Assembly (NCBI GenBank): GCA_032718475.1 | Contig: JAUCBJ010002175.1 | Coordinates: forward strand, 1-47,378 | Reading direction: 5' to 3' | Origin: Nemertoderma westbladi | Lineage: Eukaryota; Animalia; Xenacoelomorpha | Length of the DNA stretch: 47,378 bases | Part shown: positions 1 to 47,378 of the stretch, one piece after another | Layout: each line of letters starts with the position of its first letter | Position numbering within the stretch: position 1 is the first letter of the stretch | Translations under genes and position numbers: made by a program | Notes under the pieces: model-generated | Told to the model about the DNA's origin: nothing | Databases searched by the model: none | Seen by the model: only the letters and a program-made list of their open reading frames with translations

Positions 1-186
1 CGGAAATTCTACTTGGAAAATTTCTAAACTTTTGCCAAACAACATGTGTACCAAGTTTGGATAGATTTCATCAAAGATTGGCCGAGTTATTAACGTTTAA
101 AATTGAACACGACAGAACGACAGAACGACAGGTTGATTAATGGTACCACTACGCTAAGGCTCACTCACTTCGTGGCTCGCCCCACA
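1..186 (-). mobile_element. Helentron/HINE (DINE-1-like) non-autonomous repeat, 5' part
   Basis: Reverse complement (tgtgggcgagccacgaagtgagtgagccttagc...ctgtcgttctgtcg...aataactcgg...ttgatgaaat...aaacttggtac) aligns with 42671-42810 and 29683 onward; subterminal motif followed by a CTGT-type microsatellite as in DINE-1/HINE elements. The family name is an inference. Confidence 0.55.
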
Positions 187-187
187 G

Positions 188-660
188 TGTCACGCTAGTC
201 AACTTATTCAAAGCCCTCGTGAGACCAATTCTAGAATATGCATCCCCAGTATGGTCGCCACACCGTGTAAATGAAACACGACTTTTGGAATCTGTCCAAC
301 GTCGGGTGACCAGACTATTTCCTAATCTCCGTAACTTAGCCTATCCGGAAAGATTAAAGCGACTAGGTCTCCCGACCCTTGAGTATCGCCGTTGTCGCGC
401 CGACCTGATCCAGGTGTACCGTTACCTTGCGGGTATCGACAACGCTGACTGCAGCATGTTCGAACTTTCCACGACTGGTCTACGCGGCCACTCATTCAAG
501 CTCCAGAAACCCCGTGCTCGGCTGCTGCAGAGAAACACGACATTCCACTTCCCTGGAACTCGCTATCCAATGCCGTTGTAACCGCCCCCAACCTTAACTC
601 CTTTAAAACCCGTTTGAACTCCCACTTTAAAGATTTCCCGCTTAAATTTACTCATCATGG
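188..660 (+). mobile_element. CR1/L2-group LINE, 3' fragment of ORF2
   Basis: ORF 219-581 reads RPILEYASPVWSPH...LESVQRRVTR...YPERLKRLGLPTLEYRR, the typical post-RT C-terminus of CR1-type ORF2; frameshifted near WNSL; 5'-truncated. Confidence 0.85.
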
Positions 661-1192
661 TGGTCCATGTAAAAGTAAAATATCTTCCATAGTAACTCTT
701 AACTTTTTACTCTTTTTACTTATTAACTTTTAATATATTTCTCGCCTTAATTAAAACTTTTATCACCACTTTTTAACTTTTTCTAACCTTAATTAAAACT
801 TTAGATTGCCACTTTTTAACTAACTTTTTGTAACTTCTATTAAAACTTTTTTTTATCACCATTTAATTATACACATTAGACCTCGTTAATATTTAATATC
901 TCAATAACTAATTGACAAACTGCATTTACAGTATCTACTTTGATCCTATATAATCGACGTTTTTAACTACAGTATGTACATTTAATAGTTTTTACTCGCG
1001 GCTTTACTGTTCTTTCTTAATTTAATTTTTAACTTTCTTTTAATTTTAACCAAATAATTAAATATAAGTTTTAAAAATGCAACCTATAATTAAATCAAGT
1101 TTTTAAATATATAAATTTGTTCGTCCTATTTGTGTAAACCATAATTTTATTTCACGTTCGACTTTGTGTAATTTAAGATATTTTTAAGTCCT

Positions 1193-1255
1193 AAAAAAAC
1201 ATGTGAAAAGTAATGTAAATTATGGCAATTTACATTACTTTTCACATGTTTTTTT
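1193..1255. repeat. Perfect palindrome, 29-bp arms with a 5-nt loop
   Basis: aaaaaaacatgtgaaaagtaatgtaaatt-atggc-aatttacattacttttcacatgttttttt. Confidence 0.9.
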
Positions 1256-1736
1256 TAAGTATGATTTTATGCTACATACTTACGTTTACGTACACTCTTA
1301 TCAACTAACATTAATTAGTGCTAGGTAGTAATAGGTAAGGTACTTAGTTTGTTTCAGTTTAAATATTTTGACAGTAGTTTTATATTATGTCTGCACAGGT
1401 GCAATAAGTTTCTGCTTCCTCCACCTCATTATTAAACATTAAACATTTCTGATGTCATTATTTAAATTTGACCTCGTCGTTTCTGCTAAATAAATAGAGA
1501 CACTTGGCACACCCAAACTGGCCCCATAATAGATTCGCCCATGTGAAGAATACCAAAATTTCACTTTTCAGACGACTTTTTATTGGAATTTTAAGAAGAT
1601 TTTTTATTTTTCTTAATTTATCTTTATTAAGTGCTTTATAGCGCTTGTTTCTGTCTTATAACCTGTACATATATTAATTCGTTTATTGTTTTGGTTAGAT
1701 TTAGTCAGCCCTTCTGTAACCTGTGTTTTTGGTGAA

Positions 1737-3704
1737 AACCTGGTATTCTTCCTTCACAATGGGGGTAACTGCAAACTGAAATATAACGGCATAAAGTCTG
1801 GTATTCTTCACATGGGCGTAACTGCAAAGTGAAATATAACGGCAGAAAGTCTGGTATTCTTCACATGGGCGTAACTGCAAAGTGAAATATAACGGCAGAA
1901 AGTCTGGTATTCTTCACATGGGCGTAACTGCAAAGTGAAATATAACGGCAGAAAGTCTGGTATTCTTCACATGGGCGTAACTGCAAAGTGAAATATAACG
2001 GCAGAAATCCTGGTATTTTTCACATGGGCGTAACTGCAAAGTGAAATATAACGGCAGAAAGTCTGGTATTCTTCACATGGGCGTAACTGCAAAGTGAAAT
2101 ATAACGGCAGAAAGTCTGGTATTCTTCACATGGGCGTAACTGCAAAGTGAAATATAACGGCAGAAAGTCTGGTATTCTTCACATGGGCGTAACTGCAAAG
2201 TGAAATATAACGGCAGAAAGTCTGGTATTCTTCACATGGGCGTAACTGCAAAGTGAAATATAACGGCAGAAATCCTGGTATTTTTCACATGGGCGTAACT
2301 GCAAAGTGAAATATAACGGCAGAAAGTCTGGTATTCTTCACATGGGCGTAACTGCAAAGTGAAATATAACGGCAGAAAGTCTGGTATTCTTCACATGGGC
2401 GTAACTGCAAAGTGAAATATAACAGCAGAAAGTCTGGTATTCTTCACATGGGCGTAACTGCAAAGTGAAATATAACAGCAGAAATCCTGGTATTTTTCAC
2501 ATGGGCGTAACTGCAAAGTGAAATATAACGGCAGAAAGTCTGGTATTCTTCACATGGGCGTAACTGCAAAGTGAAATATAACGGCAGAAAGTCTGGTATT
2601 CTTCACATGGGCGTAACTGCAAAGTTAAATATAACGGCAGAAAGTCTGGTATTCTTCACATGGGCGTAACTGCAAAGTGAAATATAACGGCAGAAAGTCT
2701 GGTATTCTTCACATGGGCGTAACTGCAAAGTGAAATATAACGGCAGAAAGTCTGGTATTCTTCACATGGGCGTAACTGCAAAGTTAAATATAACGGCAGA
2801 AAGTCTGGTATTTTTCACATGGGCGTAACTGCAAAGTGAAATATAACAGCAGAAATCCTGGTATTTTTCACATGGGCGTAACTGCAAAGTGAAATATAAC
2901 GGCAGAAAGTCTGGTATTCTTCACATGGGCGTAACTGCAAAGTTAAATATAACGGCAGAAAGTCTGGTATTCTTCACATGGGCGTAACTGCAAAGTGAAA
3001 TATAACGGCAGAAAGTCTGGTATTCTTCACATGGGCGTAACTGCAAAGTGAAATATAACGGCAGAAAGTCTGGTATTCTTCACATGGGCGTAACTGCAAA
3101 GTTAAATATAACGGCAGAAAGTCTGGTATTTTTCACATGGGCGTAACTGCAAAGTGAAATATAACAGCAGAAATCCTGGTATTTTTCACATGGGCGTAAC
3201 TGCAAAGTGAAATATAACGGCAGAAAGTCTGGTATTCTTCACATGGGCGTAACTGCAAAGTTAAATATAACGGCAGAAAGTCTGGTATTCTTCACATGGG
3301 CGTAACTGCAAAGTTAAATATAACGGCAGAAAGTCTGGTATTCTTCACATGGGCGTAACTGCAAAGTTAAATATAACGGCAGAAAGTCTGGTATTCTTCA
3401 CATGGGCGTAACTGCAAAGTTAAATATAACGGCAGAAAGTCTGGTATTTTTCACATGGGCGTAACTGCAAAGTGAAATATAACAGCAGAAATCCTGGTAT
3501 TTTTCACATGGGCGTAACTGCAAAGTGAAATATAACGGCAGAAAGTCTGGTATTCTTCACATGGGCGTAACTGCAAAGTTAAATATAACGGCAGAAAGTC
3601 TGGTATTCTTCACATGGGCGTAACTGCAAAGTTAAATAAAACGGCAGAAAGTCTGGTATTCTTTACATGGGCGTAACTGCAAAGTTAAATATAACAGCAG
3701 AAAG
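1737..3704. repeat. 53-bp tandem satellite, about 37 copies
   Basis: Unit cagaaagtctggtattcttcacatgggcgtaactgcaaagtgaaatataacgg repeated head to tail with no spacers; a partial unit resumes at 16247. Confidence 0.97.
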
Positions 3705-4896
3705 TGTTCGCGCTTTCAGACCTTTGGCAGTTTAACCCGCCAAATTAGGATGTCTTCTAGATAATAAATCACTTTTAGCCTCTGACAAGTATTTGATTCA
3801 CTACACTAGTCGAAACCAATCGGTGCGCGATCATTCACCCGCTGGATATACCCGGGAGATTGGGTTCGACGGCTTAATCGTATTGCTATGTAAGCCTAAT
3901 GTATTATTCGACTGACAGTATTATATAATCTCTGACAATATTATTCACCTTCGGGGAATATTAACAGTTCCTTTAGGACGTGGCGCTCTATCTATATAAA
4001 CAGAGTTATGACTTAAACTACTCACAACGATATGGCTTAGTTACAATTCACATATATGGCGCATTCTTTAGGAAATGCTTCGTTATCAGTCTCACTCATA
4101 CACAATGCTGCACAATACTGCACACTGATCTGCCGATCTTCACTGATTTTAGTCACATATAAAAGGAACACGGACCGAATCATGTAGGGTCTATCAAATA
4201 ACATTAGATTCACTTCAAACCACTTTAACATAAGTCACAATCGTTATATGTAACCTTTCTCTCTTACCTTCGGTATATCAAGAATATTGGGTTTTCGGGG
4301 TTATTTATCGTTATTCCAAATATAATAATTCATCAACCATATTATGAAGAACTGACAGTAAATAGCAGTATAACAATATAAAAGTATGCACAGGTTGTTT
4401 GATTAGGTATGGTATGTTATGTATGTTATGAGTTGAGTTGAGATAACGGATATATGTCCTTATAATTAAGCCTACTAGTGTAAGACTAAAAACTGAAAAC
4501 ACGGAGGTGCCAAAAGCCGGTTCTTAGGCTCTGGGCAAAACATAACACTGAACTACTGAGTTTCTGTATACACCTCCAACACAGAGACAACAAACGCTCT
4601 GATTGGTCAACCTGAACAACGAGAGAACAAAGAAACAAAGAAACGTCGACGTGGCAATATCAGCTGTTAGCCGTCGTCATGGTAGCGACACTGTTTTCAA
4701 GAGTATCCAGCTTATCGCATCACGAGATTACGGATTATGTCCTCTAAAGTACAAATACAGTACAAATACAGAAGAAATGACTTTTATGTCCTCTAAAACA
4801 CCAGTACAGCAAGGACACGGCCTTTTTATGCCTGGCAAACCAACTACAGAGTACTTTAAGGGAAAATAACCGGTTAATGACGCAAAAGCTTTTACA
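3705..4896 (-). repeat. 3' LTR
   Basis: tgttcgcgc...gcttttaca; matches 15055-16246 apart from about 6 substitutions seen by eye. Confidence 0.95.
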
Positions 4897-4906
4897 CCGC
4901 TCCCAG
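4897..4906 (-). promoter_or_regulatory. Putative polypurine tract
   Basis: Minus strand reads CTGGGAGCGG immediately before TGTAAAAG of the 3' LTR; short and imperfect. Confidence 0.5.
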
Positions 4907-4974
4907 AAAATGGGATTTAAGTCTATAAAATATAACAAATCACAGTTTCTAAAATATAAAGATACTCTAAACAG

Positions 4975-6306
4975 TTAGTCTTTCTTACGCAGACGGCGTT
5001 TACGCAGTTTTTTGAGGCTAGCAAGAGTCTTTCTCTTTGGGGGGAGCCACTTTACTAGGAGGGCCATAACTCCTAGGTGAAGGGTGCAATATGATTGCAT
5101 CAGAAGGTGTAGGATTATGGTCGAGGTATCTGCCGTTTCGATATGCTTCTCCTCGAGCTGATTTTCCTCCGCTTGTAGCTGGATACGTTCATCCAAAAAC
5201 TCTCGCAGAGAATAGGATCGTCCAAGTTCGATAACTTCTTAGAGATTCTGGATTTCCCAATCGAATTGAGATAAGGCCAATTCGTTTATCGATTGGACTT
5301 ACTGTTATAACTTACGTTTATCTGAACAAACGCAGGTTTCTTTTTTGATCTTTATAGAATAGCGTTTAACTCGTTTCGTACAACGCTCTCCTTCACCTTG
5401 ATGTGGGGTTGTATCGCGTTAAACGGGGACGACCATACGGTTGGATAGTGATATTAGGTGTCCGTGTCACAATCCGGCTAGGTAAGATGGGCGGCTAGCT
5501 AGAAATCACTGTCGGAGTGTTACCGATTAATTGTTAGGGTAGCACTAGATCTTTGAACAGTGAATACAGTCCGCGAGGATCCGCGACACCACCAGGATCG
5601 CAGGTCTGAGGTCCAACTAAGGAATGAGGAGGTTTGACCGAGTATTCCGGGACTCTGATCGTAGGTTTACTCCAGGATCGTTCGAGCCGAGTGAGCATAG
5701 GTGATACGTCAAACAAGTTTCGCTCGAAACTCCAGTAAATATAACGAGCACAACTGTGTTTAAAACAACGTTTCCGTGGATGTTTATGTCTTTCCGTTTA
5801 TTGGCTGAGTCTAGGGCATTTATCGTAGTAATACCAAAGACTCACGTCTGGTAGGGGAAACGCGGGTGATATTTATTTGTTGTTACAATGCTTCTATCAA
5901 AAATTCCAAATATACGTTGGAGTTACCGCGTCCATTTGTTTCTTTAGTGTCTTTTCTTTCGAGTCGATTTCGAATAGAATTTTCGCATTCGAATTTCAGT
6001 TTATGGTTCCGACTCCGCTGGGCAGGATATATAGTCGACATAGTCCGTATTGTGTAAATCGATAGGATGATCAGTAGTTAAGAAGCCCATATACGTACCA
6101 TTACGCTGCGTATATCGAGCAGCGAATTTTCTATAGTCCAACTCACGCGTGAGCTGCTCTTGGGACATTGGCGGTTCGATATAACGACCATCGTCCTCCG
6201 CAGCAGTTGGACTAACGTCGCCGCGTATTAAGCTATCAACAAACGCCTGTAAAAGTAGAGTATATCACTCCCCGATACCAAGACCATCTTCTATCAACTC
6301 CGTCAT
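4975..6306 (-). pseudogene. Decayed second ORF of the LTR element (env position, unknown product)
   Basis: Protein-like minus-strand frames: 6306-6001 MTELIEDGLGIGE*YTLLLQAFVDSLIRGDVSPTAAEDDGRYIEPPMSQEQLTRELDYRKFAARY...; 5716-5534; 5196-4975 ending in a hydrophobic stretch plus a basic tail. Several stops and frameshifts. Confidence 0.35.
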
Positions 6307-7140
6307 ATCTGCTATATATGAGTTTATCCATATTGTAAGGAGTTTATATTTAGGCTAGCGAGCGTCGCTGCCTACCCCAATCAGCCCCCGGACAGTGCGA
6401 GATCCTCAGCGCCGATGTGTCGTCGCCGCTGTACTTTCGCCAACGACGTAGCCGCACAACGACAGCGACAACCGGCACAAGTCACTCGACTGTCCGTCCC
6501 AAAGGCTTAGATACACCTCAGGTTCTTACTGGAGAGTTAGGGTTACTTTCACAATTGCGACTCGCTACTGTAAACACACCTTAGTAGTAACATTCGCCTA
6601 TAAACTCACAAATACCACACACACAACTTGTCACAAATTACACACACTCGGGCCATTTGTCCGTTAGTCAATGCCTTCCAGAATGTCACTGTATTATTAT
6701 GTATCCTTGGATACTAGCAGTGCGCTATTTATTCCCTATGCTATTCAATGAGACAAGCTTTCTATTGTTCTTTTAACTCCATTCTAATTCTAGCGTGGTT
6801 GTTGCTATGGTGACATTATGTAAAGCTAGCGGTAGAATTAGGGTAATTCCAATGCATCCAGATCTGGGATGTTATTTAATAGTAATTCTTTAATGGTCAA
6901 TGTCCTGTTTTATACATGGCTTTATGAATTTTATCGGCTATTGACTATGTTTGGGAGACTTTCGCACACTCATACGCATAAGAAGATAAATCTCCGCTCC
7001 CTTGATCTATGAATTAATGGAATTTTGGGAATGTTATAAATTGCGTAAAAATGGCAATTTATTAAATTCATTAAAAGGCATGAATTTAAATTTATTCCCT
7101 GAAATTTTATTATTTGATAATTAAATTGACATGTTTTGAT

Positions 7141-7430
7141 TCTAGAACATGTCTGGGGACACAAGATCCTTAATTCTATGAAAATTGTCTTTTTAAGAAT
7201 ATCGGTAAATGCTACGATGTCTTAATTGACTAGAATTGTTGAAGGATCTGAATTTTACAGATTTTGATTTATTGGATTAGCAAATATTAAATAATTAATA
7301 TTTGAGATGGGCACCGATTTATTCCAGAACTTGTCTGGGGATGTTAACCACTGATTCTAGAATTTGTCTTTCAAGTATATCGGTGGGTGCCGCGATATCT
7401 TAATCGACTAGAATTACAGATGGTCAAAAG
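7141..7430. repeat. Diverged tandem duplication (about 181 bp) in the 3' internal region of the LTR element
   Basis: tctagaacatgtctgggga...gactagaatt at 7141 versus tccagaacttgtctgggga...gactagaatt at about 7322. Confidence 0.7.
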
Positions 7431-7960
7431 GTTTAACAGATTTATTTGCGTTTCACGCTACTGTTAGAGGGACATCACGCTACTATATGTATTATTTAAT
7501 ATATGGTATGAGAGCAATATCGCACGAAGCAATGTCAGTGTGAAGAGGCAAGTCGTTTCCAAGGTCTACCCAGAGCTTGGTTTAGCCGAGACACGAGGAT
7601 CTGAACTTTGCATTCCTAATACTCTGCCTACCAATAATACTTGAATATAGTAGTGGCTTTATTGTACTTTAATAAGTACGGACATTTCATCTTACTGTAG
7701 TTACGTATTTGTAATGTAATACGGACAGTAAGGAAGAAGGAAAAGAATTATTTCTTGCCGTCGCACTAAATATAATATATACGTAATTACGTACGCAATA
7801 AACACGAATATATTGCACTATTCTACTAAATAATCGCTAAATAAGATTCTACTAAATTAAATAAAACGATTATAATAAAATTACGTAGTAATACATACAT
7901 AAATATAAAAATAATAAAATAATATAAAATAATAGAGTCACACACCCACTCCATATGTTG

Positions 7961-10900
7961 TTACGTTATGGAGTCCCTAGATGTTTGAAGGATTAGGGAG
8001 GTGGTCGTGGGAAGAGAATCTTGCCTTCCACAGTTTCCGGAGAGTCCTCCATTCCCTTCCGGTAAACACAAACGACCGACTGGGTGATTGAGTCGCTGCA
8101 TCCCGAATACAATTCCAGGTTTCCTCTTCGTCCTGGAATAGTGACGATAGAAACATCGCTCTAGGTACACGACGGCCTTACAAAGCCGATTCCAGGAGCT
8201 ATAGTGGTCCGTCGCTCCCTGCAGGAGAGGTGAGAGTCCCTGCGAGACGTCTGATGTTCCAGAGCTCCAATCGCTCTCTCTGATCTTCATGAAGGATCCA
8301 CTCGCGGTGGGGAGGTCCAGATCCACGGCGTCGTCCCTGGCAATATGTAATACCGACAGATCTATCCCGGGTTCAAATAACTCCGATCCACCCGTCCGGG
8401 TTTTAGGTTTGACTTTCTCCGCTCCCTTGGCTGGTCTAATCTCAGTCGGAGTAAGATGGGGAGGCCATTCATCCTCCTTACTCAGGAAGTCGGGTTCACC
8501 TAACCGGTCTGTAGTATCTGTCAGTTCTTGAGGAGTTGCTCCTCTGGAAGCGATGTCAGTTGGATTAAACTTCTTGGGGCAATATCTCCATTGATCTACA
8601 TTGGAGCTAATATCGTCATTATCTGAGGAGTATGGTGTTCCCTCAGTTGGGTCGTCTCCCTCACTAGTATCATCTTCCCATTCACTCACCTGGCGGACGT
8701 GATCTTGAAGCAGTCTTTCTCTGAGCGTTCTTCGGGAAGGTCCAGTAAGGTACCAACCTACTCTAGTTCTTACCGCATAGGTCTGAAGTGGTTGCGGTTG
8801 AGCAGGTCGTTTCTCCAATGTCTCCAGCGCCTCATGCGCGTTTTGACCGATTAATATTTGTACTCCAGGATAATCGGTGTCGAATCTAGGGATGTTAAGT
8901 TGTTGGGCATGATCATCTTCGTCCCAATTATAAGGTTCCACTTGGGTGGTAGCGAAGTTCTTTATTGCCACCATTTTGACTGACCTTATACTGTATTCTC
9001 CTGGTTTATCCTGTGGAGTGGACAACTCACCTATATAATAGTCGGCAGCTACAGTAGAATTCCAAACCTGCATGATCCCTGACATGTTTAGCTTGGTTCG
9101 GAACTTGGGTTGTCCAGCAAAGATGACTTCGGCTAGTTCTTTATCGATGAATGTTCCTGTGCTACCGGAGTCCAGGAGGGCGTTCACTATATAGCTCTTC
9201 TGAGGTCCGTGGACCCGTAACTGGACTACAGGAAATTCTCGGATTCCTATATTGTAAGTTGGCGCTTTCCAAGATTGTTGTTGATCTGAAGTAGTTAGGG
9301 TGAGGTCGCTGTCTGTGTCTTTCTCATGCACGAGTGCTCGATACACTGCGGTGGTGTTTATTAGGTAACAGGATTCGTTTTGGTCGGAGAACTCGTCCGT
9401 ATAGAATCCTTCCATCTCAGATTGATCAGTGTCGTTCACATCACTGAATTGGACATGTAGTTCGGACTCACTTACCTGACTCGGGCTGTTTCGTTCGAAT
9501 TCCGTGTGCAACAAGATATGATGTTTCGCACCGCACTTTGCACACCTTGCGTCGGAGTAACAGGTTCGCCGTTGGTGTCCTCGTCTGAGACAATTATAAC
9601 ACAACCGCTTATCCCACATGACTTCCCGTCTCTCTTTTAATGATTTCTTTAAGAATTCATCGCACATATTCAAGCGGTGGGGCCCGTCGCACAGCACACA
9701 TTTGGGTTTGATGTTACTTACTTTAACCTGTGCTGTGTGGTGCACACTTGTTCTTTCCTCGGGCTTTCTTACATGAATTCTCTTGGGAGACGTAGGAGGG
9801 GTTTTTCTTACCGGTTCTCTTCTGTCATTGGATCGAGACTTGAATTTACTTACCTGTTCTATAGGCGCTTTATTGCCATAATAAGATCTTTTAGTGTCTT
9901 TCCCGCTATCCTCTCCTTGAGAAGTCTGGCTTTCGCCGTCGTCTGTATAACACACTGGTGTTACCCTTCTCCTAGAAACGGGTTTCTCACTTACCTTGTT
10001 TTCCAATGTCTTCTCTCTGGACTGCCTTAGGAGCTGTAATTTCACTTCTCCATCTAGGAATGACATGAGATCAGCCATGGTAGGGTCTCGTCGTTGTTGT
10101 TCCATCATATATAACACTTTCTTATCCCAGCGTGTACCTACTCCACCCTTCGGTAAAGTAGAAGCCACTGCTCTAATAACCATAGCACTCTGATACTCAT
10201 GAGACTTACCTAGCCAATCTAATTGTCTGCAGATCTCCTGAATTTCATCGGAAAACTCTATAATCCCGCTGCTAATAAACTTTCGGGGCGCTACCAACTT
10301 TGCATACAAATACCCAGCTATGTTATTCCTATTACCATACCTGATGTTTAGTGTATCCCAAACTTGTCTTAATCCGTCTGGATGTCCAATAAACCTTAAC
10401 GCCATTAACTTGGGAGATCCTTCCAAGCATTCGATGAGGAATCTAAGTTTCTCTCCATTAGATAGCACAGAGTTCTGTATGTTATCTTTGTAATATTCAT
10501 TAAAAGGTAACCATTTCATCTCATCTCCATTGAACTTGACGATCTCTCCCACCTTTACCGCTTGCCGGGCTTCGGTTCTAGCCATTTGACGCGTAAAACT
10601 TTCTTGGGCCATCGTGTTATTTAATATCGAGTTATCGGTATATAAATTTCTCGGATTATGATCCGTTCTATATGGAATATCATTATCAACAGGTCTATAA
10701 TTACCCTTAATAGGGTTCACTATAGGAGTTTCTACTTCGCTAGCAGTATAGATGCGTGTAGGCTCCACACCTTGCGCATGCGATACTTCAGACCTAACAG
10801 GTTGACACATTGTTACAGAGGGTGGTGGTATACCCTTTTGTGCATTTACTAATTTATCGCGTTCTAGCGCGATACTTTGCTGCACTTCTTGCAACTCTAG

Positions 10901-12874
10901 CCTACTTTCCCTTACTGTGCCTTTGAATTGTTGAACAGTCTCCTGCATCTGTCCGAGCAGGAGATCCATCCCCCGCCGTCTCTCGTCCACCCATTCGACC
11001 GCCGAAGCGGGAGTCGCCAACGTTGTAGCGGGCGGACGAGGGACAACGGGCGACAAATCATGAATATTTCGCTCGGGGTCCAGGACCTGAACTGTCTCCT
11101 GGGCAGTTCTACTGGGCACAGGTAGCTTAGTGCTATGCAGAGGGAATTTAGAGGTAGCTTCAGGGAGCACAGGTGTATCTATCACCGAAGGGGTGATTTC
11201 AAGAACAGGCCCAATTATTTCAGGCTCATCTACTATAGTAGGGAGTCTTTCTATTTTAATTGTTTGGTCTGTGGGTTCTGTACTACCTAAGTTGGTGTTA
11301 TTTAGTTGCCTTCTAACAGCTGGAGGCAAATCAGGCAATTTCTGACGGTGGAATGTTCTTTTACGTCTGCTTAGACGAGATCTATTTCCTTTGCCTTCAG
11401 TATCGGTGGTATCGCCTTCCTCAGATGATGTATATCCCTGCCTTTTGGGAGTAGATCGATTCATCATCTGCATATTACTAGCTGTTAACTGTTTATTTAT
11501 GCAGTCTTGATTCTCCTGAATGTTTTCCAATTCTAATTGGGTGGTTTCTTCAGCCGCTCTCCGTTCTGCTTCTGCCACTGCCTCCGCCACTTTTCTTTCC
11601 GCTTCGGCCGCTGCCTTTGCCTCTGCCACTTTTGCCTCTGCCGCTGCCTCTTTTCTTTCTGCTTCTGCAGCTGCCACTGCTGCTGCTACTGCCGCTGCCT
11701 TTCTGTCTTCTATACGTTTTTTCTTTACTTGTTCTTCTTGGACTCTGGTGATGCGGAGTTGTTCATCAAATTTAGCCTGGTTCGCAGCCCTCATTTCCAC
11801 ATCGATGGCATCCAACACAAGCTTGGTTCCTTCACTATTAGGGCTAAGTCCCTCTAACCTTCTCCTCAACTCGTCATCACCTAAAAAACGTTGATAGTCT
11901 GACAGATAGATGTCAATGGCATCCCTCTTATGCGGTTTCTCTGCCGTCGCTTCACTTTCCACTTGGGAAAAAGTAGCATCTGTTGATTCTCCATGGGTTG
12001 AGCGCTCCTCCAGCTGAGCTTTCCACCGAGCTGCTCCCTGAACTTGGCGACTCACCCGTTGAAACCAAGTCTTTACGGCAACTTGCAACGACGTGTCTTG
12101 TCTTCTTTTAGAAGCCTCTTCAAAGGCTGATAATATTAGCCTGATTCGCAGAATTCTTTCTCTAACTTGATAAAGCAGTTGTCCCTGCTCCTGAGGTCCT
12201 TGAGGTTGTTGTAACAGTTGTTTTTCTACTCGCTCCATAGAGCTGAAGAATCCCTGTGCGTATCCGGCTGCGGACCTCTTCCACACAGCTGGATCGATGG
12301 TTTCCTTGGCTACTCCCATCCGGTGTATGTCTTCCCAGGCAGCTTCTGATAAATCAAACGGGAGTCCGGGTCCGGGGAAGTTCCATTGCGACTCGACAAT
12401 AGACTTCAGTTCTTCCCTCGTGTATCCCGCATAATTATCTTTAGTTGATCGTTGACTTCTCGCCCAATCGATCTGGTGTTCTTCCACTGCAATCAATAAC
12501 CTAGTGAGTACGGCTGCAGGAAGGATGAGAAGGGGATCCGAATAAACCGCTTCCGTCATCTTTGCTCCGCGCTCGGGTGTCAGCTCTACAGTATCCTCAC
12601 TACTGGAGCTGTTGGGCCGTTGAGAAATAAGTTCTTGGCTAGCGGGTTGTTGCTGTTCTGCTGCTTCTTGGTCCCGCTTGACCTGAGCTCGAGTGCCTAT
12701 GATAGACCTACGATGTTGGACCAGCCTAGGTTCCGTTATTACTACTGGAGGGATGACCTTCCTCACAGTGGGAGGTGAACTGAACTTACGACTAGACGGT
12801 TCTACGCCTCTATCTGAGTCGCAGATAGTTACATCTAATAAACTGTCTGACAGGTTCTGCTTAGTATCAGACAT
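7961..12874 (-). CDS. BEL/Pao Gag-aspartic protease polyprotein, 1637 aa, with RT and most of RNase H deleted and no integrase
   Basis: DUF1759-like capsid region (FNGDEMKWLPF...LSNGEKLRFLIECLEG), three Cys/His knuckles (CVLCDGPHRLNMC, CYNCLRRGHQRRTC, CAKCGAKHHILLH), protease NALLDSGS...ILIG...TRVGWYLTGP, then directly the RNase H C-terminal motif QWRYCPKKFNPTDIASRG and the YSSWNRL linker. Confidence 0.92.
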   Translation of the reverse strand: MSDTKQNLSDSLLDVTICDSDRGVEPSSRKFSSPPTVRKVIPPVVITEPRLVQHRRSIIGTRAQVKRDQEAAEQQQPASQELISQRPNSSSSEDTVELTPERGAKMTEAVYSDPLLILPAAVLTRLLIAVEEHQIDWARSQRSTKDNYAGYTREELKSIVESQWNFPGPGLPFDLSEAAWEDIHRMGVAKETIDPAVWKRSAAGYAQGFFSSMERVEKQLLQQPQGPQEQGQLLYQVRERILRIRLILSAFEEASKRRQDTSLQVAVKTWFQRVSRQVQGAARWKAQLEERSTHGESTDATFSQVESEATAEKPHKRDAIDIYLSDYQRFLGDDELRRRLEGLSPNSEGTKLVLDAIDVEMRAANQAKFDEQLRITRVQEEQVKKKRIEDRKAAAVAAAVAAAEAERKEAAAEAKVAEAKAAAEAERKVAEAVAEAERRAAEETTQLELENIQENQDCINKQLTASNMQMMNRSTPKRQGYTSSEEGDTTDTEGKGNRSRLSRRKRTFHRQKLPDLPPAVRRQLNNTNLGSTEPTDQTIKIERLPTIVDEPEIIGPVLEITPSVIDTPVLPEATSKFPLHSTKLPVPSRTAQETVQVLDPERNIHDLSPVVPRPPATTLATPASAVEWVDERRRGMDLLLGQMQETVQQFKGTVRESRLELQEVQQSIALERDKLVNAQKGIPPPSVTMCQPVRSEVSHAQGVEPTRIYTASEVETPIVNPIKGNYRPVDNDIPYRTDHNPRNLYTDNSILNNTMAQESFTRQMARTEARQAVKVGEIVKFNGDEMKWLPFNEYYKDNIQNSVLSNGEKLRFLIECLEGSPKLMALRFIGHPDGLRQVWDTLNIRYGNRNNIAGYLYAKLVAPRKFISSGIIEFSDEIQEICRQLDWLGKSHEYQSAMVIRAVASTLPKGGVGTRWDKKVLYMMEQQRRDPTMADLMSFLDGEVKLQLLRQSREKTLENKVSEKPVSRRRVTPVCYTDDGESQTSQGEDSGKDTKRSYYGNKAPIEQVSKFKSRSNDRREPVRKTPPTSPKRIHVRKPEERTSVHHTAQVKVSNIKPKCVLCDGPHRLNMCDEFLKKSLKERREVMWDKRLCYNCLRRGHQRRTCYSDARCAKCGAKHHILLHTEFERNSPSQVSESELHVQFSDVNDTDQSEMEGFYTDEFSDQNESCYLINTTAVYRALVHEKDTDSDLTLTTSDQQQSWKAPTYNIGIREFPVVQLRVHGPQKSYIVNALLDSGSTGTFIDKELAEVIFAGQPKFRTKLNMSGIMQVWNSTVAADYYIGELSTPQDKPGEYSIRSVKMVAIKNFATTQVEPYNWDEDDHAQQLNIPRFDTDYPGVQILIGQNAHEALETLEKRPAQPQPLQTYAVRTRVGWYLTGPSRRTLRERLLQDHVRQVSEWEDDTSEGDDPTEGTPYSSDNDDISSNVDQWRYCPKKFNPTDIASRGATPQELTDTTDRLGEPDFLSKEDEWPPHLTPTEIRPAKGAEKVKPKTRTGGSELFEPGIDLSVLHIARDDAVDLDLPTASGSFMKIRESDWSSGTSDVSQGLSPLLQGATDHYSSWNRLCKAVVYLERCFYRHYSRTKRKPGIVFGMQRLNHPVGRLCLPEGNGGLSGNCGRQDSLPTTTSLILQTSRDSIT

Positions 12875-13004
12875 GTTTATGTGTACAGTTGAATGTCTAC
12901 TGCTGTATTACAGTCTGAGCAAGTCTAGTAACTCAGTATTAACTGCTAGCCTAGTAATTAATTACCGGTACTGCTACTCAGTGCAGCGTGATATATATAA
13001 TGTA

Positions 13005-13262
13005 TTAGAATACCGGTATGCTTATAGTATATATAACTATATAAGTATTATTACAGACTAGGTTTATCACAGAATACCGGTATAATTTTAGCACAAATAT
13101 ATATAAATATATAATAGGCCTATCGGGAATACCGGTATACAGCTTACAGTTTGTAGTATATATAAGTATAATTCTGGACTAGAATTAATTATAAAGTACC
13201 GGTATAATTTCAGCCTAAATTTATAGAAATAAAGATAATAGGCCTATCGTAAATACCGGTAT
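13005..13262. repeat. Tandem duplication (about 120 bp) in the LTR element leader
   Basis: Recurring ataccggtat...tatataagtat...gactag...accggtataattt...ataggcctatcg blocks. Confidence 0.75.
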
Positions 13263-14194
13263 ATCAATTATTTTAAATAATTGAATTTCTGAATTTTAGG
13301 GTTACTTGGTTACTTTACTTACTTTATTACCGTTATTTGAGCAGTAGTCCAACTGATATTGAGACCTAATGGTTGTATGGTAGGCCTACTATTTATAAAT
13401 CGTTAGATTTGATTTATAATATATATATACCCGTTTTAATGGGTTTTGTCAATGTTTGAAATAAATGTTATTATTTCTGGGGAGTAATCACTACACAAAG
13501 CGGTGCGCTTTCAGTGAAGTGTTACTTATAGGACACAAAAACAAATAATTCTAATTTACCTAAGTTACTTAATACTACAAATTACGTACAATTCGGGTGA
13601 GATTACAATATCTAAATAAACACAAAAATTTACAAAAACACAAAATACGAATTTTCAGGGTAATTTTACAAGAAGTCTACAAACCAGCCTAACAAAGGGT
13701 TAGAAATCTGGTTATTACAACGGACAGGGTACTACGGTATTTGAAATAATAAGTAGTAGTAAATACACTGCGTTGTCTAGATAGGAAAATACCACCGCCT
13801 GACGACCTATAGCCGTATCGCTATAGGTACTACGTTATGTATCACGGAGTGTTCCTACCTAGAAGTTAATAGAGCTAATCGAAAGTGCCTATCAACCACT
13901 TTACAACACAAATATAATGCCTACACTAATTACTCTCGGAAAGCACTGTACACTAAACCCTAAATTAGGTACGAGTACTTGTACAACATATAATCAGTAG
14001 TTAAATATACTTGAACAGCTAAAAGAACCACGGCATCTGCTGGAGTGACCAGTGCACAAAATCACCAGTCTTTACCTACGCCAAGCAGCCCGTGTAGTAC
14101 CGGGGTTAATTTAACTATAGCGGTATGTATAACAAACACAATTACTGTAGGAATAAACTTGGGGAATGGATGTTGCGAATAATCGCATAAACTC

Positions 14195-14775
14195 TGAATA
14201 ATAAATATTACGCTACGCGTACAAACCACTCAAACAAAATGCAGACCAAACACTGACAGACTACTATCAAGCCTAAATAAACTACAGGACATGCAGACTC
14301 CGAAATGATTAGGTAGTATGCGTTCTAACCCAGTAGTACGACTTATTCTTTAGTTGGGGGTTTACCTTACAGCATTGGCTGCCCCTACTTCCTAACCGTT
14401 CTTTATCGGACAGAGGCTCTATACACACTGCAATCTGTTCAGACCTAATAACAGCCAGACAACTATCCAGCCTACAAATTATCTAAATAAATATTATACG
14501 CTACCCGTACAGACTTACACAAACAAAGTACAGACTAAACGATGGCAGACTACTCTCAAGCCTAAATAAACTACAGGACATGCAGACTCCGAAATGATTA
14601 GGTAGTATGCGTTCTAACCCAGTAGTACGACTTATTCTTTAGTTGGGGGTTTACCTTACAGCATTGGCTGCCCCTACTTCCTAACCGTTCTTTATCGGAC
14701 AGGTGATCTACACACACTGCAATCCGTTCAGACTTAACAACAATCAGACAACAGCTCAGCCTACAAATTGTCTGT
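14195..14775. repeat. 289-bp tandem duplication in the leader with a 147-bp identical core
   Basis: 14267-14413 is identical to 14556-14702; the flanking parts of the units are diverged. Confidence 0.9.
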
Positions 14776-15042
14776 ACAATCTGATCAGGCTTACACGCCT
14801 TCTGTTCAATACTGGCCTACAAACAAATAAAACTTGACAGAAATAAGTAAAAATCTCAATAAAAAACCAGGGCGGGCCCTCCCTGATTAATTATTAAGGC
14901 CTACCGGTATATAATTATCAAAATCGAATAATACTGCTGTACCTGTACTGCTGTAGGTACCGGTCCGGGTGGTTAGGTAGTCAGGCCTACTGGGTACCGG
15001 TTGCCGGTACTTCAGCTTTATTGCCTACTGCAATACAGAAGC

Positions 15043-15054
15043 TATATCCGTTAT
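15043..15054 (-). promoter_or_regulatory. PBS position, non-tRNA type, complementary to the element's own LTR
   Basis: Minus strand ATAACGGATATA directly abuts the 5' LTR end with no TGG; the LTR minus strand carries TATATCCGTTAT at 15793-15804 and 4443-4454. Confidence 0.6.
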
Positions 15055-16246
15055 TGTTCGCGCTTTCAGACCTTTGGCAGTTTAACCCGCCAAATTAGGA
15101 TGTCTTCTAGATAATAAATCACTTTTAGCCTCTGACAAGTATTTGATTCACTACACTAGTCGAAACCAATCGGTGCGCGATCATTCACCCGCTGGATATA
15201 CCCGGGAGATTGGGTTCGACGGCTTAATCGTATTGCTATGTAAGCCTAATGTATTATTCGACTGACAGTATTATATAATCTCTGACAATATTATTCACCT
15301 TCGGGGAATATTAACAGTTCCTTTAGGACGTGGCGCTCTATCTATATAAATAGAGTTATGACTTAAACTACTCACAACGATATGGCTTAGTTACAATTCA
15401 CATATATGGCGCATTCTTTAGGAAATGCTTCGTTATCAGTCTCACTCATACACAATGCTGCACAATACTGCACACTGATCTGCCGATCTTCACTGATTTT
15501 AGTCACATATAAAAGGAACACGGACCGAATCATGTAGGGTCTATCAAATAACATTAGATTCACTTCAAACCACTTTAACATAAGTCACAATCGTTATATG
15601 TAACCTTTCTCTCTTACCTTCGGTATATCAAGAATATTGGGTTTTCGGGGTTATTTATCGTTATTCCAAATATAATAATTCATCAACCATATTGTGAAGA
15701 ACTGACAGTAAATAGCAGTATAACAATATAAAAGTATGCACAGGTTGTTTGATTAGGTATGGTATGTTATGTATGTTATGAGTTGAGTTGAGATAACGGA
15801 TATATGTCCTTATAATTAAGCCTACTAGTGTAAGACTAAAAACTGAAAACACGGAGGTGCCAAAAGCCGGTTCTTAGGCTCTGGGCAAAACATAACACTG
15901 AACTACTGAGTTTCTGTATACACCTCCAACACAGAGACAACAAACGCTCTGATTGGTCAACCTGAACAACGAGAGAACAAAGAAACAAAGAAACGTCGAC
16001 GTGGCAATATCAGCTGTTAGCCGTCGCCATGGTAGCGACACTGTTTTCAAGAGTATCCAGCTTATCGCGTCACGAGATTACGGATTATGTCCTCTAAAGT
16101 ACAAATACAGTACAAATACAGAAGAAATTACTTTTATGTCCTCTAAAACACCAGTACAGCAAGGACACGGCCTTTTTATGCCTGGCAAACCAACTATAGA
16201 GTACTTTAAGGGAAAATAACCGGTTAATGACGCAAAAGCTTTTACA
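15055..16246 (-). repeat. 5' LTR
   Basis: Direct repeat of 3705-4896 at offset 11350; lies upstream of the gag ORF on the minus strand. Confidence 0.95.
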
Positions 16247-17714
16247 GAAAGTCTGGTATTCTTTACATGGGTCAGATAATCCCACCTCATATCTGATAAA
16301 AAAAATTATGATTCCTCAGAGATGGAGCGCACTTTACGCTAGATGCTATCTTCCTATCTTATGTGAATAACCTAACCTACTGTAAGTCTGTAAGGTGTAA
16401 TGCGTAAATAAATACAGTATAGTCAGTGATGTAATTCTTACCTCAATGATATTTTAAATTTCAATAGGCCTATATATAATTTAAATTCGATATACTGTAC
16501 TGTAAGCTTACAGTTAAGCGTACAGACGACCACAGATACCTCTAGAACACAGAGCTGGAGATTTGTACTGTATATAGGAAAGGGAAAGTGCTGTAGAAGA
16601 TACAAAAAAATACACCAGGAGTGCGAATACCCTAGGGACATTTAACCGGGGAGTGAAAATTTTATGTTACACCGGTAGTGCAAACAAACCATGGCCGTTA
16701 CTAAGCCTAGCTAGATACGATTAATACTGTAATACAGGATAGATGACTTGGAAGAAGTCATTTTGTTATACCTGTGCATCTTTTGAAGGTGTACCGGTAT
16801 AATTCATCTGTGCCATATATTCCTGATTCATTGAGAGTTACAGTAATTTTACGAGATTTAGACTGAGTTCTCACCGTTTAAAAACCGAGCTGGGACGCTG
16901 GTCTCGCATTCCCAGAGAGCAGCTCTATTCCTATAGCGGTGGCGAAGTTCAGTCAGAAGCTAATATGTACTTTTATATTGTCCGAATGTCCGTTTACCAA
17001 TTATATCAGGGTAATTTTTGACGCGTTAAATTACAACAGTCTAAATTATCTAATGCAGTTAAGGGCGGATATGGGTCTACTATCATTATGTAGAGTTATC
17101 TTTGAATTTTGAGGTATTTTAATAATACGGAAAATGTTTGTTAATTGTTTATCTATCAAGTATCTATGGACATAATTTTGGGTTTTACTGTGTTAATGAT
17201 TTTTGGTATATTTGTTTATTTATGCATTTATTTACCGTGATTTGGTTGAAATTGAAATTGTTTTGTTTAATGACATATTCGTTAAAGGTACTGCTGTACT
17301 GGTAATATAGTTAGTTAAACACATTAAAATTTGCACTCAGCCATGCTAGATAAAAAGCACCACAGAGATGTGCTGTGTAAATAATACTTAAATAAAATTA
17401 AATTTAAAATTGACAAACTGAACATGAATATTAAATGACGTAATGGTAAAATTGAATACACACTTATACGGTATATGGTTAATTCTATCTAATACATACT
17501 TTATGATAATCAAACGAAATAAAACTGCAATATTTAAAATATATGTACTTAATAATTTTTTTATTTCAACTATAAGTTTTATCAAGTAATAAAGAGTGCT
17601 AATTATAATTAGGAAAAATAACTTAATTTATTTACTTGGTGACAATGGAAGGCGGGGTATAGACATCATTAAATGTGTTTTTCCAAGAACCGCTGCAATG
17701 CATAATTAAATTTA

Positions 17715-17823
17715 CGGTTTCTACATTCGATTTAAATACATTTAGGGAATTAGCGAGGACTACTTTAGGTGGTAAACTGTTCCACACGGATATCCTACGG
17801 ACACTGAAATGGTTCTGGTTACT
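17715..17823 (-). mobile_element. CR1-type LINE, extreme 3' fragment
   Basis: Minus strand translates as NHFSVRRISVWNSLPPKVVLANSLNVFKS, the conserved WNSLP C-terminal motif. Confidence 0.75.
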
Positions 17824-18759
17824 GGGTTATACTGTATGTGTTGCTTATTATGTATGTGATGTGTGTACTTAATTTGTTACTACTGTAGAGACGGGCCTAG
17901 CGGCCCGTGAAGCAAGTCGTAGGAGACAGTACGAATCAAGTAAACGCTTTTTGATCTGTCTGATAATCAATTAGTGTGAGGGTAGTCCCGGTGGTGTACG
18001 AAAATTTTTCTAGACAACTTCAAACTATAATTATTATGTTGTAATCATCTAATGAATTATAAAAGCTGTTGTGATTATAGAAGATAGAGAGCAGTTAGCG
18101 AAATGATTATTTTATTCTATCGGATAGAGTAGTCGGAGTCTCAGAGGAGTCGAGGTGTCAATTGATTAATAATAATAACAGCAGTTGTCATGAATTCAAT
18201 ACAATCGCGCACAAGAAGTGATAAGACAAATTCGTTCTTATTTTTGTAATAAATAAAACAAGTTGAGATGTTTCAATGTAAACCGCGATTAACAATTTAC
18301 ACTGTTCAATGTAAACCACGATATTAATTAAATATAACAATTATATTATTATTATAACAGATTTTTATATTTCAAACAATAATGTTAGCCTTATGGAGAA
18401 TCATTTTGAGGCTGAGTAAACATTCAGCCTTATAAGCATAGAGCCTCCACAGTATTAATGTTGGCACAAAGATTTCAAAATAAAACAATAATGCGATGAG
18501 AGCATAGTACAATACACTGTGTAGCCAACACACTGTTTAACTAACAGTTATTTAGCTTGCACGCCAATTAATTAACATAGCAAGGATGCTTTGGGAAGAG
18601 TTATTCAGCTGAAACTGTAATAGCCAGTTAAACAAATTAATGTTTGCTTACTGTCTGAGTTGTATAGTAGAGTGATAATATAACTTGGCAGAGAAAGTAC
18701 TTCTTTGTTAGTTGGCCTTCCTATTGAATGCATTACCAGGCCATCTCTATACATTTTTC

Positions 18760-19050
18760 ATGAGTGCCAGCTGGTGTTTTATCATTGCGCCTATGGCAAT
18801 TTTAGTGTTTTGGGGCTAATTTTCGAAATAAAACAAGTTGAGATATTTCAATTTAAACCGCGATTTCACAAGTACCTTTAGAAATCCATTTTCATGGTCC
18901 ATGCAAAATTTAATCAAAATCGTTAGAGCCGTTTTTGCTCTAGGTCAGAGTAGCCAGTAGCCAGTAGTCAGTAGCCAGTAGCCAGTAGCCAGTAGTCAGT
19001 AGTCAGTAGCTTTTTTTTCTTACAGTAATCAAGTCTAACGACTTGCTAAT
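18760..19050 (+). mobile_element. Helitron/HINE-like non-autonomous repeat with a (CAGTAGC/T)n microsatellite
   Basis: aaaatttaatcaaaatcgttagagccgtt motif followed by a 7-bp repeat (18947-19010) and a small terminal hairpin caagtctaacgacttg. Confidence 0.45.
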
Positions 19051-19996
19051 TACTTTATTCCAGCTCACCAGTACTGCATTAGGCCTACTAGACTACCGGT
19101 ACGGGCAACCAGTCCATTACTGCAATATTTCAGTATTTAATTGACTGGATCTCTATTCTCTACGACTACCTGACTATGGACTACGATGCGTTATTCAGTT
19201 AAGATGTGAATAGGATGAAAATAAACAAAATGTGCAGTATCGTGGGACACCAATACAATGCGGGGATAATTTTTAAATTAGCTGCAGAATTTGCAATTGG
19301 GAATTTTAAAGTTAGCGTTAGCTGGTTAGACTTCTGGACTTAGAACTCTCCACATCCCAAAGTTTTATTCCCTGTGACCCTGTCTGACTGTAGAAATTCC
19401 CCGCGATTCTATTGGTGTCACATGATATTGCGCAGATCCGAGTCTTACGAAATATTTCGAGCCTGCTTAGTGATGGCTGTTTGTTATGGCTGACTGCCAT
19501 AACGCGTCGGTCGGTCGGTCGGGCAGTCGGGTGCGGTCGGTGTGGAATTGGTCATCGTAAACTGCTACTGCAGTACAACAGTACCGGTACGGTACTGTAT
19601 TTCAGCATTTATTATGATTGATTACTGGATTATGAAATCGAAACCGCTAAACAATGGGACCATAAAGTAAAAATGCTATATAATCAGTAATTCAGTACCG
19701 GTATCATTTCCTGATTTCTGCATTTAGATTTAATTCTACCCAAGACGTACCGGTACCGGTAACTGTACTCCGTTCGGTGGGTTCACTTTCTCTCGACGTT
19801 TTTCATATGAAACAGGTTGAAGGTTGAACAAATTCATAATTGAAGGTTGTGAACTACAGAACTAGACTCGGGAGCAGCCATACTGCCATAGCTCATAGCT
19901 GCATAGCTGTCAAAATTCAGTTCAGTCAGTCAGTGACATTCAAATTCGTGACTGCCTGACTGCCGGATTATATCACCACACATTCATTATCAGTCA

Positions 19997-20638
19997 TGGC
20001 GCAGTTTATGGTTTACCTACTTACGATCGGTTAATTGGTTAACCCAACCCAGATTGCTCCACGCACGCGTTCTGCAATGTCTACCGGCGCTCACAACGAC
20101 GCTCGCGATCCACGCACGTTTGTGCTCCCCAGCAACCCACCTCCATTCGACCTCGATACCGAACGTTCTACCTGGGAACTCTGGAAAGACGAATGGGAGG
20201 CTTTCCTAATAACATTTGGACTGGACAGTGGACAATCTACATTTGGCAGACGCCAACCCACCAGATCCGGATCTATCCGAGACATTCCTCCGTCTTACAA
20301 ACCGGCAGATACGCGCCGCCCTAACAACCGCATTCTCCCGGGCAACCAATGCCGTAGTCAAAGGGCTCACTCTCTCCTCTGCCGAGAACGCCAACGCGAA
20401 TGTCGTTATACATAAACTCAGCATCCATATCGATGGGGGAACGAATAAACGCATTCACCGACAAGAACTCACCCGCTGTTCTCGCCTTCCAGAGGAAACT
20501 CCCGAGACGTTTCTCGTTAATTTGCGCGATATCGCCACTAAGTGCTCCTTCGAGGCACTCCCGACAGCCGATGCGCATCTAACTGATCGACTCCTTGACC
20601 AGTTCATCGCCGGTCAATCCTCTCCGGTCCCGAACTAG
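19997..20638 (+). mobile_element. Ty3/Gypsy fragment: PBS-like site plus frameshifted gag N-terminus
   Basis: CA|TGGCGCAGT at 19995-20005; PPPFDLDTERSTWELWKDEWEAF then, in another frame, RLPEETPETFLVNLRDIATKCSF...LLDQFIAG, typical of gypsy capsid; truncated. Confidence 0.75.
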
Positions 20639-20942
20639 ACGACTGCCCCGTGGTCTCCTCTATGGAGGAACTGGAGCCACTGGAAACTGTAACCCTGAGC
20701 TTCCAAGTCTCCAAGAACTTACATAAAAGGGGTAGTTAAGTTAGGGTATGTTACTTTCGTGATGTGGTCCCATTCTGGCAGTTGCATCTATCTCTAGTAT
20801 TTTTCGTCCGGAAATTTTCAAAAGTTTTTATAGCTCACTAAAATAAATTTATTTGCGGTATACAGTATAGAGGTTTTTCTTTTTTTTTCTGATACAATTT
20901 CTCTGTAAGTTGAAATCGCAGTAATTAAATTTACATTACTGT

Positions 20943-21095
20943 ATATATGTGATTGTATTTGAGTGTATGTGATGGGGTCTGTTTGCATGTGATGGGTCTG
21001 TTTGTATGTGATGGGGTCTGTTTGTATGTGATGGGGTCTGTTTGTATGAGATAGGGTCTGTTTGTATGTGATGGGGTCTGTTTGTATGTGATAGG
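20943..21095. repeat. 20-bp minisatellite (gtatgtgatggggtctgttt), with further copies at 21390-21445
   Basis: Direct inspection. Confidence 0.9.
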
Positions 21096-21986
21096 TATTT
21101 TGATTTGATTTTTATTTTTTTTATATTTTCTCTGTTCATAATGACTGACCGTGTTTTACCATTTTATTTTTTTAGTTTGCAATATTTTTACTTAATTCCA
21201 ATAGAGATACGCTCGTAAGTGCAACATTGCCTGGGTTATCTTCTCCCTCCATACATATAATTGTTTAATTAAAGGTCTAATTCAATTTCATTTTGTGAAT
21301 ATGTATGTCATTAAGATTAATTTTAAATAATTAATTATTTTATTTGTCGGTGCAATTATTTGGAGTGCAATTACATTACATTACATAGTGTCTGTTTGTA
21401 TGCGATGGGGTCTGTTTGTATGTGATGTGGTCTGTTTGTATGTGAGTGACCTACATGGCAATTTTTGACTGTATGTGATTGTATGTCTCAAATCGAACTT
21501 GCCCTTAAAATGAAAGAAGGTCTAATCTAATTTATTGAATGGAATATGCCCTAATCGTTTATTTTAATGAAAGAATGGCATAATCTAATTTAGTATTACT
21601 AATTTATTGACACGTTAGAAGGTAATAATAAACTACAGAGCCCCTAAAGGGACCTTTGAAAAAATATTTTTTTCGTATGTTGTGCTTAGTATCTTAGTAC
21701 AACTTAGTACTTAGCTTAGTACAACTTAGTATCGTGCGGGACAAAGGCGAGGAACAAAGGTTGGGACAGCGGTTAAACAAACTGAGGAACAAAGGTTACT
21801 GGGTGGGTTAGGGCAGCAGTTAAACTAACAACTGATGAACAAAGGTTAGTGGGTAACGGTTAAACGAGTGAGAAACATGTGCACTGCTGGGGGTAAACGT
21901 TGGTAGATTTATGTTATTGCTGGTATTGTGTTATAAATTATGACAAATCATACACGTTCGTGGTTCCTTCGCGCAGCACGAGGCTC

Positions 21987-24207
21987 TACTACTACTACTA
22001 GGTCGAGCGAACTCGGACAGTGGAAATGAGATCCTTCCAGGCTTCCCGATTCTCCATAGTTGTCGCAATTTCGTTTCTCCCAAGTTCAGTATCCCTTTCA
22101 AGTTGATCTATATATGTTATGGCCGGTCGTCCACGACTACGCTTTCAATGAGTTGGTTGCCAGAGAAGTAGATCTGGTATGACCTCGTCTTTACTTCGCC
22201 AGCAGTGCCCACTGAATCTTAATCTGCGTTCACGGAGGGTGGTTGATATAGGTGGTATTGTACCATAAAGTTCGGCGTTTGTCATTTGTTGTCTCCAGTT
22301 GATGTTTAGGGCTGCCCTTAGTAGTCTTGTGTAGCAATCATCAATTCGTTGTTCAAGTGATTTAGTCAGTGTCCAGGTTTCACCCCCATATAAAAATACA
22401 CTTTCCACTGTGGCTCGAAAGAACTTAGTCTTCAGGTGCCTGGAGAGATCTGATTTCCAGATGGTATCCATTTTTGATAGAGCTACCCAAGCCTTTGCTT
22501 TCCTAATTTCTATGTCCTTTTTGCTACTCTCTATCCATGATCCAAGGTACTGGAAGTCATCGACCTTCCTTAGTTGATTATTATCAATGGTTGTCAAGTT
22601 TCCATCAACATTAAAGGTCATGAATTCGGTCTTTGTAGCATTTATATGCAATCCAACCTCCTTAGCAGCCCTCTCCACTTTATTTAGTAGAAGCTGTGCA
22701 TTTGCTGGGGTATTAGAGAGCAGGGCGATGTCATCCGCAAAGTCGGTGTCTGTGACTGTAGTTGCCGGATATCTACTTCTTCTGCGTTCTTGAAGTGTGA
22801 CCGTCCTCATTGCGTAATCCAGCACAATTACAAATAGTAATGGTGCTAATGTGTCACCTTGCAGTACGCCAGCCAGGATTGAGAAAAACTCAGTTTCACC
22901 ATCTGGTGAGAGCACCTGCGCTTCTGTGTCACAATATAACAATCCAATGCCAGCAACAATTACTTCTGGTATTCCATAAGCTCTTAGGATTTCAAGCATT
23001 TTACCTCTATGGATGGAGTCGAATGCCTTCTTGAAGTCCACAAAAGTCATGACAGCGGGGAGATTCTTTGACTTAATTCCTTCAATCAGTCTCCGTAGTG
23101 CAAGTATCTGAGCTATTGTTGATCTACTTGGTCGAAATCCGTTTTGGCTCTTACGCAGTAGTTTCTCTATGTGAGGCCTAATCCTATATAGAATCATTTT
23201 ATTGTATATTTTGGCAGCTACCACAAGCAGAGAGATCCCACGATAGTTTGTTGGTATGCCGAGGTCTCCTTTCTTGGGGAGAGGCTTTAGTTGACCTTTA
23301 GTCCAAATTGGTGGTGGCTTTTCCCCTTTTAACATCCGGTTGCAAACATTAAATAATGGTCTGTTTAGCACTCCGGTTTTCCATACCTCCGCTGGGATTT
23401 CATCTAATCCACTCGCTTTATTATTGGACATGCTTTTGATGCTTCTTTGGAGTTCGGCAGGAGTGAAGTCCCCTGTTTCTATAGGTAGTGTCTTGTCATA
23501 TATTTTCCTTGTAGGGCTGACCTCGATGTTTGGTGGCTGCCCAAGCAAGTTGCTGAAGTGATTTTTCCACTTCCCAACACGTTCTTCAGGACTATCGGCT
23601 TTGAGGCGCCCCTTTGCACAACTTTTCCGACCAGATACCTCATTTACAGTTTGCCAGGTAAGTCTTGATTGTTGCTGTATGTGAGCAGTTGTAATTGCTT
23701 CAGTTTTATCCTGTATGTACTTTTCCTGGCTGATGTTGTAGGCCAATTTAAGATCGTCCTTAGCTTTCTCAACCTTTTTCATGTTTTCGGTTGTTGGTTG
23801 TTCGGTTTTAACTTTGTAGGCTATCTTAAGATCTTCTCTCTTACAAGTAACATCAGAGTTTTGCCATGGCACATATTGTTTTCGTTTGGGTTTCTGGGGG
23901 ATATGCCTCTTAGCTGATTCCTTGTGGGCTGTTATTATATTCTGGTATATTGAATTGGTGGATTGGTCTTCATCCATTGACTGAAGTGCTTCAAAGCGGT
24001 TTTGAACTTCTACTGTATAAGCATCCTTTACAGCATTGTCAGTTCTGAGTTTTTCCCAGTCATATTTGATTTGCTTGCTTGTCCTGGGTTTACTGGCTCT
24101 CAAACTGAGTCTGATCTCTGCAGTCACAATTCTGTGGTCCGAACCAATTAGGTTGAACGAGCTGTATGCCTCGCAGTTGATCATGCTGTTTCTCCACTTT
24201 TTCGACG
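21987..24207 (-). mobile_element. RTE-clade LINE, 5'-truncated, with a (TAG)n tail and 12-bp TSD
   Basis: ORF 22145-24184: end of APE domain (SDHRIV), RT motifs NYRGISLL, QNGFR, DFKKAFDS, GVLQGDTLAP, FADD, YLGS. TSD agcacgaggctc at 21975-21986 and 24208-24219. Premature TGA at 22145; the frame continues KRSRGRPAITYID...RVRST to TAG at 21998-22000. Confidence 0.95.
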
Positions 24208-24364
24208 AGCACGAGGCTCAGTTATGAGACATAAAGTAAAATCAAGCGATTCCAACACAAAATACTGTATGTATTTAAGAAATTAAACAAAACCGCCAAT
24301 CAATAAAAATACAGTAGATGGATAATTGAAGAGTTATCAAAAAAGAAAGACAGGCACCTGGCTG

Positions 24365-27067
24365 TTATCTTTGTGACTTCTTCAAGGCCTTTGATTCAGT
24401 CTCTCGCTCACGTATGTTCAGCATACTTTCATTATATGGGATTCCTGATGAAATTATTGCAGCAATCAGATCAGTGTACGATGGTTCAACAACATTTGTG
24501 TCTAATGTTGATGGTGACACAGAACCATTCGAAGTGTTATGGGGCGTCCTCCAGGGAGACACACTTGCACCATTCTTGTTCATAATTGTGGTTGACTATG
24601 TTCTACGCATGTCCTTAGATCATCATAATGATGATGGAGTGATGGTAACTCCACCTACTGGCTCAAGAAGTCGAGGAAATCCTGCCAAGTACCTAACTGA
24701 TCTAGACTTTGCTGATGACTTAGGAGTACTCTCAAAATCACTATAGGGAGCCCAACGGCTCCTCAGCTCATTAGAACAGGCTGCTTCCAGTGTTGGTCTT
24801 TTTGTCAACTCCCAAAAAGACCAACATTTTGACTGTTAACTTTGAAAGTCCTCAGCAAGTCTCTGATCGGATGAGCATAAGCTCAAAGGATGGTATGCTT
24901 GAGCACGTGGACGACTTCTATTACCTGGGATCATGGACCCGGAAGTCAGGTGAGGACCTTCGACTTCGTAAGGAAAAGGCATGGGCAGCCTTGAATGTGC
25001 TTTCAAGGATTTGGAAGTCACACATACTTCTTCAGTAGTTCCATTAGGCCTACACCTCTCCTCTATGGGAGTCCATGCTGGGCTTTAACTGCTGACAGTG
25101 CCGGATTAAGCATCTGGTGGCCCTAAGGCACATTTTAGTAATTTCCAAAAATGGCCCGAAAATTTATATTTTTCCGCAAACCCTTCCAAAAGAAAAATCT
25201 GCTAAAAGAACTGAAATTGTGAAAATGTTGCGAAGGAAATATAAAGTATTTTCGTTGGATACTGGGTGCAAATAAGTAGTAAGTACTTTAATAATAAAGT
25301 AGGCCTACTTTGCAAAAATAGTTTTCATCAAGAATTGTATCATTACTAAACGGCATATTACGTATGCCTATAAAACCTTGGCTATAAAAAGTGTAATGGT
25401 TTTGGTAGAATTTCTCAAGCTTTAATTTTTAATATACAGTATTAATGGGACCATTACCCCAAATCTATTTGTTTTATTACTATTACTATTACTATTATAT
25501 TTTACTATTCTGAAACTTTAACACAATGATCTGGGATCTTTTATATACTATGAAAACTGAGTATAGATAGCTTCATAAACCGTTTGTTCGAAAAATATGG
25601 CACTTTTTGAGCAGGTCGGTTTTTTCAAATTTAGCTAGGTGCAAAAAAATTGTTACAAAATCGGCTCTAGAAGATCCAAATGGCCATGTTTTACAAAACC
25701 AACGATAGTAGTCCTAAAGCTGTTGGACATTTTGGAATAATGTTTGATAGCAATTGAGTAAAAAATAAAATAGTAGTAAGGAATTTAGTGATGAAAAAAA
25801 GTCAAAATCGACAAACTGATAAAAAGGTTGTTTTATACAGAGAGTCATAAATATCAGCAATATATTATGTTGTTGAAAAGAGCAGTTTTGAGGTCAAAAA
25901 ATAATTCAATCTTGAAAACCGATCTTATGAAAGCCCTTCTATCAAACTACAAAAAATTGTGTAAATTTTCGAAAATTTCATTTCTGTGTGGTTATAGTTG
26001 GCCCCCTTAAGGCTGACTGGCTCCTGTAGGCATTTAGCAATTTTGATCGGATTGTGGGAAATCAGTTATTTATTTGCTGTAGGGTAGGTTTTGCACGGTA
26101 CTTATCTTTACAGGACTTGCTGAGAAATATAACACACCAAAAGTGTGGGCTTTGTGCAAAGATATAATATTTTTTATCTAGATTTGGACTTGCTGAGAAA
26201 AAAATGTTCTCCGATAGAAAACAGTCTCGGAAATAAGTACTTTTTGTCACTAATTTTAATTTACCAAATTCAATTATGCTGCCTAATTATGCTTTTAGGT
26301 TTTTCAGGAAAGGCCATCGAATGCTAAATTCAATACACGAGGGCAGAACATCTCAATTTTGGTTAAATTAAATTAGGGTGAAGAAGTTATTTCTGACACA
26401 TTTTTTTTATCAACAACTATTTTATCTACAACTAATTTATCCTCTTTTTTTATCTATTAGGGCCTATATTTATAAAACTCGTTTCCGGTAAAAAAAATTA
26501 ATTTCGCACTACCATATCTCCACGCCATACATTTACTATGTACAGTATTCCAGTATGTCACCGCGTCATTATTAGGTTGTTCTAGAACGTTTCAGTGCAT
26601 AACTACAAATAATTCCTCACAAATAAATAAAATTAAATTCTCCATTGTTCATAATTAGCACTTTAAAGTTTTCCTGCCCATGTTTTATTATTTCCCTGCC
26701 ATCAGGTCTTGAACTAATAACACAGCACCTGTCGGTCGACTGAGCTAGAATTGTGCACATTTTATCAGAAATTTAGGGATAGAAAGTAGTCGAAAGATGC
26801 ACTTTCTTGCTCTGTTTTCTAAAAATTTTAGTGAGAAAAAATGGGGACTTTTCAGATAAAAATATTTTTTTCACAAGAATGACTTGCTGAGAAAAAATGG
26901 CCCGTATTTTCAGCTGGCCCTAAGGCACGTGCCTTATATGCCTTAAGGTTAATCCGGCACTGACTGCTGAGGAGACCAAATCTCTGTCATGGCACATTCG
27001 CAAGAATGCTACGTACAGTAGGGTTCACTGTGTCAAAGTACAGTGCACACATCTTCAACCAGACACC
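24365..27067 (+). mobile_element. Degenerate RTE LINE RT fragment (second subfamily), split by a hAT insertion
   Basis: DFFKAFDS, GVLQGDTLAPFLF, DLDFADD, FYYLGSW; the reading LLYGSPCWALTA|EETKSL continues across the 25096-26962 insertion; 27029-27066 matches 30834-30870. Confidence 0.85.
25096..26962. mobile_element. hAT-type non-autonomous DNA transposon, 1867 bp
   Basis: 14-bp TIR cagtgccggattaa / ttaatccggcactg, 8-bp TSD actgctga (25088-25095, 26963-26970), subterminal ggccctaaggcac near both ends; no transposase ORF. Confidence 0.9.
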
Positions 27068-27738
27068 CCAATAAATTTATATACTGTAGGGCATTAGGAT
27101 TAATATAGGGCGTAATAAGTAAAAATATAGGGTATATTTCTATGTATTAGACCAGGTTGCAAGGGTGTGAGCGTGAGGAATTAAAGTCTTTTAGCATCAG
27201 AGGACAGACCTGTGGAATTTTATTTTAATTACTTTAATTACAGTAGAAATATAATATTGACTGTTACGGCCGGGTACGCGGGTAGGTCCATTGTGCAGTA
27301 ACCCCTTAAATTGTAATGTAACTTTGATCTAATTTTCTAGTTTTTAGAAGAATGGCAAAATAAAAGTAAAATTAAATAAATTTAATTTTTATTAAATACA
27401 GTACTGTAGTATGCGAAGACAACGATTTGAACCTTGTTTTTTATTTTGAAGTCGCATATCTCCCTTCATCTTTTATGAGCGGATGAGATTTTTGATTGTC
27501 ATAAATTTAAACTTACTTTACATACTTGTACTATTATAATTTATTATTTTGTTTAGTTATCTGGCCTATTTAATAATCAGATAATATTAATTTTCACGGT
27601 AGGCCTACTGTATTACTATTAAGTGTTTAATTCATTTATTAAAAATAATTACCTAAAACCAATGCAGTAATCTGTACCGGTACCAACAAACTGACGAACG
27701 TTACTCTGCAGCATCATGCCGTAGGCAAATTTGCAATT

Positions 27739-27980
27739 GGGGTGTCGTTTCAGCTTTCCCATAGGGTTAATGTTAAATGAATATTGAAAAATGAGTGCCT
27801 AGAAGTAAAAGTTTCACTGTAAACTGTGTTCCTAAATTCAGTTTATTGTTGTGGTTAGAAATGCCTGTTATTATGACTTTCCTTTAAAAGGTACCTTAAA
27901 TCAGTAAATGGTGAATATTTAAATTAAATATTCGCGAAATTAAGTGAATATTATGCTAAAATATGCTGAAACGACACCCC
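27739..27980. mobile_element. MITE-like element with perfect 16-bp TIRs
   Basis: ggggtgtcgtttcagc / gctgaaacgacacccc; no clear TSD. Confidence 0.55.
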
Positions 27981-28653
27981 CCGGGGGGGGGGGGGGGGGG
28001 GGCTGGAGGGCTCTGTTTGTCCACAAAATGGCTCGGCCGCACGAGCTTCTAATGAAAAACTGTGAAACAGGTATCGAATGAAATGTTCTCTAGTTGGTGA
28101 GAAAACAAGTCCCTTAGGGTAGTCGGTTCCTTAGGCCCGCCACTAATGTAGTGTTTAAGTGAAGTTAACCAATACCTTCGTTAACAAATTCCCTTCCCAT
28201 GCCATGGACATTTAAAATTCCATAATATATAAATATACATTGTTATTTGTCCAAGTAATAGTGGCTGGGAGATCAAATAGACCAGTTTTTTGTTCTCTCG
28301 CAGCTTCGTCGAATTTTTAGAGAACCGGAACAGCTCACTCAGGGTACTGGTTTGATGGACAGGTTCGTTTAAAGCCAGCTTGCAAACGTTCTAGTACACC
28401 TTAGACTGTTACAGTATGTCGACATTACACATTTTACTGCATTTTTAGGTCCTTTGTTCATTAGCCTGCATGCTGGCATGCGACTGTCAGATTGTACAGC
28501 AGCCGTACGACAGTACGATACACTGATACAGCGATAGGCCTAACTGATACCAGGATACAGAGATAGGCCTACACCTGTACACCAGATAAGAGTACCTCTC
28601 TGTACCCAGGTACCTACCACCTGACCACAACCAGACAACGTCTGAACGTGACT

Positions 28654-29099
28654 ATGGCGGCGACCAGCCAACGTCAACGTTCTACTCAACATGCTCATTG
28701 CGAAAACTGCAGCGAATCATTCCACATCTTCCGGCGCCGCTTTGCATGTCTCCGCTGTAGCCGGTCTTTCTGCAGTAAATGTCTCCGGAAACTGCACAAC
28801 CCGTTGGGCAAATCAGTTCGATTGTGTTCCTGTTGTTTCGTCCTCAATGGAACGCAGCCAGATAGGGTTGCTATTGGTAACCTTAGAATCCGGGACCTCG
28901 TCTGGTTCCTGGAGAGTAAAGGGATAGACGCGAGGCGTTGTTGCGAGAAACGGGAGCTGGTTGATTTGGTCGTGGATTACTTTAAAGATGAGGAAGCTGA
29001 TGCCATGGAGGAGGGGGTCTGGTCGTCTTCGTCGTCATCGAATGGCGAAGAGAGTGGCGGTGAGATGGAGGTACCTAATCCAGGACCGAGCGAGAATCG
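28654..29099 (+). CDS. RNF34: RNF34/RFFL-family E3 ubiquitin ligase, exon 1 (FYVE-like and first SAP-like domain)
   Basis: CENC...FRRRFACLRC...CSKC...CSCC and LRIRDLVWFL...CCEKRELVDLV; ATG at 28654; donor GTTAGT at 29100, phase 2. Confidence 0.9.
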
Positions 29100-29682
29100 G
29101 TTAGTAGGTAGATTATTCAAAATATTATGTTTATTATTTTGTTTGACTGTTCTGCTGTTTGATATTGATTATTATTTCATATTTGGTTTGATATATATCT
29201 TCAAACAATTTGTGTATATCCATACCTAAGATTGGAGATACCCAGTGCCGCTTCTGACTTATCATAACAGAACAGGAAACGTGCCAATGCCAACATGCTA
29301 CTGCACCTGCTGTACTGCATGCATACTGCAGCTTGTTCAGTTTTCTGCATTGTTTGTGGTACGTTGGTACATTGCAGCAATAATTGTACATACTGCATAC
29401 GGTACAGTCGAAAGCATCATGTCTACCAAAAACCATTCAGCTCGGTATATATATGCTGCTAAGGCTAACCATATTTATTTACATGTTTAAAAGGCTTTAT
29501 CAGTTTATAAATATAAACCACTTCTGTCTGTCTGTTTCAGTGTTTCTTTGGAATAATCACCGTCTTTACGGGTGTATTTAACCTTTATCCTACTGGTATA
29601 ATATGCGGGAGCAGTCCTGCCCTGTTTGACAGATTAAATAGGCCTACAGGAGATCTCCGCGGTGTAGTGTATTAGTGTTCCT

Positions 29683-29976
29683 GTGGGGCGGGCCACGCAG
29701 TCAGGTCAAGCCTTAGCGCACAATTATAATTAGTAAATAGGGCAAATTTTCATGTCCGCCTGTCTGTCCGTCTGTAATGAAAAATTCATTCGTAAATAAC
29801 TTTTGAAGATTTTAACCATTTTCAACCAAATTTTGTATGGGTATACTAGAGAAAAAGTTCCAATATTTTTTAAAGTTACGGGCAAATACCTCTCGAACTT
29901 TTGACTCCAGATCAAATCGAACTTGTTTCGAACTTGCTCAAGTTCGCGTGCTGCGCGACGCCCCACGAACGTGTTC
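29683..29976 (+). mobile_element. HINE-like element in intron 1
   Basis: Start gggcgggccacg...agccttagc, gtccgcctgtctgtccgtctg microsatellite, end cgtgctgcgcgacgccccacgaacgtgttc shared with 43289-43323 and, inverted, with 21952-21986. Confidence 0.6.
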
Positions 29977-30132
29977 AGTGTACTTGAACGAGTGCTGTAG
30001 ACTATAGTAGTAGTGTAGTACATCCAATATTTAAATTTTATATTTGTTAGATGATGTTATTTAAATAATAATATTATGAATTTCAATCAAACATACATTA
30101 ACTAATGGATTATTCTTTTATAAATGTTCTAG

Positions 30133-30235
30133 AACCCAGTTCGAGAGCGGTTCGTCTGTACTTCACCAGGAGGGTGAACTCATCATATCGGCTGCTATGC
30201 GACTATTCGAAGGAATATTCGGAATGGAAGACCAG
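30133..30235 (+). CDS. RNF34: RNF34/RFFL exon 2
   Basis: Acceptor ttctag, donor GTTAGT; phases 2 and 0 are compatible; TQFESGSSVLHQEGELIISAAMRLFEGIFGMEDQ. Confidence 0.75.
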
Positions 30236-30423
30236 GTTAGTGCGCCACATTCGGTAGGACCACATTATACCGGATGCGATAATATATTGCTAATAATATT
30301 TATACTTTATATTACGACAGGACTTTCCAATGATTTAACCCCCTGTTCCCCAACATTCAAGTGCCCCCCCCCCCCCCCCCCCCCCCCCATTCAACATTAT
30401 TCATGTTAATTATTCATGTTTAG

Positions 30424-30623
30424 GACCAATCAGCAGCCGCGACGGGCGACCAATCACGAACCCGTGCTGGTCCCGGCGCCGACCCCGAGGTTGTGGTGGA
30501 CCATTCCGATGACACCGACGACGACGTCTCTCACATTAGCTACTCCTCCTCCAGCAGCGACAGTTCTGGGTTGTCCGCAAGAGGCGCCCCCCAAAACGAC
30601 GCCCCGTCACATCAGACCGATCG
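30424..30623 (+). CDS. RNF34: RNF34/RFFL exon 3 (acidic, Ser-rich linker)
   Basis: Acceptor gtttag, donor GTGGGT; phases 0 and 2; DQSAAATGD...DDTDDDVSHISYSSSSSDSS; GC-rich against AT-rich introns. Confidence 0.78.
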
Positions 30624-30810
30624 GTGGGTTAACTAGACGATTATGTAACACCTTATTGCGTTCCCTTCTATAGCCTCCTGTTCTGATCTTTCTTTTTAAT
30701 TGTGCCGGTATAAGACCTTATTCTTTCACTTTATGTATTATGGAATGTATTTCAGTTAGTCCTAACTGGGATTATTTGAGTAAATACTGTTGTGTAAGCG
30801 AGATCGACTG

Positions 30811-31203
30811 TGTGTGATTTCGACGATTGACATTGTGTCAAGTACAATGCACACATCTCCAACCAGACACTATATAACATTGGAGGTGTCTCATTGGTTC
30901 CCCCAAGCTTCACACTAGAACAAAATCGCCTCCGCTTTGCAGGACATTGCTTTCGCCGTGAGGACCAGCCAGTGCATAATCTTGTACTTTAGCAGCCTCA
31001 TGGAGTGAATAAGCGTGGTGGACAGCCCATGACTTTCTTGAGACGCATCTTAAAGGACAGTGGCCTTAAAGATGCGGATGATCTAGCAAATGTCATGGGT
31101 GATAGGGAGTTGTGGCGGTGCAATTTTGTCGACAAGCCGGCACAGCATTCTTAAAAATGCAGCTGCAATGCAGCATGCCGATTCTAGTAGTAGTAGAGTA
31201 GTA
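30811..31203 (+). mobile_element. RTE LINE 3' fragment in intron 3
   Basis: NRLRFAGHCFRR motif, (TAG)n tail, TSD gagatcgactg (30800-30810, 31204-31214); near-identical to 38811-39040 inverted. Confidence 0.9.
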
Positions 31204-31316
31204 GAGATCGACTGACAGTATCCACAATATTATTAATATTTATGGCAATTTGCTTATCCAGTTTGTTTTGTAAGTGTTCCATCGCTTTATTGTCGTCAAT
31301 ATATTATTTTATTTAG

Positions 31317-31668
31317 AATTGATTTTGGTTCGATAACCACGGAATCGCAACTGGACAATCTTAGTGTCCGCCAACTCAAACTGATTCTCATGTCCCATCT
31401 GGTCGATTACAGTGGCTGCTGCGAAAAGTTCGAGTTGTCGAACAAGGTGAAACAGCTGTGGCGCTCGCGGGTACACGGGCGGGCCGACGCCGAGGAAATG
31501 GCCGTGGGCGACGCCGACTTGTGTAAGATATGTATGGACGCGGTGGTGGACTGTGTCCTCCTCGAGTGCGGACATATGGTGTGCTGTACGCAGTGCGGAC
31601 GGCTGCTTAACGAGTGCCCAATATGCAGACAATACGTGAGCCGTGCAGTGCATACATATCGGTCCTAG
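31317..31668 (+). CDS. RNF34: RNF34/RFFL exon 4 (second SAP-like domain and C3HC4 RING)
   Basis: LSVRQLKLILMSHLVDYSGCCEKFEL...LCKICMDAVVDCVLLECGHMVCCTQCGRLLNECPICRQYVSRAVHTYRS*; the four exons total 1101 nt, 366 aa. Confidence 0.93.
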
Positions 31669-31728
31669 TGCCATAAACAACTAATACATTGTTATTTTTA
31701 TTAATAATTCTTCGTAGAACGCCATTGT

Positions 31729-32459
31729 GTCAGTTCATATAGAAACCAGACAATTCCGGACAGAATTCATTTTGAGAAAATGGAGAATAAAGTTTAAAAA
31801 CTATTTTTACAAAAGTTGTTTTTTCAAAATATGTTTATTTGCATTCAACATAAAAGTTTTGTCGGTCTGTCCGACTGTCAGTCTTAATATTGTCTGTCAA
31901 ATTATTCAATGATTCTTAACTCTTGGGAGGCTGGGCGCATTGAAATTATGGGGCTTTTCTTGGGGTCGCTGATTTCATTTCTGATGTCAGTTTTTGTGTT
32001 TGATGGAGTCAAGACTGTTTTTATGTCTGTCGGACAGACCCGACATACATGCAGACACACATTCAGTCTAGATCTCTTCGAGCATGAAAACTGACATCAG
32101 AAATAAATTATCTGACCAAAAATACCCCCACTACGAAATTTTAGTTAGCTAGAATGACTGGCAGACAGACAGTCAGACAGACAGTCGAACATAGAGTTAA
32201 GATTTACTTTGATTTTTTTGAGCATTTAAATCAAAATTACTATGTATACAAAAACAATTACTGTGGGTCGCAATTACATGTGGGTGGGTTCTAGGGATGC
32301 GACAGAGCTAAAATTGGCGCGGATCTCCGGAGCCGGAGCCGGAGCTCTGTCGCATCCCTAGTGGGTTCATTTGAAAGCAAATTAAAATGCGCTTCTTATG
32401 CAATACATAACTAAACAAGTAATTTTTATCGGAATCGTCTGGTTTCTATTTGCACTGAC
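31729..32459. mobile_element. Non-autonomous TIR element just downstream of the RNF34 stop codon
   Basis: Imperfect 30-bp inverted ends gtcagttcatatagaaaccagacaattccg / cggaatcgtctggtttctatttgcactgac. Confidence 0.65.
32292..32360. mobile_element. 69-bp hAT mini-element
   Basis: 18-bp TIR tagggatgcgacagagct, 8-bp TSD gtgggttc (32284-32291, 32361-32368), internal ccggag repeats. Confidence 0.9.
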
Positions 32460-33344
32460 CTGGACAAATTCGATAGATAAAGATACGGTATTCCAGCTGC
32501 TACCCTAGAGTACCGGTACACTTTTATTGATTATTACATTAAAATGTTAAGCTGATCACTCATAATCTTTGAGGATAATATGTGCATTTAATTTGATTTT
32601 AAATAAAAGACAATGTACATGTACGTACATACCGAAAGAGAAAGATTATTCTATACCAAAGGTGTTGAAATCCCACCACTTAGTTTCCGAGTTGGTCTAT
32701 ATATATCCCGCAAGTACATCTGGAGCCATTATCATATTACATTTATACGCAAACACTGAGGATTCGGAATCAAATGGAGATCTTATTGGAATCCATTGCA
32801 GATGAGATCATTAATGATCTTTAGATTTATTACAACATACATTTTTGTTTTGATTGGGTCTCACCAGTAAACCCCCCATGTGTTACTTAGACGGCCCAAA
32901 AAACGGAAACTAAATATTTAGCTATTGTTTAACCGTTCATAAAGTAAGTAGTAGGCCTACACACTAAATTCTGAATTTCATGCCGTCCACATTATACAGT
33001 AAATATATTATAAATTGGTCATGTCAAAGCCGAGTTGGGATGTGGGGTCCGGTTTACAATAATTAAATATATTAAGATAATTATGAGGAAACCAAAATCA
33101 ACCACGTTATTATAAAACTATAAAGGGGGGATAACAAATTACACAACTTACGAAATTACGAATTTCTAGAAATTGTTTTAACTAAAAAAGCAGCGCGGAA
33201 ACGGGCCTTTAGCCATACATTTTACTATGTATGTCCAGATGTCACCGCGTCATTATTAGATTGTTCTAGAAAGTTCGGTGCATAACTACAAATAATTCCC
33301 CAGAAATAAATAAAATTAGATTCGCCATTGTTCAATAACTATTT

Positions 33345-33483
33345 ACATCATTGTGTGCAAAGTAGGACTTTGCAGCGTTATGACCCGAGTTTATTTATAT
33401 ACCGAGCGAGCGCAGCGAGGGAGGTTTACATAAATAAACAAGGATCTTTAACGCCGAAAAGTGACCTTTGCAAGCAATGATGT
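33345..33483. repeat. Long imperfect hairpin (possibly the end of a Crypton-like element)
   Basis: acatcattg...tgcaaag...ccgagcgagcgcagcgaggg...ctttgca...caatgatgt; same architecture at 36706-36842. Confidence 0.5.
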
Positions 33484-34355
33484 TACATTATCAATAATGG
33501 GCGGCCCACAAGTGCCGCTATAATGTGCAAGCAATTTTGTTACATTATCTCAACTTATCAGCGTTCGGAATGTGAAGAAAGGATTTTATGGATGCTCATT
33601 TATACATTTTAATCATGTAGGGCCTACTATATCGAATATAAGTGAAATTTATTAACAGGTACACAGTATTAATTATACATTTAAATCTAATTAAAGTTTA
33701 TTGGAAGTTATCTCCTGCATGGATGTGATAAATCATTAATCTATCTTCAGTATATACGACTGACTCAGACTGAGTCACCGTCTGTGTCCGTTCAGTTTTA
33801 CCTAACACTGTCGCCATTTTCTTTGGTCATTTTCTCTAAAGTGTCTTCTATTGGACGTAATGGATTACAGTACGAGTAGGGTACACGTTAAACAATTATT
33901 TACATACAGTAGCTAGTCCCGTCACTGCAAACTGGATAATAAAGCAGCAATCATTAACATAAATGGAAATAATACATTCTGGAATACGGTAATTGAAGTT
34001 GTTTCCATGTCATTGATTACTTTACAGCGTTCCGTCCTATAGGCCGTCCTATGGGCGTTACGAGTAATTCACAAGAACGCTGGTCAGGTGACAATGTAAC
34101 TAAGTTAGCACTTTAAAGCTTTTACGGCCATCATGCCAACGCTATATTTTATGAACAATGACGACATTAGTATTTATTTGTATGGAATTAATTTCGCACT
34201 ACCAAATGGCCAGGGCGTCATATTTTCCAACTTTATATCGCAGTGCGACATTATTTCTCAGTGTGTCTCTACGCCATACATTTTACTATGTATTTCCAGT
34301 ATGACACCGCGTCATTCTAAATATAATTACATGACGTCATTCGAATCCACACTAA

Positions 34356-34871
34356 GGCCCCCCTCACACGGAGCAACTTGTTTCTGCAACTTGTTTCTGA
34401 AACTTGTCGCTGGACCCCCTCACACACAGAAACAAGTTGCTGCAACTTGTTTCTGCAACTTGTTTCCGAAACTTGTTTCAGCAACTTGTTGCTGTACCCC
34501 CTCACACACAGAAACTTGTTGCTCAAGAAAATAACAATTATTTCAAAACAAGTAGCTAACATGTCCAGTCATTTATATATAATAGCAAATCACTCCATTT
34601 ATCGAATATTAGCTCTAATCTAAAAATTGGATGTAAGAAAGGTTTTTTAAAAAGTTGCTGGGAATATAACTTCCAGCAACTTGTTGCTGGACCCCCTCAC
34701 ACACAGAAATAAGTTTCGGAAACAAGTTGCAGAAACTTGTTGCTGGAGTCCTCACACACAGAAACAAGTTTCGGAAACAAGTTGCAGCAACAAGTTTGTG
34801 TGTGTGAGGGGGTCCAGCAACAAGTTTCAGAAACATGTTGCAGAAACAAGTTGCTCCGTGTGAGGGGGGCC
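34356..34871. mobile_element. PIF/Harbinger-like foldback MITE
   Basis: Long TIRs beginning ggcccccctcacacggagcaacttgtttctgcaac; flanks TAA and TTA; empty paralogous site ccacac-taa-ctatttt at 35016-35031. Confidence 0.8.
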
Positions 34872-34916
34872 TTACTATTTTACAATTCTAAAAAAATTGA
34901 AATAGAAATTGAAATA

Positions 34917-35120
34917 GGTCAGAATCGAACCAGCGTCCTTTACATTCATAACCCAAGGCGTTATGCACTGCGATAGTTAGTAAGAGATATAAGTGTTTAT
35001 TGTTAATTTTCGAATCCACACTAACTATTTTACAATTATAAAACGTACAAAATTGAAATAGGTCAGAATCGAACCAGCGTCCTTTACATTCATAACCCAA
35101 GGCGTTATGCACTGCGATAG
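34917..35120 (-). repeat. Two tandem tRNA-derived (SINE-head-like) units, 144-bp period
   Basis: Minus strand tatcgcagtgcataacgc...ggacgctGGTTCGATTC gives A-box and B-box motifs; no intact cloverleaf. Confidence 0.65.
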
Positions 35121-35948
35121 TTTAGTAAGAGATATAAGTGTTTATAATTAACATGTCATGCTTTCCTGTTACAGGGTTATTGTTCTAGAAAGTTTAAGTG
35201 CATAGTTACAAATAATTCCCCACAAATAAATATAATTTAATTATTGTGCTCTGAATTTTACTATACACTATACTTATACATATCCGTCGGATATTTTATT
35301 AAAGTCTTAAATCATAAATATAATGTGATTCACCATTGATCATTATTAGCACTTTAGGCTTTTACGGCCATCGTTTTGTTATTAAAAAAAAATCGAACAA
35401 AATCATTCGTGCTATAAAGTGCTATTTTATGAACAATGACGTAATTGTTATTATTAATTGGAATAGATACACCCCCAAACGGGGTAAAATGGTAAACAAT
35501 ACAAAATATAAACAGGGAAACACAAATAATAAATTAAATTTGTAAAAAATATTAAAAGCTAAAAAATTGAAGGAGTTATATGTGATTGTTATATGTGTGG
35601 TAGAGACGTAATTGTTATTATTAAATCACTATTGAATCGGAGCAATATTTTGCAATTAATTAAATTATTCTGGAACATGGCTAATTTGCTATACTTACTC
35701 TTCCCTTGTTCTTTTGTTTGGCTACTGTTACAAATATACGTATAATTTCAATAAATATAATATGATTCGCAAATTAGATGTTTATATACTTTTGGGGTAA
35801 TAACAACAAGGTAATTTTGATTACTAATATATTCTGGAATGTTTAGCTATTTTGAAATTAAGAATCGCTAGATAAAGTGCTAAACTGCGCAAGACAAACT
35901 TGGTGTTAAATCTTGTTTGTGGGCCGCATTAATTTAATGACCGGCCCT

Positions 35949-36311
35949 GGTTAGTCCTATAGCTTGTGTGACCATTTTTGAAAAATGTTTTTTTTTTGTA
36001 TTTTTAATTGTTTTTTTATTGGTGAATGTTTTAGAACCTTAGTAGATATTTTTTAATGGTAACTAGTGTTTTTTTACTAGCTAGTATTTTTTGAAATGTA
36101 AATAAATAAAATTTTAAAAAATTAATATTATTCTGCGACAGTTTAAACTTGAAATATCAATGTTTTCACATTTTTATATGATTTCAAAAACACTAGCTAC
36201 CATAAAAAACATATCTACTAATGTTTTAGAACACTTACCAATAACAAAAATAACACAAATTTCCCTATTTTTAAAATTTGAAAAATGGTCACACAAGCTA
36301 TACTTAGTGCC
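35949..36311. mobile_element. MITE related to the 37708-39057 element
   Basis: Inverted tatagcttgtgtgaccattttt / aaaaatggtcacacaagctata; shares the cactagctaccataaaaaa motif. Confidence 0.65.
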
Positions 36312-36418
36312 TAATAACCTATGATTCTGGTTTAAGAATGTGAGTCAAGAACTTTCCTACAGTAGATATTTTTCCGGAAATAAATTTCCTATTTTTTTTT
36401 ATATAAAGTTTACTTTTA

Positions 36419-36529
36419 GGCGCCCCTCACACTCACACACAGAAACAAGTCGCAGCAACAAGTTTCTGTGTGTGAGGGGGTCCTCCCGCAACATGTTTCA
36501 GAAACAAGTTGCTCCATGTAAGGGGGGCC
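36419..36529. mobile_element. Short deletion derivative of the Harbinger-like MITE
   Basis: Same termini (ggc.ccctcacac...gttgctccatgtaaggggggcc); flanks TTA and TAA. Confidence 0.75.
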
Positions 36530-36705
36530 TAAATAGTAGATATTTACAGAAAATCATCTTATTAATTGCATAAAATATTAATATTAGGATGTCATGTACT
36601 GCATGTCCCGGTAGTTTGCACTTTGTGTTTTGTCAATTTCATCATTACTATGTATAATATTGAACGCAATTTCGAAAATTATTACATTTTCAATTTTTAA
36701 CTATT

Positions 36706-36842
36706 TACATACTTGTGTGTAAAGTAGCACTTTACAGTGTGATCATCCGAGAGGCTTTGTTACACGAACGAACGTTAGTGAGTGAGTGAAAATAAAGCCA
36801 CGAGGATCAGAACACTGTAAAGTACTTTGCAACAAGTATGTA
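36706..36842. repeat. Long imperfect hairpin, second family member
   Basis: tacatacttg...actttacagtgt...acactgtaaagt...caagtatgta; preceded by taactattt, as is the 33345 copy. Confidence 0.5.
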
Positions 36843-37707
36843 TGTAGTTTTATTCCAAAATTTTAACATTACGAAATGATTGTATATACATTATAAGTGA
36901 TAGAAACTGCACAAATTATATTAGTTACTGTATAAATAAATGTAAAAATGACATAAATTAAGTTATATATAAGTTAGCTTATATTTATGGTGGCGTTTGG
37001 TGCCATGTTATACTGTAATAATATAGCTAGGCCCTACTGGTTATTAATAGCTATACCCCCGCCTACAGGTAGGTAATGCAGTAGGCCTATCTGGCTGTCA
37101 GGCAAATTTCCACCTATTGTTTACATGGTATCCAATGTCGGCGTTAAGTAATGTCCCCTTAGTGTACATTACTTAACGCCGTCATGGGTTACCACGTAAA
37201 CAATAACACCAAATACAATACTAAATGTACAGGCCAATTCAATGCTGTAATGTCCTCTAAAGTTGTAAAGTGCTAAATACAGTAACAACTCGCTGTTAAT
37301 ACTAACGGCGTTACCGTTAGCGTTAACGGCGATACCTCCTGCTATTTCACCAGATTATACACATTCTGAAAACACAAATAGATTGGAAACAAGTGATTCC
37401 TGCTTACTGTACAGTAGTTGTGTTGATGTCGTAACTACGGGTCGGTGAAGTATACTTTTTCTGAAGATTTCTTTGAAAAAACAAATTTCCGGACCACTGA
37501 CATTCCTTTTCTTGTTAGGTAGGCCTCCTAAACATTGTAAAAAAATTACATTTAATTAATTAATTGTAGGAAACTACTCAAGTAAATGGTCAAGGGTAAC
37601 CGTAGGAACTAAGGCCTACCCTAAGGGACGGAGTAGACAATAATATAAAGTTTGTAGATATAAAAAAGAGCTACCATAATACTCATTAGTTACCGCGATA
37701 TTCTGAC

Positions 37708-39057
37708 GGTACTACTATGTTATGGGTACCCACTTTTTAAACAAATTTATTCATATGAAAATTGCTTTTATCATGAGGTTTTTTGTTCTATAACAAGTAT
37801 TTAACCTTCTGCCAGTACGATGGTAGCTAGTAATTTTGATTTTGTGTTATAGCTAGTACTTTTTATTAGCTAGTGAAAAAAATTATAATTGAAAAAAAAA
37901 TTGACCAACTTTTTTTTGTAAAAATATATTTTATTATGAAGTTTTTTATCTAGAACAAATATTTGGCCTTCTGACAGTAAGATGGTAGCTAGTACTTTTA
38001 ATTTTGTGTTAGCTAGTACTATTTATTAGCTAGTAAATGTAAGATATACCGGTAATTTAATTCTCAATTATATATTTGCATGGAATAATTTATGAGTCAT
38101 GGGTAGCTAGTAATTTTTATTTGATAGTCAACGTAGCTAGTAATTATTCACTAGCTAGTTTTTTATACAAAATATAGGCAGATGTAAAAATAGAGTTTTT
38201 ACATATTTTACTTATTTAGGCCTATTTTACTTATTACTAGATTTATTTATCTTTTTATTAATTGCGAGAATATATTGATGATATGGAAATTGTCTAAATA
38301 AAAGGGACACTACAAAATTTATTTTCTAATTTTAAGATCACTAACTATCTACCTTTAAAAACACTAGCTACCATAATAAAAAATAATAGCTAACCTCTCT
38401 CAGAAGGTGAAATAATTTATGTTCTAGAACAAAAAAACCATCTTGATAATATCCATTAACATGGTCCAAAATATTATTTTGTAATTTTAAGATCTCTAGC
38501 TACCTTTAAAAACACTAGCTACTTTAATAAAAAATAATAGGTAACCTCTCTCAGAAGGTGAAATTTATGTTCTAGAACGAAAAACATCATGATAATATCC
38601 AATAATATGGTAAAAATATTGATCAAAAATTTGGTGCCAAAAATTTGGTTTTGTAATTTTAAAAACAGTAGCTACCTAAAAGAAATCACTAGCTACCATA
38701 AAAAAAACAATAGCTAACGTCTAACAATGTTATAAAACAAAAAACCTCAAGATAATAGCCATTAACATTGTCAATTAAATGGTCAAAAAGTGGGTACCCA
38801 TAACATAGTACTACTACTAGGATCGGCATGCTGCATTGCAGCTGCATTTTTAAGAATGCTGTGCCGGCTTGTCAACAAAATTGCACCGCCACAACTCCCT
38901 ATCACCCATGACATTTGCTAGATCATCCGCATCTTTAAGGCCAGTGTCCTCTAAGATGCGTCTCAAGAAAGTCATGGGCTGTCCACCATGCTTATTAAAC
39001 TCCATGAGGCTGCCAAAGTACAAGATTACTGCACTGGCTGCATAACATAGTAGTACC
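37708..39057. mobile_element. Merlin-like non-autonomous DNA transposon
   Basis: TIR ggtactactatgttatgggtacccacttttt with GG ends, 8-bp TSD attctgac (37700-37707, 39058-39065), repeat-rich foldback arms; right TIR split by an RTE. Confidence 0.75.
38811..39040 (-). mobile_element. RTE LINE 3' fragment
   Basis: (TAG)n tail, TSD cataacatagta (38799-38810, 39041-39052); matches 30967-31195. Confidence 0.9.
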
Positions 39058-39494
39058 ATTCTGACCCCAAACCATTATTTAAAAAAAAGGGCAGTTCCAT
39101 TTTCTCAAACACCAAATGAATGGGTTCACAACACCGAATTGTTGCCCTGTTTGCCCGGCGTCGTTTAGCTAAAATTATGATTTTCAAATAGCTACATTAA
39201 TTCGTTACATAAATTTGTTTGCCATTAAGCACAAACATGAAACTAGCTGACTTTCTAGAATATCTAAACTGTAAGAAATCTGAATGGTGTGCATTGGCGG
39301 AACACTCTATGTAAGATAGAACAATATTAAATTCACATGAAATTTCCAGGTGTTTTCTATGTAAGTTTTGACCCTCAAGTTAGCTAGTAAAAGCCGCCTG
39401 CATGTCCTTTTTAGTAAAGAACGTCTTACTACAAGAAATAGGCCTACGTGGAAATATTGAAAGTATATGATACAAATTCTTCTAGGCCTACATT

Positions 39495-40014
39495 ATGACG
39501 CTTTGTTGGATATTTATAATTCCCGCGTTTTTCACCATGACGGCTCATTGCGGCCAACGATCCCCGTTCAAGTTCCCTAGCGTTATCAAAAATCGCGAGA
39601 CGTGCTGGCCGGGAGGGAATCTCTCCGGCCTAAAAAAGTATGAGAGACTGTTTGTTTGCGACCCAGATGATATCCTAAACGAGGGCGGCATGAAGCAGGG
39701 GTTACAGGACGAGTTGCGAAACCTAATGGCCAAGACGTGGTGTCCTTGCGAGATTCGGTACTGTGACTGCGTAGGATCAACCAACCTAATCGTGGTGATC
39801 GCCGCCGGTATAGAACGCGATATCTACACGGCGGAGGAATACGTTGACCGAGTAAGGAGGTTCACCGTCGGACACATGTCGCATTGTCGACAAGGCGTTA
39901 CGCTGCTCGTAGACTGGAGTAACTCAGCTGTGGCTGTCAGCGCCGGTTTCAATTCCGGTTATAACAATAAAACTAAGGAGTACTTCAGTTCGGTTTATAA
40001 CGATGCAATGAAAG
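39495..40014 (+). CDS. MOLO-1-like (TPM-fold) secreted or membrane protein, exon 1
   Basis: Signal-peptide-like N-terminus; FP...C...FVCDPDDIL...CPC..C...VVIA pattern of the MOLO1 family; donor G|GTAAGT at 40015. Confidence 0.7.
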
Positions 40015-40223
40015 GTAAGTGATTATGGCAGACAACCAATGATATTCTTGAGATGCGTCTTAAAGGGCATTAATTAGTTTTGAATGTGTGAGTAAATATC
40101 GCGAAAGTCAAGGGTGACAGGGCGTTGTGGCGGCGATAGCCTACTGTACTGTATAGCGCGTGCACTTATGGGAAACTCCTCAAAATTATGAGTCTACCTT
40201 ATTCAAGATCCGCTTTAGTGCAG

Positions 40224-40378
40224 ATTATATAAATTTGTACTTGCACGCGGACTGTAAAAGAAATTGCCTAATCTTGAATGACAACAAAAAGACCGCACCC
40301 GGAATCGGTCTAGCAGTACTTCCACTTTTAAGTGTCTTCTTCATGTCTAGCGGTTTACTGAGTGAGCTGCCAGAGTAA
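40224..40378 (+). CDS. MOLO-1-like protein, putative exon 2 with hydrophobic C-terminus
   Basis: Acceptor ttagtgcag fits phase 1; DYINLYLHADCKRNC...GIGLAVLPLLSVFFMSSGLLSELPE*; 224 aa in total; the intron holds a diverged RTE 3' remnant (about 40030-40137). Confidence 0.5.
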
Positions 40379-41396
40379 ACAACCACAACATAATAATACC
40401 AAGAATTGATTATTTTTGGTCCACCTCTTTCCTACAACAACAACTATCTACCTCTACAAAGAGGCAGTTTCGTTATTAAAATCTGAATTTTATTGAGAAA
40501 TAGCGGAGATAAGCGTTATACTGTTACGTACTGTATCTTTGAAACCGCTGGGGGCCCTTTTTTTATTTAGTAACTTAATAATATTGAGACTATGCCAATT
40601 TTGTGGAAAGTATTTGTTCTTCCTAAACCGAGAGTTAAAATATTAAATTAATTTGAGGATGGATTTAAAAAAGTGAGTGAGTTTCCCAACTGTGTCAGGG
40701 GCCATTGATGGTAATTTAATATCACCCCCCCTCCTGATTTGCACTTTAATATGAGCTTTGTACATATTAAAACAATAGTAATTTTTTGGTAATTCTGCTG
40801 TTATTGGTATCTTAAAGTTTTGTACTGTATTTTTGTAATGCTTTGCTTAGTGGAATTGTAAAATTTTTTGGATTATTTTGGTTGGTAATGCAATTTGTAA
40901 TTCTATTGTTTATTTTTGCCGCATGTATTTTTTTGTGCATTATTTTTCTATCTATCTTGCTTTTTCTTCTATGTTTCTTCCCAATGATATCGGGAAGACA
41001 TATTACATTTCTATCATATTGGCTCTATCAAAACTCATTATTATAGTAACTTAGAAATATCTCAAGTTACTCAAATACTTTTATTTTTATGACACTTCCT
41101 AGAATTTCTTATTTCTATTTAATACTGATTAATTAATTATTTCTACTTTCTTATTTAATTTTATTAAATCCAGGTAGGAAGGCTCTTAAATTTTACAGTG
41201 GTGATCGGCAGTCATTCTATAAGAATTTGCTTGGAGCTGTTCAGAGCATAAGCAAAGATTTGGTGAAAACTTCTTCAAAAATTCGGAGTACAAGAATGTC
41301 TTGCGATACACAAAACCCGGATTCTGAAATCGCATGTAGACCTTCGAGGCCTTATACTGAAAAGGTTAGATTGGATGTACGTTTCGGTGGGTATTT

Positions 41397-42032
41397 CATC
41401 CCTTTCATTTTCAAACAACCTAAATGACAAAATTGACTTTTCCTGTAAAACGGCATTTTCGATTCTAATTTTGTTTGAAAGTAATATTCCAGGATTTTGG
41501 TCTTATTTACTTTTAAATCCATTAAATGTAACGATTTTAAACAAAAACAGTTTTGGTATTGGAATTATGTAACATATTAGGTAGGAAACAATGTATAGGG
41601 ATATAGGTTGTTTCAAAAAAAATATTAAATTTTTTACAATGAATACTCAAAAAGCATTAGAACTCTTAAGACAGATTCAATTATTAAGTTTTAAAAATAT
41701 AAAACAAATCTCCCCTATCATAATAAACAACAATTCTAGCTAATGATTCGTTGTTTCCAATTTTAAATCAACGTTTCCCGGGCTTACTCTATTTATAATA
41801 GTAAAATGTATTATATAGGTTGTTTAAAAAAAATAATTCTTTTATCATGCGGTCTATGCAAAACTGGCATATACAGTAGGTGGTTTTGAAACGTTAAATA
41901 TCTCAGTTATACGTGGGAGTATGGCCTTCTAAGTGTGTTAATCGGATTCAGAATACATTTTAACATAAATAAATGCAGCCATCTACATTTCAGCAAAAAT
42001 GGCATATAGGTGGTTTCAAAATGAAAGGGATG
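41397..42032. mobile_element. Sola1-like non-autonomous element
   Basis: Imperfect 33-bp TIR catccctttcattttcaaacaacctaaatgaca / tggcatataggtggtttcaaaatgaaagggatg; 4-bp TSD ATTT matches AWWT. Confidence 0.7.
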
Positions 42033-42670
42033 ATTTATTACCTAAACTAACCTATACTTACTTGGGTACCACTCACTACCTTAATTTGCGGGTATGTAAG
42101 GGGATGAGGTGTAGAAGGTAGAACTTTTTTGTGAGTAGCTGTAGTCGGTTACTCACGTTGTCATGTTTGACAGTTTGATCCACAAATAAAAATATATGCA
42201 AGAAGCACCTGTAGGCCTACCGGTATTTATTTATCAAAGACCGAAAGTAATGTCAGTCCGGCACGGTAGGTACGGAAGTACAGTACAACAGTTAATCAGT
42301 AGAGTATTCCATTGACCCAGATTGGGGGTTAGGTGTATCTAATAAATATATGAACAGTATTAGGTACTTTATGACGATTGTAAGATTGTTACGTGGTCTA
42401 CTACAGTATTAGTAGGCCATGGATTGTTACCATACGTATTATCGTGCAGCTGTTTAGATTGATTGCATATGCATACCCCGGGGATTGATTGGGGGGGTTA
42501 TACATATACAGTACAGTATTATCGGATTAGGATATTATTTAACTAACTTAGGGCCTAATTATTTATTGGGCAAGTGTGAAATAAAAACCCCTACTGTTGT
42601 CGCGGTAGCCGGCTAGATATAGAGACACAGCCGTGGCCGGTTACTGTGCGGATTGGGTTTGGGTTTGGAT

Positions 42671-43323
42671 TGTGGTACGAGCCACGAAGTGAGCGAAGCC
42701 TTAGCATATGGGTGCCATTAACGAGTTGTCTGTCGTCGTCGTCGTAAATTTTTGATTGCTAATAACTCGGTCATTCCTTGATGAAATTAAACGAAACTTG
42801 GTACTTAAATAGTTTAGAATGAATCGGAAGTTTGGTAAAAAACGAACGAACGCAACGAGTTTACAGTGGATACGAGTATCCATCTGCCATAAATCAGTTG
42901 GTACTTAAATAGTTTAGAATGAATCGGAAGTTTGGTAAAAAACGAACGAACGCAACGAGTTTACAGTGGATACGAGTATCCATCTGCCATAAATCAGCAG
43001 TTACTCTCACAGTTTCCAGACTTTACATAGTTATAAAGGTCATTAGTCTCCGTTTGGTAAAATTATTTTAAGACAAAACAGGACGAGCGCAACGAGGCTA
43101 ATGAGGAGAAGAATATTGTAAAACTATAAATGTCATACTTAACTTAAATTGCCCGAGTTAGAAGGTTTATAAATGACAGTTAATATGTGTAAGGGCAAAC
43201 TGAAATGGATCTCTGTTTTTACAACTTGTTTATCACAAACTGATAGCATTTCTAATAGAGATTAGTATAATGTACTTTCTAATATAGGCTCTCGTGCTGC
43301 GCGAAGGCCCCACGAACGTGTTC
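42671..43323 (+). mobile_element. HINE-like element with a perfect internal 100-bp tandem duplication (42798-42997)
   Basis: Same 5' motif as 1-186 (inverted) and 29683; (GTC)n microsatellite; 3' motif ctcgtgctgcgcgaaggccccacgaacgtgttc. Confidence 0.65.
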
Positions 43324-44989
43324 TCACTGGTTGCGTAAGGAACGGATCATATGGCTCAGGTTCTTAGGAAAACTAGCTTCTTGTTTTTCATTCCATGTAT
43401 AATATAAATATCATAGGTAATAAACAGTTACCAGTAATAGCACAAGTCTGAATCTGATATCCGTAATTTAACCATGATTTGAGTTTCTTTTTAAATTCTG
43501 CTGTATCCTATTATCTGCGAATTTCCGTAAAAACAAATCGAACATGACACCTGTTCATAGCATTATATTTAATTTAATTTCTATGTATATTACTTGATAG
43601 CATTATATTTAATTTCTACGTATAGTACTTTCTTAGTATAGTCAGTTGGTGAGATGGTAGCCTCGACTACACCCTAGCTCTAAGCTATTGCAACCATCCC
43701 ACAAACACCCTATGTCAGCTCAATAAAATTTCAAATTAGAAATAATATTTACACTTGTAAGCGGATTAAATTCCCTGCACTACCCAGCGGAAAATGGGGA
43801 AAGTGGCTTCTTACCAATTATAGTCGGGAAGGTGACATTAGTAATATAATGTCACCTAATAACCAACACAGGCAATACGCATTGCCAGCCACAAACAGAG
43901 ATGAGAGGCCATAAACCATCTCAAGGGGACAAAGGGGCTAGCATGTGGGGATTATGGCAGCAGGGATTGCCGAAGGAGAGATTATAGGTTGGCCAATGAT
44001 GGGACAGGATACCACCGGATTGGAGTGCATCCATTGGCCAGGCCATGTAGAGCAGTAGGAATATTCAATATGTGTTGATAATATAACCGTTGCATTTATT
44101 GGTTATATTTCAGTTGGTGTGTGTAGTGCTGTGGGACCGGAACAGTTTTTAACCGTCGTCATTACCGTGCTATTATTATATTCTAATTGTGGTATTATTA
44201 TATTCTGACATTACGAACAACTGCCACTAAAACTGAGTTATTCAAACGGCCTTCGGCCTTAGAACTCAGATATTACCAGCCTTTCAGCAGCCTACGGACG
44301 CGGCGACGCATATAGCCCGAAAGCAAACACATCCGGTTGGGATTCCTTCACCAACCCAAGAATCCCTTCACAACACTTTCATTCAATATCGCTCATACTT
44401 TCACTTTCATTAGTATTCATCGCTGTTGTTGGGGTGCCAATAACACTTGAAAGACATTTTAGAATTATGAGAAAATAAAAATCATTCTATCAATCAATCG
44501 AGATACTAATAATCGTCCTACGTATACCTGTTAAAACTAAAACCGTCTCTCGGGTACGAGGGACGCATGTGACTAAAATATAAATTGATATTACACCAGT
44601 ACAAACTACAGTACTATAATAGCTTGGGAGGGGTTTGAGTTATTCCTATCCTGGCCAATGGGGATCGCGTGTGCTGCTCTGCTATTGGCCGTTGCCTTGT
44701 TGATTGTTTCTATAGTTTGGTGATTGTCCCTTCTCTCACTATGTGTTGACATCGCTTTGTGGTTAGTAAGCCGATGCCTAAGTAGGTTGTTATATGCACC
44801 AATAAATACAAATAAATAGACACATAGAACAATAGGTTTAACATTTATTACACAATGATAGCTTGTGCGGCCATCTAACTTTGGCAGGCTCCCTGATTGT
44901 AAGTTGACCTTTGGGGTTGGCATACAATCAGGGTGCTAACAGATTTTCCCACTTTGGTTAATACCTTATCTGAGGTGACATATTGGTTT

Positions 44990-45210
44990 TAGGGGAGATG
45001 AAGTGTATCATGGTTTATCCGGTAACAACTGTACTAAAAAGTATTTGTAGGCCTAATGCCAACACACACTAAAAAGCAACCGTGACCAGATTAGTGGATG
45101 GATGCAAGCATTGGTCATAAAGTAGAGAACATACTTACAGTAGGTGGAGTTAGAAAAAGCAAAACTTTTAGTAAAACGGAAGAAAGTAACTGCCATTAAG
45201 TATAACCAGA
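44990..45210 (+). mobile_element. Possible Penelope GIY-YIG remnant
   Basis: Fragments EVYHGLSGNN and GHKVEN...LEKAKLL resemble the YIG.TG and GH...IL motifs; highly degenerate. Confidence 0.3.
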
Positions 45211-46054
45211 GCTCACTCACTATAGAAACACACGCTCAGGACAGATACTTTATCAAAGGCAGGTCAAAGTAAGGCCATGTTAATAAATAATAAAGAACCT
45301 GTCTTTAGACTGGATAGTTTTTGTTTAAAGCTGAGGCTGGGAAAAACATGATGGATGTATAATATTTGTATGTAATATGTTTGTACATATGTATGTATAA
45401 CCACCAAATGGCTTCAAACCACTTGCATGTACAGTATTAAAAAATTGTAAACGCACCTATTTATCAATTATTATATTATTAAATTAAATATGCACAAATA
45501 CACTTTGACAGCGGAACAACATTTCACAACTTATTGTCAATTGGAGTTACGTATATTAATTATATCGTTAATTATTGTTCTATCTCTATTCAGTCAGTCA
45601 GTGTAATGTCAAGCAGTACATCATTTATATATCGTATCTACTGTATAAGGCCTGTTGTCATTTATACATCGTCATAATAAGTACTGTCATAAACTCAGGC
45701 TAGCTCAATTGTATTGTAAAGGCTTAATATGTTTTGTATATCTGGGAGGTTTATAAAACGCAATAATTTTTATTGTCCGTTTAAATCCTTTTTTTGTCCT
45801 TTTTTTGTTATTTTTTATGTCCTCCAAAAATCTAATGTTAGATTCCATGCTACCGGTTTCTCTACTGCTGTTCTCTCAGGCTATCAGTACCGGTATTAGT
45901 ATATATAGCACTATTTTGCTGCATTGTATGTACAGATGTAGGTATAAAGCAGGCACTTCTGTATGTTAGTACCGGTACCGGCACCGGTACTGCTGTAGGC
46001 CTACTGTGTAGCCTACCATTTAAATACGGTACTGGTAGGCCTACCGGCTGACCG

Positions 46055-46655
46055 GTTATTTTGGTTAGAAAATCCCGCCTCATCTGTAACCTGCTCCTTT
46101 GCCTGATTTGGTAAAGTGACCGTTTATTGTTTTGGTTAGAAAGGCCCGCCTCTGTAACCTGCTCCTTTCCTTCATTTTGTAAAGTGACTGTTTATTGTTT
46201 TGGTTAGAAAATCCCGCCTCTGTAACCTGCCCCTTTCCCTCAATTAATTAAGTGGTCGTTTATTGTTTTGGTTAGGAAATCCCGCCTCTGTAATCTGCTC
46301 CTTTCTCTCAATTGGTAATGTTATCTTTATTGTTTTGGTTAGAAAATCCCGTCTCTGTAACCTGCTCCTTTCCCTGATTTGGTAAAGTGACTGTTTATTG
46401 TTTTGGTTAGAAAATCCCGCATCTGTAACCTGCTCCTTTCTCTCAATTGGTAATGTTATCGTTTATTGTTTTGGTTAGAAAATCCCGTCTCTGTAACCTG
46501 CTCCTTTCCCTCAATTAGTTAAATGATCGTTTATTGTTTTGGTTAGAAAATCCCGCCTCTGTAACCTGCTCCTTTCCCTGATTTGGTAAAGTGACTGTTC
46601 ATTGTTTTGGTTAGAAAATCCGGCCTTAACCTGCTCCTTTCCATCAATTGGTAAT
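46055..46655. repeat. 68-bp tandem repeat, about 9 copies, lying between inverted repeats at about 45750-45810 and 47010-47070
   Basis: Unit gtttattgttttggttagaaaatcccgcctctgtaacctgctcctttccctgatttggtaaagtgact at 46122, 46190, 46258, 46461, 46529, 46597 and others. Confidence 0.9.
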
Positions 46656-47211
46656 TGTTTTTGGCTATAAAAAGAGTGTTTGGCTACGTCATGTGGTAAT
46701 CGATTATCGACAACAACCACAAACTATTAAATTTAGAGTCTTTTACCACAGGCGCATATGGAATTCTATCTCATAGTCTATAAATCATAGAATCATGGAA
46801 TGTTTTGGCACAGGCATATTGAAACCAACTGTCCAACAGACCAGAAATCAACAAATTTTGAATGTTTTGGCATAGGCATGTTGAAATCAACTGTCTGACA
46901 GTCCAGAAATCAGCAGTCTGACAGTTTGATGAAATACATACATAAAAAGTCATTAAAAGGACAATAAAAGTCATTAAAAGGACAACAAAAGTCAATATGC
47001 ACAATTCGTAAAAAAAGGAGGACAAAAAAAGTCAAATAAATGGACATAAAAAATCACTGCCTTTATAAAAGCTGTCTATTAATTATAAAATAAGAAAATA
47101 CAACCAGGGTGCCAGCCGGGTACCAACAGCTGTTGGGTTGACTCAATGGAAGATTTCACTAATTTTCACAGGAGGCTTGTACGTACATCCTGGCCAATGG
47201 ACACCAGAATA

Positions 47212-47378
47212 GACATACACACCAGAACTGCTATGTAACCACCTCCGTAACAACCCAATCAATCCTTCCATCTATCCTGGAGACAACTGATACCGACACA
47301 GCTGCAAAACTCCTCACAAACGAAATAACACATATTCTGGACAAAATTGCACCAATTCGAAGTCAAGCAGTCAAGTCA
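47212..47378 (+). mobile_element. CR1/L2-group LINE ORF2 fragment (EN-RT linker), running off the window end
   Basis: TYTPELLCNHL...DTDTAAKLLTNEITHILDKIAPIRS, matching the LDKHAP motif. Confidence 0.65.

What the first reader, a model, noticed from the sequence alone, without database searches (positions are those of the whole stretch)
15043..15804. Candidate tRNA-independent self-priming in a BEL/Pao retroelement
Seen: the sense strand right after the 5' LTR reads ATAACGGATATA, with no TGG and so no tRNA-CCA complement. The exact complement TATATCCGTTAT lies on the same strand inside the LTR (15793-15804; 4443-4454). A chance 12/12 match within 1.2 kb at the one position where a PBS is expected is unlikely (roughly 1e-3 or less). 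Weak U5-leader pairing flanks it (actgc/gcagt, aagc/gctt). Known: Tf1/sushi chromoviruses prime from the first ~11 nt of their own RNA; I know of no such report for BEL/Pao. Inference: either the transcript starts near 15804 and self-primes, or the TATAAG a few nt upstream is the TATA box and the 12-mer ends U3, pairing the RNA 3' end with the PBS.
Basis: partly seen in the sequence, partly recalled or inferred. Interest (0 to 1): 0.85.

Follow-up and report, generated by a model that had tools for sequence, protein, structure and literature searches.

The report
Self-priming site in BEL/Pao retrotransposon
A young, cut-down jumping gene of the BEL/Pao group has no tRNA landing site; the 12 bases there match a stretch of its own terminal repeat, and ten distant relatives each show such a match to their own repeat (nine of them across a predicted intron), so this group likely starts copying itself with a piece of its own RNA, which textbooks do not list for it.

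Summary
Observation confirmed. A non-autonomous BEL/Pao element (LTRs 1192 bp, 6 differences, 5-bp target duplication, gag-protease only) has no TGG after its 5' LTR, and the 12 bases there are the exact complement of LTR 15804-15793 (5 of 20,000 shuffles). Of 82 related loci, ten families had an LTR end fixed independently. None has TGG. All pair 11-15 nt with their own LTR, nine across a GT(A/G)AG..AG junction and one contiguously; only 6 of 110 cross-pairs reach 11. A contiguous relative is sister to an intron-bearing one. In 25 relatives the helix has a shared frame and a second covarying helix upstream of it, and the window and several relatives carry an alternative partner further down the LTR. 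Self-priming is therefore likely, but the RNA probably starts upstream of 15804, unlike Tf1. Not shown: start site, cleavage, and covariation inside this family (two PBS variants hold half the depth; their partner was not seen). The element's tree position is unresolved. The scan noted this before on other DNA (six AI findings). Ten paper searches found no report for BEL/Pao.

The parts
15055..16246 (-). 5' LTR, 1192 bp, TG..CA
3705..4896 (-). 3' LTR, 6 substitutions from the 5' LTR
16247..16251 (-). Target-site duplication CTTTC, upstream copy
3700..3704 (-). Target-site duplication CTTTC, downstream copy
15043..15054 (-). Primer-binding position, 12 nt, no TGG
15793..15804 (-). Exact complement of the PBS in the 5' LTR; inferred self-primer 3' end at 15793
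4443..4454 (-). Same 12-mer in the 3' LTR
15805..15811 (-). Frame shared with relatives upstream of the helix (A at -13, C at -14, G at -16 and -17); a second helix with the leader is weak in this copy
15384..15437 (-). Inner LTR complement of 15822-15792 (27 bp in four helices, one interrupted by a hairpin); predicted alternative partner of the primer region
4897..4904 (-). Polypurine-tract-like GGGAGCGG before the 3' LTR
   Evidence: relatives show a similar tract
7961..12874 (-). Gag-protease ORF of BEL/Pao type; RT and integrase absent, a short RNase H-end remnant present

Best explanation
This non-autonomous BEL/Pao element has a primer-binding site complementary to its own LTR and likely primes minus-strand DNA synthesis with its own RNA: the 5' copy of the 12-mer would pair with the site and be cut at its 3' end (15793) by an RNase H-type activity supplied in trans, leaving a 3'-OH. 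Shown: the complementarity, the absence of TGG, and the same own-LTR pairing with different letters in distant relatives. Inferred: the transcript starts some way upstream of 15804, so the primer is a longer 5' piece than Tf1's 11-mer. In relatives the RNA also forms a second helix beyond an A-containing bulge. Most relatives would build the pairing segment by splicing an LTR intron; this element is the contiguous state. A complement further down the LTR would be an alternative fold. The cut is borrowed from Tf1 and untested.
For: Exact 12-mer at offset 0, 5 of 20,000 shuffles. In the 10 non-redundant relatives whose 5' LTR end was fixed by LTR-LTR comparison, 0 of 10 have TGG and 10 of 10 pair 11-15 nt with their own LTR (0-8 of 5,000 shuffles each). 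Only 6 of 110 cross-pairs reach 11, all among three related families, and the window's PBS reaches at most 6 on foreign LTRs. With only GT demanded, 8 of the 9 best donors came out GTAAG or GTGAG. The 25 relatives carry 25 different paired words; median pol identity among 24 of them is 48%. Anchored at the helix end, relatives show A at -2 in 25 of 25, A at -13 in 21 of 25 and CA at -14/-13 in 13 of 25 (background 5%); the window has these and C at +1. Second helix: own score 8.9 against 5.7 across elements, 0 of 5,000 permutations. Contiguous L026 is sister to intron-bearing L041 (SH-aLRT 100). Within the family, laid depth falls about 100-fold just past the 12-mer, at 15791-15793. The Tf1 precedent is an 11-base primer cut by RNase H (PMC7175516, passages).
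Against: No start site, cut or primer was observed; all runs were contigs. Covariation inside the family is open. Two PBS changes (15050, 15054) hold about half the depth in X1 and X3 and 16.6 of 20.1 in X4. The predicted partner at 15797 was not seen, the second lay printed no substitution table, and X4's only contig over the 12-mer matches the window. The window lies on a long branch outside the clade of relatives in the gag-protease tree, so homology of the mechanism is assumed from the shared frame. It differs from most relatives at -1 (T, as in 2 of 25) and -3 (T, as in 2 of 25). Its second helix is not significant (p 0.19-0.26). The predicted PBS helix is fragile: probability 0.85-0.97 for starts up to 15820, but 0 for starts from 15822 or with 150 nt more leader. 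L001 was counted only after widening offsets from 0-3 to 0-4. Of the 25, 15 were picked partly by eye from a scan whose shuffles reach 11-15. The other loci could not be judged, and host tRNAs were not available.
Confidence: 0.72

Rival explanations
1. The pairing uses the 3' copy of the 12-mer: TATAAG at 15814 is the TATA box, transcription starts near 15784, and the RNA 3' region folds back on the PBS to circularise or to prime.
For: TATAAG lies 30 nt upstream of a TCA at 15784. An AATAAA or ATTAAA follows the paired segment in 14 of 21 relatives (one of them beyond the LTR end), which fits U3 as well as R.
Against: No TATA-like site sits at a fixed distance in 25 relatives. If the 3' copy were the spliced, pairing one, reverse transcription would erase the intron, yet 23 of the 25 keep it and none of the 23 spliced forms occurs as DNA in the 82 loci (the argument is inference). 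Inner complements in relatives lie mostly downstream of AATAAA and span the junction.
Confidence: 0.1
2. The pairing is a regulatory RNA switch for translation or packaging, and the real primer is something else (a host small RNA or a protein).
For: The primer region has a stronger partner inside the LTR (-20 kcal/mol, 0 of 60 shuffles, 0 of 19 other segments). Relatives show the same tendency (own -12.3 against -8.8, 8 of 5,000 permutations).
Against: The partner sits 0-4 nt from the LTR end in all 11 elements with a fixed end, the place where a primer must end to define the LTR terminus (general retroelement knowledge). No other primer site was seen.
Confidence: 0.11
3. A host tRNA half or fragment primes, as in some Ty1/copia lineages, and the LTR match is secondary.
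For: Half-tRNA priming is predicted for plant copia lineages (PMC6317226, passages). ICTV describes the family as tRNA-primed (PMC8742986, whole text). Host tRNAs could not be checked.
Against: 25 different PBS words each track their own LTR, which tRNA constancy cannot explain. The 12-mer does not fit the U33 or T-loop register of a tRNA (recalled consensus, no call).
Confidence: 0.05
4. Chance, or a one-off inverted duplication in a dead non-autonomous copy.
For: The LTR holds three related GGACATA motifs, so it has internal duplications. About half of the family depth has a different PBS.
Against: p of 2.5e-4 to 8e-4; the same geometry in 10 of 10 relatives; a shared frame outside the paired bases.
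Confidence: 0.02

Closest known systems
Tf1/Tf2 (S. pombe), Tj1 (S. japonicus) and the Tf1/sushi group of Ty3/gypsy
   Same: No tRNA site; the PBS is complementary to an 11-12 nt LTR segment; priming after an RNase H cut is shown for Tf1 (PMC7175516 passages; PMC4600332 passages).
   Different: Different family (Belpaoviridae). [quoted passage not shown] The extra pairing in relatives is 5' of the primer with the leader; pairing 3' of the primer with the U5 end did not covary (838 of 5,000). Most relatives need an intron removed.
Tcn1 chromoviruses and TAR (Houba, Osr-1) Ty1/copia elements
   Same: Self-priming predicted from PBS-LTR complementarity in a lineage apart from Tf1 (PMC6317226 passages).
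   Different: Plants and fungi, other superfamilies; no splice-made primer in the passages read.
tRNA-primed Belpaoviridae (Tas, Achilles)
   Same: Gag-protease family, TG..CA LTRs, polypurine tract.
   Different: ICTV gives an 18-nt PBS for tRNA-Arg or tRNA-Gly (PMC8742986), and Achilles has a tRNA-Tyr-like PBS (PMC4580426 passages); here there is none.
Fungal GalEa copia conserved hairpin site; bivalve TRIMs without PBS
   Same: LTR elements lacking a tRNA PBS (PMC5445492 passages; PMC6934838 passages).
   Different: A local hairpin, with no LTR complement found by those authors.

Membership tests
BEL/Pao (Belpaoviridae) | Gag and protease of BEL/Pao type | tested here: met
   DUF1759 40.9 bits, cut-off 25.4; 13 of 14 homologues carry PF05380
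BEL/Pao (Belpaoviridae) | TG..CA LTRs, target duplication, polypurine tract | tested here: met
BEL/Pao (Belpaoviridae) | RT phylogeny and PR-RT-RH-IN order | not testable with these tools
   RT and integrase are absent from this copy; no genome held to find the partner
BEL/Pao (Belpaoviridae) | 18-nt tRNA PBS as in the ICTV profile (a described trait; the family is defined by phylogeny) | tested here: not met
   no TGG within 8 nt in the window or in 10 relatives
Tf1/sushi self-priming group | Ty3/gypsy chromovirus lineage | tested here: not met
   protein is BEL/Pao
Tf1/sushi self-priming group | PBS exactly complementary to an LTR segment | tested here: met
Tf1/sushi self-priming group | Paired segment is the first bases of the transcript | tested here: inconclusive
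   no start data; second helix and inner complement point upstream, CA at -14/-13 could be an initiator
Tf1/sushi self-priming group | Supporting pairing of R with U5 next to the PBS | tested here: not met
   chance-level in the window, no covariation in 21 relatives
Tf1/sushi self-priming group | RNase H cut releases the primer | not testable with these tools
   needs biochemistry

The most novel reading that the evidence does not exclude
A broad branch of animal BEL/Pao elements abandoned tRNA and primes from an internal segment of its own 5' RNA held in a bulged two-helix fold. Most members make that segment with the host spliceosome, so that only the 5' LTR copy becomes a primer. An alternative helix with U5 toggles the primer off. 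This element is an intron-less state of that system, and matched PBS changes arise because the primer is copied into the PBS at each round.
Probability: 0.45. Interest if true: 0.85.

Novelty: new variant of a known kind. Interest (0 to 1): 0.66.

Why it matters
The ICTV profile lists Belpaoviridae as tRNA-primed. A self-primer here would extend self-priming to a third LTR superfamily, and would explain why tRNA-based PBS searches could fail on such elements. A primer assembled by splicing would tie the start of reverse transcription to host RNA processing. The 25 natural sequence pairs, the bulge frame and the predicted cut site make the mechanism directly testable on short RNAs.

Tried and rejected
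No host genome is held, so no copy survey or tRNA comparison was possible; ARAGORN found 0 tRNAs in the window and 0 in the 82 loci. No RNA holder was listed among runs. The family LTR-PBS pattern gave 0 hits in metagenome contigs. Three scans of viral contigs gave no relative. The second read-laying on 15750-15865 printed no substitution table, so the prediction noted beforehand stayed undecided. No close protein relative was found: the best 150 are 24-38% identical. Rfam gave 0 hits over the element; the inner three-way fold lacks the hammerhead core (read by eye, recalled motif). A spliced partner for the window's PBS reached only 6 with canonical donors. An AG followed by the partner of the variant PBS exists at 15368, but the donor is poor and a common variant at 15366 would break it; not adopted. 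My idea that the inner complement masks only the 3' copy was dropped, because in relatives it lies mostly downstream of AATAAA. TATA at a fixed distance was not found. Intron-removed folds cut one base off the donor and are not used. Left out of counts: L028 and L066 as duplicates; L021 replaced by L023; L027 and L042 as duplicates; L015, L019 and L022 (11-nt hits with a 1-2 nt side or weak donor); L004 (LTR end not fixed); L068 and L069 from the trees. A CA+TGG scan of 20 unjudged loci gave scattered hits not tied to an LTR end and was not evaluated. PMC3118150 and PMC554778 do not mention PBS, tRNA or priming in the main text; supplements were not read.

Full report
Anatomy. The element lies on the minus strand: 5' LTR 16246..15055, 3' LTR 4896..3705, each 1192 bp, TG..CA, 6 substitutions apart, flanked by CTTTC. 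It sits at the end of a 53-bp satellite. One long ORF (ATG at 12874, stop at 7961) encodes gag and protease with DUF1759; 13 of 14 homologues carry PF05380. Against a full-length relative it aligns over gag-protease and a short RNase H-end piece only, so it is non-autonomous. The family is abundant: 13,061 contigs of run X1 lay on the LTR region (this is not a copy number).

Observation. The 12 bases after the 5' LTR hold no TGG and are the exact complement of 15804..15793; pairing stops at 12. It is reached by 5 of 20,000 LTR shuffles at offset 0, 12 of 20,000 at offsets 0-4, and 16 of 32,549 pseudo-PBS positions.

Within the family. Two PBS changes, at 15050 and 15054, hold about half the depth in X1 (161,089 of 324,285; 237,216 of 448,161) and in X3 (90,550 of 196,714; 90,629 of 254,732), and 16.6 of 20.1 in X4; 128 further rows were not shown. 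I noted the predicted partners (15797, 15793) before looking. The second lay printed no substitution table, so the test is undecided. There are hints in both directions. Low-depth loose ends in X3 and X5 show the predicted letter at 15793 with the next base kept (one chance in three). Another subfamily keeps the 12-mer with one change at 15798, compatible with a G.U pair, while both flanks differ. Depth drops about 100-fold just past the 12-mer. But X4's only contig over this stretch matches the window, although most of its PBS depth is the variant. None of this is phased.

Relatives. Protein-guided scans gave 82 BEL/Pao loci (4, 78, the best 80 of 511). They were selected by likeness to a starfish-annotated protein, not to the window's. 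In 12 loci (10 families) the 5' LTR end is fixed by divergence from the 3' LTR after CA; only L001 of five checked also has a target duplication. None has TGG. An earlier AI note suggested looking for a splice junction, and I tested that here. With only GT and AG demanded, 9 of 10 pair 11-16 nt across a junction, and 8 of those 9 donors are GTAAG or GTGAG. L001 pairs 11 nt contiguously at offset 4, seen by eye, after which offsets were widened to 0-4. In the cross matrix all 11 elements, window included, reach 11-15 on their own LTR (0-8 of 5,000 shuffles each). Only 6 of 110 cross-pairs reach 11, all among L016, L021 and L031, and the window's PBS reaches at most 6 on other LTRs. A blind scan of the 67 loci with enough flank recovered the fixed end in 9 of the 12 loci and gave 16 more candidate loci; its shuffles reach 11-15, so single hits of 11 are not significant alone. 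The rest could not be judged, so tRNA-primed members among them are not excluded.

Geometry. I took 25 non-redundant relatives (23 split, 2 contiguous; 15 chosen partly by eye), with 25 different paired words and a median pol identity of 48% among 24. Anchored at the 3' end of the helix: A at -2 in 25, C at -1 in 22, A at -13 in 21, CA at -14/-13 in 13 (background 5%), and G or C at -16 and -17 in 19 and 21. The window has A-2, C+1, A-13 (15805), C-14, G-16 and G-17, but T at -1 and -3. The CA could be an initiator. However, a second helix follows a bulge of mostly 3-5 nt on the LTR side and covaries: summed score 222 against 124 (0 of 2,000 shuffles), own 8.9 against cross 5.7 (0 of 5,000 permutations); a broader energy test was weaker (combined z -2.4, 1 of 25 at p under 0.05). 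The RNA of relatives therefore likely extends upstream of the core. In the window this helix is not significant (p 0.19-0.26). No TATA-like site sits at a fixed distance. Pairing 3' of the primer with the U5 end, and U5-leader pairing, do not covary (838 and 3,869 of 5,000).

An alternative partner. Folding gives the PBS helix at 0.85-0.97 for starts up to 15820, and 0 for starts from 15822 or with a longer leader, so the fold is not evidence for the helix. The competitor is an inner complement: 15822-15792 with 15437-15384, 27 bp, -20 kcal/mol, 0 of 60 shuffles and 0 of 19 other segments (found post hoc). The family-majority change at 15394 (832,135 of 976,275 in X1) turns its one G.U pair into A-U. 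Of 10 relatives tested, 4 beat all 25 shuffles and 3 show nothing; own -12.3 against cross -8.8, 8 of 5,000 permutations.

Trees. On RT-RNase H, contiguous L026 is sister to intron-bearing L041 (SH-aLRT 100; 61% identity), and L001 also lies among split elements, so the two states interconvert (L068 and L069 left out). On gag-protease the window has a long branch outside that clade; the alignment was projected on one reference, so I treat its place as unresolved.

Mechanism. Shown: complementarity at the primer position, and its element-specific recurrence. Inferred: the 5' RNA copy anneals to the PBS, an RNase H-type cut at the helix end frees a 3'-OH, and strong-stop DNA jumps to the 3' repeat. 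Everything upstream of the cut is then copied from the 3' LTR, which explains how introns persist, provided the 3' copy stays unspliced; none of the 23 spliced forms occurs as DNA in the 82 loci. Occasional splicing of the 3' copy would give contiguous elements. Copying of the primer into the new PBS would keep the match exact. The enzymes must come from an autonomous partner that I could not find.

Literature. ICTV describes the family as tRNA-primed (PMC8742986, whole text). Self-priming is shown for Tf1 and proposed for Tj1, Tcn1 and TAR elements (passages: PMC7175516, PMC4600332, PMC6317226). Ten searches and passages of PMC3601003, PMC8220671, PMC3118150, PMC554778, PMC4580426, PMC3286476, PMC5443660, PMC5445492 and PMC6934838 showed no report for BEL/Pao. 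Subscription journals, Repbase notes and supplements were not seen. The scan itself has six findings holding all my search words, and a seventh lacking one, on other DNA; none mentions the second helix in a word search.

Verdict. A real feature and likely self-priming (0.72); a new variant of a known kind; interest 0.66.

Noticed in passing
window 15384-15437 with 15792-15822 (and the same in the 3' LTR): 27-bp interrupted complement of the primer region inside the LTR, stronger than the PBS helix; a similar tendency in relatives.
   Followed up: yes
L003, L005, L016, L021, L024, L029-L032, L035, L041, L043, L046, L058, L059, L063, L064, L067-L070, L076, L077 (LTRs): PBS complementary to a predicted splice junction inside the LTR, with GTAAG or GTGAG donors and introns of 75 to about 1,000 nt.
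   Followed up: yes
L004:1-140: A distant BEL/Pao element (28% to the reference) has a 20-nt contiguous complement starting 6 nt after the apparent LTR end, and an extra acidic ORF-like stretch before the 3' LTR.
   Followed up: partly
window 4975-6330, minus strand: GC-richer, broken ORF-like region between the pol remnant and the 3' LTR, ending in a basic tail; no Pfam match above cut-off in five pieces.
   Followed up: partly
window 1600-3704 and 16247-16270: The element is inserted in the last unit of a 53-bp satellite array of about 38 overlapping copies.
   Followed up: no
window 14228-14773: Tandem duplication with a 289-bp period (91% alike) in the 2.2-kb leader between PBS and gag.
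   Followed up: no
window 16141, 16092, 15809 (minus): Three related GGACATA..GT(A/T)AT motifs in the LTR; the third holds the 12-mer.
   Followed up: partly
window 15617 and 15022 (minus): A strong donor-like AG/GTAAG inside the LTR downstream of the 12-mer; no AATAAA or ATTAAA in the LTR, but an AATAAA about 20 nt after the PBS.
   Followed up: no
window 22145-24217, minus strand: 690-aa ORF with an RVT_1 domain, a separate retroelement.
   Followed up: no
window 28567-29229 and 39486-40022: Host-like ORFs with FYVE (RNF34/RFFL-like) and MOLO1 domains.
   Followed up: no
window 30977-31195 and 38809-39028: Long inverted repeats (188 nt at 97%, 30 nt at 97%) about 7.6-8 kb apart, with smaller inverted repeats between them; probably a DNA transposon.
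   Followed up: no
L001-L004: Animal-type BEL/Pao elements inside contigs filed in bacterial metagenome-assembled genomes, likely host contamination.
   Followed up: no
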